Assembly: GCA_963770085.1 (NCBI GenBank)
Contig: CAVYOH010000001.1
Coordinates: 528,164 to 592,163, forward strand
Reading direction: 5' to 3'
Source: Terriglobia bacterium
GTDB lineage: Bacteria > Acidobacteriota > Terriglobia > Terriglobales > Acidobacteriaceae
DNA length: 64,000 bases
Part shown: piece after piece, positions 1 through 64,000 of the stretch
Layout: every line of letters starts with the position of its first letter
Position numbering within the stretch: position 1 is the stretch's first letter
Translations under genes and position numbers: made by a program
Notes under the pieces: model-generated
Told to the model about the DNA's origin: nothing
Databases searched by the model: none
What the model saw: the letters and a program-made list of their open reading frames with translations, nothing else

Positions 1-1584
1 TGTCTTCCGTTTAGCAGCATTCCCCATACCAGCCGGCTGTTTGACGACTATCTCCAGCAATTCGCGAAAGTAAGCGCCTTTTATTCGAGGCCCCCGCAGA
101 TAGAAAGCTGGTGGCGCGACGAGATTGGCAGGATCAATTATCCAGAGGACCGTCGCCAGACTGTGGCTTCCATTCTGGAGCGCCAGAACCTGGCTTTTGG
201 GGCGAGCGACAAAGCGCTGGCCAACATCAGGAGACTGAGCGACGGCGCTCCGGCAGTGGTTACGGGCCAGCAAGTAGGGCTTTTCGGCGGGCCTTTATTC
301 TGCCTGTTGAAGGCGCTCTCTGCAGCTATGCATGCAGAAAAGACCGGGGCCGTTCCAGTGTTCTGGCTGGCTACGGAAGATCATGATTATGCCGAGATCA
401 GCTCCGTCAACCTGCCGGCCACCGATCACCTGAAGAAATTCACGGTGAATGTACCGCACAAAGAAGGCGCTCCCGTGGGCAGCGTCAGCTTTGATGACGA
501 GATAGCCGCTGCGGTCCAGCAAGTGGAATCCTTATTTGGGAACTCTGAGGTCGCGGAGTTACTGGCAGCAACCTACAGCAAGGGAGAAAACTTCGGCAGC
601 GCCTTTGCCAAGTTTTATGCCAGGGCGCTGGGCGATCTTGGGATTGTGCTGCTCAATCCAAGCGATCCGGAATTGCATCGCCTGGCTCAGCCGCTTTTTA
701 GGTCCGCACTGGAGCAGGCGGAACAGATCAATGATGCGCTGTTGCAGCGAGGTAAAGACCTTGAAGCCGCCGGGTATCATACCCAGGTCAAGGTAACCAC
801 CTCACACACACTGTGCTTTTTTATCGAAGACGGCGTGCGCACGCCGATTCGAGTGGAAGATGGCAGCTTCCATATCGGCAACCGGAAGCTCTCGCGCAAG
901 GAGATGCTTGCTGAAGTGGAACGATGTCCTGAACTGTTCAGTGCCAACGTTCTCCTACGGCCACTCACGCAGGACCATCTTTTGCCGACATTGTGTTATA
1001 TCGGCGGACCGGCGGAAGTGGCATATTTCGCACAGATTGAAACGGTCTATCGCAAGCTGGCCAACCGTGTGACGCCGGTTCTTCCCCGCATCTTTGCCAC
1101 CATCGTGGAGCCGCGACAAGCCAAATTACTCGATCGCTATGGGCTCAAACTAACTGACATCTTTACCGGGCCGGAGAAAGTCCGTGAGATAGTAGCAGCA
1201 CAAGCGTTGCCGGAAAGCATTGTGAAAAGTTTTGATGCCGCAGAGCAGCATCTTGAACAAGCAATCCATTCCGTTCAGCAACCGCTGCATAAACTCGACA
1301 AGACGCTGGCGGACGCAGCCGAGAATGCGGCGTCAAAGATGCGTTACCAGCTTCAGGGGCTGCGCGACAAAGCTGCACGTGCGGAAGCCCGCAAAAATGG
1401 AGAGCTCCAGCATCATGCGGACGAACTCTCAACCTTGCTTTATCCGAATAAAGATCTTCAGGAGAGGGAAGTGGGAGCGGCTTACTTTCTCTTGAAGTAC
1501 GGAACCGGTTTTGTGCCCCAACTTAAAACCCAGTTGCGGGCCGATTGCCTGGAACACCAGATTGTTCCTTTTCAACCAGCGTAA
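1..1584 (+). CDS. bshC: bacillithiol biosynthesis cysteine-adding enzyme BshC, 5' end cut by window edge
   Basis: Frame 1 is open from nt 1 (CLPFSSIPHTSRLFDDYLQQFAKVSAFYSRP...) and runs into listed ORF 163..1584. BshC-type signature VVTGQQVGLFGGPLF is present. Stop at 1582-1584. Confidence 0.8.
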   Translation, partial: CLPFSSIPHTSRLFDDYLQQFAKVSAFYSRPPQIESWWRDEIGRINYPEDRRQTVASILERQNLAFGASDKALANIRRLSDGAPAVVTGQQVGLFGGPLFCLLKALSAAMHAEKTGAVPVFWLATEDHDYAEISSVNLPATDHLKKFTVNVPHKEGAPVGSVSFDDEIAAAVQQVESLFGNSEVAELLAATYSKGENFGSAFAKFYARALGDLGIVLLNPSDPELHRLAQPLFRSALEQAEQINDALLQRGKDLEAAGYHTQVKVTTSHTLCFFIEDGVRTPIRVEDGSFHIGNRKLSRKEMLAEVERCPELFSANVLLRPLTQDHLLPTLCYIGGPAEVAYFAQIETVYRKLANRVTPVLPRIFATIVEPRQAKLLDRYGLKLTDIFTGPEKVREIVAAQALPESIVKSFDAAEQHLEQAIHSVQQPLHKLDKTLADAAENAASKMRYQLQGLRDKAARAEARKNGELQHHADELSTLLYPNKDLQEREVGAAYFLLKYGTGFVPQLKTQLRADCLEHQIVPFQPA

Positions 1585-2610
1585 TCAAGCATTGGGAACG
1601 AAGATCCTGATCATCCAATAAGTGAGTGCTGCCATGGTTGCGCCTGCTGGAATGGTGATGATCCAGGCCCAGACAATTCTTCGCGCCACTCCCCATCGCA
1701 CAGCCGAGATACGATGCGTTGCTCCCACGCCGATAATCGATCCGGTAATGGTGTGCGTGGTGCTGACCGGAATGCCCCACAGCGCCGTCATGACGAGCGT
1801 AAGCGCAGCCGCCGTCTCAGCGCAAAATCCGCCCACAGGTTTCAGCTTGGTAATTTTGGAACCCATGGTCTGCACAATGCGCCAGCCACCAAAATATGTC
1901 CCCATGGCGATGGTGAAGTAGGCGATGAGAATGATGGGAAGGTGAAACCGGCCCCAGTCACCGCCAGCTTCTTTTGCGGTTAAGTATCCGCCTGCATAAA
2001 GTGCGCTGACAACGATTCCCATTGTCTTTTGTGCATCATTGCCGCCATGCGCAAAACTTACTCCGGCTGAAGATACAAGTTGAAGAACGCGGAACAGCTT
2101 GTCGACCTTGCGAGGCGCCGCCGCCTTGAAGATCCAGGACACAGCCACCATCAGGCCCAGAGCGATAATGAACCCGATCATCGGCGAGATGACGATGAAG
2201 ATCAGCGTATTCTTCCATCCCGCAACTATGATTGCTTTGAAGCCGGCGCGAGCAATGGCCGCTCCGGCATAGCCGCCGAACAGTGCGTGAGAAGAAGATG
2301 TAGGCAATCCCAGGAACCAGGTAATCAGGTTCCAGACAATGGCCCCCACCAGTCCGGCCAGCACCACATACTGAGTCACGTATTCCAGGTGGACCATGCC
2401 TTTGCCAACAGTTTTGGCCACGGCTGTGCCAAGTCCAAATGCTGCGGCAAAGTTAAAGATCGCAGCCCAGATAACGGCGATTCTGGGAGATAACACGCGC
2501 GTAGAAACCACGGTGGCAATGCTGTTGGCCGCGTCATGAAAACCATTGATGAAGTCAAACATCAAGGCCAGAAGCACTGTAAGTAAAACCAGGACTAAGC
2601 TCGTATGCAC
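1585..2610 (-). CDS. pit: inorganic phosphate transporter, PiT family
   Basis: 341-aa polytopic membrane protein. PiT signatures GFHDAANSIATVVSTR (N-terminal half) and GGNDAQKTMGI (second half). Preceded by a DUF47 partner gene. Confidence 0.9.
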   Translation of the reverse strand: MHTSLVLVLLTVLLALMFDFINGFHDAANSIATVVSTRVLSPRIAVIWAAIFNFAAAFGLGTAVAKTVGKGMVHLEYVTQYVVLAGLVGAIVWNLITWFLGLPTSSSHALFGGYAGAAIARAGFKAIIVAGWKNTLIFIVISPMIGFIIALGLMVAVSWIFKAAAPRKVDKLFRVLQLVSSAGVSFAHGGNDAQKTMGIVVSALYAGGYLTAKEAGGDWGRFHLPIILIAYFTIAMGTYFGGWRIVQTMGSKITKLKPVGGFCAETAAALTLVMTALWGIPVSTTHTITGSIIGVGATHRISAVRWGVARRIVWAWIITIPAGATMAALTYWMIRIFVPNA

Positions 2611-2656
2611 CTAGGACGCCTCGCAAAGTAGATTCGTCAGCATGGGCAATGGCGGC

Positions 2657-3271
2657 TCAGGCGCTTTTGAGGACCACGCCTTCAAGAACGTTGGCGGCAT
2701 CCTCGGCTTTGTCCGTGGCGGTTTCCAGAACTTCGTAGAGCTCTTTCAGCTTAATCAGTGAGATTGGATCTTTTTCTTTCTCGAATAGCAGGGCAATCGC
2801 TCCGCGGGCAATCTGGTCCGCTTCATTCTCCAGACGGTTGATTTCCACGCAGTTTACCAAAACATGGTCATTCTTCTTGTCCAGCTTTGTCATGGCCTGA
2901 GAAAGCTGGTCACACTGCTTGATGATGATATCGGCGAGTTGCGATGCAGCCTGAGGCGCGGCCGTGATCTTGTACATGATCAGCCGCACGCCCGCGGCAT
3001 AGACAAAGTCCAGCACGTCGTCTAGCGAAGAGGCCAGACGGTAGATATCCTCGCGATCAAAAGGAGTGATAAATGTCTGGTTGAGACGGGTCAGAATATT
3101 GTGGGTCATTTCGTCGCCGCGATGTTCAATGTCCTTTAGCTTCTGGACGCGAACTTCCACATCCTTGAAATCATCGAGCGTTTGTTTCAAAAGACGGGCG
3201 CCATCGCCAAGATTTTTGGCCATGTCGGCGAATAAATCAAAGAACTTCGTGTCGCGTGGAATGAGGCGCAT
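2657..3271 (-). CDS. DUF47 / PhoU-like Pit accessory protein
   Basis: 204-aa helical protein starting MRLIPRDTKFFDLF, typical of DUF47 (TIGR00153) proteins encoded immediately upstream of pit. Confidence 0.8.
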   Translation of the reverse strand: MRLIPRDTKFFDLFADMAKNLGDGARLLKQTLDDFKDVEVRVQKLKDIEHRGDEMTHNILTRLNQTFITPFDREDIYRLASSLDDVLDFVYAAGVRLIMYKITAAPQAASQLADIIIKQCDQLSQAMTKLDKKNDHVLVNCVEINRLENEADQIARGAIALLFEKEKDPISLIKLKELYEVLETATDKAEDAANVLEGVVLKSA

Positions 3272-3393
3272 TCGTGTGAACAGGTCTCCTTGGGCGGCAA
3301 GGCGCGTTTTAACACAACGTTAACAAACAGAGAACTATCGCATGCGACGCTTGATCTGGTCAAACCGCCAATATAAATCCAGACAACCGCGCA

Positions 3394-3435
3394 TTGACAA
3401 GCGCACTCGAATAAGTTACTTTGCAGTACAAAGTA
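3394..3435 (+). promoter_or_regulatory. sigma70-like promoter with overlapping palindromic operator
   Basis: TTGACA (3394-3399), 17-nt spacer, TACTTT (3417-3422). The inverted repeat TACTTTG-cagta-CAAAGTA (3417-3435) covers the -10 box and predicted start, 8 nt before ATG 3443. Confidence 0.5.
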
Positions 3436-3442
3436 AAACGCC

Positions 3443-4057
3443 ATGAACGAATTGAATCAGGCACTGGACGACATTCGCAGTATTCGGAGACAGATGGCCC
3501 GAAGCACTGAGTTCAGGGGCTACGGTCCTGCGACTCTTGCGGTCACAGGCGTCCTCGCCGTAATCGCGGCGTTGCTGCAAGCTGTCTGGTCGCCCGATCC
3601 GAACTCCCATATTGAACGCTATTTGATCATCTGGATATCGACGGGAATCCTTTCGGCCACTCTGATCGCGGTACAGGTTGCCATGCGGGCGCGTCGTGTT
3701 CATTCTGGAATGGCCGACGAGATGATTTACATGGCGGTGGAGCAATTTCTACCTGCGGTTGGCGTTGGTGCACTCATAACGCTGGTAGTACTTCGACAGG
3801 TGCCGACAGTGGTTTGGATGTTGCCAGGTTTGTGGCAAATCATTTTCAGTCTTGGGGTGTTTTCATCGTGTCGTTTCTTGCCGCGCCTGACATATTCGGC
3901 GGGAGCGTGGTACTTGTTAACTGGCCTTGCGTGCCTCTCCTTGGGCGATGGCCGCGCGCTCTCCCCCTGGATGATGGGCATTTCTTACGGCGCAGGGCAG
4001 ACGCTAGTAGCGGGCATTCTGCTTTTCACTGCGAAAGAGGGCGGGGATGAAAGCTAA
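3443..4057 (+). CDS. hypothetical integral membrane protein
   Basis: 204 aa with several hydrophobic helices. Overlaps the next gene by 11 nt, suggesting translational coupling with the wHTH regulator. Confidence 0.6.
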   Translation: MNELNQALDDIRSIRRQMARSTEFRGYGPATLAVTGVLAVIAALLQAVWSPDPNSHIERYLIIWISTGILSATLIAVQVAMRARRVHSGMADEMIYMAVEQFLPAVGVGALITLVVLRQVPTVVWMLPGLWQIIFSLGVFSSCRFLPRLTYSAGAWYLLTGLACLSLGDGRALSPWMMGISYGAGQTLVAGILLFTAKEGGDES

Positions 4058-4451
4058 GTCGCGCGGCAGCCAGGCGCAGTTTGCGTATGAAGGATTGGAT
4101 CGTGTAATTCACGAGCGGGCACGCCTCAGTGTTATGACTTCATTGGTTGCCAACGCGAAGGGGTTATCTTTTGGTGATCTCAAACGGCTTTGCGCACTCA
4201 CAGACGGCAATTTAAGCCGCCATTTACAAGTTCTTGAAAAAGAGAAGATGGTGGAATTAATCAAAGGCTATGATCGCAATCGTCCGCAAACGATCTGTCG
4301 AATTACCACGAGTGGCCGTAGACGTTACCTGGATTACCTTTCCACCCTGGAGCAGGTCGTGCGTGACGCGGCAATGTTGACCAAGACTAAGGAAGACGCG
4401 GCTCATTCATTGGCCGCACTTTCAGCGCCCCCAGCATTTTCCAGGGCGTAA
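4047..4451 (+). CDS. winged-helix transcriptional regulator (ArsR/MarR-like fold)
   Basis: 134 aa. The segment FGDLKRLCALTDGNLSRHLQVLEKEKMVELIKGYDRNRPQTICRITTSGRRRY has an HTH-plus-wing pattern. Confidence 0.65.
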   Translation: MKAKSRGSQAQFAYEGLDRVIHERARLSVMTSLVANAKGLSFGDLKRLCALTDGNLSRHLQVLEKEKMVELIKGYDRNRPQTICRITTSGRRRYLDYLSTLEQVVRDAAMLTKTKEDAAHSLAALSAPPAFSRA

Positions 4452-4474
4452 TTTTTTTGCGAGGTAGCTTTGTG

Positions 4475-5215
4475 ATGCAAAGTGATATACACGTAGCCAT
4501 CATCATGGACGGCAACGGGCGTTGGGCGTCAAGGCGCGGGCTGCATCGTCTGGCCGGACACCGCGCTGGCGTGACTGCTGTTCGACGCGTGGTGGAGCAC
4601 GCGTCTGATTCTGGCATCAAGGCGCTTACGCTCTATGCTTTTTCTTCAGATAACTGGCGTCGCCCAGAGCACGAAGTACAGCACATCTTCTGGTTGTTGC
4701 GAGCTTACTTGCGCTTGGAAACAGATCGGCTCAAGCGCAGAGGCGCACGCTTGCAGGTGATTGGCAGACGTGACCGTTTACCGCGATTGCTGTTGCGGGA
4801 AATAGTACGTACTGAATCCCAACTGGCAGCTGGCGATGGGCTCCACATTCGGGTAGCCATTGACTATTCTTCGCGCTATGAGATCGTACGAGCCCTGCAA
4901 AATGCCACCGCCTCGTTGTCCCACGACCAGCCCTGTTCAGCCGACGTTCTCCGTTACATGGTTTCGCGGGCTCTGACTTCAGAGGCAAAAGACGTGGATC
5001 TGCTTATTCGCACGGGTGGTGAGAAACGACTCTCGGATTTCCTGCTTTGGGAATCAGCCTATGCGGAACTGGTATTTTGCGAACGAATGTGGCCGGATTT
5101 CGAGGTGGCCGATTTTGAAATGGCACTCCAGGACTTTCGTCGCCGCGAGAGACGTTTTGGCACCGTACCCGTACCAGCAGACGGACCTCCCATTCACAGC
5201 GGCGGGGCCCAATGA
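4475..5215 (+). CDS. uppS: di-trans,poly-cis-undecaprenyl-diphosphate synthase
   Basis: Cis-prenyltransferase motifs HVAIIMDGNGRWA and RTGGEKRLSDFLLWESAYAEL. ATG 4475 preferred over the listed non-ATG start at 4457 (GAGG upstream). Confidence 0.9.
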   Translation: MQSDIHVAIIMDGNGRWASRRGLHRLAGHRAGVTAVRRVVEHASDSGIKALTLYAFSSDNWRRPEHEVQHIFWLLRAYLRLETDRLKRRGARLQVIGRRDRLPRLLLREIVRTESQLAAGDGLHIRVAIDYSSRYEIVRALQNATASLSHDQPCSADVLRYMVSRALTSEAKDVDLLIRTGGEKRLSDFLLWESAYAELVFCERMWPDFEVADFEMALQDFRRRERRFGTVPVPADGPPIHSGGAQ

Positions 5216-6681
5216 TTGCGCCAGGACCGAGACATCTCAAGGTGAAGTTTATTCTTCCCGCGCTTACTGAGGCCACTAGCCCGCATTGGCGGCCGATCAA
5301 GTACTCATTGTTTCCACCGCTTGGCCTGGCCACCCTGGCCGGATATCTGTCGCCTGACGATCATGCTGTAATTGTGGATGAGCATGTGGAAGGCCACACA
5401 CAGGACGATACTCCGGATCTTGTCGTGATTCAGGTGTATATAACGAATGCCTACCGTGCCTATCGACTTGCCGACCTCTACCGCAGGAAAGGTTCATTTG
5501 TTTGTCTGGGAGGACTGCACGTCACGTCCCTCCCTGAAGAAGCTGCCGTGCATGCCGACGCCATTTTCCTGGGACCAGGCGAGCAGACTTTCCCGGAATT
5601 TCTAAAAGACTTTCGTGACGGGAAGCCGGCGCGCGTTTACAACTCGGCCTCAGGCCGTACGCTGAACCGGGTTCCGCCCATTCGGCGTGATCTCATCCGG
5701 CACAGCCGCTACCTGGTGCCAAACTCGATTGTTGTTACGCGCGGTTGTCCACAACACTGTGATTTCTGTTACAAGGACGCGTTCTTCCAGGGAGGACGGA
5801 GCTTTTACACTCAACGAGTGGATGACGCATTGGCCGAGATCGACAGGCTGCCTGGCCGCCATCTTTACTTTTTGGATGACCATCTCCTCGGTGACCGACG
5901 ATTCTCCGAGGCTCTATTTGACGGCATGCGGGGAATGAGGCGCTTGTTTCAGGGGGCGGCAACTGTGGATTCCATCCTGCGTGGAGACCTGATTGAGCGC
6001 GCGGCGGAAGCCGGCCTGCGCAGCATCTTCGTGGGATTCGAAACTCTCACTCCGGAAAACCTCAAGCGCAGCAATAAACGGCAAAATCTGGGTCGCGACT
6101 ACAAGGCGGTTGCGGAACGCCTGCACTCGCTGGGGATCATGATCAACGGAAGTTTTGTTTTCGGCATGGATGATGATGGCGAGGACGTTTTTCGGCGCAC
6201 CGTTGATTGGGCCGTTGAGCATGGGATCACCACCGCGACTTTTCATATTCAAACGCCATATCCTGGTACTTTTCTGCACGCGAGAATGGTCCGCGAGGGA
6301 CGCATGCTTACGCGAGACTGGAACCTTTATGACACCAGACACGTTGTCTATCAACCTGCACGGCTTGCCCCGGAGTTACTGAAGGCGGGCTATGACTGGG
6401 CTTATCGGGAGTTTTACCGCTGGAGTTCAATTGCTCGATCATCCTTGCACCATGGAACATTGAAGCATCAAGCGAAACATCTCTTTTATGCCGCTGGTTG
6501 GAAAAAGTTTGAACCGCTGTGGGACTTGTTGATCAGAACGCGACAACTGGCGCAGATCACACCGCTACTGGAAAGCGTATTGTCTCGGGTTACGGGTTCG
6601 AAGTCTGAAGCCGAGACGGAAAAGGCAGCCGCAGCCATGGAAGCGACTCCAACTCGCGACCTTGAGATGAAAGTCCGATAG
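5212..6681 (+). CDS. B12-binding-domain radical SAM protein
   Basis: 489 aa. N-terminal B12-binding-like region, then CPQHCDFCYK (a CxxxCxxC radical SAM cluster). ATGA start/stop overlap with uppS. Confidence 0.75.
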   Translation: MIAPGPRHLKVKFILPALTEATSPHWRPIKYSLFPPLGLATLAGYLSPDDHAVIVDEHVEGHTQDDTPDLVVIQVYITNAYRAYRLADLYRRKGSFVCLGGLHVTSLPEEAAVHADAIFLGPGEQTFPEFLKDFRDGKPARVYNSASGRTLNRVPPIRRDLIRHSRYLVPNSIVVTRGCPQHCDFCYKDAFFQGGRSFYTQRVDDALAEIDRLPGRHLYFLDDHLLGDRRFSEALFDGMRGMRRLFQGAATVDSILRGDLIERAAEAGLRSIFVGFETLTPENLKRSNKRQNLGRDYKAVAERLHSLGIMINGSFVFGMDDDGEDVFRRTVDWAVEHGITTATFHIQTPYPGTFLHARMVREGRMLTRDWNLYDTRHVVYQPARLAPELLKAGYDWAYREFYRWSSIARSSLHHGTLKHQAKHLFYAAGWKKFEPLWDLLIRTRQLAQITPLLESVLSRVTGSKSEAETEKAAAAMEATPTRDLEMKVR

Positions 6682-6718
6682 AAATGAAACTGCCGATACA
6701 GAAAGAGTCTTGGCTGGC

Positions 6719-7420
6719 CTAGATTTCTGCACGCGCTTTGCTTAAGAGCTGGCTCAGGGCGCGGATAACGAAGCGGATCATGATGACCGTGACAGCTACC
6801 GCGGCTATCACTACCAAAGATGCGGCGACCGGATGCTGCGTGGCCAGCCACGTCAGCAAGATGGCAACCACGTCTTCTCCAAAGCTGAGCGCCATATTGG
6901 AAAACGGTTCCGGAGATGGCGTGACTGCAGCTCTGATGGCCGTCTTTCCTCCGTGTGACGCCAGGGCAATGAGTCCGCCCAACATCGCCGCGGCCAATTG
7001 TGTTCCTGGTGAGAGTTGCTGTGTAGCTCCATAAGAAAGCAGTGCAGCGATTGGGACGCGAATGAATGTGTGCAGCGCGTTCCATAAAAGATCGAAGACC
7101 GGTATTTTGTCAGCAAAGAGTTCCAGCAGGAACAGCGCCAGCGAAACTCCAATCACGGTCCATGAATGAATGATGTGGAGAGCCGGAGGCAGTTGAAACA
7201 GGTTCAGGTGAGAGAGAATACCCAGAGTGGCAAGCGTGGCATAGACGTTCAGACCGGAAGCAAAACTGGCGCCCACGACAATGGCCAGAAGGTCGCTTTT
7301 CTGCAGCTGGGGAAGTAAGGTTTGCTGCAGCAAGAAAGAAGGGCTGCCGTAAAAGAGGCAGCCCAGCTTTGCTAATCTTTGATCAGTTTGAGGCTGATTA
7401 AAGTGTAGATTCAATTTCAA
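6719..7420 (-). CDS. DUF4126-like membrane protein
   Basis: 233-aa hydrophobic protein with G/A-rich helices (VVGASFASGLNVYATLATLGIL...). Start uncertain; an internal TTG/CTG start is possible. Confidence 0.55.
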   Translation of the reverse strand: MKLNLHFNQPQTDQRLAKLGCLFYGSPSFLLQQTLLPQLQKSDLLAIVVGASFASGLNVYATLATLGILSHLNLFQLPPALHIIHSWTVIGVSLALFLLELFADKIPVFDLLWNALHTFIRVPIAALLSYGATQQLSPGTQLAAAMLGGLIALASHGGKTAIRAAVTPSPEPFSNMALSFGEDVVAILLTWLATQHPVAASLVVIAAVAVTVIMIRFVIRALSQLLSKARAEI

Positions 7421-7625
7421 AACCCCAAGCTTCCAGAAGCGGTTCTGGAATGTACTTGGAATTCTTGTTACGCCGTGCCCACTCGCGCAAACGAGTGGAG
7501 CGAATGTATTGGTCGGGGGTGAGTTTAAATTCCTTTACGGCCTGCTCAAAAGACGTAACAACGGGGACCACCGGCCCAATGGGCTCAGGTTTGCCCCAAT
7601 TCGGATTACCGCGTCTCCTTGCCAT
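7398..7625 (-). CDS. small basic hypothetical protein
   Basis: 75-aa ORF (MARRRGNPNWGKPEPIGP...). Overlaps the annotated DUF4126 start by 23 nt. No recognisable motif. Confidence 0.4.
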   Translation of the reverse strand: MARRRGNPNWGKPEPIGPVVPVVTSFEQAVKEFKLTPDQYIRSTRLREWARRNKNSKYIPEPLLEAWGFEIESTL

Positions 7626-8129
7626 ATTCAGTGTTTCCTGCCTTTGTTAGTAGAAGAATGCGTACAAATGAATTACTTGCCCAGTTTGATTCCTCGTGAT
7701 TGGGTTTGGTTTCAGCTCAATTCCCAAAGTAGGAAAGACTTAGCTGCACTCTATGCCCAGAGAGGTTATGCAAACCCCTTAGTTTAAGGGTATTTAGCGC
7801 GGATGGCAACGGAAATGAGTGGAAAAGCCGCCAAAAACCACATTTTTTGAGAGCAGGTACGGTCTCCCGTGGGCCACACATGTACCAACAGATGTCACTA
7901 TGATGTCCTTATGGGCATGTACTTTGGTATGGATGAGAAAAAATACGTGCAAAGCATTTCACATTGGTTCATCGGGGGCAGAAGTTTCCTTGCTATCGTC
8001 TGCTCCCACGAAATTTCAATTGGTGTCGACCCTGCACTGTTTTTGGCGCCGCCCACGGGGACAAGATTGATCTCTGACATTCTGTAAACTTTCCGCATTG
8101 GTTTGCGTATTGAACTGTGAGGAGAAAGC

Positions 8130-8492
8130 ATGATTCAACAACTGGGATTACTGAGTATATTGTTATTTGCACCCTTGGTCGGTCAGGCTACAGCGGCCGA
8201 TGTCACGGGAAACTGGAAGGTCACAATTTCCATACACGATGGCACGATAGTCGGTAAGGCTTCGTTAAAACAGACTGGTCACAGGGTGACGGGCTGGGTA
8301 GGACCTAGCGCACAAGACCCAATTCCAGTCACTGGAGTCCTCCAGGGAAACAAGCTCACGATTCAGACGCATCCCCAACCCGGGCGGAGCGTGGCTTTCC
8401 ATCAATGCGAGCTGAACGTACAAGGCGACAAAATGGTCGGCACTGTCGATACCGATAAGGGAAAGATCGAGTTCGTGAAAAGTGCGCCATGA
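8130..8492 (+). CDS. small secreted hypothetical protein
   Basis: GAGGAG ribosome-binding site before ATG 8130. Signal peptide MIQQLGLLSILLFAPLVGQATA. Beta-rich 120-aa product. Confidence 0.6.
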   Translation: MIQQLGLLSILLFAPLVGQATAADVTGNWKVTISIHDGTIVGKASLKQTGHRVTGWVGPSAQDPIPVTGVLQGNKLTIQTHPQPGRSVAFHQCELNVQGDKMVGTVDTDKGKIEFVKSAP

Positions 8493-8786
8493 TCGCGCTC
8501 AGTGGTCACGCAAGAACATCATCGAGCATTTTCCCTGGCGTGAAGGGGTCGGTTTGGTGCGCCAACTGCGCGGGCCGCACCTGAACAGGTGTCCACCGAG
8601 ACATTCCAGGATCGATCCATCCTCGTCGCCGAACACTTTCCAATTTTGTATGTTGCACAACTATCAATTTCATAACTCAATGCGAATTGCAAGAGAGACT
8701 CCTAAGTCCGGTAAGGAACATAGGTGGCGCGCTTCTTTGATATCATACGGCGTTAGTTTAAAAGCATTCTGTGGAGGAAGTATCCG

Positions 8787-10703
8787 ATGCGCGTGCATTC
8801 GCAAGTTACTGCAGCCGCTTTCTTTTGGGCCCTTTCGATGTCGGCAGCATTTGCCCAAAACCCCGTCACAGGCGGGCCGAACTTCTCTTCAGAGAACACC
8901 AGCGCGACTTCTGAATCTTACCTCGCGCCGAATCCTGATTTTGGCGCTCTTCTGCCTAAAGACTCCAATGCACCCAAGGCGCCGGATGCACAGAGTGAAC
9001 CGGTAACTCCAGCCGTTGAACTTTTCGGCGGCTTTTCCTATCTCCGGTTTAATCCCCGTGTGAACGGCACTGACCAGACTTTTGATGACAATGGCGGCAC
9101 GGGATCCATTGCCGGCAATGTCAATCATTGGCTTGGCCTGGTGGCTGACTTTGGGTTTTACAAAATTGGCGGCAATCTTCAGCCCGGTTCCAGCGGCAGC
9201 GCACAAACATATCTTTTTGGCCCACGGTTTTCGCGTCGTGGTGAACGCTGGACGCTATTTGGCTCCGTACTGTTCGGCTCGGCGCACATGGGGGTGGACA
9301 GCTCTACTCCTCTTGTCGGCAGCTCGAATTTCTTTAACACCAGCGTTCACGCGAATGCGTTCGCTTCAGCTCTGGGCGCTGGCTTGGATTTCAAGCTCAC
9401 GAAACGCGTAGCGTGGCGCGTGGTGCAGGCAGAATATCTGATCACCAAATTCAGAGATGGCAATGACAATCTGCAGAACAACCTGCGGCTGGCTACCGGG
9501 TTGGTGTTCCGCTTCGGCGGTAATCCGCCTCCGAATCATCCGCCGACCATCGCCATTACCACCACGCCGAACACCGTGGTGGAAGCCAGCGGAGACAGCA
9601 CTGTGGTCCAGGCCAAAGCCTCCGATCCGGATAACGATCCGCTAACCTACACATGGTCCGCAACGGGCGGAAAGGTTGAAGGCACCGGCTCAGAGGTTCA
9701 TTGGAACTCACAGGGCGTTGCCCCCGGCAAATACACGATTACAGGCACGGTTGCTGATGGTCGCGGCGGCACAGCCAGTTCTTCGACTGACGTAACCATT
9801 ACGGCGCGTCCGAACCGTCCACCTACCGTGAGCTGCGCCGCATCGCCGGCGACGGCAATTGTGGGCCAGCCGGTGACCGTGACAGCAACCGGCAACGATC
9901 CTGACAACGATCAGCTGACTTATACCTTTGACTCCGGCAGCGGCAAGGTTACCGCGAACGGCGCCACGGGTCAGTTCGACACCACTGGACTTACTCCCGG
10001 ACACTACACGGTGAATTGCCATGCCGACGATGGCAAGGGCGGTAAAGCCGACGGCAGCACGGACATTGAAGTCCAGGCCAAGCCGATTGCTCCGGAGCAG
10101 AAACAGCTTGAAGTGCGCCTGTCACTGCACAGTATTTACTTCCCAACCGCCAAGCCGACGGTGGAGAACCCGACAGGCGGCCTGCTGGATAGCCAGGAGC
10201 GCAGCCTGGTTGCGCTGGCCAGCGACTTCAAGAAGTATCTGGTCTATAAATCGGATGCCCACCTGATTCTGCAAGGTCATGCTGATCCGCGCGGCGGACC
10301 GGATTACAACAAGCTGCTCTCGGATCGTCGCGTGGAACGCACCAAGAGCTTCCTGGTGGAACAGGGAGTTGCTGCTGACCATATCGACACTCAGGGTCTA
10401 GGTGAGGAACAGCCGATGAGCGTGGACCAGGTGAAGCAGGCGATTGATGCCGACACAAACATTACGCCGGAACAGAAGAAACAGCTTGCCGCTAAAGCAA
10501 GCGTGCTTGCTCTGGCGCAGAGCCGTCGCGTTGACGTAACGCTCAGCACCACCGGACAAACCTCAACTCGTCAATTCCCGTTCAACGCTGAGGATGCTCT
10601 CAACCTCATCAACCCGAAGGGAACTGGTACGGCAAAAGCCGGAGCAAAGAAGACTGGCACAACACCAGCAACGAAAAAGAAAGCTCCAACCAAAAAGCAG
10701 TAG
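8787..10703 (+). CDS. OmpA-family outer-membrane protein with two Ig/PKD-like repeats
   Basis: Signal peptide ending AFAQ. N-terminal beta-barrel-like region. Two internal repeats (...ASDPDNDPLTYTW... and ...GNDPDNDQLTYTF...). C-terminal OmpA peptidoglycan-binding domain (GHADPRGGPDYNKLLSDRRV). Confidence 0.85.
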   Translation: MRVHSQVTAAAFFWALSMSAAFAQNPVTGGPNFSSENTSATSESYLAPNPDFGALLPKDSNAPKAPDAQSEPVTPAVELFGGFSYLRFNPRVNGTDQTFDDNGGTGSIAGNVNHWLGLVADFGFYKIGGNLQPGSSGSAQTYLFGPRFSRRGERWTLFGSVLFGSAHMGVDSSTPLVGSSNFFNTSVHANAFASALGAGLDFKLTKRVAWRVVQAEYLITKFRDGNDNLQNNLRLATGLVFRFGGNPPPNHPPTIAITTTPNTVVEASGDSTVVQAKASDPDNDPLTYTWSATGGKVEGTGSEVHWNSQGVAPGKYTITGTVADGRGGTASSSTDVTITARPNRPPTVSCAASPATAIVGQPVTVTATGNDPDNDQLTYTFDSGSGKVTANGATGQFDTTGLTPGHYTVNCHADDGKGGKADGSTDIEVQAKPIAPEQKQLEVRLSLHSIYFPTAKPTVENPTGGLLDSQERSLVALASDFKKYLVYKSDAHLILQGHADPRGGPDYNKLLSDRRVERTKSFLVEQGVAADHIDTQGLGEEQPMSVDQVKQAIDADTNITPEQKKQLAAKASVLALAQSRRVDVTLSTTGQTSTRQFPFNAEDALNLINPKGTGTAKAGAKKTGTTPATKKKAPTKKQ

Positions 10704-10728
10704 GTTGTAGCTTGCAAGTAAAACGAAG

Positions 10729-10758
10729 CGGCAGGCTGATCAGGCCTGCCGTTTTTTT
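10729..10758 (+). terminator. intrinsic terminator after the ompA-like gene
   Basis: An 8-bp GC-rich stem CGGCAGGC / GCCTGCCG with a 7-nt loop, followed by T7. Confidence 0.75.
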
Positions 10759-10806
10759 ACTCTCCTTGAAATACAGATGTCACCCACCTAGCGGTGATGA
10801 GTAAGC

Positions 10807-10913
10807 TAGTCTTGCCGATACAAGAATGCCGCGATCGACCAGTATTTTTAGTCTTGCCAAAGCAAGAATGCTTCGATAGATATGAATGTCTAGTCTGACT
10901 AATGCAAGAATGG
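10807..10913. repeat. three 23-bp palindrome-containing units at exact 42-bp phasing
   Basis: TAGTCTTGCCGATACAAGAATGC (10807), TAGTCTTGCCAAAGCAAGAATGC (10849), TAGTCTGACTAATGCAAGAATGG (10891). Units 1 and 2 contain the inverted repeat TCTTG(C)-N4-6-(G)CAAGA. Confidence 0.8.
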
Positions 10914-11231
10914 CAAGTCGTTGGAGTCATGTAAAGACACGGCCAAACCACACTCAGAGCGTTGCATTAGGTACCGTGCCTACCGGACCACACTCACGAT
11001 GAGGTTGCGTTCATCGGGAAGTAGAAAAATATTTTGCGTCGGACGCAGCGTTACACATCTGCTATGTGTGATAGTATTCTCCGACTTTGTAAGAAGCTCG
11101 CCAAGATCTAGGTCTCCAAAAAAGTAAACACAATAGAACAGTTGTATCGAGCTCTCGGGTACCAGCTTGTGAATTAGTAGTCTGGGTATCGTTATACCAG
11201 TAGCAAAAATTGGTCTATTTTGAGGTCCGCT

Positions 11232-14200
11232 ATGATTACTCTCCTCCCCCGCAAACTTCTACTTGTGCTTTTTGCCGGTTTTTTCTGCCTCTCACAGCAT
11301 GCATCTGCGCAGAATGATGCATCCACACCCGCGGAAACCCAACCTTCTCTACAAGACGACGGGAGTAAGCGGACTGACGCCGATCGGGACGATCCCAATA
11401 GCCGCCTGCAATGGGAACGCGAAACCTGGGGCACCGTAACCGCCACTTTCCGGCAGAATGCAATCAAGGAAGGGAAAAAACACGGTGACAGAAAGCATTC
11501 GGCCGGACCGCAGTGGATAAGCATTGGGCCAGTGGGCGCCGAATACGAGCAGAACGGCAGCTTTACCGGTCACGTGGAAGATAGCGGCCGCGCCCGTACT
11601 ATCCTGCCGCACCCTTCCGATCCAAACATTGTTTATGTGCTGACTTCAGGCGGTGGCCTGTGGCGGACGAACAACTGGATGTCCGCAGACACCCAATGGA
11701 CTGTCCTCACGGATGATCTGCCGACGACCGGTGGCGGATCAGCTGCCTTCGGCAAGAGTCCGGAAACGCTCTATCTGGGACTCGGCGATCCTTTTGATCA
11801 GATTCTAGTCGGCGGCTCCGTGGTGAAATCCAGGGACGGCGGGCGCAACTGGTCACCGATGATCGAACTGGGCAATGCTGTGTCTGTGCGGGATGTAAAG
11901 GTCGACACAAGCACCAGCAAAGACATTGTTTTTGTTGCCACCGAAACCGGATTGTTCGTATCGTCCGACGAAGGCGCCACCTACAATGCGGTACCTGTTT
12001 TTAACAATCTATCTGTGTGGAGCATAGCTCAGACCAGCGCCGGCTGGCTGGTTTCCGCGCAGCCATGCCCCGCGGCCAACACGGGACTTCAATGCCCGTC
12101 CGCTACAACCTTGTTCCTGTCAACCGATCAGGGCGCAACCTGGGCTCCCATCAGCAACACTGGAAATGTATTCACAGGTAACGGACGCACAACTCTTGCA
12201 GTTGCGAAACCGGGCGAGAGCGTGGTTTACGCTTATTCGAGCAACGTGGGCGATTTACAAATGCAGGACGTGTATCGCTCCGCGGATGGCGGACAGACCT
12301 GGGTCGCCAATCATGTGAACTCCACCAAGATTCCCACCAACCCCGTTGCTGGGAGCGTGGACAACATGAATGTCTGCCACGCCCAGTGCTGGTATGACCA
12401 GTCAATCCTTGTGGATCCGCAGGACCCCAATCGCAACACAGTATGGATTGGCGGCGATCTTGCCGCGGCGCGAACCGCTGACGGCGGAGCGACCTGGACC
12501 CTCAAAACGTTCTGGCTTTATAGCGCGGTCCCTGGCCTGCCATACGCCCATGCCGATCACCATGCAGCGTTCTACAAGATGACCGGAACTCCTACCTTGA
12601 TTCTTGGTGACGACGGCGGTTTCAACGTCAGCACAGACGATGGAGCTACGTTCAGTAGTGACAAGAACACTGGGTTGACTACGCATCTTTACTATACGGT
12701 TGCCGGCAATCCCGCCTTACCGAACCTGGTAATCGGTGGCTTGCAGGATAATGGCACCCGCATCCGTACTGACAACGGTAAGATCCATAACCAGGTGATT
12801 GGCGGCGACGGCATGGGTGCAGCTTACAGCCAGGCCAACACGAATACTGTGCTGGGCAGCGCACAAGGTTCGTCCATGCGCACCAACCTCACTAACACGG
12901 CTCCCACAAATTTCCAGAACTGGGCGGCGGCTACCGCGGGACTTTCTGACGTCGGCTTTGGCTTCTTCACATCCATTACCCCTGCTCCAGCAAACCTGGA
13001 TCCCACCGGACGCGTGTTCTTCCACTTCTCCAACGCACGCGTATGGCGCACGAACAATGGTGGATTGACCTGGACGAGAATCGCCTCTGCTATCGCGCCC
13101 ACCAGTCCGGGTCTTCCGGTGGCTCGGCGCTTCCGTTCGAGCCCAGATGACCTCGGCGTAAGCCCCGTCGATTTGAACCGCATTGCTGTAGGAGCCGCTG
13201 GAGGGTTCCTGGATATAACCACCAATGGTGGCGCCACCTGGACTGACATCAACATGATTGCACTGGTGCCTGGTTATCAAGGCTTTGTCACAAACGTAAC
13301 CTGGCAGGACAACCAGAACCTTTGGATCACCTCAGTTGCACAGGCTCCGGGATCGTCTCGAGTCGTCAAAGCTTCGATCGCTAACCCGGGAGACAGCTGG
13401 TCAACTGCAACCTTCAGCGTATTGCAGAATGGTTTGCCCGATCTGCCGGTTACCCGCGTTTACATCGATCCGCGTGACACAACTAAGAACACCGTGTATG
13501 CAGCCACTCACGTCGGCATCTATCGCACGGTAGATGGCGGCAATTCATGGTCTGTGTTTGGTACGGGTCTTCCGACGGTTCGCGTCAATGATATTTACAT
13601 GCCGCCGGATGGATCGTTTATGCGCATTGCAACCTATGGGCGTGGAATCTGGGAGCTTCCGCAGATCGAGTTTGTAGATGCAGTCCTCACCGATGACAGG
13701 CGTTCCTGCGACAATGACGGTGTACTTGATAACGGTGAGACCGGAAGCCTCAACGTCACTCTCCAAAACCAGGGCGAAGAAGTGAATAACGTCATGGTTT
13801 CCGTAACGTCGAGCAATCCAGCGGTTACGTTCCCGCGTGGCAATTCCATTAAGTTCGGCATAGGACGAAATCGCTCAAACACTGGATCAATTACCGTGGC
13901 CCTCAACGGAGCGGCGCCGGTTGATTCCACTGATTTCCACATCACCATCAGCTCACCAGAACTCAGTCTGCCGAGCGGCCTGAGCGTGGTATCAACCCAG
14001 CGCCTCAACTATGACGAACAGACAGCTGCTTCAACCACAGAATCCGTTGAAGCTTCCACCACTGGCTGGACCACTGCCGGTGGCTCACCCGAGCGTCCGA
14101 ACGTGAATCCATGGCAGCGCCGCACGCTCTCAGCGCTGGATCACGTATGGTGGGGACCGGACAATAACGGTCAGAACGATGACGTGAAGGACTCAATCCC

Positions 14201-14645
14201 CGATGAGCAGTCCCTCATCTCACCGAGCATGCATGTTGGTACCGATCCTTTGACAATTTCATTCCGCCATCGCTTCTCATTTGAAGCCACCGGCTGGGAT
14301 GGCGGTGTCGTTGAGCTCAGCACCGATAATGGCGCTAGCTGGACCGATATAGGCACTTCTGCGTACAACGGTTCAACCAATAGCGTTACTGCTTCTCCGC
14401 TCGGGACCAACCATAAGGCCTTCGTGAATCGCATGGTTGGCTGGCCGGCCTTTGCTAACGTGAGCTTGAATCTTGGCACGGCATTTGCCGGACAGGACAT
14501 CAAGATCAGGTTCCGCATCGGCGCGGATGAGTCTACCGGCGCACCCGGCTGGGATGTTGACGATATCAGCGTTGGCGGCATCACGAACAAGCCGTTCTCA
14601 GCGCTGGTACCGAACGCATGCACAGTGAAGGCGGACAAAGACTAA
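11232..14645 (+). CDS. large secreted BNR/Asp-box repeat protein (sialidase/sortilin-VPS10-like beta-propeller)
   Basis: Signal peptide MITLLPRKLLLVLFAGFFCLSQHASA. At least 10 Asp-box motifs SxDxGxTW (SRDGGRNW, STDQGATW, SADGGQTW, TADGGATW, TVDGGNSW, STDNGASW...). ATG 11232 preferred over TTG 11220. Confidence 0.8.
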   Translation: MITLLPRKLLLVLFAGFFCLSQHASAQNDASTPAETQPSLQDDGSKRTDADRDDPNSRLQWERETWGTVTATFRQNAIKEGKKHGDRKHSAGPQWISIGPVGAEYEQNGSFTGHVEDSGRARTILPHPSDPNIVYVLTSGGGLWRTNNWMSADTQWTVLTDDLPTTGGGSAAFGKSPETLYLGLGDPFDQILVGGSVVKSRDGGRNWSPMIELGNAVSVRDVKVDTSTSKDIVFVATETGLFVSSDEGATYNAVPVFNNLSVWSIAQTSAGWLVSAQPCPAANTGLQCPSATTLFLSTDQGATWAPISNTGNVFTGNGRTTLAVAKPGESVVYAYSSNVGDLQMQDVYRSADGGQTWVANHVNSTKIPTNPVAGSVDNMNVCHAQCWYDQSILVDPQDPNRNTVWIGGDLAAARTADGGATWTLKTFWLYSAVPGLPYAHADHHAAFYKMTGTPTLILGDDGGFNVSTDDGATFSSDKNTGLTTHLYYTVAGNPALPNLVIGGLQDNGTRIRTDNGKIHNQVIGGDGMGAAYSQANTNTVLGSAQGSSMRTNLTNTAPTNFQNWAAATAGLSDVGFGFFTSITPAPANLDPTGRVFFHFSNARVWRTNNGGLTWTRIASAIAPTSPGLPVARRFRSSPDDLGVSPVDLNRIAVGAAGGFLDITTNGGATWTDINMIALVPGYQGFVTNVTWQDNQNLWITSVAQAPGSSRVVKASIANPGDSWSTATFSVLQNGLPDLPVTRVYIDPRDTTKNTVYAATHVGIYRTVDGGNSWSVFGTGLPTVRVNDIYMPPDGSFMRIATYGRGIWELPQIEFVDAVLTDDRRSCDNDGVLDNGETGSLNVTLQNQGEEVNNVMVSVTSSNPAVTFPRGNSIKFGIGRNRSNTGSITVALNGAAPVDSTDFHITISSPELSLPSGLSVVSTQRLNYDEQTAASTTESVEASTTGWTTAGGSPERPNVNPWQRRTLSALDHVWWGPDNNGQNDDVKDSIPDEQSLISPSMHVGTDPLTISFRHRFSFEATGWDGGVVELSTDNGASWTDIGTSAYNGSTNSVTASPLGTNHKAFVNRMVGWPAFANVSLNLGTAFAGQDIKIRFRIGADESTGAPGWDVDDISVGGITNKPFSALVPNACTVKADKD

Positions 14646-14673
14646 CTTTGCAGGCTCACAAGTGAGCTATTTC

Positions 14674-14703
14674 GGGTCCCGCCCAAGCGGGGCCCCTTTT
14701 TTT
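14674..14703 (+). terminator. intrinsic terminator after the BNR gene
   Basis: Stem GGGTCCCGC / GCGGGGCCC with loop CCAA, then C and T7. Confidence 0.8.
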
Positions 14704-14740
14704 AGTGAAAGCATTAGACTGGTTAAAGTGGAGGCTGGCT

Positions 14741-15244
14741 ATGATTTTTGCAATGCTCCTGGTTCTTGTTCTTTCCTCACCGGGACAAAAGGTGGGACCA
14801 CCCAATACGCCAGCGGGAGAAAACCCACAATCAGGCTGGACAGCCACTGAAATTCCCAATCTCGAAACGATGGCTATCTCCGCTGATCCGGGTTCTGAAG
14901 CAGTGGTGACGACCAGATTGCGCGCAACGCGCAAAGTATGTATGCCGGCACATTCGCATCCCGTGGACGAGCAGCTGACGGTGGTGAAAGGGAAGGTGTC
15001 CTTGGAGCCAGCTAAAGATCACGCGGGCGAAAGGCGCCAAGTTGAAACGGGCGAGAGTGTGGTTCTGAAAAGCGGAGCAGAGTATTCGGTATCACTCGAT
15101 GCCGGAACGGAAATAGAGCTTCGTGGAAAAGGCCCGCTCGTGACCTCATGGGCAGATCCTGCGGCTGTCAGAGCGATGAAGCAGCACCCGGTCGACAGCG
15201 ATAGCGACCGCACAAAGATGAAGAAGGAACAAGACAAGAAATAA
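14741..15244 (+). CDS. secreted cupin-domain protein
   Basis: GGAGG before ATG 14741. Signal peptide MIFAMLLVLVLSSPG. Cupin metal motif HSHPVDEQLTVVKG. Confidence 0.6.
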   Translation: MIFAMLLVLVLSSPGQKVGPPNTPAGENPQSGWTATEIPNLETMAISADPGSEAVVTTRLRATRKVCMPAHSHPVDEQLTVVKGKVSLEPAKDHAGERRQVETGESVVLKSGAEYSVSLDAGTEIELRGKGPLVTSWADPAAVRAMKQHPVDSDSDRTKMKKEQDKK

Positions 15245-15279
15245 AGCCTGTGGATCTTTCCTGTACAAGACCACAAGAA

Positions 15280-15368
15280 TGGTGCCGGGAGGGGGACTTG
15301 AACCCCCACAACCATTGCTGGTCTGCGGATTTTAAGTCCGCTGCGTCTGCCAGTTTCGCCATCCCGGC
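15280..15368 (-). tRNA. tRNA-Leu (anticodon UAA), CCA encoded
   Basis: Minus-strand sequence GCCGGGATGGCGAAACTGGCAGACGCAGCGGACTTAAAATCCGCAGACCAGCAATGGTTGTGGGGGTTCAAGTCCCCCTCCCGGCACCA folds as a class II cloverleaf. Anticodon loop is CTTAAAA and the variable arm is long. Confidence 0.95.
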
Positions 15369-15410
15369 CCGTGGAATTATTTATTGTATTCTAACGGCTT
15401 ACTTGTCGCG

Positions 15411-17198
15411 CTAACCGACCGGGGCGGTCTCTATGGGATGAGGTTCCTGGTACAGCTCTTCAATCTGCTGTTTGTATTTCTGTTCGATCACGCGGCGCTT
15501 TAGTTTAAGTGTGGGAGTAATTTCGCCACCGGCGACAGTGAATTCATCGGGGACAATCACGATCTTCTTGATGCTTTCAAACTGGGCCAGTTTCTTATTC
15601 AGATCTCCGACGATTCCGCGATATAGACTGCGCACTTTCTCGTTGGCTACCAATTCTTCGCGGTTCTTGAAGTTCAGGCTCTGCACACGCGCCCAGTCTT
15701 CCAGGAGAGGAAAATGGGGCGAGATGATGACCGACGCATACTTTCTCCGGTCGCCAATAATGGCTGCCTGGGCTATCAGCACGTTCGCTTTCAAAGCATT
15801 TTCAATCGGTTGCGGTGCAATAAACTTCCCGCCTGAGGTTTTGATCAGATCTTTCTTGCGATCCGTGATGCTGAGGAAGCCTTCGTTATCGATCTGGCCG
15901 ATATCGCCGGTCTTGAACCAACCATCAGTGAAAGAGGCGCGCGTTTCATCGGGCATGTTCCAGTAGCCCTGAAACACGGTGGGGCCTTTTACCAGAATCT
16001 CGCCGTCCTCGGCGATCTTTACTTCGAGTTCCGGGTAGATCTTGCCGACAGATCCAATCTTGATATCGCCCTTGCGGTTCACAGAAATTACGGGCGAAGT
16101 TTCCGTCAGGCCATAGCCCTCAAAGATGGGTATGCCCATACAGACGAACCACTCTGCAATGTCATAACCCAGGGGCGCGCCGCCGGAAAAATAGACGCGA
16201 CTATTCCCGCCAAAGCCCTGGCGGATGCGCGAGTACACCAGACGCTCGGCCAGACGCCACATGGCGTTACCGGGCCTTGTCCCGTCCGTGATTTCTTTCT
16301 TATGTCCTTCACCCACGCGCAAGGCCCACTGCAATATCCTGCGATTTAATCCACGCGCTGCGCGCCGCTCCACTTCCTGACGGATCTTTTCATACACACG
16401 CGGGACGGCAACAATAATCGTCGGCTTTACTTCCTGAAACATCATGGGCAGCTGATCAAAGATAGGGCAGTAGGCGATCAGCACCGAGTTGAGGTAACAG
16501 ACATAATCAAGATGCCGCGCGGTTACGTGGGACAAGGGCAGAAAGGAAAGGTAGATATCATTATCAAGCCACTCTGCGGCCTTGGACGCCATGACCGCAT
16601 TCGAAGTCAGATTCGAATGCGTGAGCATTACACCCTTAGACGTTCCGGTGGTGCCGGACGTATAGATCAAAGTTGCCAGATCGCCTGGCTGGACAGCATG
16701 TGCACGCTCTTCAAACTCTGCATCGTGTTCGGTGGACGCCTGGTTCAACAATCCCCACATGGGGATAACGTTGATCTCAGCGACATCATCCATCACCACT
16801 ATTTTTTCAATCTTGGTCTGGCTGAGGATGCTTTGGACTTTCTTCAACTGCTCTTCGGTGGATACGCACACCACGCGAGCGCCGGAGTTTTGCAACACAT
16901 ACAAAGTCTGGTCGGCGGTTAGCGTCGCGTAGATGGGTACGTCCGCAATGCCACTGGTGACGCAGGCAAAATCCACGATCATCCACTCAGGCCGGTTCTC
17001 GCTCAGTATGGCTACGCGATCACCTTTTTGGATGCCCCAGGATTTAAAGGTCCGCGACATGGCCGCTACATAGCCGTAAAGTTGACGCGAGGAAAGCACC
17101 AGCCAACCACTACCGCGCTTGACCATGACATGGCGTTCCTTATCGCGCGCTACGGAAGCAAAGAAGATGTCCGCCAGAGTTCTTATTTCCATACTCAA
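15411..17198 (-). CDS. long-chain fatty acid-CoA ligase (AMP-dependent synthetase)
   Basis: 595 aa. AMP-binding motif YTSGTTGTSKGV, then GYGLTETS and TGDIG motifs. Confidence 0.9.
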   Translation of the reverse strand: MSMEIRTLADIFFASVARDKERHVMVKRGSGWLVLSSRQLYGYVAAMSRTFKSWGIQKGDRVAILSENRPEWMIVDFACVTSGIADVPIYATLTADQTLYVLQNSGARVVCVSTEEQLKKVQSILSQTKIEKIVVMDDVAEINVIPMWGLLNQASTEHDAEFEERAHAVQPGDLATLIYTSGTTGTSKGVMLTHSNLTSNAVMASKAAEWLDNDIYLSFLPLSHVTARHLDYVCYLNSVLIAYCPIFDQLPMMFQEVKPTIIVAVPRVYEKIRQEVERRAARGLNRRILQWALRVGEGHKKEITDGTRPGNAMWRLAERLVYSRIRQGFGGNSRVYFSGGAPLGYDIAEWFVCMGIPIFEGYGLTETSPVISVNRKGDIKIGSVGKIYPELEVKIAEDGEILVKGPTVFQGYWNMPDETRASFTDGWFKTGDIGQIDNEGFLSITDRKKDLIKTSGGKFIAPQPIENALKANVLIAQAAIIGDRRKYASVIISPHFPLLEDWARVQSLNFKNREELVANEKVRSLYRGIVGDLNKKLAQFESIKKIVIVPDEFTVAGGEITPTLKLKRRVIEQKYKQQIEELYQEPHPIETAPVG

Positions 17199-17815
17199 GA
17201 GCCCGCTTCCACGCCTTTCAAAACAATCGAGACCACCGAATCAGCCAGACTGGAAAGATGATGGTCCCGGTCAGAAAGGATCCACGAGGTAACTATCTCA
17301 TCCACTGCGCCAAAGAAGCAATGCGCGGCAATGGTGACGGAAAGGTCAGCACGAAAGGCACCGGTCGCTTGTCCTTCCCGCAAAACGCCTTTGATGAGAT
17401 CGAAATATTCCACCATCAGGTTGTGGGAGAACTGACCAAGAAACTTGGCGCTATGGCGAAGTTCGGTCTGAAATACGATGGCCAGGTTGCGGTTGTTGCC
17501 AAGGCCTTCCAGATGCAGGAACGCTATTCGCCGCAGCTTTTCACGCTGGTCATCGATTTCATTGAGGGCAGCCTTGGCCCGGCGAATGAAGCGATGGAAG
17601 GCCGAATCAATCGCGGCCATCAGGAGTTCGTCTTTATTCTTGAAGTAAAGATAGATGGTGCCATCGGCGACGCCGGCCCGGTCGGCAATTTCGGCCACAC
17701 GGGAGTGGAAAAAGCCATGTTCGGCAATCACTTCAATGGCAGCATCCAGAATGCGCTGGTGCTTGTCTGACGTTCCGTTCGCGGTTTTGGGAGTCGTGGC
17801 TGAAGGACGTTTCAC
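17195..17815 (-). CDS. TetR-family transcriptional regulator
   Basis: N-terminal TetR HTH ILDAAIEVIAEHGFFHSRVAEIADRAGVADGTIYLYF. 4-nt overlap with the downstream acyl-CoA ligase gene. Confidence 0.85.
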   Translation of the reverse strand: MKRPSATTPKTANGTSDKHQRILDAAIEVIAEHGFFHSRVAEIADRAGVADGTIYLYFKNKDELLMAAIDSAFHRFIRRAKAALNEIDDQREKLRRIAFLHLEGLGNNRNLAIVFQTELRHSAKFLGQFSHNLMVEYFDLIKGVLREGQATGAFRADLSVTIAAHCFFGAVDEIVTSWILSDRDHHLSSLADSVVSIVLKGVEAGS

Positions 17816-17883
17816 GGCAAGACGTAGAATCTACTTGGATTTGCAAGGATTGGCAACGTCAAAGTTAAGGCGTTCATGCGATA

Positions 17884-18567
17884 TTAATCCGAGGGAGTCG
17901 TCTCAATCGGGTGGCGATCAAGCCATTGCAGGAATTCCCGAAAGGCGTTGCCGCGGTGGCTATGTTGACGTTTTTCCTCCAGCGGCAGCTCAGCAAAGGT
18001 CTTTTCCAGTGCCGGGAAGTAAAACAGCGGATCATAGCCAAAACCGCCAGTTCCTCGGGGTTGGGTGAGCATTTTGCCGGCGACCTCACCCTGGAAGGTC
18101 TGGATGGTCTTTCCATCGCGTGCGATGGCAATTACACATACGTATTTCCCGCTGTGACCGTCATCCGAATAGGGAAGCCGCTGCAGTTGTTTGATCAAAG
18201 CGGCATTGTTGGCGTCGTCATCAGAATTCTGGTGCGTAGAGACATCGTAGCCGCCAGCAAGTTGAGCGGCGTATCGGGCGGAATAGACTCCAGGCGCGCC
18301 GCCAAGTGCGTCCACGGCCAGGCCGGAATCTTCGGCCAAAACCAGCTCTCCCGGTGCTGCCAGGCTGTAATATTCGGCCTTGATGATGGCGTTGGCCTCA
18401 AAGGTGTCGCCATCTTCCACGGGTATCTTAAGTCCAGCCACCAGTTCGGCCATTCCTGGCAGAGTCTCGATCGACAAGCCCTGGTTGAGCGCCACGGCGG
18501 CCTCGCGGAACTCCCTTAACTTACCCGGGTTGGTGGTGGCGATGTAGATCCGCGGCTGGCCTGGCAT
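17884..18567 (-). CDS. rdgB: non-canonical purine NTP pyrophosphatase (RdgB/HAM1)
   Basis: YIATTNPGKLREF at the N-terminus, then GFGYDPLF and SHRG motifs. Confidence 0.9.
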   Translation of the reverse strand: MPGQPRIYIATTNPGKLREFREAAVALNQGLSIETLPGMAELVAGLKIPVEDGDTFEANAIIKAEYYSLAAPGELVLAEDSGLAVDALGGAPGVYSARYAAQLAGGYDVSTHQNSDDDANNAALIKQLQRLPYSDDGHSGKYVCVIAIARDGKTIQTFQGEVAGKMLTQPRGTGGFGYDPLFYFPALEKTFAELPLEEKRQHSHRGNAFREFLQWLDRHPIETTPSD

Positions 18568-18586
18568 CTTCCTACCATCCTAATGG

Positions 18587-19360
18587 CTACTTGAGGATCA
18601 AACCGTAGATGGCGGTGGCGATTCCCACCGCAGTGCTGACGAAAGAGAGCTTCCAATAAAGCTTGTTTTCAGCCAGCAGCGCGATGGAACAAAGAACGAT
18701 GGATACTTCCAGGAATAGCTCAGCGCTGTCAAAGCGATCGCCGCGGCGCGTGATGACCTCTGTTTCTTTTTCCATATCACGCGCCTTGTCCTGGATCTTG
18801 ACGGCGCCTTCACGCGATGCGGAGCCTTCTTTCGCGGGCTTGGCGTGCTCGGCGCCAGCTTCGCCTTTCGCCGATTCAGTTTTTGCCGGCCCGGATTTCT
18901 CGACTTCCGTTGCGCCGGCTTCGGCCGGCTTTTCCGCTTTCTCTGAGCTTACGGCTTTATCAGGATTGCCGGAGGGCGCTGGCGCTTTCAAGTCGGCCGC
19001 CAACTTTCGCAAGATGGGCGACTGCTTGGCCCGGGGCGCCTGGCAGCCATTTTCAACCGGCGCGCCGCATTCTTCGTCAATGGCGACCTGCAGGAACTCG
19101 AGGGCAAGGTCCTGATGGCCAGCCGCGCTCTCGATCTCGGCATCTTTGCCATAGTCATGAGCGCGCTGGTGCTTGGCCTGATAGAAATTCCACTCGTCGT
19201 TTACCTTGGTCTGCAGCTTGATCTCTTCTGTGTGTGCACGATGGCTGAGCAGAGTGGCAATGGCCAGTAATACCGCGGTGATGGCCGTGGTCAAGCCGAT
19301 GCCCTTCTGTCCTGAGTGGTGCGCGTGTTCCGTCTGTTCGCCAAGTTCTTCAGGATTCAT
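18587..19360 (-). CDS. DUF4337-like membrane protein with K/E/A/P-rich insert
   Basis: The N-terminal TM helix, the NDEWNFYQAKHQR segment and the C-terminal TM pair resemble DUF4337. The central low-complexity stretch runs about 80 aa. Confidence 0.6.
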   Translation of the reverse strand: MNPEELGEQTEHAHHSGQKGIGLTTAITAVLLAIATLLSHRAHTEEIKLQTKVNDEWNFYQAKHQRAHDYGKDAEIESAAGHQDLALEFLQVAIDEECGAPVENGCQAPRAKQSPILRKLAADLKAPAPSGNPDKAVSSEKAEKPAEAGATEVEKSGPAKTESAKGEAGAEHAKPAKEGSASREGAVKIQDKARDMEKETEVITRRGDRFDSAELFLEVSIVLCSIALLAENKLYWKLSFVSTAVGIATAIYGLILK

Positions 19361-19434
19361 TCTTCTCTCCGTCCGTGAAAGCGAGTTTTTATGAGTTCGT
19401 GTTTATTCAATATTGCTTTTGTTCTCAAAGGGGC

Positions 19435-19953
19435 TCAGTGTCGTCTGAGAAACTTCAACCGCCGATGAGGATTCACGCTCTCAGGAATGTCATCGTTCTT
19501 GAGCACGCTGATGGAGCCATCCACTTCAAGCACAGCCAGCGCGACGTCAGTGACTTGTACACATCCATGCTCGCGGAAGGCGCGGTTGAGCTCGTCCATG
19601 GAGACGTGCTCCTTTGCCATATGCGCAGTAATAATCTCACCGTTGTGGACCAGCAGGCTGGGCGATCCCTGAATGAGCTTACGGAACTTGCGATTCACAC
19701 CGGAAACTTCAGCAAGAATGTAATTCAGGATGAGCAGGACCAAAGCCGCCACAATGCCGCCAACCAGGGAAGTATCGGGTCCGGTCATCGCGTTCTGCAC
19801 TGAGTTGCTCAGCAACAGAAGCAGCGTAAGGTCGAAGGGCGTCATCTGGCCCACTTCGCGTTTGCCCGTGAGCCTGATCCCCAGGAGGACCAGCACATAG
19901 ATAATGGTGGTGCGCAGGACGATCTCCAGCGCAGCATGCCAGGTTGTGAGCAT
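19435..19953 (-). CDS. DUF421 (YetF-like) membrane protein
   Basis: 172 aa. Two or three N-terminal TM helices plus a soluble C-terminal domain (LVHNGEIITAHMAKEHVSMDEL). Confidence 0.7.
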   Translation of the reverse strand: MLTTWHAALEIVLRTTIIYVLVLLGIRLTGKREVGQMTPFDLTLLLLLSNSVQNAMTGPDTSLVGGIVAALVLLILNYILAEVSGVNRKFRKLIQGSPSLLVHNGEIITAHMAKEHVSMDELNRAFREHGCVQVTDVALAVLEVDGSISVLKNDDIPESVNPHRRLKFLRRH

Positions 19954-20095
19954 AGTGCCTGAGAGTTTACGCAGGAAAAAGAGATTTGGAAATCGAATTA
20001 GCGCGGCCGCTTGCGCAGGCGGGAACGTTGCCGAACACCGGCTGCATCATGGTAAAATAAATTCTGTTCCGCAATCGTGATACCTCACAAGGTTT

Positions 20096-20172
20096 GCGCC
20101 CTTAGCTCAGCTGGATAGAGCGTCTGACTACGAATCAGAAGGCCGGGAGTTCGAATCTCTCAGGGCGCGCCA
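20096..20172 (+). tRNA. tRNA-Arg (anticodon ACG), CCA encoded
   Basis: GCGCCCTTAGCTCAGCTGGATAGAGCGTCTGACTACGAATCAGAAGGCCGGGAGTTCGAATCTCTCAGGGCGCGCCA. Canonical cloverleaf with anticodon loop CTACGAA. Confidence 0.95.
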
Positions 20173-20235
20173 TTTCAAATTGCAAAATCCTGCTGCGAAA
20201 TTCTGGCTGAGGAACGCACTTACGGAGTGTCCTCC

Positions 20236-20251
20236 CTGTCAAAGCTGACAG
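20236..20251. promoter_or_regulatory. 16-bp perfect palindrome CTGTCA-N4-TGACAG
   Basis: CTGTCAAAGCTGACAG. The same arms recur at 34267-34282 (perfect) and 35222-35237 (one mismatch). Confidence 0.5.
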
Positions 20252-20433
20252 CTGTCCCGATGGCACCCGCGGTGTTTAACTGTTAGGTTGACCCATGTCC
20301 TGCAAAGGGCCTGCAGAAATAATTAATTTCTGTATCGGGCTTCAATTCCGCTGAGCAAGTCTCGACCAGCGGGTTAGCGCAATTCGGCGCTAAGTTCTCA
20401 AGAAAAACAATTTGTATTTAAAGGTGTGTGCTC

Positions 20434-21273
20434 ATGTCGATCAGCAAAATCCAATGTGATGTAAAGCTGATTTTCCGGTTGGCCCTGCTCCTTACGTTCG
20501 TAGTCATACCTGAGATTGCTTCAGCACAGAACAACGATGAAGGGATCGAGGACTACAAGATTCGCATAACGGCACTGTGGTTTCGCTCGTCTCCAACGGT
20601 AACCCTGGAGGCAGCAGGACACAACGGGCTCGTAAATTTTAATCGGGATTTCAATTTCAACGACTACTCGACGTTTTCCGGAAAACTTGATTGGAAGTTT
20701 ACCCACAAAAATCACCTGTTTTTTGTGGCCACGCCCCTCAACCAGTCCAGGGGAGCTGTGCTCACTCGCACAATCACGTTTCGCGGTCAAACGTTTACCA
20801 CTGGAATAAATGCAAATGCCGACCTTCAGGCAACCGCATACGGCCTCGGATACCAGTACGACTTCATCCGGAGAAAGCGGGGCCACCTTGGGATTGCCCT
20901 GCAAGCCAATCTCATCGATACCAAGGGAACCCTCAACGCGACTACTCAGGTGACCAGTAACGGCGTGCATCAAGCTGCCGCGTCCGCCCAGGCATCCTTG
21001 CTGGCCCCGATTCCCGTGGCGGGTCCCGAGTACCGGCTTTACTTGATCTCCCAGCGACTCTTCGTCGAGGGAAATCTGAACGGCATGTGGCTCTTCGGCT
21101 ACGGCAATTATTTGTCGACCTTTAACAATCTTGGGTTGGCGTTGGGCAAGCATCTAGCTGTGAAGGCCGGGTATGCATACGCTTCGCGGTTAAGGGTGAA
21201 CGACAGCGGAAGCCGGGTTGGCCTTAGCCTCGATCAGCGGGGACCTACGGCTGGTTTCGATGTTTCATTCTGA
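20434..21273 (+). CDS. outer-membrane beta-barrel protein (hypothetical)
   Basis: Signal peptide ending EIASAQ. Alternating amphipathic beta-strand pattern. C-terminal ...GFDVSF with a terminal Phe, typical of OMPs. Confidence 0.65.
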   Translation: MSISKIQCDVKLIFRLALLLTFVVIPEIASAQNNDEGIEDYKIRITALWFRSSPTVTLEAAGHNGLVNFNRDFNFNDYSTFSGKLDWKFTHKNHLFFVATPLNQSRGAVLTRTITFRGQTFTTGINANADLQATAYGLGYQYDFIRRKRGHLGIALQANLIDTKGTLNATTQVTSNGVHQAAASAQASLLAPIPVAGPEYRLYLISQRLFVEGNLNGMWLFGYGNYLSTFNNLGLALGKHLAVKAGYAYASRLRVNDSGSRVGLSLDQRGPTAGFDVSF

Positions 21274-21322
21274 CAAGCCTTAAGAGACGAGGCAGCACAT
21301 TCGCGGGTTTAAAGAGTCCAGT

Positions 21323-21688
21323 TCAGGACAGGCTGTCGAAAAAGAGATAGAGCGAAGCTATGCGACCGTTCCGAGCAACGATAAAATCGGTTCCCGCGTA
21401 CGCTGGTGGTTTGCCGGGTATGCCAGATACCCATCGAACCCGTCCGGCATCACCTGATTCCTCGGGAGGGGCGAGCGGCTGATATTCGAACTCCGGATGT
21501 GTCGCCTTTAACACACCCGCAATACGGTCAATCTCGTCCCGGCCACGAAATGTACCGCCTTTGGGGTCATAGAACACTGCATCTTCGTGAAAGATCTCGT
21601 TGATCGCAGCGCGACGACGCACGGCGTTATTTTCGCCAAATACGTCGCTCAGATTACGAAGCAGCAAGGTCGATATGCTGTAGGACAT
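21323..21688 (-). CDS. NTF2/SnoaL-like family protein
   Basis: 121-aa alpha+beta cone-type sequence ([12 protein letters not shown]...[20 protein letters not shown]). Confidence 0.6.
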
Positions 21689-21765
21689 GACTATCTAGAT
21701 GTACGCATCGAAGGAAAGTTGCAGCAAGACGCGGTGTGACGGATTGTTCAAATCATTGATCTGGA

Positions 21766-22746
21766 TCAGGGTAAGATCACCATTCGACGGCCTGGCTGGT
21801 CGCGCTGCCAGGCGTTCTCGATATCCGCGAGCGGGACCGTTTCCGTGTCTATCTTCAAGTCGCCTTTGGCGGCGTGCGCCATCACTTGCTGAAAGGCTTC
21901 GACCAGAACGTCGCGAGAGGGAATCCCCGCAGTCCCCATCATTGTTAATGCCGTACTACGCAGCACGGCTGCGGGAAGCGTGATGGTCGGCGCAGCGCTT
22001 TCCCCAACCTGAACAAAGCGGGTTTCGGATTGGATCACCGCAAATTCTTTTCGTGTTATGGCCGCCAGAAACGTCTGTGCAGGTTGGCCCCACACGTAAT
22101 CGATCACAACCTGGAATCCGGACTGGCCCGCTTCGCGCACAAATGCTTCGCTTAGTTCAGTCTCTGGCAGAGCGAGGGAAATGGTCGCGTCGGCGCCCAG
22201 ATCGCGGAGCGTGCTCAGTGACTGTTGATTGCGACCGGCAGCTACGACCCGAGCCGCCCCAAGAAGCTTCGCGATCTTTACCGCCAGCTTGCCGGTCACG
22301 CCCGTGGCCCCAAGGATGAGGACGTTTTCACCACGCACCAACTTTGCACGGTAGGCCAGTGAGAGCCAGGCTGAGATACCTGGGTTGGGCAAAGCTGCGG
22401 CAGTTTCGTCATTCACATCTTCCGGGACCGGAAACGTAAATGCGCGCGGCACAACCGTACGCTGGGCCATGGCACCGTGAGGTGGTCGAGGACCACCGAA
22501 GAAGACCCGTTGGCCGTCGTCCAGGTGCCCAACTCCATCCGAGCCGCAGACGCGTGGTAATTCGCCGTGGCTTGCATAATGCGATCCGATGGCCAGTTGC
22601 CGGTCAATCGGCTTCAGCGATGCGGCATGAACATGAACGATCACTTCACGCGCTTTGTCGCCGCCGTCTTTATTACTAAGGCTCGGCTCCGGGAATTCTT
22701 CGTATCGAGGCACTGTTCCAATCGTGTGCAGGACGGCTGCATGCAT
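21766..22746 (-). CDS. zinc-type/quinone oxidoreductase (MDR superfamily)
   Basis: 326 aa. Rossmann motif ILGATGVTGKLAVKIAKLLGA, with N-terminal GroES-like region. Confidence 0.8.
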   Translation of the reverse strand: MHAAVLHTIGTVPRYEEFPEPSLSNKDGGDKAREVIVHVHAASLKPIDRQLAIGSHYASHGELPRVCGSDGVGHLDDGQRVFFGGPRPPHGAMAQRTVVPRAFTFPVPEDVNDETAAALPNPGISAWLSLAYRAKLVRGENVLILGATGVTGKLAVKIAKLLGAARVVAAGRNQQSLSTLRDLGADATISLALPETELSEAFVREAGQSGFQVVIDYVWGQPAQTFLAAITRKEFAVIQSETRFVQVGESAAPTITLPAAVLRSTALTMMGTAGIPSRDVLVEAFQQVMAHAAKGDLKIDTETVPLADIENAWQRDQPGRRMVILP

Positions 22747-23035
22747 GCGACTTCCCCCTATGACGTTTTTATCCCACAGATTCTACGGGCAGGTATGCCA
22801 CTCAGCAATCGACGCCTGTCAGATCAGCGCTGCCGTTCAGTGCTGCTAGTTTTGCCAGTTGGATGATTCAGCAGCTGCGGTCATGATCTCGGATTCAAGG
22901 GACTCGTGTGAACTGCTGTACGCCAAAAGCGGAGGATCACGGGTCGCAGATGCTGGGAGGGCCAGATTCCAAGTGACCATCCCGATGGATCAGTACTCGA
23001 CACCTTAACAACGTCAGTACATCGCGGAGGCCGCT

Positions 23036-25261
23036 ATGCGATTCTGCCTAACTAGAACAAACCAGAACAAAGTCTTCATCTCGGTCCTTGTCCTTTTTCT
23101 CATTGTGGCTTTCACTCGCGGCTCCGGCCAGGAGACCGCACCGACGCAGCCAACTCGTCCCAAAGTAGGTTTAGTGCTGGAAGGCGGAGGCGCGCTGGGG
23201 TTGGCGCATATCGGAGTCATACAGTGGCTGGAGGATCATCACATCCCGGTGAACTACGTGGCCGGCACCAGTATGGGCGGCCTGGTAGGCGGCCTCTACG
23301 CAACCGGTCACTCGGCGCCGGAAGTGAAAGCACTGATCAAGACCATCGACTGGGATGAGGTACTGGCAGGTCAAACTCCATACAAGAATCTCTCTTATCG
23401 CCGCAAGCAGGATGCTGCGGAATACCCCAATCGTCTGGAATTCGGCCTCAGGAAAGGAGTGGAGTTCCCGGAAGGATTTAATTCAGGACAGGGAGTGATG
23501 ATGATCCTGGACCGGGTTGCACTGCCGTACTCCAACGTCGCTGACTTCAATGATCTTCCCACTCCGTTTGCCTGCGTCGCGACTGAACTGGTGACAAACC
23601 AAGCCTACGTTTTTCGCAAGGGATCACTTTCACTTGCGTTGCGCGCCACCATGTCACTGCCGGGAGTGTTTGATCCGGTCAGGTGGAATGGACAGATTTT
23701 CGCCGACGGGGGAATGTTGGACAACCTTCCGGTGGACGTAGCGAAGAGCATGGGGGCCGATGTGACGATCGCGGTCCACCTGGAAGTCGCGAAATTAAAT
23801 TCCCAGGCAACGCTGTCTTCCTTCGGAATGTTGAGCCGCTCCATCAGCGTTGTGATTGCCGCCAATGAGTTGCGATCGATGGAAAAAGCGGACATGCTCA
23901 TCTCTGTTCCGCTGGACAAGTTTACTTCGATGCAGTACAACCGTGCGGACCAGCTCATCAATGCCGGTTATGCAGCGGCGGAATCCAAGGCGGCAGTGCT
24001 TAAAACGCTGGCCGTCGATGATGAAACGTGGCGAGCTTATCTGGAGCAACGCGCGGCGCGCCGCCTCACAGCCCCTGCTCCCCAGTTTGTGGAAGTGACT
24101 GGAACCAGCAAGAAGCTGGCGAATGCCATCGAAAACGATCTGAAAAACAACGTTGGAAAGCCGGTTCAGACGGCAGCTTTGCAGGAACAGCTATTGGACC
24201 TGAAGGGGCAAGGACGCTTCTCAAACTTCAGCTACCAGATGGTAAACCGCAACGACAAACCCGGCCTGCTCGTGACGGCAACAGAAAAATCTTATGCGCC
24301 GCCACTTGTGCAACCACTTCTTCTGTTCGGTGGTTCGAATTTCAGTGGTATTGATTTCAGCGCGGGCGCGCGTATTACGTTTCTGGATTTTGGCAGCTAC
24401 CGTGCCGAACTGCGTAATGACGTGATCGTGGGGTCACAGTATGGCATTAACAGCCAGTATTACCGTCCGTTCAGCGCCAGCAGCAAGTGGTTCATCGCGC
24501 CGGCGGGGTTTGCCAGCTACCAGCAATACCCTATCTACAATCGAGATATTTTTCTCGCGCAGTACCGCAAAACCTCCGCAGGTGGAGGCATTGAAGTTGG
24601 TTATGAGTTCGGACGCATTGCGCAACTGAGTGTTGGTTATGTAGCCGCGCAGGAGAGCCTGGCGCCCAAGATCGGCGACCAAACTCTTCTCCCTAATGTT
24701 TCAGGCCGTTTCGGCTCGACCACGCTTCATTTTGCATTGAATGATGTGGACAATCCGGTCATCCCTCGCACTGGAGAGTACATGGACATGAGCACCGCAT
24801 GGGTGGATTCGAACCCCGGAGGAGCTCATTCATTTCCGACGGCACAAGGCGGCGTGGTCAAATTCATTAAGCTGAATCAGCCTTCCTCGGTCTACTTTGG
24901 AGCCCATGGCGGAACCACGTTCGGCAATGAACTGGTAGGGGTGCCTCTTTTTTCTTTGGGAGGCCCTAACGGCTTTGCGGCTTATGGTGAAAACGAATTG
25001 CTTACCGACCAGTATTACCAGTTCCAGGGAGGGTATCTCCGCAAATTAGTCAGGTTCCCGGTTTTTCTTGGCGAGGGACTCTATGTCAACGCGTTGTTGG
25101 AGGGTGGTAAGGTATTTGCGCCGCCCTTCAAATCGCAAACGCCAGGCGATGTGGTTGCCGCAATGGTAGCCAATACAATATTCGGGCCGGTGGAACTCGG
25201 CTGGGCGGTTGGGACGGAGGGGCATCGGCGCGTGTTCTTCAAACTGGGCCGAATCTTCTAA
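23036..25261 (+). CDS. patatin-like phospholipase fused to an Omp85/BamA-like barrel (PlpD-like, type Vd secretion architecture)
   Basis: Signal peptide. Patatin motifs GGGALGLAHIG and GTSMGG, plus DGG. Long C-terminal beta-rich domain ending KLGRIF. Confidence 0.8.
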   Translation: MRFCLTRTNQNKVFISVLVLFLIVAFTRGSGQETAPTQPTRPKVGLVLEGGGALGLAHIGVIQWLEDHHIPVNYVAGTSMGGLVGGLYATGHSAPEVKALIKTIDWDEVLAGQTPYKNLSYRRKQDAAEYPNRLEFGLRKGVEFPEGFNSGQGVMMILDRVALPYSNVADFNDLPTPFACVATELVTNQAYVFRKGSLSLALRATMSLPGVFDPVRWNGQIFADGGMLDNLPVDVAKSMGADVTIAVHLEVAKLNSQATLSSFGMLSRSISVVIAANELRSMEKADMLISVPLDKFTSMQYNRADQLINAGYAAAESKAAVLKTLAVDDETWRAYLEQRAARRLTAPAPQFVEVTGTSKKLANAIENDLKNNVGKPVQTAALQEQLLDLKGQGRFSNFSYQMVNRNDKPGLLVTATEKSYAPPLVQPLLLFGGSNFSGIDFSAGARITFLDFGSYRAELRNDVIVGSQYGINSQYYRPFSASSKWFIAPAGFASYQQYPIYNRDIFLAQYRKTSAGGGIEVGYEFGRIAQLSVGYVAAQESLAPKIGDQTLLPNVSGRFGSTTLHFALNDVDNPVIPRTGEYMDMSTAWVDSNPGGAHSFPTAQGGVVKFIKLNQPSSVYFGAHGGTTFGNELVGVPLFSLGGPNGFAAYGENELLTDQYYQFQGGYLRKLVRFPVFLGEGLYVNALLEGGKVFAPPFKSQTPGDVVAAMVANTIFGPVELGWAVGTEGHRRVFFKLGRIF

Positions 25262-25357
25262 AGGGATCACGCGGTTTATCCCGTTCAAGCTGTTTATCAT
25301 CGCCAAGGATGCAGTTTTACCATTGTGTTAAATGAATGCCAGGGACGGCACTGACGA

Positions 25358-25387
25358 TTGACATTCGTTCAGAGATGACAGTACTAT
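25358..25387 (+). promoter_or_regulatory. sigma70-like promoter of the leader transcript
   Basis: TTGACA (25358-25363), 18-nt spacer, TACTAT (25382-25387). Confidence 0.5.
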
Positions 25388-25415
25388 CAAATTTCAAGTG
25401 AAGAACTCTTGCCAG

Positions 25416-25481
25416 ATGCGGACTGCTATGTGCGACGCGTGTTGTTGTTGCGCGGCCGTCTACGTCCATTCTGGCGAGTGA
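25416..25481 (+). CDS. candidate Cys-rich leader peptide MRTAMCDACCCCAAVYVHSGE
   Basis: 21 codons, 6 of them Cys, including TGT TGT TGT TGC at 25440-25451. Sits between a promoter and an intrinsic terminator. Below the ORF-track length cutoff. Confidence 0.45.
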   Translation: MRTAMCDACCCCAAVYVHSGE

Positions 25482-25531
25482 TTTCTTTCTAGGCATCAGG
25501 TTTTAGTTTTCTCGAAGCGTTTTTCTAGAAG

Positions 25532-25565
25532 CCCACTCACCGGACGTGAGTGGGTTTTTCTTTTT
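25532..25565 (+). terminator. intrinsic terminator / attenuator upstream of the yeiH-family operon
   Basis: Perfect 9-bp stem CCCACTCAC / GTGAGTGGG, loop CGGAC, then TTTTTCTTTTT. Confidence 0.8.
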
Positions 25566-25615
25566 GCGCACAACACCAACCAGCCGCCGTAAGGGCTAAA
25601 GCAAAGGATCAAGAA

Positions 25616-25759
25616 ATGAGTCACCAGGAAATGAATAACCAAGCAACGAGTAACCAGGCACCAATACGAAGGTTTTCGCTCGACGCATGGGCTGTTGTTC
25701 TGGCCTTGATAGCCGTATTTCTGGTCAGGTTTGGCCTGATCAAACATATCTCCTGGTAA
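25616..25759 (+). CDS. small single-TM hypothetical protein
   Basis: AAGGA 7 nt before ATG 25616. Product MSHQEMNNQATSNQAPIRRFSLDAWAVVLALIAVFLVRFGLIKHISW has one TM helix. Confidence 0.4.
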   Translation: MSHQEMNNQATSNQAPIRRFSLDAWAVVLALIAVFLVRFGLIKHISW

Positions 25760-25778
25760 GGGAGTGAAGGAGACAGCC

Positions 25779-26864
25779 ATGGCATCCACATCAGTTCTAA
25801 CATCACAACAACCACTCACTTTACCCAGAAAATTCTTCGCCATCTTTCCCGGCGTGGCGCTGTTAACGATCATCGGCCTGGCCGGCAAGGTTATGGAACA
25901 ATCCATTGCCAGATACGCCAGGGCCCATCATCTACATCTGCCAAATATTGAGTACGTACTCTGGGCCATTGCAATCGGCTTCATCATCTCGAATACGGTT
26001 GGTGTGGCAGAGATTTTTGAGCCTGGCATAGCGACCTACGAGTTCTGGCTGAAAACGGGAATCGTTTTGCTGGGCGCACGATTTATTCTTGCCGACGTGC
26101 TCAAGCTTGGCGGCGTGAGCCTGGCTCTGGTGGTCATTGAGCTGGGGCTGTCGATCGCGCTCATGACGTTTCTGGGACGGATTTTCAAACTCAGCCCCAA
26201 GCTCACCAGCCTGCTGGCGGTGGGATCTTCGATCTGCGGCGTCTCAGCGATTATTGCAACCCAAGGCGCGATTGAAGCAGACGACGAAGATTCTACGTTT
26301 GCGATTGCTGCAATTCTGGCGCTTGGCGCGCTGGCGTTGTTTACCTTTCCGCCGATTGGGCACGCTTTACATATGAGCGACCAGTTCTACGGCCTGTGGG
26401 CCGGCATGGGTGTGGACAACACGGCGGAAGCAGTTGCTGCGGGTGCTCTTTATTCTGATTCGGCTGCGAAGATTGCCGTCCTGGCCAAGACCACGCGCAA
26501 CGCGATGATCGGGTTTGTGGTCCTGGGCTATGCCATTTACTGGGCCGCCCGCGAGGGCCGCACGGTGGTTGGCAGCAAGGCTGCATTTTTGTGGAACAAG
26601 TTTCCAAAGTTTGTACTGGGTTTCCTGACTATCTCGGTGCTGGCAAGTGTGAAGTTCTTTTCCGGCGACCAGATAAATAATATCGCCAACCTGTCACGCT
26701 GGGCCTTCCTGCTCACCTTCGCAGGAGTCGGTCTGCGGATCAATTTCCGCGAGATGAAAGGGCAGGGGATGCGTCCATTTCTGGTGGGTGCGATTGGCGA
26801 AGTGGTCATCGCAGCCATCACGCTTGGATTGGTACTGGGCGCTAGTAAGTTCGTGAAGATATAA
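25779..26864 (+). CDS. YeiH/UPF0324-family transporter (family annotated as putative sulfate exporter)
   Basis: About 360-aa polytopic membrane protein. GAAGGAG before ATG 25779. Family-typical segments LAVGSSICGVSAI and TTRNAMIG. Confidence 0.75.
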   Translation: MASTSVLTSQQPLTLPRKFFAIFPGVALLTIIGLAGKVMEQSIARYARAHHLHLPNIEYVLWAIAIGFIISNTVGVAEIFEPGIATYEFWLKTGIVLLGARFILADVLKLGGVSLALVVIELGLSIALMTFLGRIFKLSPKLTSLLAVGSSICGVSAIIATQGAIEADDEDSTFAIAAILALGALALFTFPPIGHALHMSDQFYGLWAGMGVDNTAEAVAAGALYSDSAAKIAVLAKTTRNAMIGFVVLGYAIYWAAREGRTVVGSKAAFLWNKFPKFVLGFLTISVLASVKFFSGDQINNIANLSRWAFLLTFAGVGLRINFREMKGQGMRPFLVGAIGEVVIAAITLGLVLGASKFVKI

Positions 26865-27016
26865 ACGGGCTTTGCTAATTGCATACAACAAGCGGCGGGT
26901 TTGTGAGCATCTTTGAATTTTGAGGTCTTTTATAGAAGATATAGAAGACTTCGACCCGCCGCGGCATTTTGTTTCTGCTAATCCAAGCGGCTCCGCATGT
27001 TAGATTTGAGGGCCTC

Positions 27017-27766
27017 ATGGAAGCCGACAGCAGAAAAAGATTTCAATTCATCGTTGGATTGTTGCTGGTTCTTCTCTTCATACGACTGGTGGTAATTTTC
27101 TACCAGCGACATGAAGCGAACAAGCCAGCGGAAAAAAAGACCCCCACCTATTCCAGCAATATGGATGACTACGTCACTCTGCCCAAAATCCATCCTTATG
27201 ACCTAAAGTCGGCGGCGAAGGAACTGGTTGGGAAAACCATCTGGGTGCGGGCCGGGAACGCTATCCACTATTATCCGTTTTCAGCAGCAACGCATACGGC
27301 TGATCTCAAGCATGAAAAAGGTCTTCTGCCCCCGTTGGCTAAGCTGCAGATCAAAGACGTGGTGTTACAGAAGATTCCCAGCGGAGCTCTGGCGGAAGGA
27401 CAGGTTTCAGTGGTACAGAAGCAGGCTCTTGCAGTATTTCAGATGGGAGATGAACCGGGCACATATGCCGTGCCGATTGGCGCCAGCACGGGTGACGATT
27501 TCAACTTCACAGGCAATGACCTGTTCTTCTTTGCTGATCCGCACGAACTGTATAAACACTGGCCACAGGAAACCTGGCAGGCAATCGACAATCATCAGGC
27601 GAAACAGGGGATGAATGAGATTCAGGTTTCAATGGCCCTGGGCACGGTTGCCACAGGAGCAGGCGAATATGGCAATCGCACGCTGCAATTCGACAACAAC
27701 GGTCATCCGGTGACGGTAACCTTCGCCAACAACAAAGCCACGTCTGTATCAGAACAACAAAAGTAG
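27017..27766 (+). CDS. membrane-anchored hypothetical protein
   Basis: ATG 27017 (MEADSRKRFQFIVGLLLVLLFIRLVVIF) gives an N-terminal TM anchor. No recognisable motif. Confidence 0.55.
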   Translation: MEADSRKRFQFIVGLLLVLLFIRLVVIFYQRHEANKPAEKKTPTYSSNMDDYVTLPKIHPYDLKSAAKELVGKTIWVRAGNAIHYYPFSAATHTADLKHEKGLLPPLAKLQIKDVVLQKIPSGALAEGQVSVVQKQALAVFQMGDEPGTYAVPIGASTGDDFNFTGNDLFFFADPHELYKHWPQETWQAIDNHQAKQGMNEIQVSMALGTVATGAGEYGNRTLQFDNNGHPVTVTFANNKATSVSEQQK

Positions 27767-27792
27767 TCCGTCAGGACTGAGAGACAGAAATG

Positions 27793-28659
27793 TTAGTCAG
27801 CGCCAGACGTTTTGCGTCCGCGTTTCGGCTTGGCTGCCGCCTCATCGATGGCCTCAGTTTCGCCTGACGTCTCACGCACGGAACGCGGCGGCTTCTTGCC
27901 TTCGGCCAGACTCATCTTCAAGGCTTCCAGAATATCGATGACTGGGGCTTTATGCGCCGGCGTTACCGTTTCCACAATCTCTTTGCCTTCGATTTTGGCC
28001 TGGATCATGGACATGAGATTGTCGCGATAGTTGTCTTTGTATTTGTCAGGTTCGAAGGAGGCCAGCAGGGAATCGATGAGCATTTTGGCAAGAGCCAATT
28101 CCTTGTCCTGGATGGCGCTGGTGTCAGTGCGGAATTCTTCCACCTGGCGAATTTCGTCCTTGTAATACATGGTGTGCAGCAGGATGCCCCGCGCGCCGGG
28201 CCGCAGAATCACAATATGTTCGCGATTGTGCATGGCAATCTTGGCTACGCCCACACATTGGCTCTGCTTCAAGGCTTCGAAAAGCAGAGCGTAGGGCTTC
28301 TCGCCGGCTTCGTCGGGAGCCAGATAGTAGGAGGCGTCAAAGTAGATGGGATCGACCTCAGTAGTCTTTACAAACTCCAGGACTTCCATGGTCTTGGCAG
28401 TTTTGGGCGCGACCTTCTTGATCTCTTCGTCCTCGACAACAACGTACTTGTCTTTCTCGTACTCGTACCCTTTTACAATGTCACTGCGTGAGATGGGCTT
28501 GTCTTCCGCCTGGCAATACAGGACTTGTTTTACGCGCGAATTGTCGGCCTTATGCAACTGATTGAAGCTCACGCTTTCACTGCGGGCCGCGCTGTACAAT
28601 TTCACTGGCAAAGAGAGCAAACCAAAAGTCAGGTGTCCCTTCCAAACGGTGCTGGCCAT
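27793..28659 (-). CDS. ku: Ku protein (NHEJ DNA end-binding)
   Basis: N-terminus MASTVWKGHLTFGLLSLPVKLYSA is the bacterial Ku signature. Basic C-terminal tail. Confidence 0.9.
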   Translation of the reverse strand: MASTVWKGHLTFGLLSLPVKLYSAARSESVSFNQLHKADNSRVKQVLYCQAEDKPISRSDIVKGYEYEKDKYVVVEDEEIKKVAPKTAKTMEVLEFVKTTEVDPIYFDASYYLAPDEAGEKPYALLFEALKQSQCVGVAKIAMHNREHIVILRPGARGILLHTMYYKDEIRQVEEFRTDTSAIQDKELALAKMLIDSLLASFEPDKYKDNYRDNLMSMIQAKIEGKEIVETVTPAHKAPVIDILEALKMSLAEGKKPPRSVRETSGETEAIDEAAAKPKRGRKTSGAD

Positions 28660-28734
28660 ATCAATGTCTCCAAAAATCGGGCGAGTCTACGTGTTTAGCA
28701 CAAAAAATAGTGCATTACAATCACCGGTAGGACC

Positions 28735-31233
28735 ATGTCACTAGAAGAGTACCGAAGAAAACGCGTATTTTCCCGCACCCCGGAACCGCCGCCTGAACTG
28801 GCTAAGACCCCGGGCAAGCGGTTTTTCATACAGCGCCACTCTGCCCGCCGGCTTCACTACGATCTGCGGCTTGAAATGGACGGTGTATTGAAATCATGGG
28901 CCTTGCCGCAGGGGCCTACGCTTGACCCTGAAATGAAGCGACTGGCGGTGCATGTGGAAGACCATCCGCTGGATTATGGCGATTTTGAAGGCACCATTCC
29001 CAGCGGCAATTACGGCGCCGGGAACGTTACCTTGTGGGACCGAGGCACGTATGAATGGCTGGGAGACCGGCCGCCGGAGGCGCAGTGGGAGAAAGGCGAT
29101 CTCAAATTGCTCTTTCATGGCCACAAATTAACGGGGGAATTCGCGCTGGTCAGGACGAATCGGAACAAGGGCAAAGACTGGCTGCTGATCAAGAAGAAAG
29201 ACTTCGCCGTGCGGCCAGGTTGGGACCCCGAGTCAGATACACGGAGTATGCTTCAGACGCCGGCAGATCTCTCGTCCATTGAGGGTGCGGCCAGGGAAGC
29301 CATGCCGTCGAAGATCGAGCCGATGTTGGCCACGCTTCAAAACGACGTGCCTGAGGGATCCGATTGGCTCTACGAGATTAAATGGGATGGCTATCGCGCT
29401 ATCTGCTTTCTTGAGGGCGGGAAAGTACGCATGGCTTCGCGACGCGGGAACGCGATGGAGAACCAGTTTCCTGAGATCGCGAAGGAACTTGGCCAAAGCG
29501 TGAAGGCAGAGAACGCAATCCTGGATGGAGAAGTGGTTGCGCTGGACGAAAACGGGTCGCCCAGCTTTCAGCTTTTGCAAAACCACGTCGGGTTCAGGAA
29601 AGCGGCTTCTCTTCGTGGCGAGAAGCCGCAGACGCTCATGTTCTACGCTTTCGACCTGCTCTACATGAATGGCTTTGATCTGCGACGTGCGGCGCTTATC
29701 GACAGGCGCAGGCTGCTATCATCCATCATCCTTCCCGGCGAAATCATTCGCTACTCCGAACACTTTGTAGGAAGAGGCCAGGAGTTGCGGGATGCGGCCC
29801 AGGAAAAAGGGCTGGAGGGCATCGTCGCCAAGCAGGCGCAGAGCCGCTACATATCCAAGCGGAGCACAGACTGGATCAAGCTCAAGACCACAACCCAGCA
29901 GGACTTCGTCATCTGCGGATACATTCTTGGAGAACGTGAACCCTTTGGTTCACTTGTACTGGGCTATCACAAAGGAAAAAAACTGGTTTATGCAGGTAAC
30001 GTGGGCTCTGGCTTTAACCAGCAGACGTTGAAGTCGACGTACGAGAAGATGGAACCGCTGGTAACTAAAAAGCCAGTTTTAAGCGACGTCCCAAAAGAGA
30101 TTGGAGCGGTGACCTGGGTGAAACCGGAGCTGGTCTGCGTGGTGAAATTCAATGCCTGGACCGCCGACGAGAGGCTGCGTGCCCCGGTATTTATCGGTTT
30201 GCGAATGGATGGAAATCCGGACGAAGTAGTGCGCGAAACGGCAGAGCCTGCAACCGCTGAAGCCAAGGCCAAGCCACAAGGTGAGAAAGAGCGCACGCCT
30301 TTGCTGTCCGCGGAGGCTACCGAACAGAGTCTGACCATTGAGGGCAGGCGACTCAAATTCACGAACCTGAAGAAAGTCTTCTACCCGGCTGAAGGCTACA
30401 CCAAGCGCGATCTGATCAACTTCTATGCTGCGGTCTCAGATCTGCTGGTGCCGCATCTCAAGTCGCGGCCGCTTTCGTTGAAACGGTATCCTAACGGTAT
30501 TGATTCTGACTTCTTCTTTCAGAAGGAAGCCGCCACCAGCTTTCCCGACTGGCTGCACACGGAATTGATCGCCACCGACGAAACGTCCAAGACGCGGTTT
30601 GTGATTTGTGATGACAAAGCGTCACTGCTGTATCTGGCCAATCTGGGATGTATTGATCAGAATCCATGGATGAGCCGGCTGGGCTCGCTGGAAAATCCTG
30701 ACTTCATCCTGCTGGACCTGGATCCCTATCATTGCGGCTACGATCGCATTGTGGAGGCGGCAAGGCTTGTGAAAGGGAAGCTGGACCTGATCGGATTGAA
30801 GGGATATCCCAAGACCACTGGCGGTGACGGCATGCATATCTACGTGCCGCTGGAGCCGCAATACAGTTATGCTCAGGCCCGCACTTTCGCGGAAATACTC
30901 TCGCGCTGGGTAACGGCAGAACGTGCTGATCTCTTTACCACTCCGCGCAATGTATCCGCACGCGAGAAGGGGAAAGTTTATTTTGACTATCTGCAGATCG
31001 CAGAGGGCAAGACCATTTCTGCTCCGTACGTGCTCCGGGCAAATCCTGGTGCGCCGGTAGCAACGCCGCTGGACTGGGATGAAGTGCGTCCGGGATTGAC
31101 GCCGCTGCAATTTCACATCGGCAACGTAATGAGGCGGTTTGACCGAGTGGGTGATCTTTTCAGCGCCGTGCTGAACAAGCCGCAAGAGATTGAGCCGGCA
31201 CTGGAAAAATTAAGCAAGTTGATGGGAGCGTGA
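28735..31233 (+). CDS. ligD: ATP-dependent DNA ligase D (phosphoesterase-ligase-polymerase)
   Basis: PE domain (RRLHYDLRLE), ligase adenylation motif YEIKWDGYR, C-terminal primase-polymerase domain (GGDGMHIYVPL). Divergent from ku. Confidence 0.9.
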   Translation: MSLEEYRRKRVFSRTPEPPPELAKTPGKRFFIQRHSARRLHYDLRLEMDGVLKSWALPQGPTLDPEMKRLAVHVEDHPLDYGDFEGTIPSGNYGAGNVTLWDRGTYEWLGDRPPEAQWEKGDLKLLFHGHKLTGEFALVRTNRNKGKDWLLIKKKDFAVRPGWDPESDTRSMLQTPADLSSIEGAAREAMPSKIEPMLATLQNDVPEGSDWLYEIKWDGYRAICFLEGGKVRMASRRGNAMENQFPEIAKELGQSVKAENAILDGEVVALDENGSPSFQLLQNHVGFRKAASLRGEKPQTLMFYAFDLLYMNGFDLRRAALIDRRRLLSSIILPGEIIRYSEHFVGRGQELRDAAQEKGLEGIVAKQAQSRYISKRSTDWIKLKTTTQQDFVICGYILGEREPFGSLVLGYHKGKKLVYAGNVGSGFNQQTLKSTYEKMEPLVTKKPVLSDVPKEIGAVTWVKPELVCVVKFNAWTADERLRAPVFIGLRMDGNPDEVVRETAEPATAEAKAKPQGEKERTPLLSAEATEQSLTIEGRRLKFTNLKKVFYPAEGYTKRDLINFYAAVSDLLVPHLKSRPLSLKRYPNGIDSDFFFQKEAATSFPDWLHTELIATDETSKTRFVICDDKASLLYLANLGCIDQNPWMSRLGSLENPDFILLDLDPYHCGYDRIVEAARLVKGKLDLIGLKGYPKTTGGDGMHIYVPLEPQYSYAQARTFAEILSRWVTAERADLFTTPRNVSAREKGKVYFDYLQIAEGKTISAPYVLRANPGAPVATPLDWDEVRPGLTPLQFHIGNVMRRFDRVGDLFSAVLNKPQEIEPALEKLSKLMGA

Positions 31234-31263
31234 AGGAAACCTGACGTGCTCAATGCCAAGACT

Positions 31264-33249
31264 TCAATAGTTCAAGTTGAAGTCCAGCAGGTTCCAGTAG
31301 ATTGAAATCCACACGAAGCCGATGCAGGAGGCCAAAACCATCAAGTTCCAGGCCTTGGACCACCACCACATGGTGCGGTCGCGCCAGGAGCGAACAACGC
31401 CGATAAAAACCAGAACAACGCCGGCCGCGCCCAGCACTCCTACCGCCTGAAGCAGGTGAATCTTCAGATCAGATTTTTCGCTGAGACCGCCCGGGTCATC
31501 GCCGGAGAGAGCCAGCAGCATTCCGAACGCAAAGATCAGATTGAGCGCGCACACCAGCCGGATCCAGAGACGGCTTTGCCTGGTTGGCTCATCCATTTCC
31601 AGACGATGGTGGTAGTGGCGGCGCACCAGCGCGCCGGCAGGCCAAAGGAGCAGTGTGAGTGCCATGACGGAAAGACAGACAACAGTGATGGTCTGGTTGA
31701 GCACGCCATTGTTCGCCAAAGTTGCACGCTGAAAAACCATGGCAGGGAAGTTCGGCACCATCTGAAGCTTGTTGGCAGAGTCTCTGCGGAAAGCGATGAG
31801 TTCCTGTCCATTCGCCGCGCGATAAAGAAGCGGCCCCACTTCATTCCAGGTTTTCGCCTCTCCATTGAAGTCCTTGATGGGATCAATGGTGAGATTGCCA
31901 TCCGCATCTGCCTTGACGTTGCCCTGGCTGAGCATATTGCCAACTCTGAGGAAATTGCTTTCCGATCGACGGGAGGTTATGTAATGTCCTGTAACCGATC
32001 TTCCGTCCTGAACGGCGCTGGGCAGCTTTTCCGCGACCGGTGGCTTATAGGGGAAGTAGCGATCCAAAAAATGGTTCCACAACGCGGTGCGTGGACTGAT
32101 TTCACCTTTTCCACGGCTGTTATACGAGACAAAGAAACCAACACCAGAATCCAGAATAAGATGCAGGTCACTGTGGAAGAAGACGGTATCGCCGCCGTGG
32201 CCGATAATCCTGTGGCCATTGCGCGTCTCTTCATAAAATCCCAGGCACATACCGTTGAGCGCCTGATGCAGCCCGAACTGGCGTGAATGCATGGTCTTTG
32301 CGGTTTCGGGGCGAAGGATCTGAGCATCATTGAACTTGCCATCCTGCAGATGCGCGATCATGAAATTTGCCAAATCGGCAGCGGCAGCCGAAAGCGCTCC
32401 CGCGGGCGCTTCCTCAATGATTTCGAATGGCTTGGGCTTGCCTGAACCCACAATGTACCCATTCGACATCAGTGGCTTCAGGTCGGGCGGCAGAGGCTGG
32501 GCGAAGGTGGAACGAGCCATGGCCAACGGAGTAAAGATATTCTCGCTTACATACTGATTGAACGGTTTGCCGGAGACGCGCTCAACAATGTACCCGGCAA
32601 GCGATGCACCGTAGTTGGAATACGCGGGCGTTGTGCCGGAAGGATAAATACGCTCCGGCATATGCGCCGTGAGGTGCTCCCGCAGGCTCGCGATCGGCGC
32701 TCCCTCTGAGTTGATCAGGTCCTTAATCTGTTCCTCGAAGCCGGCCGTATGCGTCATCAGGTGACGCAGCGTAATTGGTTGGGGAAAGGTGGCGGGTATC
32801 TTGAAATCCAGATAGGTGTTGATGTCGCGATCAAGATCAAGCTTATTTTGTTCCACCAACTGCATCACCGCAGTCCAGGTAAACAGCTTGGAAATGGACC
32901 CGGGCCGGAAGAGCGTGCTGTCCGCCGATACAGGAGTTTTCTTTTCCACATCGCTATATCCATAGCCACGGGAAAAAAGAACTTTGCCATCCTTCACCAC
33001 GACCACCACCGCACCGGCTACGTTTTCCCGTTCCAACTGCATGGGGAGAAAGCCATCGAGAAAAGCTTCAACATCCGTGGCGGTCATTTCATGAGGCGTT
33101 TCTGCTACTTTGGTCTCGCCGACAACGGGTTGTTTTGGCGCCGGCGAAGCGGGATTTTCCTGCGGTTGCTGAGCCGGGCTGGCAACAACGCAGATCAGCA
33201 GAGTTGCAAGGAAAGTAAAGATTGCTGCAGTACGATTCTTTTTGGCCAA
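31264..33249 (-). CDS. serine hydrolase (beta-lactamase/PBP family) with C-terminal membrane domain
   Basis: Signal peptide. SxxK motif GSISKLFT. About 150 aa of C-terminal TM helices. Confidence 0.8.
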   Translation of the reverse strand: MAKKNRTAAIFTFLATLLICVVASPAQQPQENPASPAPKQPVVGETKVAETPHEMTATDVEAFLDGFLPMQLERENVAGAVVVVVKDGKVLFSRGYGYSDVEKKTPVSADSTLFRPGSISKLFTWTAVMQLVEQNKLDLDRDINTYLDFKIPATFPQPITLRHLMTHTAGFEEQIKDLINSEGAPIASLREHLTAHMPERIYPSGTTPAYSNYGASLAGYIVERVSGKPFNQYVSENIFTPLAMARSTFAQPLPPDLKPLMSNGYIVGSGKPKPFEIIEEAPAGALSAAAADLANFMIAHLQDGKFNDAQILRPETAKTMHSRQFGLHQALNGMCLGFYEETRNGHRIIGHGGDTVFFHSDLHLILDSGVGFFVSYNSRGKGEISPRTALWNHFLDRYFPYKPPVAEKLPSAVQDGRSVTGHYITSRRSESNFLRVGNMLSQGNVKADADGNLTIDPIKDFNGEAKTWNEVGPLLYRAANGQELIAFRRDSANKLQMVPNFPAMVFQRATLANNGVLNQTITVVCLSVMALTLLLWPAGALVRRHYHHRLEMDEPTRQSRLWIRLVCALNLIFAFGMLLALSGDDPGGLSEKSDLKIHLLQAVGVLGAAGVVLVFIGVVRSWRDRTMWWWSKAWNLMVLASCIGFVWISIYWNLLDFNLNY

Positions 33250-33346
33250 AGAAGACTCTCACAAGGATTAAGGTGTGGTGGAAGAACGCAAAAGGATAAC
33301 ACGGAGAGTTGCAGATGTGATTAGAGCTTTTTAATCAGCTCGCAGC

Positions 33347-33393
33347 AGTATGACTTGCAGAGATGTGACTTGCAGGGGTGTGACTTGCAAAGA
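33347..33393. repeat. 3 x 15-bp tandem direct repeat (core TGACTTGCA)
   Basis: TGACTTGCA at 33351, 33366 and 33381. Lies 100-140 bp upstream of the serine-hydrolase start (33249, minus strand). Confidence 0.85.
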
Positions 33394-33470
33394 GATGAAC
33401 GCCAAGTTGCTCACCAATTTCCTCAGGCCCTTGGGAGCAGCAGGCCAGCGATGGGTGACAAAACGCAAGC

Positions 33471-33767
33471 CTACAGAATGGCTTGGCGACGGCGATGGCG
33501 ATCACGGCGAATGTCTGCCCGAAGAACGCGAATGGCATCCTTGTCGCGGCGGACACGGGCTTCGTCTTCATGAAGAAGGCCATGGCTGACATGATGGTGG
33601 CGATCAAAGGAGAGGCGGCTCTGGTCCTGCTGAAGCTGCCATTGAAAGCGCTGCAACTGTTGTTCGTCAGCGCGGACATCTCGAGACGATCCGGCCTGGC
33701 CAAAAGCCAGGGGAACTGACAGCAGCCCGGTTATTAAAACCAGATAGAAGCCATTGCGCATAGGCAT
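33471..33767 (-). CDS. small secreted R/D/Q-rich hypothetical protein
   Basis: From ATG 33767: MPMRNGFYLVLITGLLSVPLAFGQ signal peptide, then a charged helical region. Competes with the overlapping ORF 33335..33703, which lacks any such features. Confidence 0.35.
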   Translation of the reverse strand: MPMRNGFYLVLITGLLSVPLAFGQAGSSRDVRADEQQLQRFQWQLQQDQSRLSFDRHHHVSHGLLHEDEARVRRDKDAIRVLRADIRRDRHRRRQAIL

Positions 33768-33962
33768 GTCCCATCCAGAGTACCCGCAACTTTTAACACA
33801 GTTTTGGGCCAAAGTTGCGGAAATATTTGCTGGGCAGGAGGAGCGTGCGCAAGAGCAGGTAGCCCGGCTTTTCCCCGCCTTAACTCCGGGCGCAATAACA
33901 GCTTGCGCGTCCTACAGTTCCTGCCAGCTTTCGGGTTGATCGCTCTCCTGAAGCAGGCAGAG

Positions 33963-34908
33963 GCCGGATGTCACAGGATGACGCTTGCGCTGCCGTTTGT
34001 TCAAGGCGTATATTGCTGCAATCCAGCCATTGCATCCGGCAATCATTGTTCCGGACAAAGTTTCCAGACTTTCAAAATTACGCGCTTTCGTGCGCAAGCG
34101 ATTCCCGTTGTGCCACAGGAGTGCTCGTGCGGGGCGCGCCAGGAAGAACAACAGGATTTTCGTGCGAACAAAATCGCAAAGGCAATGAACAGCATCTCAT
34201 TTTGGAACAGTATGGAGAGCAGCTACATTGAACTCGACCAAATGGATATACATAGCTGCTTTACACCTGTCAGTTGTGACAGTCACAACGAAAGTTTTCT
34301 TATGTTCGATGCCTGACATGTGAGGTACACTGCATTTACTCAGCAAGTCATGCAAGAAGTAGCCCAGCTCACGTTCAGCGCGTAAGTGTCTTTTTAGAGT
34401 AAAGGAAAACCTAAAGCTATGGGATCAATCTGCGATTCGGCTCAACACCGGCCCATCATGATCCCGAGCACCTGTGCGCACCGTGCTCGTCGTGGATGAC
34501 TTCGCACCTTTTCGCCGCCTCATCTGTTCCATGCTGGCCACCAGGCCACACTTGCAGGTAATTGGAGAAGCAGCGGATGGATTGGCAGCGGTCCAGAAAG
34601 TGCAGGAACTGCAGCCGGATTTGATCCTGCTTGACATCGGGCTGCCAACGCTCGATGGACTCGAGTGTGCCAGACGGATACGCTTTGTTTCTCCGCAATC
34701 CAAGATCATCTTCGTGAGCCAGGAATCTTCAGAAGATGTAGTTCAGGAGGCCTTAAAGCTGGCCTCGGCCTATGTTGTGAAAACGAAGATCGCAAGCGAA
34801 CTATTAACGGCTGCGGAATCAGTTTTTGCCGAGAATGCATTTTATTGGGACCATGTCGCCGATGTGGCCACGTGAGTGCCATGGCTGAAACGGCAATGCT
34901 GACGACCT
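33963..34908 (+). repeat. tandem duplication, copy A (leader plus REC gene)
   Basis: Aligns by eye with 34962..35897 at an offset of 987-999 nt. Shared blocks include CCGGATGTC.CA.GATGACGCTTG and GCATCTCATTTTGGAACAGT, plus the whole REC ORF. Confidence 0.85.
34474..34875 (+). CDS. receiver-only response regulator (NarL/FixJ-type REC, no output domain), paralog A
   Basis: GTG start. VLVVDDF, LILLDIGLP (phospho-acceptor Asp), IIFVSQ and YVVKTK motifs. 133 aa, with no HTH after the REC domain. Confidence 0.85.
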   Translation: MRTVLVVDDFAPFRRLICSMLATRPHLQVIGEAADGLAAVQKVQELQPDLILLDIGLPTLDGLECARRIRFVSPQSKIIFVSQESSEDVVQEALKLASAYVVKTKIASELLTAAESVFAENAFYWDHVADVAT

Positions 34909-34961
34909 GTTCGATTTCTTTACGATGAGGCTGAGGCGTGTCCCCCTCAATCGATTTTCCA

Positions 34962-35897
34962 GCCGGATGTCGCAAGATGACGCTTGTGATTGCTCTTTGT
35001 ACAAGGCGACAATCCAGCAAACCAGCCGTTGTGTCCGACAATCATGTTCGGAGAAGCCTAAAGACTTTCAAATGCTCTTTCGTGGGCAGTGTGTCCGCGT
35101 CTTTCCGCAGGAGTGCCCGGTGCATGGACAACAGGATTGCGTGCGAGCGAATCGCGAAGGTAATAAACGGCATCTCATTTTGGAACAGTTTGGCCAGCGG
35201 TTATGTTAGCTCCCATGACCACTGTCAGTTGTAACAGTACAAGCAGGTGCCGCATATGTCCGATAAATGACAGACAAGGCTACTGGCGAACGTTAAAGTA
35301 GACTTCGGGCGGCTGCCGTTGAGCCGGTAAGTAGTAGTTCGAGAGAGAGCCAAAATTCACGTTCTGGGCGTGGAGAATGGTTAAGAGTAACGGAAAATCT
35401 CGTCCCATGGAATCGACCGGCGATTCCGCCCAACCCCGGGCAGATAGATCCCGAGTACCTGTGCGCACCGTGCTCGTAGTGGAAGACTTCGCACCTTTTC
35501 GGCGGCTTATCTGTTCCATTCTGGCCACCAGAGCCCACCTGCAGGTAATTGGCGAAGCAGCGGATGGGTTGGAGGCGGTCCAGAAAGCGCAGGTACTGAA
35601 GCCGGATTTGATCCTGCTTGACATCGGACTGCCATCGCTCGATGGATTCGGGTGCGCCAGGCGGATACGCTCTCTCGCCCCGCAATCCAAGATCATCTTC
35701 GTGAGCCAGGAATCTTCCACGGAAGTGATACAGGAAGCTCTGAAGCTGGCCTCAGCCTATGTTGTAAAAACCAAGATCGCAAGCGAACTGTTAATTGCCG
35801 CAGAATCCGTTTTTGCCGGGAATGTATTTTTTGAGGACCATGTTGCCGACGCGGTCAGGTGAGTTACCTGTTTGAGACGGGCATGCTGCTGACGGCC
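34962..35897 (+). repeat. tandem duplication, copy B (leader plus REC gene)
   Basis: See copy A. The REC coding part is much better conserved than the roughly 500-nt leader part. Confidence 0.85.
35377..35862 (+). CDS. receiver-only response regulator, paralog B
   Basis: Same REC motifs (VLVVEDF, LILLDIGLP, IIFVSQ, YVVKTK). The start may instead be the GTG at 35461 that matches the paralog A start, or ATG 35407. Confidence 0.8.
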   Translation: MVKSNGKSRPMESTGDSAQPRADRSRVPVRTVLVVEDFAPFRRLICSILATRAHLQVIGEAADGLEAVQKAQVLKPDLILLDIGLPSLDGFGCARRIRSLAPQSKIIFVSQESSTEVIQEALKLASAYVVKTKIASELLIAAESVFAGNVFFEDHVADAVR

Positions 35898-35972
35898 CGG
35901 TGGAAACTATACCTCAGACCGAGCCCGCCTCCCGGTCTGGAAAGCAACCACTGGATTTCAGTCCGGCGAAAG

Positions 35973-36090
35973 CCACCTTACTTTCTTCCGCCCTTTTTTC
36001 TCTCTCTCTTCGCCTGCTCACTTCGATTCTGTCTCTCTTCGATTTCTCTCTCTCTTCGATCTTTTCCTTTCCTTTAGTCTTCACTCTTTG
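35973..36090 (+). repeat. strand-asymmetric polypyrimidine tract with CTTCGAT repeats
   Basis: About 118 nt, roughly 85 percent C/T on the plus strand by my count. CTTCGAT at 36021, 36037 and 36054 (spacing 16-17 nt), embedded in (CT)n runs. Confidence 0.85.
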
Positions 36091-36208
36091 GCCGCGAGAA
36101 AAGCACCGTTCCAAATCGGAACTATGAAGCAATCAGCTTCTTTCGAATCGTCGAGGTACTCTTAATAAATTCTTGCTTATTAAGGCAAGAGTGCTATATA
36201 TCTGTCCA

Positions 36209-37660
36209 ATGGCAGATAGAGCACCCTCGCGGTCCTTAGAAAACCAACTTTTTTATGAGGTTTTCAACGCGAGCCCTATCGGGATTGTCCTGGAGAACAT
36301 GGATGGAGAGCCTCTCTTCGTCAATGCATTTTTTTGCTCAATGCTGGGATTCAGCGAAGAGGAATTGCGCCGCAAACACTGTGTGGATTTTTCTCCTGCC
36401 GAAGATGCGGAGAAGGACTGGGCCCTCTTTCAGCAGTTGAAAGCGGGTTTAATCAAACACTATCAGATCGAGAAGCGTTATTTCCGGCGCGACGGCTCGT
36501 TGGTCTGGGGACATTTGAGCATCTCTCTGATGAATCAAACACCCCCGCTGGTCATCGCTACGGTGGAAGACATTACAGAGAAAAGGATGGCGGAAGAAGT
36601 GCGTTCGCGTCACGCCGCCATTGTGGAATCGTCTGAAGATGCAATCGTTTCCCAGAATCTAGATGGGATTATTCAAAGTTGGAACGCCGGAGCGCAGAAC
36701 ATCTTTGGATACACCGAAGCGGAAGTGGTTGGCCAGCCCTTCACGATTCTTGTCCCGGCCGCACTGAGGCAGGGAGAACAGCAGATTCTTGACAGGCTCA
36801 GGGCGGGAGAACGAGTTGAGCACTATGAGACTGTTCGAGTTACGAAACGCGGAAAAAAGATTCATGTGTCACTGGCTATTTCTGTAATCAGGGATGCAAG
36901 CGGCAGAGTAACTGGTTTTTCCAAGATAGCCCGTGACATCACGGAAAGGAAACAGACCGAAGATACTCTCGCAGACGTCAGCCGCAAGCTGGTCAACATT
37001 CAGGAAGAAGAACGCCGCCGCATAGCACGAGACCTTCACGACGACATTAGCCAGCGTCTGGCAATGTTGGCCGTAGAAATCGAACAACTGAAGCTGGACC
37101 CTCCCCATTCTGCCGATGACCTCAAAGGCCAACTCACTGGACTTGGGGCGGCCGTTCATGGGGTTTCCAAGGGAGTGCAATCCATATCGCATCAACTCCA
37201 TCCTCCGCATCTCGAATATCTTGGCCTAGTGTCGGCGATGAAGAGTTTCTGCCAGGAGTCTGCTGCGCGCCGGAAGGTGGAGATCGATTTTACGAGCGAC
37301 GACATTACGGAGCCTGTGTCTCAAGAAATCTCATTATGTCTCTTTCGAATTCTCCAGGAAGCATTGCACAACGCCGCCAAGCATAGTGGAGTAGGCCACT
37401 TCCGCGTGAGCCTGAATCAATCAACGGAACAGCTCCACCTAACGGTTTCAGACGGCGGCGCTGGTTTTGACGTTGAATCGGTGATGAACAAGGAGGGACT
37501 GGGGCTAACCAGCATGCGCGAGCGAGTTCGGCTGGTGAATGGGACGATGGTGATCGAATCAAAACTGATGGCTGGAACGACTGTCCATGTTTGCGTGCCT
37601 TTTGAGCCGGAGCGCGAGGCCTCAAGACAGGCAACTGGAAAATACACGACTCACCGCTGA
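36209..37660 (+). CDS. soluble PAS-PAS sensor histidine kinase (HisKA_3 type)
   Basis: No TM segment. Two PAS-like modules (SPIGIVLENMDGEPLFVN..., IVESSEDAIVSQNLDGIIQSWN...). H-box RIARDLHDDISQRL. N-box LQEALHNAAKHS, plus DGGAGF and GLGLTSMRERV. Confidence 0.85.
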   Translation: MADRAPSRSLENQLFYEVFNASPIGIVLENMDGEPLFVNAFFCSMLGFSEEELRRKHCVDFSPAEDAEKDWALFQQLKAGLIKHYQIEKRYFRRDGSLVWGHLSISLMNQTPPLVIATVEDITEKRMAEEVRSRHAAIVESSEDAIVSQNLDGIIQSWNAGAQNIFGYTEAEVVGQPFTILVPAALRQGEQQILDRLRAGERVEHYETVRVTKRGKKIHVSLAISVIRDASGRVTGFSKIARDITERKQTEDTLADVSRKLVNIQEEERRRIARDLHDDISQRLAMLAVEIEQLKLDPPHSADDLKGQLTGLGAAVHGVSKGVQSISHQLHPPHLEYLGLVSAMKSFCQESAARRKVEIDFTSDDITEPVSQEISLCLFRILQEALHNAAKHSGVGHFRVSLNQSTEQLHLTVSDGGAGFDVESVMNKEGLGLTSMRERVRLVNGTMVIESKLMAGTTVHVCVPFEPEREASRQATGKYTTHR

Positions 37661-37700
37661 TGAACGCCTATAACGCTGATTTACAGTGAAGCGAAAACCC

Positions 37701-37730
37701 TACCGCGGATTCACGCGGATGATCGCGGAC
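37701..37730. repeat. 3 x 10-bp tandem direct repeat (core CGCGGA)
   Basis: TACCGCGGAT TCACGCGGAT GATCGCGGAC with an exact 10-nt period, between the kinase stop and the dinB-family gene. Confidence 0.8.
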
Positions 37731-37897
37731 AAAACAACAAGACCGTAGCAGGCAATTAGCGTCTAGCCAACGGCGCGGCTCACCGGCTGTGACCAGCGTG
37801 CTGCTCGCCCAATTCCGAATTTTGTTCAAACTTTAGAGGCAGCGCCACGTCTAACCAGCGACGGAATTTCTGAAATCAAAGTAAGGAGAAATTCACA

Positions 37898-38485
37898 ATG
37901 AGACGGTCTTCTAGACGGTTTTCGCTTGCGCTGGTTGCGGTCACTTTGTTTGCTGCCATTGGAATGGGCCTTCACAGTCAGACTCAAACACAGAACCAGG
38001 CTCCGGGGCCGGCGCGCTCACGGTCTGACGAGATGCTGGACAGGTGGAATGACATTGGGAACAAACTTGTGGCCATGGCGAAGAGTTTTCCCGAAGACAA
38101 ATACGACTTCAAGGTGCAGAAGGACCAGCGTACGTTCGCCGACAATCTTCTCCACGCCGCTGCGCTGGATTTCGTTCTGATACGCAGGGTCTCCGGAACC
38201 AACGTTGGGCCTGACTTCGGCGAAGGCGATAATCCATCGCGCGCCGCTTTCAAAACCAAGGCCGATGTAGTGAAGTTCGTGCAGGAGGCCGTCACCGACG
38301 GTGCGCAAGTAATCCAACAGCAGGGCGACGCCGGGCTGGACAAGACAACAAAATTCTTTGGCAACCGTATGGTGCATAACTCCACCATCTGGACATTTGC
38401 CATCGAACACAGCGGCGAGCACTATGGCCAGCTTGTGGTCTACTATCGTGCGAATAACCTTGTGCCACCTGACTCGCGAAAGTAA
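37898..38485 (+). CDS. DinB-family (DinB_2-like) protein with N-terminal signal/anchor
   Basis: AGGAGA before ATG. Hydrophobic leader RRFSLALVAVTLFAAIG. C-terminal HSGEHYGQLVVYYR, typical of the DinB four-helix-bundle family. Confidence 0.7.
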   Translation: MRRSSRRFSLALVAVTLFAAIGMGLHSQTQTQNQAPGPARSRSDEMLDRWNDIGNKLVAMAKSFPEDKYDFKVQKDQRTFADNLLHAAALDFVLIRRVSGTNVGPDFGEGDNPSRAAFKTKADVVKFVQEAVTDGAQVIQQQGDAGLDKTTKFFGNRMVHNSTIWTFAIEHSGEHYGQLVVYYRANNLVPPDSRK

Positions 38486-38495
38486 TGCGGCAAGC

Positions 38496-38530
38496 TTAGC
38501 AAATGGCAGTTAGCAATTAGCAACTGGCAA
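38496..38530. repeat. 5 x 7-bp tandem heptamer (TTAGCAA/CTGGCAA type)
   Basis: TTAGCAA ATGGCAG TTAGCAA TTAGCAA CTGGCAA, immediately after the dinB-family stop. Confidence 0.75.
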
Positions 38531-38716
38531 ACCAATACTGATGAACACACACCCTACCCGAGTTACGGTGATGAGGAATGCCTTACCTCGGACTCCAGTG
38601 TGGCGGCAGTGTTTCACTAACATGCAGGAAAGTTAAAAGCCACTTACGGGGCCACGCCTCGGTGCGCCCGGACATCCAAAAAAGTGCAGGTCAATTCAGA
38701 CTTACGGAGAGGAAAT

Positions 38717-38968
38717 ATGTTTGAACGAAAAATACGTACCGGCATTAACGCGCGCACACTCACACTACCTGAACTTGGCCTTCTTGCCGGAACCCGGGTT
38801 GCTCTGGGAATCGGAATTGGTTTGTTGCTTTCTGGCCGGCTGAGCAGAGACCAGCGCAAAGGCGCGGGGTTGTCCCTGATGATTGTGGGCGCAGCTACCA
38901 CGGTCCCATTTGTGATTGGACTGATCAGACAGAAAGACAATGTTCGGGAATTTCGCGCGGCAGCCTGA
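38717..38968 (+). CDS. small two-TM hypothetical protein
   Basis: GGAGAGG before ATG 38717. Product MFERKIRTG... has two hydrophobic helices. Confidence 0.45.
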   Translation: MFERKIRTGINARTLTLPELGLLAGTRVALGIGIGLLLSGRLSRDQRKGAGLSLMIVGAATTVPFVIGLIRQKDNVREFRAAA

Positions 38969-39064
38969 AAAGAAATCGCCGAGATCGCCGTCATCGGAAG
39001 CCAAAACCAAACATTCACCACGGAGGCACGGAGAGAAGCGAAGGCTTGGTTGGGGACAGGAAGC

Positions 39065-40288
39065 TTATTTCTTCTTCGCCAGCAATCCAGACATCGCCCA
39101 GATTCCAAGCACCGGGCCAACGGCCATGCTGGCCATTGCCCACTGCCATCCCACGTGAGCAGCAATGCTCGCCATGGAGCGGATGGCAAAGGCCGTCAGC
39201 AAGAAGCCGAGAGCGACCTGGCAGGTGAGGGCCGTACCGACGTAACTCTTGTCTGAAACTTCACTGATGATGGTGGAGAACTGGGCAGAGTCGGCGATCA
39301 CGGCAATGCCCCAGATCAACGACAAACCTACCAACAACATGGGGTGGTGAAAGACCAGAGCCGCCACCAGACAGCAGATTGAACTGATCGCCATGGCGAT
39401 GATGGTGACCCAGGCCCGCTGGGAGACTCGCTCTTCGGCGCTCTGGTCTTGCAGGCGATCGCTGGCGACGCCGGCCCAGATGCATCCGATGGCGCCGATG
39501 CCGATGGCGAGAGCCGCATAGGCCTCATACTTCGAGCGCGACCAGCCGGCAGAAGCGGCGAAGATCACGGCAATCCATCCCCACATGCTGTAAAGCTCCC
39601 ACATGTGGCCGAGATAGCCGAGGTTGGCCAGTCGCAAACGCCGGTTGCGGACAATCTCCAGCATTTGAGTGGGATCGAAGCGTGATTGCGGCATGGCATA
39701 AGGCCCCTCATTCACGCCGAACAAGACGATGAACGCTCCGAGGACCGCCTGCATACTTCCCAGAAGCACTACGTTGCGCCATGAGATCGCGCCTAAAGAG
39801 TTGACGGCATGAGGTAATGCCGAACCCACAGTAAGCGCGCCGATCATGATGCCGAGAGCCAGACCGCGTCCGCGCTGAAACCATCCGGCAATGATCTTCA
39901 TGCCAACGGGATAAACGCCAGCCAGGAAGAAACCGGTTGCGCCGCGAAAGAGTATCGCCGGCACAGGATCCTGAGCAACAAAAGCAAACGCAGCATTCGA
40001 CGCGGCAGCGAGTAGCGCGGAAACGAAAAGAACGCGGATCGGGTTGAAGATGTCTGGAATATTGAATAGAGCAAAGAAGATGGCGCCGAGGGAAAAGCCG
40101 ATCTGCACGGCGATGGTCAGCCATGATCCAAGCGCCAACCCGGACTGCCATAGCTTTGTGACCTGAGGGAGCACTGCCGTGCCGGTAAACCACAATGACA
40201 TGGCCAGCAGTTCCGCGATCGAGAGCAAAAGAAGAACCCGCCGGGTGGAACTGCCACGGCGGGTCTGATCAATGCTGACGGTTGACAC
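39065..40288 (-). CDS. MFS transporter
   Basis: 407 aa with about 12 hydrophobic segments and an MFS-like loop FQRGRGLALG between TM2 and TM3. Confidence 0.8.
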   Translation of the reverse strand: MSTVSIDQTRRGSSTRRVLLLLSIAELLAMSLWFTGTAVLPQVTKLWQSGLALGSWLTIAVQIGFSLGAIFFALFNIPDIFNPIRVLFVSALLAAASNAAFAFVAQDPVPAILFRGATGFFLAGVYPVGMKIIAGWFQRGRGLALGIMIGALTVGSALPHAVNSLGAISWRNVVLLGSMQAVLGAFIVLFGVNEGPYAMPQSRFDPTQMLEIVRNRRLRLANLGYLGHMWELYSMWGWIAVIFAASAGWSRSKYEAYAALAIGIGAIGCIWAGVASDRLQDQSAEERVSQRAWVTIIAMAISSICCLVAALVFHHPMLLVGLSLIWGIAVIADSAQFSTIISEVSDKSYVGTALTCQVALGFLLTAFAIRSMASIAAHVGWQWAMASMAVGPVLGIWAMSGLLAKKK

Positions 40289-40854
40289 TAGCTCTTCATT
40301 TTCCTGCGTTCACAGGATGTAACGACGGCGCTGGGATCAACTGCGTCTTTGTCCGTATGCATCTCGGCGATCTTGCCGTCCTTGTCAATCAGGAAGGTCA
40401 CGCGACGAGCTGCTTTGTATTGCGGGTTGTAGATTCCGTACTGCTGCGTTACTTCGCCACCCCAATCACTAAGCAGCGGGAAGGTGACGCCGATTTTTTC
40501 TGCCCATGCGGCATTGCTGAACGTGCTGTCCATGCTTACACCCAGAACCTGGGTGTCTGCGGCTTCCAGCTTTTGTACATTCTGCTGGAACGCCTGCATT
40601 TCCTTGGTTCAACCACCGGTAAAGGCGAAGACATAAAACGCAAGAGCAACATTCTTTTTGCCGCGATAGTCGCTGAGTTTAACTTCTTTGCGGTTTTGAT
40701 CCAGCAGCTTGAAGTCAGGAGCCATTTCTCCGACTTTAAACTTTGGTTCAGGAGGGGCATCTTTCTTTTCGCCTTGCGCCCAGAGACGTGTAGCCGTCTG
40801 CTGAGCCACCAGAGCGAACATGCAAAGCATGATCACTAATGACAATTTCCGCAT
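40288..40854 (-). CDS. exported AhpE/BCP-like peroxiredoxin with in-frame TGA (candidate selenocysteine) at the peroxidatic position
   Basis: ORFs 40609..40911 and 40288..40599 are in the same frame, separated only by TGA 40609-40611 plus 3 codons. The joined product reads ...[22 protein letters not shown]...[13 protein letters not shown]...[12 protein letters not shown]. This is the Prx active-site context FTxxC(T/P)xE with U at the Cys position. AAGGAAAG before ATG 40854, then a signal peptide [19 protein letters not shown]. Confidence 0.65.
40538..40593 (-). other. candidate bacterial SECIS hairpins 3' of the in-frame UGA
   Basis: Hairpin 1 (40559-40593, +16 to +50 from UGA): GCG-UUCCAGC-[AGAAUGUACAAAA]-GCUGGAA-gc-CGC. 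Hairpin 2 (40538-40556, +53 to +71): perfect 8-bp stem ACACCCAG-[GUU]-CUGGGUGU. Confidence 0.4.
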
Positions 40855-41027
40855 GGTCACTTTCCTTATGCGATTCGTTGGACTTCGAATCGGTAATAAG
40901 CCTATATTCACTGCGCGATTAGGTCAACGCTTACTGAAGATCGCGTGCCGAATTGGGCTTTGATTCGCAAGAACACCGGTGCAAATACGTTCCCTGAATA
41001 AAGAAATGTAAAGAAGATGAGGCAATC

Positions 41028-41759
41028 ATGAAGTGGATGAGTGTGATGGCGGTAGTGGTTCTGGTTCTGGCATGTGCCGGACTCGCGCTGGGGCAAAATG
41101 CACCGACGTATGGAATTCAGCCGAACACTATTTACTCCGGTGCAGACGGGAAGTTTGAGTCGGCTCCAGATACGGCCGTTCTGCAAATGGAGATTGCGTC
41201 CCAACAGGACACATCAAAAGCCGCTTACGATAAGGTAGCCGCGGCCGCTACCAGCGTGCGCAACGTGTTACGCAATAACGGGATTGAACCCAAGACGGCG
41301 GAGATTGCGAACTATTCCGTTCAGCCCATCTACGACTGGAAAAATCCCAAACGCAAAGTGATCGCCTACCGAGTGGTCTCCAGCGTGAAGCTAAAGACCC
41401 ATGACTTCAACAAGATAGGTGCGCTCACGGAACAGCTGGCCGCCATTGATGAGGCGTCTAACCAGTCGGTTGACTACACTCTGGAAGATATTGAACAGGC
41501 CAAAGCCAAAGCATCTGAAGATGCCTTGAAGAAAGCGCGGACTCAGGCAAACGCGATTGCAGTGGCGGGTGGAAGAGTGCTCGGTGAGCTGGTATACGCT
41601 TCCGTGGATGTGAATCAACAGCAGATTGTACCCATGATGATGCGGACGGCGGGCATGGCAAGAACGGCAGCAGCGGAAGCTGCTCCTCCGACTGCCGAGT
41701 TCACGCCGCAGACGGTAACTATTAACGCGCACGTGAATGCTTTGTTCGCGTTGAAATAA
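41028..41759 (+). CDS. SIMPL/DUF541 periplasmic protein
   Basis: Signal peptide. Pattern ...VLQMEIASQQDTSKAAYDKVAAA...YSVQPIYDW...AYRVVSSVKLK, typical of SIMPL-domain (26-kDa periplasmic antigen-like) proteins. Confidence 0.7.
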   Translation: MKWMSVMAVVVLVLACAGLALGQNAPTYGIQPNTIYSGADGKFESAPDTAVLQMEIASQQDTSKAAYDKVAAAATSVRNVLRNNGIEPKTAEIANYSVQPIYDWKNPKRKVIAYRVVSSVKLKTHDFNKIGALTEQLAAIDEASNQSVDYTLEDIEQAKAKASEDALKKARTQANAIAVAGGRVLGELVYASVDVNQQQIVPMMMRTAGMARTAAAEAAPPTAEFTPQTVTINAHVNALFALK

Positions 41760-42099
41760 GCAATGCCGCGATCTCACAAACCGAGATGGCGATCGCTGAA
41801 GTTTTTCGGAATGCACTAAGCCTGGGGCATTATGCTGGGCATTGTTTGTGGCGGAAGAATTGCCTGCATTTCTTACGCACATTCTTACTCACTGACTCGT
41901 GGAAAAATTTCCCTGAGCAGGGAATTACTACCAGGCCAATCCAGAGATATTCATAGCAACTCCTTTATTTTCAATGGCCAACAATTGGCAAGGGGAGTGC
42001 AGTAAGAGAGGACAGACGAAGTGGCGCGCATCGGGGCGCTTTCGAGGACCTAACGGCCAGAGGTCCTGAGAAAGTGCCTCGTTGCTTTTTCCGCCATTT

Positions 42100-42327
42100 T
42101 CAGACCAGCTGAACCTTTTCTCGCAGATCAATTCCCGCCCGCCTGAGGATCGAAGCAATCTCCCCATCGTTCAATCTGGTAGCGTCATATTCCACGCGGA
42201 TGGTCTTTTCCTTCTCGTCAAAGTTGATCTTGCGGACGCCATAGACTTCCCAGGCGTTGTTCAAGGCCATCATCTGTTTTTCGCCTGGCGGCATTCCGTA
42301 TCTGAAAACCACATCCAATAAAGTCAT
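42100..42327 (-). CDS. small hypothetical protein divergent from csoR-copA
   Basis: 75 aa with GAGGAA just before the ATG. No Cys and no metal motif. Function unknown. Confidence 0.5.
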   Translation of the reverse strand: MTLLDVVFRYGMPPGEKQMMALNNAWEVYGVRKINFDEKEKTIRVEYDATRLNDGEIASILRRAGIDLREKVQLV

Positions 42328-42439
42328 TCATTTCCTCTGATTGCGCTTCCATGCCTGGCACGGAGCTGGTTGTAAGGGTGAAGCTCCACTCCAATATAGA
42401 ACAACTTTGCAGGCGGATGCAGTTGCGGACGCCGGCATT

Positions 42440-42468
42440 TTGACATTGATACCCCCTAGGGGTATAGT
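42440..42468 (+). promoter_or_regulatory. consensus-like sigma70 promoter with embedded CsoR-type operator
   Basis: TTGACA (42440-42445), 17 nt, TATAGT (42463-42468). The spacer and -10 contain the perfect inverted repeat ATACCCC-cta-GGGGTAT (42449-42465). Confidence 0.7.
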
Positions 42469-42496
42469 CAAAAGGATGGCAGGAGCGAGCCAGAGC

Positions 42497-42829
42497 ATGG
42501 CAACCAGAAAAAAAAGCAAGTCGAGGCATCACTCTCCCACGCATGCACTGCATGTGGCTAGCGGAGTCAAGGAGAACATGCTGTTGCGGCTGCGCCGCGT
42601 TGAGGGCCAGGTCCGGGGCATACAGAAGATGGTGGAAGAAGAGCGCTATTGTCCCGATGTACTGACGCAGATGTCGGCTATTCATGAATCGCTGCGGTCT
42701 GTAGAGCGCATTCTGATGAAGAACCATCTCCAACACTGCGCCACCGAAGCTCTGCGATCCGGCGACGAGATCAAGGCGCAAAAGACCTATGACGAACTCA
42801 CTGAGCTTTTTTACCGGCACGCGCGCTAA
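42497..42829 (+). CDS. csoR: CsoR/RcnR-family metal-sensing repressor (C-H-C ligand set, Cu-type)
   Basis: LLRLRRVEGQVRGIQKMVEEERYCPDVLTQMSAIHESL...NHLQHC. AGGAG lies 11 nt before ATG 42497. ATG 42476 is an alternative, possibly leaderless, start. Confidence 0.8.
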   Translation: MATRKKSKSRHHSPTHALHVASGVKENMLLRLRRVEGQVRGIQKMVEEERYCPDVLTQMSAIHESLRSVERILMKNHLQHCATEALRSGDEIKAQKTYDELTELFYRHAR

Positions 42830-42844
42830 AGGCAGAAGCCATTC

Positions 42845-45517
42845 ATGGAAACGTTAAAACCGGTCAGAGACGTGGTTTGCAACATGCAGGTGGATCCCGC
42901 AAAGGCTGCGGCAACGGCTGAGCATGAAGGAACCCAGTACTACTTTTGCAGCCGTGGTTGCGAACAGAAGTTCACGGCATCTCCAGAGCATTACCTGAAC
43001 ACGGACAGCGAGCAGATGGAAGGCGACCATCAGCCGGGAGCGGGAAAAGTGCAGGACGTCGTTTGCGGCATGTGGGTAGATCCTGCCAAAGCACGGGGAA
43101 AAGCCGAGTACGGCGGTAAGACCTTTTATTTCTGCAGTCCGCGTTGCGAAGAAAAGTTTAAAGCCGATCCTGAGCGGCTGTCGCAAACAAAGCCGGCATC
43201 TGGATTGGTACAGCTGGGAAGAACACCGCCGATTGTCGCTGCAACGGACAAGCCACTGGGGAAACCTGCGCACGGCAACGACAGCGTCAAGAGCAAGGGC
43301 AGCGTGACCTACATCTGCCCCATGGACCCGGACATACGCGAAAGCAAGCCAGGAGCGTGCCCAAAGTGCGGCATGGCTCTTGAGCCCGAAGTAGTGCAAT
43401 ACACATGTCCGATGCACCCGCAGATTGTGCGGGATGGTCCGGGCACGTGTCCGATCTGCGGCATGGCACTGGAGCCGCGCACGATTGCCGGCGCGCACCA
43501 TGTGCATATGGAAGATGATTCCGAACTGCGCAGCATGACCCGGCGCTTCTGGACCGGCGTGGCGCTGAGTGCGCCATTGCTGATTCTCTCCATGGGAGAG
43601 ATGTGGGAGGGCAGCCCGTTGCATTCTGTGCCCGCCTCCATCCTGAATTGGATCCAACTCGCGCTGGCGACGCCGGTAGTCTTGTGGGGCGGCTGGCCGT
43701 TCTTTCAGCGTGGCTGGAATTCCATTGTTAATCGCTATCTCAACATGTTCACGCTGATTGCGCTGGGGACAGGCACCGCCTATTTCTACAGCCTGCTAGC
43801 AACCGTGGCGCCGAATCTTTTTCCGCAAGCGTTCCGCGGACATGGCGGAAGCGTTGAGGTTTATTTCGAAACCAGTGCTGTCATCGTAACGCTGGTGCTC
43901 CTGGGGCAGGTGCTGGAATTGCGCGCGCGGAAACAGACCGGTTCAGCTATACGTGCGTTGCTTGATCTCACGCCCAAGACCGCGCGGCGAGTGCAAGCCG
44001 ATGGAAGCGACGAGGAGATACCTCTCGACCAGATTGCGCATGGCGACCGTCTGCGAGTGCGCCCGGGCGATCGCGTGCCGGTGGATGGGACAATTTTGGA
44101 AGGGAAGAGCTCGGTCGATGAATCGATGGTTACGGGTGAATCCCTGCCGATGGAAAAAGCTGCTGGAGCCAGAGTCATCGGCGGCACCGTGAACCAGAAC
44201 GGTTCATTCGTGATGCGAGCGGACAGGCTCGGTTCGGAAACTTTGCTGGCGCAGATTGTCCGCATGGTGGGCGAAGCGCAGCGCAGCCGCGCTCCCATAC
44301 AAGCTCTGGCGGATAAAGTGGCAGGCTACTTTGTGCCTGCGGTGATTGCCGTGGCCATACTTACATTTATTGTCTGGGCGGCGTTTGGTCCTGAACCGCG
44401 CTTTGCTCACGGATTGGTCAACGCTGTGGCGGTACTCATCATCGCGTGTCCTTGCGCACTGGGCTTGGCGACGCCCATGGCAGTGATGGTCGGCACCGGG
44501 CGCGGCGCACACGCGGGCGTGCTGGTAAAGAACGCTGAAGCTTTGGAGAAACTGGAGAAAGTGGACACGCTGGTGCTGGACAAAACCGGCACACTCACGG
44601 AGGGCAGGCCCAAGCTCACGCAAATCATGGCAGCAGACGGCATCAATCAAGTCGACCTGCTGCTTCTGGTGGCCGCGGTGGAAAGACTGAGTGAACATCC
44701 CATTGCAGCCGCTATTGTCAAAGGAGCAGAAGCGCGGCACTTGACTTTGCCGGCAGTGGATAACTTTCAATCATTTCCTGGTCAGGGAGTGTCGGCTGAT
44801 GTGGCTGGCCGCAACGTATCGGTAGGAACGGCTGAGTTCCTCGCTGGTCGCGGAGTCGAGGTGGCGCAACTTTCCACGCAAGCTGAAGTACTTCGCCGTT
44901 CGGGAGAGACGGTTGTGCTGGCGGCGTTTAACACGCGGCCCGCAGGTGTGATTGGCGTATCTGATCCAATTAAGGAATCCGCGCGCGAAACGCTGAATAT
45001 GCTGCGCGCCACCGGCCTTCGCCTGGTCATGCTCACCGGCGACAACAAGGAAACGGCCCAAGCCATCGCTAACAAATTAGGGATCACCGAATTTGAAGCG
45101 GAAGTACTTCCAGACCAGAAGGCCGCCGCCGTCAAAAAGCTGCAAGCCCAGGGACGCATTGTAGCCATGGCGGGCGATGGTGTGAATGACGCACCTGCGC
45201 TGGCGCAAGCCGATGTCGGCATCGCCATGGGAACAGGGACTGACGTTGCCATTGAGAGCGGCGACATCACGCTGGTGAAGGGCGATCTGCGCGCCATTGC
45301 GCGTGCCCGCAATCTCAGCCGGGTCACCATGAGGAACATCCGGCAAAATCTGTTTTTTGCCTTTATCTATAACCTGCTGGGAGTGCCACTGGCGGCCGGA
45401 ATTCTGTATCCGTTCTTTGGACTGCTGTTGCAGCCTGTCTTCGCGGCCGCCGCCATGAGTTTCAGTTCAGTTTCCGTCATCGCCAATGCGTTACGCCTTC
45501 GCAACGCAAAGCTATAG
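42845..45517 (+). CDS. copA: copper-translocating P1B-type ATPase with TRASH/YHS and zinc-ribbon-like N-terminal modules
   Basis: Two VC(N/G)MxVDPAKA...YYFCS..C modules. Two CPMxP....G.CP.CGMALEP modules. CPC in the TM helix (IACPCALGL). [15 protein letters not shown]. Confidence 0.9.
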
Positions 45518-46219
45518 TTATTTGCTCGCCGAAGTGCTGGGAGCAAAGCTGACAGCTTGTGCCGTGTACAGATCCGGCAGGGTCTTCTGCAGATGATCGA
45601 TCTTCGGCATATCGTTGATGGCGATATACGGCTGGTTCGGATGCTGCTTTAGATAGTCCTGGTGATAGGCTTCCGCCGGGTAAAAGCCTTTGAGCGGCGT
45701 TAGCTGTGTGACGATAGGCGCATCGAATACTTTCGCGTGGTTGAGTTGATCGATGTAGGCCTGCGCAATGCGTTTCTGCTCGTCGTCACCGTAGAAAATT
45801 ACGGAACGATATTGCGTGCCATCATCCGGTCCCTGACGGTTCAGCTCGGTGGGGTCGTGCGCCACGGAGAAGAAAACCTTCAAGAGCTGTCCCAGTGAAA
45901 CTTTGGACGGATCGTAAACGATCTTCACTGACTCCGCGTGTCCGGTGCTTCCGGAGCTTACGGTTTCATATTCCGCCGTATTGGCCGCTCCGCCTGAATA
46001 GCCCGAGGTCACTGAAGTCACGCCCTTCACGTGCTGGTATACACCTTGCACGCCCCAGAAACATCCGCCGCCCAAAACCAGTGTGGCCGTACCGCTGGTT
46101 TTAGCCAGCGGCGTGTCCACTGCAGGATCAGGAACACGGACAGCGGCCCGGGAGGAACTGCAAGCCGCAACCAGAGCGAGGCTGAAAATAGCGAGACTGC
46201 GAAAGAGATTCTTAAACAT
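45518..46219 (-). CDS. msrA: peptide-methionine (S)-S-oxide reductase MsrA, lipoprotein-type signal
   Basis: Lipobox LVAACSS. Catalytic GGGCFWG motif. Confidence 0.9.
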   Translation of the reverse strand: MFKNLFRSLAIFSLALVAACSSSRAAVRVPDPAVDTPLAKTSGTATLVLGGGCFWGVQGVYQHVKGVTSVTSGYSGGAANTAEYETVSSGSTGHAESVKIVYDPSKVSLGQLLKVFFSVAHDPTELNRQGPDDGTQYRSVIFYGDDEQKRIAQAYIDQLNHAKVFDAPIVTQLTPLKGFYPAEAYHQDYLKQHPNQPYIAINDMPKIDHLQKTLPDLYTAQAVSFAPSTSASK

Positions 46220-46228
46220 GTGCCTCCT

Positions 46229-46843
46229 TCAGGCGTGCTTGATGAAATTCAGTGAGGCGGAGTTCATGCAATAGCGAAGACCGGTTGGTTTGGGCCCATC
46301 GTCAAAGACATGGCCAAGATGCGCGTCACAGCGATGGCAGGAAACGGCGTTACGCTGCATGCCAAAGGAGCGGTCACTGCTGGTGGAAACATTTTCTTCC
46401 GCGATTGGCTGATAGAAGCTGGGCCAGCCAGTGCCGGATTCAAATTTGGTGGCAGAATCGAACAAAGCCGTACCGCAGCATACGCAGCGATAGAGACCTT
46501 TATCATGTTCGTTCCAGTATTTGCCGGTGAAAGCCATTTCGGTATCGTCATGGCGTGTGATGTCAAAGGCGTTGGGCGTGAGTTGTTTGCTCCATTCAGC
46601 TTCGCTCTTGCTTATCTTGGGAACCTTTACGGTGCCTTTGCGTTCGCCGGAATCGGAAAATTCTACGATGGTAACTTCCTGAGGCGTGGATGTTGACGCC
46701 TCTGCGGATTGCATTTCGTCTGTATGAGTTTTGCGCATGGAAAAAATGTATATACCTCCTCCGATCACCAAAGCAGAACCGAGAAATGCCCGGCGTGTGA
46801 CTTTGCCGGAATCGGCAGTGCTCGATTTGGGATCGGTAATCAT
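46229..46843 (-). CDS. msrB: peptide-methionine (R)-S-oxide reductase MsrB with twin-arginine-like signal/anchor
   Basis: TRRAFLGSALVIGGG N-terminus. Two CxxC zinc pairs (CVCCG, CHRCD). Catalytic RYCMNS. Confidence 0.9.
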   Translation of the reverse strand: MITDPKSSTADSGKVTRRAFLGSALVIGGGIYIFSMRKTHTDEMQSAEASTSTPQEVTIVEFSDSGERKGTVKVPKISKSEAEWSKQLTPNAFDITRHDDTEMAFTGKYWNEHDKGLYRCVCCGTALFDSATKFESGTGWPSFYQPIAEENVSTSSDRSFGMQRNAVSCHRCDAHLGHVFDDGPKPTGLRYCMNSASLNFIKHA

Positions 46844-46863
46844 TGTTATAACTCGAACCTGGA

Positions 46864-46908
46864 TCTAAACGCCGTTGGCCTAAACCCCGTTAGTCTAAAC
46901 CCCGGACA
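46864..46908. repeat. 3 x 15-bp tandem direct repeat (core CTAAACCCCG)
   Basis: TCTAAACGCCGTTGG CCTAAACCCCGTTAG TCTAAACCCCGGACA, in the divergent msrB / HAD intergenic region. Confidence 0.85.
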
Positions 46909-47001
46909 TCGCGTTCATCCTCTGAGATTCACATCCTCGCAATAAGTTTCACTCTGGGTACGAAATTCCGGTGGCGATCGGATTTGAGTAGAATTTCAGC
47001 G

Positions 47002-47724
47002 ATGACACTATCGGCCAACCTGCTCGGCGTGAAAGCCCTTACATTTGATGTATTTGGAACGACGGTGGACTGGCGCGGTTCGCTGATTCGCGAAACAGAG
47101 GAGTGGGGAAGAGCCCGCAATCTGCAGATCGACTGGGCCAAATTCGCTGACGATTGGCGTGCCGGCTATGCGCCGGCCATGGACCAGGTCCGCAAAGGAC
47201 AAATCCCGTGGATGAACCTGGACCAGCTGCATCGCGGCATTCTGGACAAACTCTTTAGTGAACTCAAGATTACGGGCGTACGTGAAGATGAGAAGGAACA
47301 TTTTAACCATGTGTGGCATCGGCTTTATCCGTGGCCGGATTCGGTTGCCGGACTCACCCGGCTGAAGAAGAAGTTTATTCTGGCCACGCTTTCGAACGGA
47401 AACGTATCGCTGCTGGTGGACATGGCAAAGTTCGCCGGACTGCCCTGGGATGCGGTGCTGTCTGCGGAGCTGTTCAAACACTACAAGCCGGACCAGGAGA
47501 CCTATCTAGGTGCGGCAGACTTACTGGGATGCAAGCCGAACCAGGTCATGATGGTGGCGGCGCATCCCAAAGATCTGAAGGCCGCGGCGAAGCTGGGATT
47601 GCGGACGGCGTTCGTGCCACGTCCACGCGAACACGGTGACCGCAATCCGGACGCAACGACCGACACGGACTTTGACGTGATTGCCACGGACTTTGTGGAT
47701 CTGGCGAAAAGGCTGGGCTGTTGA
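47002..47724 (+). CDS. haloacid dehalogenase type II / HAD-superfamily hydrolase
   Basis: Motif I LTFDVFGTTVDW, then LSNG and KPD motifs. ATG 47002 preferred over TTG 46984. Confidence 0.8.
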   Translation: MTLSANLLGVKALTFDVFGTTVDWRGSLIRETEEWGRARNLQIDWAKFADDWRAGYAPAMDQVRKGQIPWMNLDQLHRGILDKLFSELKITGVREDEKEHFNHVWHRLYPWPDSVAGLTRLKKKFILATLSNGNVSLLVDMAKFAGLPWDAVLSAELFKHYKPDQETYLGAADLLGCKPNQVMMVAAHPKDLKAAAKLGLRTAFVPRPREHGDRNPDATTDTDFDVIATDFVDLAKRLGC

Positions 47725-47751
47725 ATTGTTGAGAATCCAGCGCGGAGGCAC

Positions 47752-48744
47752 CTACTCCGAAATCACTCCGATCGTTCTAAGCCACGTCTCCACGAGCGGA
47801 GGCCATCTTGTTATGGGGAATTTGGTGCCCCGTAGACCAAAGGCGTGCCCGCCGCCGGCATACAAATGCATTTCCACGGGAACCCCAGCCTTCTTCAGCG
47901 CAATAAAGTAAACGAGTGAGTTCTGGACTGGGTCGATGGGATCATCTTCCGCTTGCAGCAAAAAGGTAGGGGGCGTTTGGCTACCGACAGGAACAGCCGG
48001 ATTCAAGTCAAAGTCCTTCGATGCATTCTCAAGCATATGTCCGGGATAAAGCGCGATTCCGAAATCCGGCCGGCAGCTTTCCTTGTCGGCTTCATCGACA
48101 GACGGATACAAGCGCTTGTCAAAATGCGTGCTGATCGCAGCCACCAGATGTCCACCTGCCGAGAAACCAAGCACTCCAATTTTGTGCGGATCGATATGCC
48201 ACTTTGTCGCGTTCAAACGCACCAGCCCCACTGTCCTCTGCGCATCTTCCAACGCGATGGGTGATTGCGGATAGGGCCCTGACCGCGGATATGGCGCCGA
48301 TTTCGGATAAAGCGCAAGCCCCGGCACGCGGTACTTGAGTAGCACACACGTGATCCCTTTCGAGGTTAGCCAGTCGCAGACTTCCGTACCTTCGAGATCG
48401 ATGGCCAGAATCTGATAGCCCCCGCCAGGAAATACGATGACCGCGGCGCCTGTATTCTTCCCGATGGGCGAATAGATCGTCATGGTTGGAAGCGAGACGT
48501 TGCTAATATAAGTCCAGGGCCTGCCGCCGACGAGGTGGTCTTTCTCTCTCGTCGTCGCGACCTCCGGCTCCGCGACGGGCTGCGCATCGGGCGCTGCGCC
48601 CGGCCAGATAGGCAACTGCGTATGTCCCGGCGACAGTTGCCAGACAGTCGTCTGCGCGCTCAGAACGCTAAATGCAAACATAACGCAGAAAGCAAAAAGT
48701 AAAGGTCTCATCACAATCCCCACGGCTCCTGCAAGTTGAGACAT
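47752..48744 (-). CDS. secreted alpha/beta hydrolase (esterase/lipase type)
   Basis: Signal peptide. HGGG-like FPGGGY. Nucleophile elbow GFSAGGH. Confidence 0.8.
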   Translation of the reverse strand: MSQLAGAVGIVMRPLLFAFCVMFAFSVLSAQTTVWQLSPGHTQLPIWPGAAPDAQPVAEPEVATTREKDHLVGGRPWTYISNVSLPTMTIYSPIGKNTGAAVIVFPGGGYQILAIDLEGTEVCDWLTSKGITCVLLKYRVPGLALYPKSAPYPRSGPYPQSPIALEDAQRTVGLVRLNATKWHIDPHKIGVLGFSAGGHLVAAISTHFDKRLYPSVDEADKESCRPDFGIALYPGHMLENASKDFDLNPAVPVGSQTPPTFLLQAEDDPIDPVQNSLVYFIALKKAGVPVEMHLYAGGGHAFGLRGTKFPITRWPPLVETWLRTIGVISE

Positions 48745-48941
48745 TCCCTTACTTTGACCGAAAGTCCAAAGCCTTCAGAGGCCCTAAACCTGAAGGGAAT
48801 AGAGTGTTGATTTAAACACCTTTGACTCCTTACGAATAAAAAGTTTTCACAAAATACAGACTCTCAACCTTCATCTTGGCGATTTGACATTTGCTTATTT
48901 GTGATCGCCTTCTATAATCGCCGCCCGAGGGGACTTCTACT

Positions 48942-50042
48942 GTGAGATCAACTTTCGCTCTTCCCGTTCTGTGCTTGTCATTCATCTTGTTATTCGTTTC
49001 GGCCTCATCCGCGCAGCATTCTGCTCCAACATTCATTGCTTCCGTTGCTGCGGCGCAAGGCGCGTCGCCGAGTGCGTCGGAAGAGGGCAAAGTGGTGCGC
49101 TATGAGTTGAAGATGAGCGAGCTGAAGTACACCTACGCGGCGTCATACCAGCCCGTGGCCAGGTTGAAGTCCGGCAACATTCTGGAAACCAACACAGTGG
49201 ATTGCTTCGGCAACGCGATCAAGAAGCCCGGCGACACGCTGGATATGGCGCCGGGTGACAATCCGCTGACCGGGCCGTTCTTCATTGAAGGAGCTGAGGT
49301 CGGGGACACGCTGGCCATCAAGATTTTGGACTTGCAAGTGGACGGCAATCAGGGAATCGGAGCGCTGGCGCCAGGCTTCGGCGCGATCAACTCCACCAAC
49401 TACACGCCCATGCTGAACCCGGCCATCAAGGAAAAAATCTGGTTCTATCCCATTGACCATGCTTCGAACACCGCAACGTTCCAGGCGCTGGATTCCAAAT
49501 ACACGGTGAAGATTCCCCTGCATCCCTTCTTTGGCTGCATCGGCGTGGCGCCGGCGGGCGGCGAGGCACGCAGCTCAATTGTTCCGGAGGCTTTCGGAGG
49601 CAATCTGGATTCACCGGAAGCCAGTGTTGGCAACACGGTCTATTTCCCGGTGAACACACCGGGAGCAATGCTCTTTCTGGGCGATGGTCATGCCGCCATG
49701 GGAGACGGTGAAGTTGCCGGGACAGCCATTGAAGTTCCATTGCGCAGCCGTGTGCAGGTACACGTTATTAAGAAGCAGAAGATCAGCTGGCCGCGTTTTG
49801 AGAATGACGAATACATCATGACCGTGGGAGCTTATCGTCCGGTGGACGATGCTTTGAGGATCGCATTTACCGAGCTGGTGGGATGGATTCATGCCGACTA
49901 CGGCTTGTCTGAGATGGACGCTTACGAGTTGCTATCGAAGGTGGCGGAGATCCATTTGAACGAGATGGTGGACCCGAATTACGTGGTGGTAGCGAAGATC
50001 AAGAAGAGTTTCCTACCGAAGCGGGTGGGTGCGGGCAAATAG
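48942..50042 (+). CDS. acetamidase/formamidase-family protein, secreted
   Basis: GTG start with signal peptide ...VSASSAQ. Family motifs GPFFIEGAEVGDTL, GGNLD and LGDGHAAMGDGEV. Confidence 0.8.
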   Translation: MRSTFALPVLCLSFILLFVSASSAQHSAPTFIASVAAAQGASPSASEEGKVVRYELKMSELKYTYAASYQPVARLKSGNILETNTVDCFGNAIKKPGDTLDMAPGDNPLTGPFFIEGAEVGDTLAIKILDLQVDGNQGIGALAPGFGAINSTNYTPMLNPAIKEKIWFYPIDHASNTATFQALDSKYTVKIPLHPFFGCIGVAPAGGEARSSIVPEAFGGNLDSPEASVGNTVYFPVNTPGAMLFLGDGHAAMGDGEVAGTAIEVPLRSRVQVHVIKKQKISWPRFENDEYIMTVGAYRPVDDALRIAFTELVGWIHADYGLSEMDAYELLSKVAEIHLNEMVDPNYVVVAKIKKSFLPKRVGAGK

Positions 50043-50070
50043 AATGATCAAGGTTTGAATCCTCGTAGCC

Positions 50071-50130
50071 GTAGGGATCCCTCGCTATGCTCGGGATGGA
50101 AGAAACTACCCTCGCGCAGCTCGGGATGAA
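50071..50130. repeat. REP-like element (one and a half units)
   Basis: GTAGGGATCCCTCGCTATGCTCGGGATGG, then CTACCCTCGCGCAGCTCGGGATGAAG. Lies in a convergent intergenic gap. Confidence 0.8.
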
Positions 50131-50138
50131 GAAAAACT

Positions 50139-50624
50139 CTACAGCTTATTGATATAGTCCACGAATTCGCGACTTTCCCAGTGTTGCGGGCCACTCAGCT
50201 TGCGGCGAACTTTGAAGTCACGGTCGATGATGAAAGTCTCGGGCTGGCCCGTGGTGCGATAGAGGGCGGCGGTGTCGGCAGATTCATCGCGAACGGTGAG
50301 GAAATCAATTTTGTGGCGTAAAAGGAATTCATGGTACGCGGCATCACTCTTGTCCGTGCTCACAGCCAGGACCACAGCATTCTGCCCAAGCTTATGCTGG
50401 AATTCGGCCAAAGAAGGCATCTCTTCAATGCAGGGTGCACACCAGGTGGTCCAGAAATTCAGGACAATGACTTTGCCTTTGAAGTCATGCAATGAAACAG
50501 TTTTATCCGAGTCTTTTACGGTGAAGTCCTTGGCCGGGCTACCCACCAGACCAGGGTTGGGTGAATCTGTGCACGCGCACAGCAGCAGCGGCAGGGCCAA
50601 TAGACATAGTCGCAGGGGTTTCAC
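50139..50624 (-). CDS. TlpA-family thiol:disulfide oxidoreductase lipoprotein
   Basis: Lipobox LLLCAC. Thioredoxin motif WTTWCAPCIEEMP. Confidence 0.85.
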   Translation of the reverse strand: MKPLRLCLLALPLLLCACTDSPNPGLVGSPAKDFTVKDSDKTVSLHDFKGKVIVLNFWTTWCAPCIEEMPSLAEFQHKLGQNAVVLAVSTDKSDAAYHEFLLRHKIDFLTVRDESADTAALYRTTGQPETFIIDRDFKVRRKLSGPQHWESREFVDYINKL

Positions 50625-50647
50625 AGCCCTATAATAAACCGATTCTC

Positions 50648-51667
50648 ATGAATTCAAGCCGCACAAAAGTAACCGTCCGGGTGATTATCCCTGCCCGTAA
50701 TGAGGAAGCTTGTCTGGGACGATGTCTTGGATCGCTGGTTACACAGGTTGGAATCCCGTTTGAGATATTTGTCGTAGACGATAACTCAACGGACCACACG
50801 CGGGATGTGGCGTCGGGCTTTCCTGGGGTACAGATTCTTACAGCCACCGAGCCTGCGTCGGGTATCAACGGCAAGTGTAACGCCTTGATCATGGGCGCTG
50901 AAGCAGCCAACACGGATTGGCTTCTGTTTACTGACGCGGATACGGTTCATCTTCCTGGGTCGCTGGCAGCGGCCGTGGAGGAAGCAGAGAGAGTACATGC
51001 CGATCTGCTTTCTTACTCCCCCGAGCAGGAAACCGGCGCATGGTATGAAGAGATGCTGATGCCACTGGTGTTCGCTGAACTGGCGCGAAACTTTGACACC
51101 TCCGGTGACGATAAACAGGGAAAACCCGCCGCTAACGGGCAATACATTCTGGCCAGGCGTGAAGTCTATGAGCGGCTGGGAGGGCATCGGGCGGTAGCGA
51201 ACAAGGTGCTGGAAGATGTTGAACTGGCCAAACTTTTTAGAAACGCCGGCCACAAGATTTACTTTCGCTATGGCAAAGGGCGAGTGCGTACACGCATGTA
51301 TCGCAGTTTTGCTGCCATGTGGGCGGGATGGACCAAGAATCTGGGGCTGTTGTTTCCCAATGCGGCGTCTCTGGCGGCCTTCCGCATGATGGAGTTTTTG
51401 GTGGTTTGTCTGTCACTTGTGTTCGGATTGAGGCTCTATGTCCTTGGGAGAAACAACGAAAGCGAAATTACCCTTGCCGTCGGCCTGGCCGTGCTGCTTC
51501 AGTTCTGGTTGCGCGTGCGGCAGGCCCACTTCCCATGGAAGGCTAACCTTTTAAGTTTCTTTGGCTTGCCGGTGTTTGCGACTCTCTTGTGGCGCTCAAT
51601 TTACTGCCTGAATGTGCGTGGCACTGTAACATGGAAGGGAAGAAGTTATCCTAATTCAGCACCCTGA
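50648..51667 (+). CDS. family 2 glycosyltransferase with C-terminal TM helices
   Basis: VIIPARNEE, VDDNSTD and TDADT (DxD) motifs. ATG 50648 preferred, because the listed 50561 start overlaps the tlpA-like gene. Confidence 0.75.
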   Translation: MNSSRTKVTVRVIIPARNEEACLGRCLGSLVTQVGIPFEIFVVDDNSTDHTRDVASGFPGVQILTATEPASGINGKCNALIMGAEAANTDWLLFTDADTVHLPGSLAAAVEEAERVHADLLSYSPEQETGAWYEEMLMPLVFAELARNFDTSGDDKQGKPAANGQYILARREVYERLGGHRAVANKVLEDVELAKLFRNAGHKIYFRYGKGRVRTRMYRSFAAMWAGWTKNLGLLFPNAASLAAFRMMEFLVVCLSLVFGLRLYVLGRNNESEITLAVGLAVLLQFWLRVRQAHFPWKANLLSFFGLPVFATLLWRSIYCLNVRGTVTWKGRSYPNSAP

Positions 51668-51698
51668 ACCCTATGGCGGGGGCCGAGACAAATATTGA

Positions 51699-52109
51699 AT
51701 GGTCTATCTCACCAGGAAAGCAGAGTTTTCAGCGTCGCATTCTTACCACAACCCGGAATTTTCACCGGAGGAGAACCGCCGCATTTTTGGGAAATGCAAT
51801 AACCCTCATGGCCACGGGCATAATTACACACTTGAAGTGACAGTAAAGGGTCAGGTGGATGGCCGGTCTGGGTTTGTGGTTGACCTGAAACAGCTCAAAG
51901 ACATCATGAACCGGGAAGTGATCGAAGTGCTGGACCATCGTTTCCTGAACAAAGAGATCGCGGAATTCGCCAATATTATCCCTACCACGGAGAATCTGGC
52001 TATCGATATATGGAACCGCCTGCGGACCAAGCTGAAGGCGGCGGAATTGCATCGTGTTCGCGTGTATGAAACGCCGGACCTGTTTGTCGATTACTTTGGA
52101 GAGGCATGA
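51699..52109 (+). CDS. 6-pyruvoyl-tetrahydropterin synthase-type enzyme (COG0720), paralog 1
   Basis: FGKCNNPHGHGHNY, TTENLAIDIW and VRVYETPD closely mirror the animal PTPS motifs as I recall them (GKCNNPNGHGHNY, TTENVAVYIW, VKVYETDNN). Confidence 0.85.
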   Translation: MVYLTRKAEFSASHSYHNPEFSPEENRRIFGKCNNPHGHGHNYTLEVTVKGQVDGRSGFVVDLKQLKDIMNREVIEVLDHRFLNKEIAEFANIIPTTENLAIDIWNRLRTKLKAAELHRVRVYETPDLFVDYFGEA

Positions 52110-52528
52110 AGGCATATCTCACACGGCGCTACTGGTTCTCTGCATCCCACCGTCTGCATTGCGAAGACATGTCGGAGGCGGAAAACAAAGAAGCCTACGG
52201 CAAATGCAACAACCCGCATGGGCACGGGCATAACTATTCAGTGGAAGTCACGGTGGCAGGGCAGGTTGACCCGAAAACCGGGATGGTCTGTAATCTGGCT
52301 GACCTGGACTCTTTTGTGCATGAAAAGATATTGCAACGTTTTGACCTTGAAAACCTCAATACATTGAGTGAATTTCAAGGTGTGGTTCCCACCACGGAAA
52401 ATCTGTGCGTGGAGCTTTACGACATTCTGGAAAACGGATTCAGGCACGCCGCGGTAGAGAAAGTGCGGGTGGAAGAAACGATGCTGAATTCGTTTGAATA
52501 TGCCGGAGGAAGGGAAGCACGCCATTAG
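52106..52528 (+). CDS. 6-pyruvoyl-tetrahydropterin synthase-type enzyme (COG0720), paralog 2
   Basis: YGKCNNPHGHGHNY, TTENLCVELY and VRVEET motifs. ATGA overlap with paralog 1. Confidence 0.85.
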   Translation: MKAYLTRRYWFSASHRLHCEDMSEAENKEAYGKCNNPHGHGHNYSVEVTVAGQVDPKTGMVCNLADLDSFVHEKILQRFDLENLNTLSEFQGVVPTTENLCVELYDILENGFRHAAVEKVRVEETMLNSFEYAGGREARH

Positions 52529-52534
52529 GAGTCA

Positions 52535-53158
52535 GTGGTGTCCATTGGAGTGAATTTGAAGAAGGTTTCTGAAACATCGCTTGCAGCCGCCAACACGCAG
52601 GATTTACTGCGCGAACTGCTGGTCCGTCTGGGAGAAGATCCGGACCGCGACGGACTGATGAAGACGCCGGAACGCATGCAGAAGGCGCTGGAATATCTGA
52701 CCAAAGGCGCAAAGGAAGACCCAAACAGGGTTTTGACTGACGCGCTATTTGACGTGAGCTATGACGAGATGGTCATAGTGAAAGATATTGAGATGTTCAG
52801 CCTGTGCGAGCATCACATTCTCCCGTTCTTTGGAAAAGTCCACGTTGCCTACATTCCCAATGGAAAAGTTGTGGGCCTGAGCAAGATTCCCCGCCTGGTG
52901 GATATCTTTGCCCGGCGCCTGCAGATACAGGAACGCCTCACCGTGCAGATTACGGACACGATCCAGGACGCAATCCAGCCGCTGGGAGTGGGCGTGGTGA
53001 TTGAAGCACGCCATCTTTGCGTGATGATGCGCGGCGTGGAGAAGCAGCATTCGTCGGCTGTGACTTCGCATATGCTGGGAACATTCCGCAGTTCGGATAA
53101 GACGCGGGAAGAATTTCTGTCTCTGATTAGAAACGGCAAGAACGGGCATTCTTTCTAG
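52535..53158 (+). CDS. folE: GTP cyclohydrolase I
   Basis: [25 protein letters not shown] and RLQIQERLT motifs. Confidence 0.9.
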
Positions 53159-53188
53159 ATAGTCGAAGAAAAGTCGGGCAAAGGAACG

Positions 53189-53911
53189 ATGGTCGAAGAA
53201 AAGCTGGCCGAAAAGATTGCTGTCATCACCGGTGGCAGCCGCGGCATAGGGCTGGCGATCGCAAAGACGTTCGCCGAGGCGAAATACAAGGTCATCATTC
53301 TTGGCAGGGAAGCCGCACGGCTGAAATCAGCGATCGACCAGTTGAAGGCGCGGCACTTGTTGGGTGAGTCATTAGTATGTGACGTGAGGCTTCCGGCGAG
53401 TGTGGAAGCTGCCTTTCATCAAATCGCTGCGAAACATCACCGGATCGATGTTCTGGTGAACAACGCCGGTGTTGCGCATGCCCTTGCGCCGGCGCAAAAG
53501 CTGCCTCTCGATATCTGGAAGAAAGTAATCGACACCAACCTGACGGGCACGTTCCTGGTTACGCAGGCAGCCTTGCCGCTGATGCACTCAGGGGGCACCA
53601 TCGTAAACAATTTGTCGGTTGCGGCAATCCAGCCGTTTGCCGGCATGTCAGCCTATAACGCTTCAAAATATGGCGCTTACGGATTCACCCAGGCATTGCG
53701 CGAAGACTTGCGCAAGTCAGGGATACGAGTCGTCGCTCTGATGCCAGGCGCGACTGATACCGAAATATGGGGCCAGTTCTGGCCGGATGCGCCTCGGGAA
53801 AAGATGGTCTCTCCGCAGGCCGTGGCTGATGCCGTGTTGCATGCGGTTTCAGCGCCGGCCAGTGCTTCGATTGACGAGATTCGGTTGGGGCCGGCGTCAG
53901 GCGTGCTGTAG
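53189..53911 (+). CDS. short-chain dehydrogenase/reductase (possible sepiapterin/pteridine reductase by context)
   Basis: TGGSRGIG, NNAG and YNASK (YxxxK). Last gene of the PTPS-PTPS-folE cluster. Confidence 0.8.
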   Translation: MVEEKLAEKIAVITGGSRGIGLAIAKTFAEAKYKVIILGREAARLKSAIDQLKARHLLGESLVCDVRLPASVEAAFHQIAAKHHRIDVLVNNAGVAHALAPAQKLPLDIWKKVIDTNLTGTFLVTQAALPLMHSGGTIVNNLSVAAIQPFAGMSAYNASKYGAYGFTQALREDLRKSGIRVVALMPGATDTEIWGQFWPDAPREKMVSPQAVADAVLHAVSAPASASIDEIRLGPASGVL

Positions 53912-53987
53912 CTAACTTTAAGTATTACTTTAAGTACTCTGCGATCTTTCTATAAGAGTCAATACAAAACTGAAATTTTCCGGAGAT

Positions 53988-54018
53988 GATAGGGATCCCT
54001 CGCGACGCTCGGGATAAG
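53988..54018. repeat. REP-like element
   Basis: GATAGGGATCCCTCGCGACGCTCGGGATAAG, in a convergent intergenic gap. Confidence 0.8.
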
Positions 54019-54029
54019 AACGAGAGACC

Positions 54030-54722
54030 CTAGTAATCTTCAAATGAGTAATAACGGCTCTGCTTGGGCATAATCTTGATCAACAAGAGGCCGGTAAGAA
54101 AGCCTCCAACGTGGGCCCAGAAAGCCACGCCGCCTACGTTGCCTGTCGCGGGGCTAAGGGCGGACGCAGCGCCATCCAGAAGCTGTCCGATAAACCAGAT
54201 GCCGAGAACCAGCCATGCCGGCACCCAGAAGAAAAAGATGAAGAAGAACCAGACCAGAACGCGCGCTCGCGGATAGAGCAGAAAATAGGCGCCCATGACT
54301 CCGGCAATAGCGCCACTGGCTCCGACCGTGGGCACCTGCGAGTTCAGATTAAACAACAAGTGAGTGAAGGACGCACCCAGCCCGCTGGCCAGGTAAAACA
54401 GCAGATAACCAAAATGGCCGAGGCGGTCTTCCACGTTGTCGCCAAAGATGTACAGGCCCCACATATTCAGCAGGACGTGCGGCCAGGACGCGTGGAGAAA
54501 TATGGATGTAATGATGGGTGGAAACGCGTACGCCGCCGGAACCACGCCTGATGCCCAGCTGAGGAGATTGTGAGGCACCAGCGCGAACTCCATCTCAAAC
54601 AACTGGCGGGAATGCCTAGGCAATGACGCCTCGAAGAGATAAATGCCGATGTTCAATGCAATGAGGAAATAATTGACGTATGGAGTGGTGGAACGGGGCG
54701 CGTCATCACGGATGGGGAACAT
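54030..54722 (-). CDS. rhomboid-family intramembrane serine protease
   Basis: Six TM helices. HxxxN (HVLLN), GASGAIAGVMGAY catalytic Ser motif, and the downstream AHVGG His. Confidence 0.85.
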   Translation of the reverse strand: MFPIRDDAPRSTTPYVNYFLIALNIGIYLFEASLPRHSRQLFEMEFALVPHNLLSWASGVVPAAYAFPPIITSIFLHASWPHVLLNMWGLYIFGDNVEDRLGHFGYLLFYLASGLGASFTHLLFNLNSQVPTVGASGAIAGVMGAYFLLYPRARVLVWFFFIFFFWVPAWLVLGIWFIGQLLDGAASALSPATGNVGGVAFWAHVGGFLTGLLLIKIMPKQSRYYSFEDY

Positions 54723-54772
54723 GAATAAAAGGGCTCATTGATTATCATGCTTGATAGGGAGAACTAGCTCAA

Positions 54773-55654
54773 GTGGACGGAGTCCTGATCGTTAACAAAC
54801 CGCAGGGGTGGACATCACACGACGTGGTGGCCCGTGTGCGAAAAATCGCCTCGGAAAGGTCCATTGGGCACCTGGGAACGCTGGATCCCATGGCGACCGG
54901 GGTTCTGCCGCTCGTCCTGGGTAAATTCACCCGCCTGGCCCAGTTCTATAACCATGCTGACAAGCGCTACACCGGAACCATCCGCTTTGGCGTGGCGACT
55001 AATACGTACGACGCCGAAGGCGAACCCACAGGCCCCGAGCAGCCCGTCATGTTCTCACTGGAAAATCTTGAAGCGGTTGCCAGGACATTTACTGGGAAGA
55101 TTCATCAGATGCCGCCGCCGTTTTCCGCAAAGAAGATAGATGGAGTCCCAGCCTACAAACTGGCCCGTAAAGGCGAAGAGGTGGAACTGAAGACTAAGGA
55201 AGTGGAGATCCAGGAACTGGCGATCACCGGCTGGGACGGGGCTTGCGCACACTTCAAGTCATGGGTTAGCTCTGGGACGTATCTCCGGTCATTGGCACAT
55301 GATATGGGCAAAGCGTTGGGCATAGGCGCACATCTTTCGCAACTCACACGGACGGCCGTGAGAGAGTTCGTTCTGGAAGATGCGCATAGCCTGGAGGATC
55401 TGGAAGTGGCCTCACGAACCGGAGCCCTGGAGGAGCTTTGCCTGCATCCACGACTGGTATTGCCGGAGTTTCCGGCGGTAACGTCACCGCTGGGCAGCAT
55501 TGCTCGTCTGCGCAACGGAGGGGCGGTGAATTTGCCTGAGTTTAGCAAAGCGACAACGGTGCGCGTGTTCGGCGGACAAAGGGAACTGATCGCCATCGCC
55601 AAAAGGGTGGCCGGGACGCTTTTTCAGCCGAAAGTGGTATTGAATGCGGGTTGA
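54773..55654 (+). CDS. truB: tRNA pseudouridine(55) synthase
   Basis: GHLGTLDPMATGVLPL catalytic Asp motif. GTG start. Confidence 0.9.
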   Translation: MDGVLIVNKPQGWTSHDVVARVRKIASERSIGHLGTLDPMATGVLPLVLGKFTRLAQFYNHADKRYTGTIRFGVATNTYDAEGEPTGPEQPVMFSLENLEAVARTFTGKIHQMPPPFSAKKIDGVPAYKLARKGEEVELKTKEVEIQELAITGWDGACAHFKSWVSSGTYLRSLAHDMGKALGIGAHLSQLTRTAVREFVLEDAHSLEDLEVASRTGALEELCLHPRLVLPEFPAVTSPLGSIARLRNGGAVNLPEFSKATTVRVFGGQRELIAIAKRVAGTLFQPKVVLNAG

Positions 55655-55662
55655 GACTTCGA

Positions 55663-56244
55663 TCAGTCGCTCTTCCGCTCCCAGTCAAAGCCAGGCGACT
55701 GCTTGCGGACAATCAGGAGCTGATACTCCTTAACGACATATTTCAAGTCCAGTTTCTGATTTGGAACCCAAGCCGTAACCGAGATGAACATAAGTCCTCT
55801 GACCTTCGATTTATTGATGAGGACAGCATATGTGTGTCCAACCTCAATTTCCGCGAGGCTCATAAACCTGGAGTACGACACGTCAGAGGCAATTCGTTTG
55901 ACGTTAAATGCCTGGTCGGCCCGGAGGTCTTCCAAAGACACCCGCCCAAGGTCGGCAATTAATGTCATATCATCCCCAGCAGTCTGGCCCTGGAGCTCGT
56001 CCAGGCTTCCGCAGGCTCCGTTAAAGAGGAGGTCAGGACCATTCCAGCGGCCTTCATCGGTCAGAAATAACGCCGTATTTCCATAACCTTTTTGAAAATC
56101 CTCCTTGGAACGACAACTGTAGCTTGGGCTGAGCGTGACTACTTTGATCTTGTGAAGTTCGGGAAGCGTCGGTGAGAGCAACTGCACGGCGGTATTGCCG
56201 CCAGAGACCAAGAGAAGAGTAAGCAGCAGCGGGAAAGACTTCAT
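55663..56244 (-). CDS. secreted hypothetical protein
   Basis: Signal peptide MKSFPLLLTLLLVSGG. 193 aa, no recognised motif. Confidence 0.55.
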   Translation of the reverse strand: MKSFPLLLTLLLVSGGNTAVQLLSPTLPELHKIKVVTLSPSYSCRSKEDFQKGYGNTALFLTDEGRWNGPDLLFNGACGSLDELQGQTAGDDMTLIADLGRVSLEDLRADQAFNVKRIASDVSYSRFMSLAEIEVGHTYAVLINKSKVRGLMFISVTAWVPNQKLDLKYVVKEYQLLIVRKQSPGFDWERKSD

Positions 56245-56440
56245 TGGATGAGACCTCCATATGCGACTACTTGGGGCCCTAAAAGAAGTTACGCTAATTC
56301 ACATTGATACTGAATGAAATCGAGGGCAGCCTACGAGTGCGCCCATGATCAACGTCCGATAACAGATATTATGTTAACTACCGTCAAAGCCATTACTTTA
56401 TGGCCCATTTCGGCTGTCATGATGCAAATCCTCTAAGAAG

Positions 56441-56470
56441 GTAGGGTTCCCCTCGCTTTGCTCGGGATAA
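56441..56470. repeat. REP-like element
   Basis: GTAGGGTTCCCCTCGCTTTGCTCGGGATAA. Confidence 0.8.
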
Positions 56471-56481
56471 AGACCTTGAGC

Positions 56482-56832
56482 CTATTGAGGATTCCCCTTT
56501 AACAGGCCCTTAAGTTCAACATTGAACCGGTCCAGCGCGGCCACCATCTCGTCCGTCGCCTCAATCACTTCTTCTTTGTGGACAAATACCTTGCGGCCGC
56601 CGCGTTCGACCAGGGGGCCAAGGCTCTCTCCCATGCGTCGACCGACGTTACCGAGGATCTGAAGTCCTTCCGGGCCGCCGGGTATCAGGAAGGCGATGTA
56701 ACCGTCCTTGAGCACGCCGATGGCTTGCGGAAAACGATCAAAGGTCTGGAGTTCGAAGCCGGCGGCATAGATGCGTTGGAGTTGTTCTTCGGGAAGCATT
56801 TGGTTTGCCTGTTGGGTTTTCATCTCGAGCAC
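56482..56832 (-). CDS. hypothetical protein
   Basis: 116-aa ORF (GTG 56832 or ATG 56823). No recognised motif. Confidence 0.5.
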   Translation of the reverse strand: MLEMKTQQANQMLPEEQLQRIYAAGFELQTFDRFPQAIGVLKDGYIAFLIPGGPEGLQILGNVGRRMGESLGPLVERGGRKVFVHKEEVIEATDEMVAALDRFNVELKGLLKGNPQ

Positions 56833-56834
56833 CA

Positions 56835-56940
56835 GCGAGAGATCCCTGAGGGATCCCTACAGCCTCAAAGGATGCGATTCGGGCGTTGAAATCACTCCGC
56901 TCGGGATTTGAAGAAGAAACTTCACCTCGGGATTTTAAAG
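56835..56940. repeat. composite REP-like element (inverted unit plus half-sites)
   Basis: GCGAGAGATCCCTGAGGGATCCCTAC is the reverse orientation of GTAGGGATCCCTCGC. It is followed by TTCGGGCG, GCTCGGGAT and CCTCGGGAT half-sites. Confidence 0.7.
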
Positions 56941-56950
56941 ACAGCAAGAC

Positions 56951-57460
56951 TCACATCTTGTATCTGCCCAAATCCTCGTCATTCAGGCCTTCCAGCCACT
57001 TGCGGAGGTCTTCCGCGGAGACACGATCGGCTGAAGTATTGGCTGATTTGGAGCTCTTGAGGACCTCTTCATCGACATAGATCGGGCAATCAAGGCGCAG
57101 GGCCAGCGCGAGCGCGTCTGAGGGGCGCGAATCCATGCTCATGACCTTGCCATCGCGTTCCATCCAGATCACGGCAAAGAAAGTGTCTTCACGGAGCTCA
57201 TTGACCACAACCTTGTGGACATGGGCATCAAAGCCGATCAGCAGGTTCTTGATCAGGTCGTGGGTCATGGGCCGGGGTGTGGTGACCTTTTCGATCTCCA
57301 AGGCGATGGCGTTGGCTTCATAGACGCCAACCCAGATAGGCAGGACGGTTTCCCCGCCAACGTCTTTTAGGACGACTATGGGCATGTTGGTGACGGGATC
57401 CATCATCAGTCCGCGGATTTTCATTTCAACTTCCATCATGCCCCTCCTAAACCAGCTCAC
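56951..57460 (-). CDS. bifunctional nuclease (BFN/DUF151) family protein
   Basis: MKIRGLMMDPVTNMPIVVLKDVGGETVLPIWVGVYEANAIALE is the DUF151 core. The start may be an internal ATG (57436). Confidence 0.75.
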   Translation of the reverse strand: MSWFRRGMMEVEMKIRGLMMDPVTNMPIVVLKDVGGETVLPIWVGVYEANAIALEIEKVTTPRPMTHDLIKNLLIGFDAHVHKVVVNELREDTFFAVIWMERDGKVMSMDSRPSDALALALRLDCPIYVDEEVLKSSKSANTSADRVSAEDLRKWLEGLNDEDLGRYKM

Positions 57461-58766
57461 CCACCAGGCTGTTGGGAAAACTTTTGGTCACAAGAACATT
57501 TGCATATGATCCAACGGCGGGCTGAACATCGGGCGGCGCCGTGAAGTTAAGAGTAATGCTCTGCGAAGTGCGGCCCATGAGCTGTCCGCGTGCTTCGTTC
57601 TTCCCTTCAACCATTACTTCAAGTGTCTGGCCAACTCTTCTGGCGTAATTGACACGCTGAATCTCGCGCTGGCGCTCCAGTAATATCTGCAGGCGTTGCG
57701 ACTTTTGCTCTTCTGGGATGCTGTCCGGCATGGAGATGGCAGGGGTATTCGGTCGCGGCGAGTACTTAAAGGCAAACACGGCGTCAAACTGGCCGTCATG
57801 CAAGAGAGTGACAGTCTCCTCGAACTCGGCATCGGTCTCGCCGGGAAAGCCGACAATCATGTCCGTGGTGATGGAGATGTTGCGCCTAGCGGCTTTAATC
57901 CAGGAAAGCTTCTCCAGATACATCTCGCGCGTGTATTCACGATTCATGGCACTCAATATCCGTGATGATCCGCTCTGCACGGGAAGATGCACGTGATCAC
58001 AGAGGGTAGAGGATGAATCGATGGCTTCCACGATCTCCCGGCTGAAGTGCCGGGGATGAGAAGTGGTAAAGCGTACGCGGCGGATGCCGTTGACCTCGCC
58101 TACGGCATGCAACAAGGCAGCAAAGCTCTTCTTGCCCAACGGGTCGTTATAGGCATTTACGTTCTGGCCAAGAAGCTGGATATCCGTATAGCCAAGGTCG
58201 GCCATCTGGCGGGCTTCCGCCAGGACGGATTCAGAGGTACGACTGCGCTCTTTGCCGCGCGTATACGGGACCACGCAGTAGGCGCAGAACTTGTCACAGC
58301 CCTCAATAATGGTGATGTATCCGCGATGGGGATTGCCGCGGGCGGTAAATTCAGTCTCAAAGGTCTGGTCGGTTTCGCGGTCATCCAGGCCGGTCACACG
58401 GCGATCTCCGGCTTGAATCTGGACCAGCATTTGCGGCAGGTTGCGATAGGAAGCGGAGCCGGCAACCAGGGAAACATGCGGCGCGCGTTCGAAAATCTTT
58501 TCGCCCTCCTGCTGCGCGACACAGCCGATGACGGCGAACTTCTTGCCTTGTGATTCCAGCTTCTTGTAGTCGTTGAGGCGATTGAAGACCTTTTGTTCGG
58601 CTTTGTCGCGGATGGAGCAGGTGTTGTAGAAGACGAGCTCGGCCTCTTCTACGGTATCAACCTGCGAATATCCCTGTTGGACCAGAGTGCCGATGACTTT
58701 CTCAGAGTCATGTACATTCATCTGGCAGCCAAAGGTCTCCAGATAAAAGGTTTTCGGCCGGGTCAC
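57447..58766 (-). CDS. miaB: tRNA-2-methylthio-N6-dimethylallyladenosine synthase
   Basis: ETFGCQMNVHDSE, radical SAM GCDKFCAYCVVP, and a TRAM domain at the C-terminus. GTG 58766 is chosen because the listed start (58985) overlaps the divergent methyltransferase gene. Confidence 0.85.
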   Translation of the reverse strand: MTRPKTFYLETFGCQMNVHDSEKVIGTLVQQGYSQVDTVEEAELVFYNTCSIRDKAEQKVFNRLNDYKKLESQGKKFAVIGCVAQQEGEKIFERAPHVSLVAGSASYRNLPQMLVQIQAGDRRVTGLDDRETDQTFETEFTARGNPHRGYITIIEGCDKFCAYCVVPYTRGKERSRTSESVLAEARQMADLGYTDIQLLGQNVNAYNDPLGKKSFAALLHAVGEVNGIRRVRFTTSHPRHFSREIVEAIDSSSTLCDHVHLPVQSGSSRILSAMNREYTREMYLEKLSWIKAARRNISITTDMIVGFPGETDAEFEETVTLLHDGQFDAVFAFKYSPRPNTPAISMPDSIPEEQKSQRLQILLERQREIQRVNYARRVGQTLEVMVEGKNEARGQLMGRTSQSITLNFTAPPDVQPAVGSYANVLVTKSFPNSLVGELV

Positions 58767-58898
58767 GTTTTTTGAGGTATCGCGCACTTGTGTCAGTATA
58801 GCGCAGGAAATTTTGGGAGGCTTTTCTTTTGAGAATTCAGCAGCTTGAAAAGCAGATTCCTGGCTACGCTTCGGAATGACAAAGAGGGAATCAAAACA

Positions 58899-59477
58899 AT
58901 GGAACAGGAAGAGAAAAGCCGATGGGATGAGCGTTACCGTGAGCGTCCGGAGTCGTGGACGACAGCGGACGAGTTCCTGACGCATTCCTATGATCAGTTT
59001 TTGCGCGAGCGGCCTGCGGGCGTGGCACTGGATCTTGCCGGCGGAGCCGGACGAAACTCCATGTTCCTGGTTGAGCGCGGCTGGCGCGTTGATCTGGTGG
59101 ACATCTCCGAAGTCGCGCTGGGCATGGCGAAGGAAAAGTTTCAGGCTTCGTCAGCACCGGGCAAGCTGAACACTGAAGCCCTTGACCTGAATCTGACCGG
59201 CGATCTTGGTCGCGATAAGTATGACCTTATCCTGGTGTTTTACTTTTTACGCAGGGAACTCTTCCCTGCCTTGATTGCTGCGCTCAAGTCAGGTGGAATG
59301 CTGATCTATCGTACATACACAATCGATCGCATGAATGTTCCGGGCGGGCCGACCGATCCGGCATATCTACTTCAGCCGGGCGAGCTGCGGGAAGCGTTCA
59401 ACGAGTTGGATGTGCTCTATTACCGTGAAACGAAGACCGGGAAAGCGGCGGCGGAACTGGTAGCGAGGAAGACGTGA
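58899..59477 (+). CDS. class I SAM-dependent methyltransferase
   Basis: Motif I ALDLAGGAGRNS. ATG 58899 preferred over TTG 58845. Confidence 0.75.
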   Translation: MEQEEKSRWDERYRERPESWTTADEFLTHSYDQFLRERPAGVALDLAGGAGRNSMFLVERGWRVDLVDISEVALGMAKEKFQASSAPGKLNTEALDLNLTGDLGRDKYDLILVFYFLRRELFPALIAALKSGGMLIYRTYTIDRMNVPGGPTDPAYLLQPGELREAFNELDVLYYRETKTGKAAAELVARKT

Positions 59478-59540
59478 TGTGCGTCCGGATTAAAGTAAAC
59501 AACGCAGCCGAGGGCGGCTGCGCTCCACAATTCTCAAGGG

Positions 59541-59601
59541 GATAGGGATCCCTCGCTCGCGCTCGGGAGTAAACCAATTAAAGAACGAACGCTCGGGATG
59601 G
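59541..59601. repeat. REP-like element (unit plus half-site)
   Basis: GATAGGGATCCCTCGCTCGCGCTCGGGAGTAAACC ... GCTCGGGATG. Confidence 0.8.
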
Positions 59602-59636
59602 CAAAAAGGCCACAATGCTAAAATCTAACTTCCCAC

Positions 59637-60119
59637 ATGTCCAAACACACACCTGCTGACGGCCATACGAATATTGAAAGCAAACGAAGTGCAGTCCAGA
59701 ACATGTGCTTTGCCTGCGGCAAGGACAATGCCGACGGAATGCAGCTGGAGTTTTTCTTTGACGTGGAGGCGCACAAAGCTGTTTGCCAATTCACGCTGAG
59801 CGCGCGTTATCAGGGGCCTCCGGGACACTCGCATGGCGGAATTATTGCCACGATCCTGGACGAGGCAATGGGAAAGGTCAACAAGCTGCGCAATGTTCTG
59901 GCGCTGACCAAGTCAATGAACGTGGAATACAAGAGGCCTGTACCGCTCAATCATTTGCTCACCGTCACGGGCAGTGAGCAAGAGGTCAATGGGCGCGAGC
60001 ACACCAACATCGCCGAGATCACGAATGACAAAGGCGAGGTGCTGGCACGAAGTGTTGGAGTGTTTGTCGCCATCGACATCACCAGGAAGTTCCCCAGCTT
60101 CATGCAAGTGGATTCGTAG
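59637..60119 (+). CDS. PaaI/hotdog-fold thioesterase
   Basis: GPPGHSHGGIIATILDEAMG motif. 160 aa. Confidence 0.75.
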   Translation: MSKHTPADGHTNIESKRSAVQNMCFACGKDNADGMQLEFFFDVEAHKAVCQFTLSARYQGPPGHSHGGIIATILDEAMGKVNKLRNVLALTKSMNVEYKRPVPLNHLLTVTGSEQEVNGREHTNIAEITNDKGEVLARSVGVFVAIDITRKFPSFMQVDS

Positions 60120-60206
60120 CCAGCAGCAGAAATCCTCGCAAACTAGTAAAATAAAGGGTTCTCACAATGTCAGACGCGCTCAGGGCGCGAATGCAGGAGT
60201 TTTCCC

Positions 60207-61124
60207 ATGTCAGAATCAAACGGCAACAACGGATTGCGTCTAAAGACCGGACTGGCGGAAATGCTGAAAGGCGGCGTGATCATGGACGTGACCGATGCTG
60301 CCCAGGCGGAGATTGCGGAGCGCGCCGGCGCAACCGCTGTGATGGCCCTGGAGCGTGTCCCGGCCCAGATACGCGCAGAGGGCGGCGTGGCCCGTATGGC
60401 GTCACCGAAGAAGATCCGCGAGATCATGGACAACGTGTCTATTCCGGTGATGGCGAAATGCCGCATTGGTCACTTTGCTGAAGCGCAAATCCTGCAAGAG
60501 CTGGGTGTGGATTACATTGATGAATCAGAAGTCCTGACTCCGGCCGACGAAGCCCATCACGTGAACAAGCACGCCTTTACCGTACCGTTTGTGTGTGGAG
60601 CGCGCGACCTGGGTGAAGCTTTGCGAAGGATTGCCGAAGGCGCGGCCATGATCCGGACCAAAGGTGAAGCCGGAACTGGAGACGTGGTCCATGCCGTAAA
60701 GCATCTGCGGCAGATTATCCGTGATATGAGGCAGTTAACGGTACTATCTGATGAAGAGCTTTATGCTCAGGCGAAGGAACTACGGGCTCCGTATGAGCTG
60801 GTCCGCCTGGTAGCAAAGTCGGGAAAGCTGCCGGTGCCGAACTTCTCTGCCGGCGGGATTGCGACGCCTGCGGATGCAGCGCTGGTTCGTCAGTTGGGCG
60901 CTGAAGCGGTGTTCGTGGGATCAGGAATCTTCATGTCCGATTCCCGCACTTTCTGCGATCCGGTGGAAGCTGAGAAGCGTGCGAAAGCCATTGTTCGTGC
61001 TACCACTCACTTTGACGATCCTAAAGTGTTACTTGAAGTCAGCCATGATCTGGTTGGAGCGATGAAAGGGCTGGCGGTCTCAGCCATGACTGAAGGCGAC
61101 ATGATGCAGACGAGGGGATGGTAA
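60207..61124 (+). CDS. pdxS: pyridoxal 5'-phosphate synthase lyase subunit
   Basis: [20 protein letters not shown] and [10 protein letters not shown] motifs. Confidence 0.95.
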
Positions 61125-61132
61125 ACCCCGGT

Positions 61133-61191
61133 ACTTGGTGCTTGGTATTTGGTAATTGGTTTACTCCCGAGCGAAGCGAGGGATTCCCTAC
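61133..61191. repeat. 4 x 7-bp heptamer (NNTTGGT), then a REP-like unit in reverse orientation
   Basis: ACTTGGT GCTTGGT ATTTGGT AATTGGT, then GGTTTACTCCCGAGCGAAGCGAGGGATTCCCTAC. Confidence 0.8.
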
Positions 61192-61252
61192 GTGAACGAG
61201 GATCTGGAATTCGAAACGGCTTTGCGATTAGTCGCACACGATGTCAAAGATT

Positions 61253-61315
61253 GTAGGGTTCCCTCGCTGTCGCTCGGGATGTAAACCTTGATCCCTCACT
61301 ATCGTTCGGGATTTT
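61253..61315. repeat. REP-like unit in forward orientation plus half-unit
   Basis: GTAGGGTTCCCTCGCTGTCGCTCGGGATGTAAACC, then GATCCCTCACTATCGTTCGGGATTTT. Forms an inverted pair with 61158-61191. Confidence 0.8.
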
Positions 61316-61323
61316 GGAAAAAT

Positions 61324-61902
61324 ATGACTATCGGCGTCCTAGGCATTCAAGGCGATTACGAAGCCCACAAGTCTCGGCTCGAGCAACTGGGAGCCCAAGT
61401 TGTTCTGGTACGCAAGCCGGAGCAACTTGATTCCATCGATGCCATCGTTATTCCGGGTGGTGAATCCAGCACCTTCCTGAACTTTCTGGCCGAAGAGGGT
61501 TTTTTGGAGAAGCTGCGTGAGTTTGTGCGGACCAAACCGACATTTGGGACCTGTGCCGGCGCCATCCTGCTGGCCAGGGACGTAGAGAATCCGCCGCAAT
61601 TGTCACTGGGCGCGCTGGATATCCGCATACGCCGCAACGCTTATGGCCGCCAGATTGACAGCTCGATTCGCGAGGCGCAGACCAGGCTGGAAGGCGGCCC
61701 GTTGGAGATGGTTTTCATTCGCGCACCAAAGATCGTAAGCACAGGGAAAAACGTTCAGATTCTAGCCAGCTCTGGTGACGATCCTGTGCTCATCCGCGAA
61801 GGCAACATTATGGCAGCGACATTCCATCCTGAACTCTCGCCTGATACCCGCGTGCATGCGGAATTTCTCAAGCTGGTCAAGAACGGAAAGCAGTCAAAGT
61901 AA
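61324..61902 (+). CDS. pdxT: pyridoxal 5'-phosphate synthase glutaminase subunit
   Basis: MTIGVLGIQGD, GTCAG (catalytic Cys) and FHPE motifs. ATG 61324 preferred, because the listed 61288 start lies inside a REP-like element. Confidence 0.9.
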   Translation: MTIGVLGIQGDYEAHKSRLEQLGAQVVLVRKPEQLDSIDAIVIPGGESSTFLNFLAEEGFLEKLREFVRTKPTFGTCAGAILLARDVENPPQLSLGALDIRIRRNAYGRQIDSSIREAQTRLEGGPLEMVFIRAPKIVSTGKNVQILASSGDDPVLIREGNIMAATFHPELSPDTRVHAEFLKLVKNGKQSK

Positions 61903-62712
61903 TGGCCCTGGCAATCGTGGTCGTGCTGCTGCTGATTACGGCCGCGTCTGGGTACGTGATGATCTCCCATCTGTTCCTTTCACAACCAGGGTGGTTCCCT
62001 GCCGGTGCGTCACTGGCGGCAGGCAGCGTGGACCATCAGTTTAGCCAGGCGATGAGCCTGCTGGGAGCCCTGTTCGTGGCGGCGCAGGTCCTGCTGGCGA
62101 TATTCGTGTTGCTGTCATGGCGCAGGCGCAGAGCAGCGAGCAAAATTTCATCGCGGCAATACCAAGCTTGAAATCCTATGGACGGTTGCCGTTGCTATCG
62201 TCTTCTTCGGCTTTAACGCAGCCGGCGCGCGCGCATGGATGCAGATGGAGATGCACCATGCGAAGCCCGGCACCATGAAGATTGAAGTGACAGGCACACA
62301 GTTTCAGTGGTACTTCCGCTATGCTGGCGCAGACGGACAATTTGGCCGCGTGGATGCCCAGAGGTTCGCCAAGCCGGAAGAAGGCAATGCGCTCGGCCTG
62401 GATCCGGACGATCCCGCGGGTCGCGATGACATTGTTTCCACCGTGTTGATGCTGCCGCTGGACCAGGATGTGGAGCTGGAACTTCGAGCCCAGGATGTGA
62501 TCCACAGCTTGTTCATTCCGGCCATGCGATTCAAGCAGGACACAGTCCCGGGAATGACGATTCCGGCCGTGTTGCATCCGACACGAGCCGGGACATACGA
62601 GATTGCGTGCGCTGAGTTGTGCGGCATAGGGCATTATCGTATGCACGCCGTGGTGAAGGTTGTGAGCAGCCATGAATTTGCTGCATGGCTGCAGTCACAC
62701 AGCAAACAGTAA
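61902..62712 (+). pseudogene. coxB: cytochrome c oxidase subunit II with reading frame interrupted (+1) near 62142-62145
   Basis: ORF 61902..62171 supplies the first TM helix and ...LLSWRRRRAASK. The rest continues only in the +1 frame: KFHRGNTKLEILWTVAVAIVFF (TM2), the cupredoxin domain and the CuA site CAELCGIGHYRM (ORF 62239..62712). Confidence 0.6.
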
Positions 62713-62717
62713 CAGTC

Positions 62718-64000
62718 ATGGAAAAATCCGCCGTTGCATTCATCAATCCGGGCTCGAGAAAGACCTCGCCGGTGTCCATGATTACCGGGGTCTTCAGCCG
62801 CGACCATAAGGTCATTGGCAAGCAGTACTTCTTTTTGTCGCTGGCGGCGGTACTGATCGGCAGCCTGCTGTCTTTGCTGATGAGAATTCACCTGGTCTGG
62901 CCGCAGGCGCCGATTCCCTTCTTCGGTCAAATCAAGCCGGAAGATTATCTTGGCTTTCTTACTATTCACGGGACGTTGATGGTCTTCTTTGTGCTTTCAA
63001 CCGTGCCGCAAAATGGATTTGGAACGTATTTCCTTCCGTTGCAGCTGGGCGCTTCAGAGATGGCGTTTCCTGGACTGAATCGCGTCAGTTTCTGGACTAC
63101 GCTTGTTTCGTTGCTGGTTTTACTTTCGGCTTTTTTCGTGCCGGGCGGAGCTTCTATTGCTGGATGGACGCAATATCCGCCCTTGAGCGCTATTGGGGCT
63201 GCCGGCCCCGGCCAGAATCTGGGCACAGACCTGTGGCTGGCAAGCATCGGCCTGTTCTGCATTGGAAGCGTATTGAGCGCCATCAACTTTGTAACCACCA
63301 CAGTGAGAATGCGGACGCAGGGCATGACGTGGTTCCGCATGCCGCTTACCTGCTGGGCTTGGTTCATCACGGCCATATTAAGTCTGCTGGCCTTCAGCAT
63401 TCTGTTGGGGGCGCTGATTCTGCTTTTTCTGGATCGTCACGCAGGCACCAACTTCTTTGTGCCGTCAGGATTGGTTGTGAGCGGCCGGGCGATCACGCAG
63501 CACGCAGGGGGATCGCCGTTGCTATGGCAGCATCTCTTCTGGTTCTTCGGGCACCCGGAGGTCTACATCGCAATTCTGCCAGGAATGGGGCTCACCTCTC
63601 ATCTGCTTTCAGTGTTTAGCCGCAAGCCCGTGTTCGGATACAAGGCAATGGTCGCGGCGACGATTGCTATTGGCGCTATGGGCTTCATGGTGTGGGGCCA
63701 TCATATGTTTGTCAGCGGCATGGATCCGCATGTGGGCTTCGCATTTTCCACCTTGACCACCGCGATCGCAGTACCTTCGGCCATCAAGGTGTTCAATTGG
63801 CTGGGGACGATCTACGGCGGCAAGATTCGTTTCACCACGCCCATGCTGTTTTCCATCGGCTTTGTTTCGCTGTTCATTACCGGTGGATTGACCGGGCCGC
63901 TGCTGGCCCAGCCGGCGCTGGATGTCTATCTGCATGACACTTACTTTGTGGTGGCACATTTCCATCTGATCATGGCGATGGCCGGCCTGTTTGCCGTTTT
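62718..64000 (+). CDS. ctaD: cytochrome c oxidase subunit I, 3' end cut by window edge
   Basis: ATG 62718 (MEKSAVAFINPG...DHKVIGKQYFFLSL...). Open to the window end, with heme-copper oxidase motifs WFFGHPEVY and VWGHHMF. Confidence 0.9.
   Translation, partial: MEKSAVAFINPGSRKTSPVSMITGVFSRDHKVIGKQYFFLSLAAVLIGSLLSLLMRIHLVWPQAPIPFFGQIKPEDYLGFLTIHGTLMVFFVLSTVPQNGFGTYFLPLQLGASEMAFPGLNRVSFWTTLVSLLVLLSAFFVPGGASIAGWTQYPPLSAIGAAGPGQNLGTDLWLASIGLFCIGSVLSAINFVTTTVRMRTQGMTWFRMPLTCWAWFITAILSLLAFSILLGALILLFLDRHAGTNFFVPSGLVVSGRAITQHAGGSPLLWQHLFWFFGHPEVYIAILPGMGLTSHLLSVFSRKPVFGYKAMVAATIAIGAMGFMVWGHHMFVSGMDPHVGFAFSTLTTAIAVPSAIKVFNWLGTIYGGKIRFTTPMLFSIGFVSLFITGGLTGPLLAQPALDVYLHDTYFVVAHFHLIMAMAGLFAV

Follow-up and report, generated by a model that had tools for sequence, protein, structure and literature searches.

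In the classical E. coli amino acid leaders (trpL, hisL, pheL, thrL, leuL and ilvL), a short open reading frame (ORF) rich in codons for the regulating amino acid precedes an intrinsic terminator located ahead of the first structural gene. Four RNA regions form mutually exclusive 1:2, 2:3 and 3:4 helices, the stop codon lies at region 2, and the regulatory codons are found about 17 nt upstream of this region. Cysteine-keyed leader-peptide attenuation is rare, and the tested cases that we found in the literature are mycobacterial only. It has been reported that M. smegmatis responds to cysteine through consecutive Cys codons in short ORFs (sORFs) (bioRxiv 10.1101/834739), and the polycysteine leaderless sORFs of mycobacteria were described as a ‘Cys ribulon’ (Canestrari et al. 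2020, bioRxiv 10.1101/834739). Leaders of actinobacterial cys operons have also been predicted (Seliverstov et al. 2005, PMC1262725). The mycobacterial leader Ms5788A, the one that has been dissected most closely, lacks a terminator and acts at the level of translation, with the stalled ribosome opening a structure that hides a downstream ribosome-binding site, and the actinobacterial leaders have no recognisable terminators. The only terminator-type cysteine case that we found in the literature is a prediction, uORFC-8-2 upstream of Rhodobacterales cysS (cysteinyl-tRNA synthetase), which has a terminator in addition to a uORF containing Cys codons (Brewer et al. 2021, PMC8632094). Attenuators in Acidobacteria are essentially uncharacterised (PMC2965389). 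With regard to possible targets, YeiH proteins have recently been tied to sulfite and cysteine homeostasis, and proteobacterial YeiH is induced by sulfite or excess cysteine and shows exporter-like behaviour (PMC12880088; bioRxiv 10.64898/2026.04.22.720190). The evidence for sulfite/sulfate export is genetic only and concerns proteobacterial members only (PMC12880088).

Here we analyzed a stretch of 64,000 nt from a Terriglobia bacterium (Acidobacteriaceae; GCA_963770085.1, contig CAVYOH010000001.1, positions 528,164-592,163 of the forward strand), hereafter the window, in which a cysteine-sensing leader had been predicted ahead of a YeiH/UPF0324 transporter gene. It was compared with 160 related acidobacterial loci, collected from genomes and metagenomes in two yeiH-based scans; all relatives were MAGs or metagenome contigs. 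Leader versions were named type 1 (that of the window), type 2, L037, L097 and sir-type. The type-1 set consisted of 28 distinct leaders, obtained from soil metagenomes and MAGs of Terriglobia in which YeiH shares 75-97% identity with that of the window, and the sir-type set of 24 aligned leaders located ahead of a siroheme-reductase operon. The YeiH encoded on contig CAWEDQ010000001.1, for instance, is 97% identical to that of the window. We believe, with a probability of roughly 0.8, that the element (Table 1) is a ribosome-mediated transcription attenuator of the trp/his type, keyed to Cys codons and Cys-tRNA charging, which would control an operon for a small membrane protein and YeiH.

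This element resembles the classical E. coli leaders in each of the features listed above. It differs from them in that cysteine would be sensed, in that the host is an acidobacterium (Terriglobia), in having no Shine-Dalgarno sequence and a start codon 8-10 nt after the -10 box, and in that a transporter and a small membrane protein, and not enzymes of biosynthesis, would be its targets in the window. With the mycobacterial and actinobacterial leaders it shares an unannotated sORF that has consecutive Cys codons and opens the mRNA (here by prediction), a connection to sulfur- or cysteine-related operons, and the occurrence of the motif before more than one type of operon. However, no sequence similarity to those leaders was found, a strong intrinsic terminator with U-tract is present here, and the competing helix takes the terminator arm, unlike in Ms5788A where the ribosome-binding site is involved. 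Similarly, ribosome-mediated attenuation is predicted for uORFC-8-2, whose uORF has tandem Cys codons and whose terminator stem has a U-run, and both cases are computational; but it belongs to a different phylum, precedes a different target, is unrelated in sequence, and has two Cys codons, mostly UGC, whereas the leaders described here have 3-8, mostly UGU.

Table 1. Features of the predicted attenuator and its operon (positions are those of the window)
Feature	Position	Strand	Details
Sigma-70-type promoter	25358-25387	+	TTGACA-N18-TACTAT; 10/12 matches
-35 and -10 boxes	25358-25363; 25382-25387	+	TTGACA; 18-nt spacer; TACTAT
Leader ORF	25398-25481	+	27 codons, VKNSCQMRTAMCDACCCCAAVYVHSGE, six Cys; GTG start, TGA stop 25479-25481
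Shorter leader ORF	from 25416; stop 25479-25481	+	21 codons from in-frame ATG, MRTAMCDACCCCAAVYVHSGE, five Cys; TGA stop
Four-Cys run (proposed sensor)	25440-25451	+	TGT TGT TGT TGC; only 4-Cys run in window sORFs
Other leader Cys codons	25410-25412; 25431-25433	+	
Region 1 (anti-antiterminator strand)	25408-25416	+	CUUGCCAGA; pairs with region 2 and so closes the ORF; centroid fold
Region 2	25470-25480	+	UCUGG-C-GAGUG; partner of region 1 or region 3
Inner antiterminator	25486-25531	+	UUUCUAGG 25486-25493 : UCUAGAAG 25524-25531, small hairpin between; MFE
Region 3	25534-25544	+	CACUC-A-CCGGA; 3' half of terminator 5' arm and loop; pairs with region 2
Intrinsic terminator	25527-25565	+	14-bp stem 25527-25540 : 25546-25559, loop CGGAC, T5CT5; scan, fold
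Terminator core	25532-25565		CCCACTCAC 25532-25540; loop CGGAC 25541-25545; GTGAGTGGG 25546-25554; T5CT5 25555-25565
Small single-pass membrane protein	25616-25759	+	47 aa, C-terminus ...SLDAWAVVLALIAVFLVRFGLIKHISW; leading structural gene in operon
YeiH/UPF0324 (PF03601) family transporter	25779-26864	+	361 aa; Pfam E 7e-76
Long hairpin past yeiH stop codon	26892-26962	+	probable operon end; -39.3 kcal/mol, z -3.5, 0/200 shuffles

The promoter of the original prediction could be read directly from the sequence and was the sole sigma-70-like site found when positions 24800-27300 were scanned. Its -35 TGAC was identical in 28/28 type-1 relatives, and a -10-like hexamer (typically TAAGAT, TAGGAT or TACTAT) was aligned in all of these except for L100, which was gapped there (27/28); sir-type leaders had the same promoter layout. 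The ORF had been placed at ATG 25416, with 21 codons and six Cys. We found this ORF with its four-Cys run, although the number of Cys in it was five, and the start codon had to be revised. The in-frame GTG 25398 aligns with the start codon of every type-1 relative (ATG in 25/28) and is for this reason the likelier start, giving the 27-codon ORF to which the count of six Cys applies. A Shine-Dalgarno sequence was looked for at the leader start and was absent in the leader of the window and in type-1 and sir-type leaders. Because the start lies 10 nt past the -10 box in type 1 (8 nt in sir-type), the mRNA is predicted to be near-leaderless, and leader translation would have to be near-leaderless as well; we found no documentation of such translation in Acidobacteria in the literature. 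These translation signals, including the GTG start in the window, weigh against the model.

The Cys content of the leader was exceptional in the window. The four-Cys run was unique to this ORF among 1037 short ORFs (10-50 aa, six frames), and its Cys fraction of 22% was the highest of them all, the corresponding value for long ORFs being 1.0%. The probability of at least six Cys in 27 codons, calculated from base composition, was ~1.5e-4. When both strands of the 64 kb were scanned for Cys-rich sORFs with a terminator after them, this ORF was the sole match; the same scan of both strands of 1.89 Mb of related loci yielded 30 matches upstream of yeiH and 9 elsewhere.

The terminator with its T5CT5 tract was seen directly and also recovered by the scan, which lengthened the stem originally described to 14 bp; its U-tract ends ~50 nt ahead of the start codon of the next gene. 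Region 2 takes in the three final sense codons of the ORF plus the UG of its UGA stop. The 1:2 helix that had been proposed, formed by region 1 and UCUGGCGAG (25470-25478), was present in the centroid fold. The minimum free energy structure of 25466-25545 (-22.8 kcal/mol, z -2.4, 5/200 shuffles) contained both stems noted for the 2:3 antiterminator, GAGUG:CACUC and UUUCUAGG:UCUAGAAG, but its extent had been underestimated, as a further 5 bp between UCUGG (25470-25474) and CCGGA (25540-25544), reaching into the terminator loop, had been missed. The conserved core of the antiterminator is UCUGG-GAGUG (25470-25480) paired with CACUC-CCGGA (25534-25544); the inner antiterminator varies in sequence among relatives, most of which nevertheless have some inner stem. 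We also considered the possibility that the terminator belongs to the upstream patatin-like gene. This was rejected, since the promoter separates the two and since the element accompanies yeiH even at loci where the upstream gene is a different one.

Alignment of the regions upstream of yeiH orthologues, which had been suggested as a check, revealed a homologous Cys-run leader, terminator and alternative pairings in 32/32 testable loci, i.e., those with YeiH at least 75% identical and with enough upstream sequence. Type-1 leaders had 3-8 Cys, at least two of them always adjacent, and TGTTGT was identical in 28/28, accompanied by 1-6 further Cys. All 28 retained the -35 box, start codon, region 2, terminator and U-tract, and the spacer between ORF and terminator was variable. 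In 28/28 type-1 and 24/24 sir-type leaders, the ORF was intact between the aligned start and a stop codon that coincided with region 2 or came immediately after it, with indels that were in-frame or compensated. In L088, L090, L003 and L097, frameshifts altered the C-terminal peptide, yet the GGCGRGUGA motif was retained, which points to selection at the RNA level at the 3' end of the ORF. The Cys run itself was never out of frame.

These observations also bear on the idea that the complete promoter-ORF-terminator unit, with its peptide of 22% Cys, encodes a small Cys-rich peptide (metal-binding or a precursor) as a gene in its own right and that the transporter operon is transcribed separately. 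Loss of the C-terminal peptide across frameshifts with retention of the RNA motif argues against it, and so does the complementarity of the ORF 3' end to the terminator arm in every version, for which a free-standing peptide would have no need. Besides, no further promoter-like site was present between the terminator and the small-TM gene, and the element travels with yeiH whatever lies upstream, being found elsewhere with the yeiH-containing reductase operon. We regard a separate peptide gene as hardly likely at all.

The alternative helices proposed for the attenuator were examined in the two aligned leader families. Among type-1 leaders, 97.9% of cells were paired in the 2:3 antiterminator (28 leaders), compared with 39-49% in the slid-partner control. 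The 1:2 and 3:4 helices had 92% and 98% of cells paired, respectively; jointly with the inner hairpin they had 92.0% paired vs 28-51% in this control. In sir-type leaders, the values were 95.4% vs 19-57% for the 2:3 antiterminator and 98.8% vs 29-55% for 1:2 and 3:4 jointly, and the GCCAGA:UCUGGC pairing of 1:2 was identical in 24/24. Compensatory changes were found in the terminator and the inner hairpin; in the terminator, for example, the paired columns 234:259 of the alignment covary (GC 18, AU 9). The terminator loop was unusually conserved as CCRGA in the type-1 alignment. Within families, covariation in the 1:2 and 2:3 helices was nearly absent, with no double changes. As regions 1-4 are almost invariant, we claim no covariation support for these two helices, which are backed by conservation and by recurrence across families instead. 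In L094, both region 2/3 partners were changed, to UGCUG and CAGCA, as seen by eye at a site misaligned in the MAFFT alignment. Type-2 leaders showed no evident sequence similarity to that of the window, yet their four-region architecture was alike. The layout shared by the distant versions consisted of a Cys run, an ORF whose 3' end complements the 5' arm of the terminator, and a terminator with U-tract; every leader of type 1, type 2 and the sir-type that was examined had a terminator.

Such conservation of regions 1-4 and TGTTGT at the nucleotide level could also reflect a translation-independent RNA switch (riboswitch-like or the target of an RNA-binding regulator) that uses the same terminator and antiterminator, with the ORF incidental to a UGU-rich structured RNA. 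The Cys codons lie within a conserved hairpin (GAACAAC..GUUGUUC, 84% of cells paired, 5 pairs changed on both sides), GCCAGA and UCUGGC are each repeated several times, and the missing Shine-Dalgarno sequence fits this explanation as well. It is nevertheless very unlikely in our opinion: the start codon and an uninterrupted ORF were kept in 52/52 aligned leaders, indels being in-frame or compensated, and the number of Cys varies by whole codons from 3 to 8, with a run of eight in L100. Type-2 leaders, without evident similarity, again place a CCC run likewise in a short ORF, and the conserved position of the stop in or just past region 2 matters only if a ribosome arrives. In addition, a scan of 24500-27500 against Rfam, with E values up to 10, gave no family match, the best scores being 16-24 bits (E at least 0.1), far below the gathering scores; no Trp, His, Leu, Thr or Phe leader and no SAM riboswitch was matched.

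We further modeled a ribosome on the leaders and folded the RNA 3' of it as far as the terminator loop. A ribosome stalled on the Cys codons allowed the 2:3 antiterminator to form at -17 to -30 kcal/mol in the window and the other leader versions; once the modeled ribosome was moved to the stop codon, a structure of no more than -1 to -7 kcal/mol was left and region 3 was free; the alternative folds are thermodynamically feasible. The antiterminator pairing with the stop codon (25479-25481) inside region 2 had an equivalent in seven other leaders. As a control, the upstream segment was dinucleotide-shuffled 300 times per leader; the observed energy was reached by 4 shuffles for the window, 0 for L014, 2 for L046, 4 for L156, 0 for L037, 0 for L097, 30 for L084 and 37 for L040, i.e., the result was significant in 6 of 8 leaders. 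The number of arm nucleotides paired upstream was a poor statistic, often reached by shuffles, and folding energy alone discriminated. Equilibrium folding of the whole leader with ribosome-sized stretches kept unpaired, in which pairs could span the ribosome, did not tell the states apart (P(term) 0.74-0.96 everywhere). At equilibrium, the 14-bp terminator outcompetes the antiterminator under every mask, so the model depends on co-transcriptional kinetics, as for trp. Besides, the RNA up to the loop preferred the antiterminator even without a ribosome in the window, L014, L046 and L037, and termination on untranslated RNA would therefore rest on the order of folding. The trp/his-type logic of the original prediction, in which a ribosome at the stop codon leads to termination and a Cys stall to read-through, was reproduced by folding with the modeled ribosome and is in line with the comparative data. 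All the computational checks suggested with the original prediction turned out in its favor. We consider this interpretation supported, the support being comparative and thermodynamic.

From these features we infer promoter activity, leader translation, ribosome stalling, termination and the direction of the response as follows. Transcription from the sigma-70-type promoter would produce an mRNA opening almost at once with the 27-codon, six-Cys ORF, and region 2, formed by the last codons of the ORF, could pair back with region 1 or forward with region 3. When Cys-tRNA is plentiful, the ribosome would reach the stop codon inside region 2 and cover this region, leaving region 3 free to form the terminator, and transcription would stop at ~25555-25565. 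If the leader is not translated, pairing of regions 1:2 should lead to termination too, as predicted in several relatives; in the window itself, the fold without a ribosome is the antiterminator, and termination without translation would rely on folding order. When Cys-tRNA is scarce, the ribosome would stall at 25440-25451 and hold region 1 off region 2; region 2, exposed at least 18 nt downstream, would pair with region 3 once the latter is made, and the resulting antiterminator (-22.8 kcal/mol) would exclude the terminator and allow RNA polymerase to read into the small-TM gene and yeiH.

A ribosome-mediated attenuator could in principle respond to a different signal, with the leader peptide acting as a Cys-rich arrest peptide (for a metal, redox state or a sulfur compound) or as a general sensor of translation capacity. 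Cys-rich peptides are able to bind metals, proteobacterial YeiH responds to sulfite (PMC12880088), and some non-Cys residues are conserved, for example in the motifs MPMC.NNSCC (many type-1 leaders) and QMMCC..C.CNAAC (sir-type). However, RNA pairing explains much of this residue conservation, the Cys run is the only feature common to all versions, whose flanks are wholly different between type 1, type 2, L037 and L097, and consecutive Cys codons suffice for a cysteine response in mycobacteria (bioRxiv 10.1101/834739). A signal other than Cys-tRNA charging is thus improbable, and we favor the attenuator keyed to such charging.

As originally predicted, the controlled genes would be those for the 47-aa TM peptide and the YeiH-family member. 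A homologous small-TM ORF was located ahead of yeiH in essentially all 160 loci, and its product had no Pfam or NCBIfam match. The PF03601 match of the transporter (255 bits) covered profile positions 3-303 of 304, and its score against the narrower model TIGR00698 was 119 bits, below the cutoff of 232.6. Together with 26% identity to E. coli YeiH, this low score places the protein in a divergent clade. The protein shares its PF03601 family with YeiH of the YeiE/YeiH systems of Salmonella and E. coli and with BP2808 of Bordetella pertussis (PMC12880088; bioRxiv 10.64898/2026.04.22.720190). Those systems involve a LysR-type sulfite sensor or induction by excess cysteine, whereas a cis-acting RNA/ribosome device with a predicted response to cysteine shortage is found here, and, unlike them, the acidobacterial genes have the additional small-TM partner and usually occur in a siroheme-reductase operon. 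Induction by cysteine shortage would be the opposite of the proteobacterial YeiH response, and this counts against our model.

The link to sulfur, suggested in the original prediction, was supported by gene context. Genes detected by tblastn with sir, sirC and cobA queries placed the small-TM/yeiH pair of 95/160 loci last in an operon for a siroheme-dependent nitrite/sulfite reductase and for siroheme synthesis; the genes immediately before the pair, on its strand, encode NIR_SIR reductase, siroheme synthase and uroporphyrinogen methyltransferase. Of 30 loci that included the operon start, 27 had a homologous leader of 31 codons and 6-8 Cys (for example, MKNCCQMMCCPCACSAMCQMTPISGQRSFRT) ahead of the reductase operon. 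The reductase scored best against NirA/nitrite-reductase models, all below cutoffs, and sequence alone does not establish sulfite, as opposed to nitrite, as its substrate. In most relatives, yeiH and the gene for a siroheme reductase of the nitrite/sulfite type are predicted to share one transcript with a homologous Cys leader. On this basis we infer that the acidobacterial YeiH clade has a role in sulfur assimilation, which could be the uptake of sulfite or of a different sulfur oxyanion, or the handling of sulfite as an intermediate.

Taken together, a broader and tentative interpretation, which we regard as possible rather than probable, is that Terriglobia control sulfur assimilation mainly through one homologous family of near-leaderless poly-Cys leaders with intrinsic terminators, located ahead of a siroheme-reductase/siroheme-synthesis/small-TM/yeiH operon. 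A copy of the leader would have moved along where yeiH moved, as in the window. The YeiH clade and its small-TM partner would then function in uptake of sulfite or another sulfur oxyanion for assimilation, a role proposed on the grounds that cysteine shortage would turn these genes on.

Cys-codon attenuators were already known or predicted in mycobacteria and for Rhodobacterales cysS; what is new is the proposed regulatory link between the acidobacterial YeiH clade and sulfur assimilation. The locus would provide the full classical four-region design in Acidobacteria, and its several leader versions, including type 2 without evident similarity to the leader of the window, represent a natural comparative set of mutants. 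The conserved, unnamed small membrane protein ahead of yeiH is a candidate subunit. YeiH/UPF0324 proteins are widespread but poorly understood, and their link to sulfite is only recent; the predicted control by cysteine shortage in soil Acidobacteria points to sulfur assimilation and raises the question of whether this clade consists of importers rather than exporters. If the broader interpretation is true, Acidobacteria would have a ‘Cys ribulon’ that acts on transcription termination, and their YeiH would transport in the direction opposite to that implied by the ‘exporter’ label of the family.

All elements of the original prediction, namely a promoter, a Cys-run ORF and a terminator upstream of the YeiH gene, were found in the window sequence (see table). 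The TTGACA/TACTAT pair, with its 18-nt spacer, was the only promoter-like site that the promoter scan detected in region 24800-27300, and the terminator stem could be extended to 14 bp (25527-25559). The leader matched no Rfam family. The ORF had been read from ATG 25416 as 21 codons with six Cys, of which we counted five. An in-frame GTG at 25398, which aligned with the start codon in all relatives, yields instead 27 codons and six Cys. Shine-Dalgarno sequences were absent before the leader start in the window and in two leader alignments (A1 and A2) and were present before yeiH and the preceding gene for a small single-pass membrane protein, small-TM (AAGGAG and AAGGA). Because the -10 box is only 10 nt from the start codon in leaders of the window's type (type 1), or 8 nt in those preceding siroheme reductase operons (sir-type), and no Shine-Dalgarno sequence is present, the leader mRNA is probably leaderless or nearly so, as in mycobacterial polycysteine sORFs.

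Features of the leader, its neighborhood and related sir-type loci (window positions unless a locus is named)
Feature	Position	Strand	Evidence
-35 box TTGACA	25358-25363	+	promoter scan
-10 box TACTAT	25382-25387	+	promoter scan
Leader ORF stop codon TGA	25479-25481	+	translation
Terminator 5' arm CCCACTCAC	25532-25540	+	terminator scan
Terminator loop CGGAC	25541-25545	+	terminator scan
Terminator 3' arm GTGAGTGGG	25546-25554	+	terminator scan
U-tract T5CT5	25555-25565	+	terminator scan
2:3 antiterminator core	25470-25474:25540-25544 and 25476-25480:25534-25538		alignment pairing
Antiterminator inner stem, as first predicted	25486-25493 with 25524-25531		folding
Small-TM, 47-codon ORF, single-pass membrane peptide	25616-25759	+	translation
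YeiH/UPF0324 protein, 361 aa	25779-26864	+	PF03601, E 7e-76
Hairpin directly after yeiH stop, inner 13-bp stem	26892-26962		-39.3 kcal/mol, z -3.5
Three genes downstream of yeiH	26969-27766; 27793-28659; 28735-31233	second gene -
Upstream gene, 741-aa protein	23036-25261		patatin-like phospholipase domain, weak Omp85-type domain
Sir-type leader ORF, upstream of NIR_SIR reductase gene	L014 671-766; L016 816-911; L031 758-853; 24 other loci
NIR_SIR siroheme reductase, upstream of small-TM/yeiH		same as yeiH	PF01077 + PF03460
Siroheme synthase N-terminal protein, upstream of small-TM/yeiH		same as yeiH	PF13241 + PF14824
Uroporphyrinogen-III methyltransferase, upstream of small-TM/yeiH		same as yeiH	PF00590

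Among 1037 sORFs of 10-50 aa in six frames of the 64-kb window, none but the leader ORF had four Cys in a row, and the leader ORF also had the highest Cys fraction (22%, compared with 1.0% in long ORFs). A scan of both strands for Cys-rich sORFs (CC plus at least 3 Cys) with a perfect-stem terminator within 110 nt gave exactly one match in the window, and in 1.89 Mb of related loci it gave 30 matches upstream of yeiH and 9 elsewhere.

YeiH homologues number in the thousands, the closest (71-93% identity) being from Terriglobia ('Candidatus Angelobacter') MAGs and soil metagenomes. Our comparison set comprised 160 related loci (80 genome-derived and 80 metagenome-derived, designated by L numbers). 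A homologous leader retaining the Cys-run ORF and terminator was present in all 32 loci that had sufficient upstream sequence and a YeiH at least 75% identical, some 200-400 nt upstream of yeiH. The 28 distinct type-1 sequences (A1) aligned well: TGAC of the -35 box was invariant, a -10-like hexamer was aligned in 27, and the start codon (ATG in 25, GTG in 3) followed the -10 box by 10 nt. Region 1 (CGCCAGAUG) and the segment comprising region 2 and the stop codon (UCUGGCGRGUGA) were conserved, TGTTGT was invariant and flanked by extra Cys codons, and the terminator core CCCACUCAC/GUGAGUGGG, located beyond a variable spacer after region 2, was invariant and followed by a U-tract. The ORF was intact in 28 of 28 sequences, with 3 to 8 Cys (e.g., MRNLRQMLSVMSSGCCCCCCCCISQHSGE in L100) and with indels that were in-frame or compensated. 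In four loci (L088, L090, L003 and L097) a frameshift altered the C-terminal peptide and moved the stop codon by 6-18 nt, and the RNA motif GGCGRGUGA was nevertheless retained, which argues that selection acts on the 3' end of the ORF at the RNA level and on the Cys run at the codon level. Cys codons of type-1 leaders were mostly TGT (86 versus 33 TGC), whereas long ORFs preferred TGC (TGT 38/TGC 77 in the window; TGT 485/TGC 2306 in the 160 loci). Under standard wobble rules, UGU is read by the GCA anticodon of tRNA-Cys via a G:U pair, so stalling on it could be more sensitive, although the bias is confounded by UGUUGU:ACAAC pairing in an inner hairpin and by sequence kinship.

Three mutually exclusive helices can form: 1:2 (anti-antiterminator), 2:3 (antiterminator) and 3:4 (terminator). 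In type 1, region 2 (UCUGG-C-GRGUG) is able to pair with CACUC-A-CCRGA, a stretch that spans the loop and the 3' half of the terminator 5' arm; the unusual conservation of this CCRGA loop is explained by its pairing with region 2 in the antiterminator. The 2:3 pairing was possible in 97.9% of alignment cells, and in 39-49% when the partner was slid by 1-3 columns. The inner stem of the antiterminator first proposed was recovered, and the predicted pairing is longer than originally stated: core and inner stem together form a hairpin of -22.8 kcal/mol in the window (z -2.4, 5 of 200 shuffles). Cells compatible with the 1:2 helix GCCAGA:UCUGGC made up 92%, and those compatible with the terminator 98%. 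One terminator pair clearly covaried (GC 18/AU 9), and a conserved hairpin over the Cys codons had 5 pairs changed on both sides. Compensatory changes were essentially absent from the 1:2 and 2:3 helices in alignments within each leader family, because regions 1-4 are nearly invariant there.

A proximal Cys leader was found in 42 of the loci with sufficient upstream sequence. In loci lacking it, small-TM and yeiH begin ~20 nt past the last of three same-strand siroheme genes, an arrangement detected by tblastn in 95 of 160 loci; by the same search, the window has none of these operon genes. Of 30 loci covering the start of the reductase gene, 27 had a Cys-rich short ORF just before it. These sir-type leaders (28-31 codons and 6-8 Cys in 24 distinct alignable sequences; e.g., MKNCCQMMCCPCACSAMCQMTPISGQRSFRT in L014) have their own promoter and terminator ahead of the operon for siroheme reductase, siroheme synthesis, small-TM and YeiH. 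Their first 21 nt are nearly identical to those of the window's leader (ATGAAGAACTGCTGCCAGATG versus GTGAAGAACTCTTGCCAGATG), and both share the TTGACA promoter, UCUGGC in region 2 and an AGCCCAC..GUGGGCU terminator. The sir-type 1:2 helix GCCAGA:UCUGGC is invariant, and GCCAGAG is repeated in the terminator 5' arm, providing a 2:3 option, with CUGG(C/U) as region 4. Judged from this similarity, the two leaders are evidently homologous, which implies that in the window's lineage the yeiH pair was detached from the reductase operon with its leader kept or taken along. The reductase scored best against NirA/ferredoxin-nitrite-reductase models, below every cutoff. NirA-type proteins include sulfite reductases and, given the Cys leader, we infer that sulfite is the substrate.

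The leaders of eight more distant loci (L156, L052, L059, L072, L035, L143, L045 and L040), designated type 2, showed no evident resemblance in sequence to type 1. Most encode the peptide M..C......C.PCCC..D.WGGVRSE; the terminator differs (GCCCGCCAACAGC..GCUGUUGAGCGGGC, then a U-tract), the 3' end of the ORF reads GGCGGGG..GAUCCG and has its complement in CGGAUU..GCCCGCC, and the 5' strand of the 1:2 helix directly precedes the Cys codons. Additional versions were seen in L037 (MCACCMC...) and L097/L098 (MKNATSNRAAMACCCS...). We modelled nascent RNA from the ribosome 3' edge to the terminator loop, i.e., the state preceding region 4. With the ribosome stalled at the Cys codons (on the CCC run in L040), the minimum free energy structure was the 2:3 antiterminator in all eight leaders modelled. 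Energies in kcal/mol, with the number of 300 dinucleotide shuffles of the upstream segment reaching them, were -22.8 (4) for the window, -17.1 (30) for L084, -26.7 (0) for L014, -21.5 (2) for L046, -26.1 (4) for L156, -19.0 (37) for L040, -30.5 (0) for L037 and -25.0 (0) for L097. Moving the modelled ribosome to the stop codon reduced the remaining structure to -1 to -7 kcal/mol and left region 3 free. Without a ribosome, region 2 was held in the 1:2 helix in L084, L156 and L097, whereas the antiterminator was favored at equilibrium for the window, L014, L046 and L037, so in these four, termination on untranslated RNA would depend on folding order. The terminator became the more stable state with region 4 included (-30.3 versus -22.8 kcal/mol in the window), and full-length equilibrium folds always gave it; in the trp attenuator of E. 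coli, too, the terminator is the stabler helix.

The comparative evidence across relatives supports the proposal of trp/his-type attenuation and, from sequence and modelling together, we consider it likely (probability about 0.8) that the element is a leader-peptide attenuator keyed to Cys-tRNA. When Cys is plentiful, the ribosome would reach the stop codon within region 2, leaving region 3 free for the terminator, and transcription would stop at about 25555-25565. When Cys is scarce, the ribosome would stall at 25440-25451; region 2, beginning 18 nt downstream of the stall, would be accessible and kept apart from region 1, region 3 would be captured in the antiterminator on emerging, and transcription would continue into small-TM and yeiH. 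Our data document the layout, its conservation, alternative folds that are feasible and exclude one another, and the association with sulfur-related genes; promoter use, near-leaderless translation, stalling, termination and the direction in which the system responds are inferred.

With regard to the neighboring genes, the window YeiH is divergent (TIGR00698 119 bits versus a cutoff of 232.6; 26% identity to E. coli YeiH). The gene just before yeiH encodes, in essentially every one of the 160 loci, a single-pass membrane protein of only 35-50 aa, with a conserved core ...SLD.WAV..., a hydrophobic helix and a C-terminal [LI]KH[IV][PSG]W. It had no match in Pfam or NCBIfam; conceivably, it serves the acidobacterial YeiH clade as a subunit or chaperone that has gone unrecognised. 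The hairpin after yeiH, followed by GGCATTTTGTTTC, is probably the operon terminator. The three downstream genes include a 265-aa ORF without a match in Pfam or NCBIfam and two that we take by eye to be Ku-like and LigD-like (non-homologous end-joining); this gene order recurs in many type-1 loci (ORF families 5, 7 and 8). The patatin-like gene on the other side of the leader is not conserved there in relatives and is thus unrelated to the element.

Leader-peptide transcription attenuation sensing cysteine is an already known class with a textbook mechanism. Cys-run leader ORFs have been predicted before actinobacterial cys operons, there lacking terminators (PMC1262725), and demonstrated experimentally in M. 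smegmatis (bioRxiv 10.1101/834739; Mol Microbiol 2020), where the leader dissected in detail is leaderless and acts as a translational attenuator that exposes a ribosome-binding site. For Rhodobacterales cysS, the predicted uORF (uORFC-8-2, PMC8632094) combines tandem Cys codons with a terminator. Our full-text literature search found no acidobacterial Cys leader and none for yeiH or a sulfite-reductase operon. Two of our loci (L039 2718-2786 and L048 2679-2768, one a Terracidiphilus MAG) have an sORF ending ...SACCCR directly at the stop codon. No terminator was seen between either sORF and small-TM, in which they resemble the actinobacterial leaders, and they may use a different route, translational or Rho-dependent.

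Salmonella YeiH is required for sulfite resistance under the sulfite-sensing regulator YeiE (PMC12880088), and excess cysteine raises expression of a Bordetella homologue 140-fold (bioRxiv 10.64898/2026.04.22.720190), which suggests export and induction by sulfur excess. In contrast, the acidobacterial attenuator predicts induction by cysteine shortage. One possible role of the divergent YeiH clade is to supply the co-transcribed reductase by taking up sulfite or a different sulfur oxyanion; the other is to act on the sulfite intermediate as a safety valve when the assimilation pathway is on. Novel aspects are the phylum, the complete terminator design of the classical kind, and as targets both a siroheme-reductase operon and a YeiH-family transporter accompanied by small-TM, and the value of the finding lies mainly in its implications for YeiH function and for sulfur regulation in abundant soil bacteria.

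Follow-up and report, generated by a model that had tools for sequence, protein, structure and literature searches.

The minus strand at 40288–40854 of the window, the 64,000-nucleotide stretch of Terriglobia DNA analysed here, very probably carries a single gene for an AhpE-like peroxiredoxin in which selenocysteine (Sec), specified by the UGA at 40609–40611, serves as the peroxidatic residue; we put the probability of this reading at roughly 0.92. Of the four properties by which selenoproteins are customarily recognized in silico, three are present, namely a conserved TGA, cysteine (Cys) homologues and a conserved RNA structure 3' of the UGA, and the insertion of Sec is predicted from them. 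They likewise support the earlier suggestion, contained in a preliminary description of this DNA, that a candidate selenoprotein had been mis-split into two open reading frames (ORFs). Gene finders would thus cut the peroxiredoxin gene in two because the stop codon UGA is read as Sec. The features concerned are collected in Table 1.

Table 1. Positions of the peroxiredoxin gene, its elements and its immediate neighbors in the window.
Feature	Position	Strand	Details or basis
Read-through peroxiredoxin CDS	40288..40854	-	188 codons; ATG 40854-40852; TAG 40290-40288; UGA = codon 82
Shine-Dalgarno-like element AAGGAAAG	40860..40867	-	read from sequence
Predicted signal peptide, residues 1-26	40777..40854	-	cleavage site guessed
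UGA codon 82, inferred selenocysteine, motif T79-G-G-U82 (TxxU)	40609..40611	-	orthologues; AhpE alignment
Hairpin 1, SECIS candidate by position	40558..40598	-	nt +14 to +54
Hairpin 2	40538..40556	-	nt +56 to +74; 8-bp stem ACACCCAG/CUGGGUGU, GUU triloop
Arg151 codon, active-site arginine of peroxiredoxin fold	40402..40404	-	no variation at this column of alignment A2; aligned with Arg of 'IANRGTF' in AhpE
Cys181 codon, C-terminal tail (SCERRK), candidate resolving cysteine	40312..40314	-	sequence conservation
MFS transporter gene	39065..40288	-	Pfam MFS_1
SIMPL-family exported protein gene, divergent	41028..41759	+	Pfam SIMPL

On translation, the minus-strand ORFs 40609..40911 and 40288..40599 share one frame, as had been claimed, and are divided by the TGA (40611..40609), which three sense codons (ACC AAG GAA) separate from the ATG of the second ORF. 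Read through, they yield a complete AhpC/TSA peroxiredoxin, the closest solved relative of which is AhpE of M. tuberculosis. With Cys put in for the TGA, the read-through protein fits the Pfam AhpC-TSA profile (PF00578) over positions 1–123 of 124 in a single stretch spanning the TGA, with E = 2e-39 and a score of 134.7 bits, above the curated cut-off of 26. The AGGA core of the Shine-Dalgarno-like element (40863–40866) lies 8 nt upstream of the peroxiredoxin ATG. Existing gene calls split the gene, as predicted, into products of 81 and 103 amino acids; the same split is seen at all ten places shown, save on one contig cut inside the N-terminal part, and the C-terminal fragment occurs, identical, on 19 contigs from separate samples. 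More than 100 related database clusters hold either fragments of 81 and 103–105 amino acids or a false Trp at the catalytic position. Taken at face value, these calls would describe a split peroxiredoxin, in which an exported 81-residue N-fragment and a 103-residue C-fragment begun at ATG 40599 assemble; two products are indeed predicted by the gene callers, and the ATG, 9 nt past the TGA, is preceded in the window by AAGGAA. However, AAGGAA abuts the ATG with no spacer and is replaced by AAGCAG or AAGCAA in most orthologues, the C-fragment has no signal peptide and would find itself in a different compartment from the N-fragment, and the catalytic residue itself would be missing. We consider such an assembly barely conceivable.

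The single-gene reading is strengthened by the conservation of the TGA. Species-level relatives found in the genome collection provided 60 orthologous loci, each from a different GTDB species, and all 60 have TGA at the codon, as do the eight independent metagenome contigs that were read with the identical C-terminal fragment (8/8) and the more distant forms L077, L078 and L080. No further stop or frameshift occurs in any of the 60 orthologues, the aligned parts of which comprise 149–151 codons, and mean pairwise amino-acid identity is 0.80 upstream and 0.79 downstream of the TGA, which indicates equal purifying selection on both flanks. These observations bear on the possibility of a pseudogene, or of an assembly or sequencing error, through which a TGC or TGT Cys codon was mutated or misread as TGA. 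TGA and TGC are one base apart, and a close homologue, L072 (P0001), has TGC at the codon on a contig with a coverage of 0.95x. Nevertheless, the TGA recurs in every one of the species and in each of the eight contigs, and it does so in short-read as well as at least some apparently long-read assemblies, while secondary stops and frameshifts are missing and the two halves are equally conserved; this reading is effectively refuted, and we leave it a very slight probability. A scan of the window for other TGA-split genes gave 65 candidates, among which none examined resembled a real split gene besides the peroxiredoxin.

Homologues with Cys at the TGA column are also at hand, with twelve Cys forms in alignment A2 (P0001, P0006, P0012, P0017, P0038, P0053, P0061, P0065, P0081, P0082, P0087 and P0099); the Cys codon of L071–L074 was confirmed in the DNA. 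The preliminary description had located the TGA exactly at the catalytic Cys of the family, and in the best PDB match it does align with the Cys of 'AFTGIC' in AhpE, the peroxidatic Cys45. The Thr-x-x-Cys/Sec active site is found as T79-G-G-U82, in register with the active site of AhpE. Among solved structures, this enzyme of M. tuberculosis (Rv2238c), a 1-Cys peroxiredoxin, is nearest in sequence (E = 6e-27, residues 38–166), and the two proteins align at the active-site loop, AFTG-x-C/U, and at the catalytic Arg. AhpE, however, has Cys, is cytoplasmic and of a subfamily with no resolving Cys, and lacks both a signal peptide and the 20-residue C-terminal extension that bears Cys181 in the present protein. 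Cys181 is invariant in all 60 Sec forms, and is at least 90% conserved with the Cys forms included. The signal-peptide-like N-terminus noted earlier, a basic start followed by a hydrophobic core, was found in 59 of the 60 orthologues, and the N-terminal extension suggests that the peroxiredoxin is probably exported.

A scheme of catalysis may be drawn from these features. The signal peptide on the precursor would direct export, and the mature enzyme would work outside the cytoplasm, where the selenolate of U82, activated by T79 and R151, would reduce H2O2 or organic hydroperoxides and be converted to selenenic acid. The invariant Cys181 of the tail probably resolves the selenenic acid as a selenenylsulfide, which a periplasmic thiol-disulfide reductase would then reduce. 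The candidate for this last step is a TlpA-like CxxC lipoprotein encoded in the window at 50139–50624, about 10 kb from the peroxiredoxin, although a link between the two proteins is conjecture. PprX of Caulobacter crescentus is reported to be a peroxiredoxin of the cell envelope that the ScsB pathway reduces (PMC3322552), and it shows by precedent that an exported thiol peroxidase can be recycled by way of electron transfer in the periplasm. PprX is a Cys enzyme, unlike the present peroxiredoxin with its inferred Sec. TlpA is said to be involved in the PprX pathway.

With the U of the UGA numbered as nucleotide 1, two hairpins fold downstream in the mRNA as had been described. Hairpin 1 pairs nucleotides 22–28 with 42–48 (UUCCAGC/GCUGGAA) around a 13-nt loop, AGAAUGUACAAAA, above a short lower stem, and hairpin 2 pairs 56–63 with 67–74. 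The minimum free energy of the 101-nt segment is -35.8 kcal/mol, compared with -26.6 +/- 3.2 for shuffled sequences (z = -2.9), and one of 200 shuffles folds as stably. Both hairpins are kept in the TGA orthologs, as could be judged from 54 sequences, with about 92% of cells paired in hairpin 1 and 97.7% in hairpin 2; overall, the paired share is 94% of cells, and sliding the partners lowers it to 47% at most. Compensatory variation on both sides occurs at four base pairs, pair 63/67 of hairpin 2 being G-C in 40 sequences, A-U in 13 and G-U in one, and the hairpin 2 loop is GUN in 53 of the 54. In the stem of hairpin 1, the codons F51, Q52, L58 and E59 have a synonymous heterozygosity of at most 0.03, whereas values for the loop codons lie between 0.27 and 0.68; across codons 39–77 the value is 0.27, compared with 0.50 elsewhere (Mann-Whitney p = 8e-8). 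Stems that are frozen at synonymous sites next to variable loops point to a constraint at the RNA level. Covariation is modest, and conservation makes up much of the support for the RNA structure; some of that conservation reflects conserved amino acids, because the hexamer TTCCAG, which encodes Phe-Gln, is complementary to CTGGAA, which encodes Leu-Glu. The distant Cys forms L071, L073 and L074 no longer have hairpin 2. A mini-hairpin with the UGA in its loop (UGGU/ACCA) was also considered and rejected as not general, since the AGC (Ser) and L025 variants disrupt it.

In decoding, the mRNA just 3' of the UGA would fold into this conserved two-hairpin module, which would act as the bacterial SECIS and recruit SelB-GTP-Sec-tRNA(Sec), and the UGA would be read as Sec with no termination. 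The published consensus for bacterial SECIS elements prescribes a loop of 3–9 nt with G in the first two loop positions, a spacing of 16–37 nt and a minimum free energy of -7.5 kcal/mol or lower. Hairpin 1 fits the spacing, stem and energy rules, but the loop rule in none of the 54 sequences (0/54); hairpin 2 obeys the loop rule as well as those for stem and energy, but its spacing is 60 nt. As in the fdhF SECIS/SelB system of E. coli, an in-frame UGA is followed by a stable stem-loop within the coding sequence, and the likeness of hairpin 1 to fdhF that had been proposed holds for the distance, 25 nt from the UGA to the loop, though not for the loop, which at 13–15 nt and A-rich is too large for the short loop of G[G/U] type that the consensus calls for. 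The GU-loop hairpin, in contrast to that of fdhF, is the one 60 nt from the UGA. In the divergent orthologue L077, a canonical SECIS that fits all four consensus rules occupies the place of hairpin 1. A search of 40400–40750 against Rfam at a permissive threshold gave nothing SECIS-like, only a chance match to a CRISPR repeat (E = 8). It is possible, although we think it rather unlikely, that the element is bipartite, with hairpin 2 and its GUN triloop as the SelB-binding element and hairpin 1 as a structured spacer. The GUN triloop, on its 8-bp stem, fits the G[G/U] loop rule. Folding of hairpin 1 with its lower stem (nucleotides 14–54) would shorten the path from the UGA to the hairpin 2 loop from 60 nt to about 19–20 unpaired or stacked nucleotides, a path inside the canonical 16–37 nt window. 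If true, this would be a new bacterial SECIS architecture, serving an exported selenoenzyme widespread in soil Terriglobia.

Instead of Sec, the UGA could specify a standard amino acid, either through reassignment (code 4 or 25, giving Trp or Gly) or through near-cognate or suppressor read-through. W does appear in some JGI gene calls (P0002, P0003, P0007, P0010, P0013, P0015, P0050, P0062, P0094 and P0095), but the three such products that were checked (P0015, P0050 and P0095) do not translate under table 11, which marks the W as a gene-call artefact. Reassignment is further contradicted by the use of TGA as an ordinary stop, which ends 12 of the 34 long ORFs in the window and, in L017, L020 and L045, terminates the peroxiredoxin gene. 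Catalysis at the peroxidatic position of peroxiredoxins is supported only by Cys or Sec, and it is at this position that the UGA stands; moreover, the conserved structure just past the UGA is characteristic of SelB-dependent decoding. What also speaks for a standard amino acid is the outcome of the search for the Sec machinery, which covered the window and about 1 Mb of flanking sequence of the orthologous loci: tblastn with E. coli SelA, SelB and SelD (NC_000913.3) gave no matches in the window and 76 fetched loci, and neither ARAGORN nor Rfam found a tRNA-Sec in the window or the 60 orthologous loci. On balance, we regard decoding as a standard amino acid as highly improbable.

As for the machinery that Sec insertion would call for, at the level of the lineage SelD, SelA and SelB have been reported in several Terriglobia isolates, namely Ca. 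Koribacter versatilis, Terriglobus saanensis and the Acidobacteriaceae strains KBS 83, 89, 96 and TAA166, and the Sec trait is patchy in Acidobacteria, being missing from A. capsulatum, Granulicella and T. roseus. A protein search seeded with SelA of Solibacter usitatus (supplement of PMC1794560) indicated that SelA homologues are abundant in Acidobacteriota metagenomes; the best 120 matches are 71–100% identical to the Solibacter query, and the few named among them are Bryobacteraceae or Acidobacteriia. In P0207 (L081), a megabase-scale SelA match from another sample, the tRNA beside selA is tRNA-Pro, not tRNA-Sec.

The preliminary description was also correct in stating that Sec-containing peroxiredoxins are already known in bacteria, the TxxU-motif family being established in the literature. 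PrxU of Eubacterium acidaminophilum is an experimentally verified Sec peroxiredoxin, and the Prx selenoprotein family had 12 listed members in 2006, whereas the 2016 listing gives 91 proteins from 78 organisms. Like PrxU and its family, the present protein has the AhpC/TSA fold (PF00578) with predicted Sec in place of the peroxidatic Cys in T-x-x-U, and in both cases Cys homologues exist and a hairpin, here a candidate SECIS, lies directly 3' of the UGA. It differs from PrxU in belonging to an AhpE-like branch with a predicted signal peptide at the N-terminus and an invariant Cys in its C-terminal tail; compared with the usual PxxxTxxC/U motif, Val or Ile replaces the Pro in its clade, and compared with known Sec peroxiredoxins, its downstream RNA contains two conserved hairpins. 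The protein scores 87.5 bits in the PrxU equivalog model NF040737 of NCBIfam, below the cut-off of 270, and NCBIfam holds no curated model for it.

The neighboring genes are as they had been named, encoding SIMPL, MsrA/MsrB and CopA. The GTG start of the MFS transporter gene overlaps the peroxiredoxin stop codon (TAGTG), and the two genes are probably co-transcribed; the MFS gene lies directly downstream of the peroxiredoxin in 34 of the 60 species, with 70–96% amino-acid identity, and the SIMPL gene is adjacent and divergent in 34 of the 60 as well.

Sec-containing peroxiredoxins are among the commoner bacterial selenoprotein families. Peroxiredoxins are thus known to use Sec, which lowers the novelty of the present gene, and current understanding is not overturned by its reading as a selenoprotein; the widespread soil Terriglobia clade that carries it is, however, unannotated. 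Both the fragment and the false-Trp entries would be repaired by a curated model that includes a translation exception. On the mechanistic side, the two-hairpin element, of which many natural sequences are available, falls outside the published bacterial SECIS consensus, and could contribute to a definition of the alternative SECIS classes mentioned in reviews. In ecological terms, at least 60 species of soil Terriglobia appear to depend on selenium for peroxide defense of the cell envelope, and the availability of selenium in soil would thereby be tied to the fitness of a dominant soil phylum.

The preliminary description had placed two minus-strand ORFs in a single frame, separated by a TGA and three sense codons. 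They are indeed so arranged, and the coordinates and descriptions proved accurate (see the table). With Cys put at the TGA, the read-through product comprises 188 residues and matches Pfam AhpC-TSA (E = 2e-39) without a break across the TGA, covering positions 1-123 of the 124-position profile. The best solved relative is M. tuberculosis AhpE (Rv2238c; E = 6e-27). In this alignment the TGA column coincides with the Cys of AhpE 'AFTGIC', and the active-site Arg is also matched. We consider the protein to be a genuine selenoprotein, with a probability of roughly 0.92.

Coordinates of the probable Sec-peroxiredoxin gene and associated features (window positions unless a locus or alignment columns are named)
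Feature	Position	Strand	Remark
Upstream ORF	40609..40911	-	
Downstream ORF	40288..40599	-	
In-frame TGA	40611..40609	-	
Likely start ATG	40854	-	preceded by AAGGAAAG
Stretch of near-invariant synonymous sites	40596-40626	-	codons 39-46 of the aligned part
Hairpin 1	columns 21-27 with 43-49		RNAalifold
Hairpin 2	columns 56-63 with 67-74		RNAalifold
75-aa ORF	42100-42327	-	MTLLDVVFRYGMPPGEKQMMALNNAWEVYGVRK...; no Pfam hit on record
MsrA gene	45518-46219	-	lipoprotein-type signal (…LALVAAC)
MsrB gene	46229-46843	-	Tat-type signal, twin-arginine motif (TRRAFLG)
TlpA-like thioredoxin lipoprotein gene	50139-50624	-	CxxC motif WCAPC
'tRNA-Lys (ctt)', locus L055	3053-3147	-	ARAGORN call
Cys-form homologue, locus L072	254-805		protein P0001

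Separate ENA, JGI and Logan samples contain the identical 103-aa C-terminal fragment, on 19 contigs in total, and the 81 + 103 aa split is found in all ten places listed, bar one contig cut within the N-terminal part. The split is conserved, since the protein search also returned distinct 103-105 aa fragments by the dozen (75-98% identity). Scanning one genome per GTDB species yielded 60 loci, nearly all from Terriglobia MAGs, the nearest of which (99% identity) lies on a 1.07-Mb contig of MAG MFD04967.bin.1.53. TGA, rather than a Cys codon, occupies the position in 60/60 loci; in every one the reading frame continues beyond it to an equivalently placed stop, the aligned parts being 149-151 codons long, and none carries a further stop or frameshift. 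The portion upstream of the TGA has a mean pairwise amino-acid identity of 0.80 and the portion downstream one of 0.79, so both halves are under the same purifying selection. A sequencing error or a pseudogene is effectively ruled out by this universal TGA with intact read-through and by the equally conserved halves. Reassignment of TGA in the host genome is likewise ruled out, because TGA is an ordinary stop there: it terminates 12 of the 34 long ORFs in the window and, in three orthologues, the peroxiredoxin gene itself. Some orthologues (L012, L013, L014, L018 and L032; 65-75% identical) lie on contigs binned as Limnocylindria, Actinomycetota, Udaeobacter or Patescibacteria; at L012 and L013, the loci where neighbours were found, Terriglobia-type SIMPL and MFS genes adjoin, so mis-binning seems a better explanation than horizontal transfer.

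Both hairpins proposed downstream of the UGA fold as described, and shuffled versions of the 101-nt segment are less stable than the segment itself (z = -2.9). RNAalifold, applied to 54 distinct sequences of 84 nt beginning at the TGA, predicts two hairpins; when this structure is imposed, 94% of cells pair, and sliding the partners brings the figure down to 47% or less. Four base pairs are altered on both sides, most clearly pair 63/67 (G-C in 40 sequences, A-U in 13, G-U in 1), where the change arises from two synonymous substitutions, CAG to CAA and CUG to UUG. Synonymous codon heterozygosity drops to 0.05-0.2 near codons 40-52 and does not recover until about codon 77, against 0.45-0.6 elsewhere (means 0.27 versus 0.50; Mann-Whitney p = 8e-8). 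The stem codons F51, Q52, L58 and E59 (<=0.03) and Thr63 (ACC; 0.07) are frozen, and the loop codons L55 (0.68) and V65 (0.75) are variable. Synonymous sites are also near-invariant outside both stems, over a stretch that opens four to five codons before the UGA (GGU GGU) and runs up to where hairpin 1 begins; the pattern suggests that sequence context, besides the hairpins, constrains UGA decoding.

The bacterial SECIS model has a loop of 3-9 nt with a G in its first two positions, a UGA-to-loop distance of 16-37 nt and an MFE of -7.5 kcal/mol or lower (PMC13188914). Hairpin 2 fits in its stem (8 bp), mean MFE (-11.4 kcal/mol) and loop (GUN), and does not fit in its spacing (60 nt), so that all four rules hold in 0/54 sequences; as an alternative, it may be the element that binds SelB, with hairpin 1 as a folded spacer. 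Hairpin 1 fits in spacing (25 nt), stem (7-8 bp) and mean MFE (-16.5 kcal/mol), and departs from the model in its loop, which measures 13-15 nt or is a mini-stem loop without the leading G (again 0/54). Both hairpins persist in L078 and L080, which are more distant TGA forms; the distant Cys forms L071, L073 and L074 have lost hairpin 2 and partly kept hairpin 1. The TGA form L077 has neither; at the position of hairpin 1 it carries a textbook SECIS (9-bp stem, bulged U, GGC loop, 23 nt spacing). Because of this positional homology, hairpin 1 is more likely than hairpin 2 to be the SECIS.

Full-length homologues of about 45-65% identity were also retrieved by the protein search, and in the alignment twelve have Cys at the TGA column and ten have Trp. 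The Trp gene calls are public JGI calls (P0002, P0003, P0007, P0010, P0013, P0015, P0050, P0062, P0094 and P0095; loci L077-L080). Three of these products, P0015, P0050 and P0095, were checked: translation under table 11 fails to give them, which means that the DNA reads TGA and that the gene call introduced a false Trp. Contigs with such calls were evidently called under a TGA=Trp code, which conceals the selenoprotein differently from the two-ORF split. One close, 64%-identical homologue, L072, has TGC (Cys) at the Sec position with both hairpins intact, on a contig of 0.95x coverage; either Sec was recently converted to Cys and a fossil SECIS was left behind, or the base was miscalled. In the 250-aa gene call P0012, a complete Cys-peroxiredoxin is joined by a linker to the N-terminal half of a second peroxiredoxin, which stops exactly at ...FTGG; a Cys form and a TGA form would here be arranged in tandem or fused within one frame.

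Neither the window nor the sequence flanking the 60 loci yielded tRNA-Sec, SelA, SelB or SelD. The lineage-level evidence is favourable: Peng et al. 2016 record SelD, SelA and SelB for Ca. Koribacter versatilis, with 11 selenoproteins, for Terriglobus saanensis and for Acidobacteriaceae KBS 83, 89, 96 and TAA166, and report that A. capsulatum, Granulicella and T. roseus lack them. In addition, SelA homologues are very common in Acidobacteriota metagenomes.

The signal-peptide-like N-terminus noted earlier recurs in 59/60 orthologues as a basic stretch followed by a hydrophobic core, and Cys forms also carry such an extension. AhpE is cytoplasmic and lacks it. The C-terminal tail contains Cys181, which never varies among Sec forms and is nearly invariant overall; it is plausible as a resolving cysteine. 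Neighbouring genes encode, as first reported, the exported redox or stress proteins SIMPL, MsrA/MsrB and CopA. An MFS transporter gene follows, its GTG start overlapping the peroxiredoxin stop codon; the order of divergent SIMPL gene, Sec-peroxiredoxin and MFS recurs in 34/60 species, and CsoR and CopA lie close by in about 20. Together with SIMPL, CopA, MsrA, MsrB and the TlpA-like protein, the Sec-peroxiredoxin looks like part of an extracytoplasmic redox-repair and copper-stress island. In Caulobacter, a cell-envelope peroxiredoxin is recycled via the ScsB electron pathway (PMC3322552). The 75-aa ORF shows 83-96% amino-acid identity across 23 species, always near CsoR/CopA genes, an unusually strong conservation for a small unknown protein. 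At L055, about 2.5 kb from the peroxiredoxin gene, the tRNA-Lys call is 95 nt long, with its anticodon at position 38, an odd length for a tRNA-Lys.

Sec-containing peroxiredoxins were, as the preliminary description stated, already known in bacteria: the TxxU-motif peroxiredoxins are an established selenoprotein family (12 members in 2006; 91 proteins in 78 organisms in 2016), and PrxU of Eubacterium acidaminophilum is experimentally verified. The protein encoded in the window has the TxxU motif but is not an equivalog of PrxU (87.5 bits versus a cut-off of 270), and none of the NCBIfam models attains its cut-off against it. The Terriglobia Sec-peroxiredoxin is therefore a widespread, so far unannotated protein within the known TxxU Prx family, from which it is set apart by an AhpE-like core, a predicted signal peptide, a C-terminal Cys and a candidate recoding element of two hairpins.
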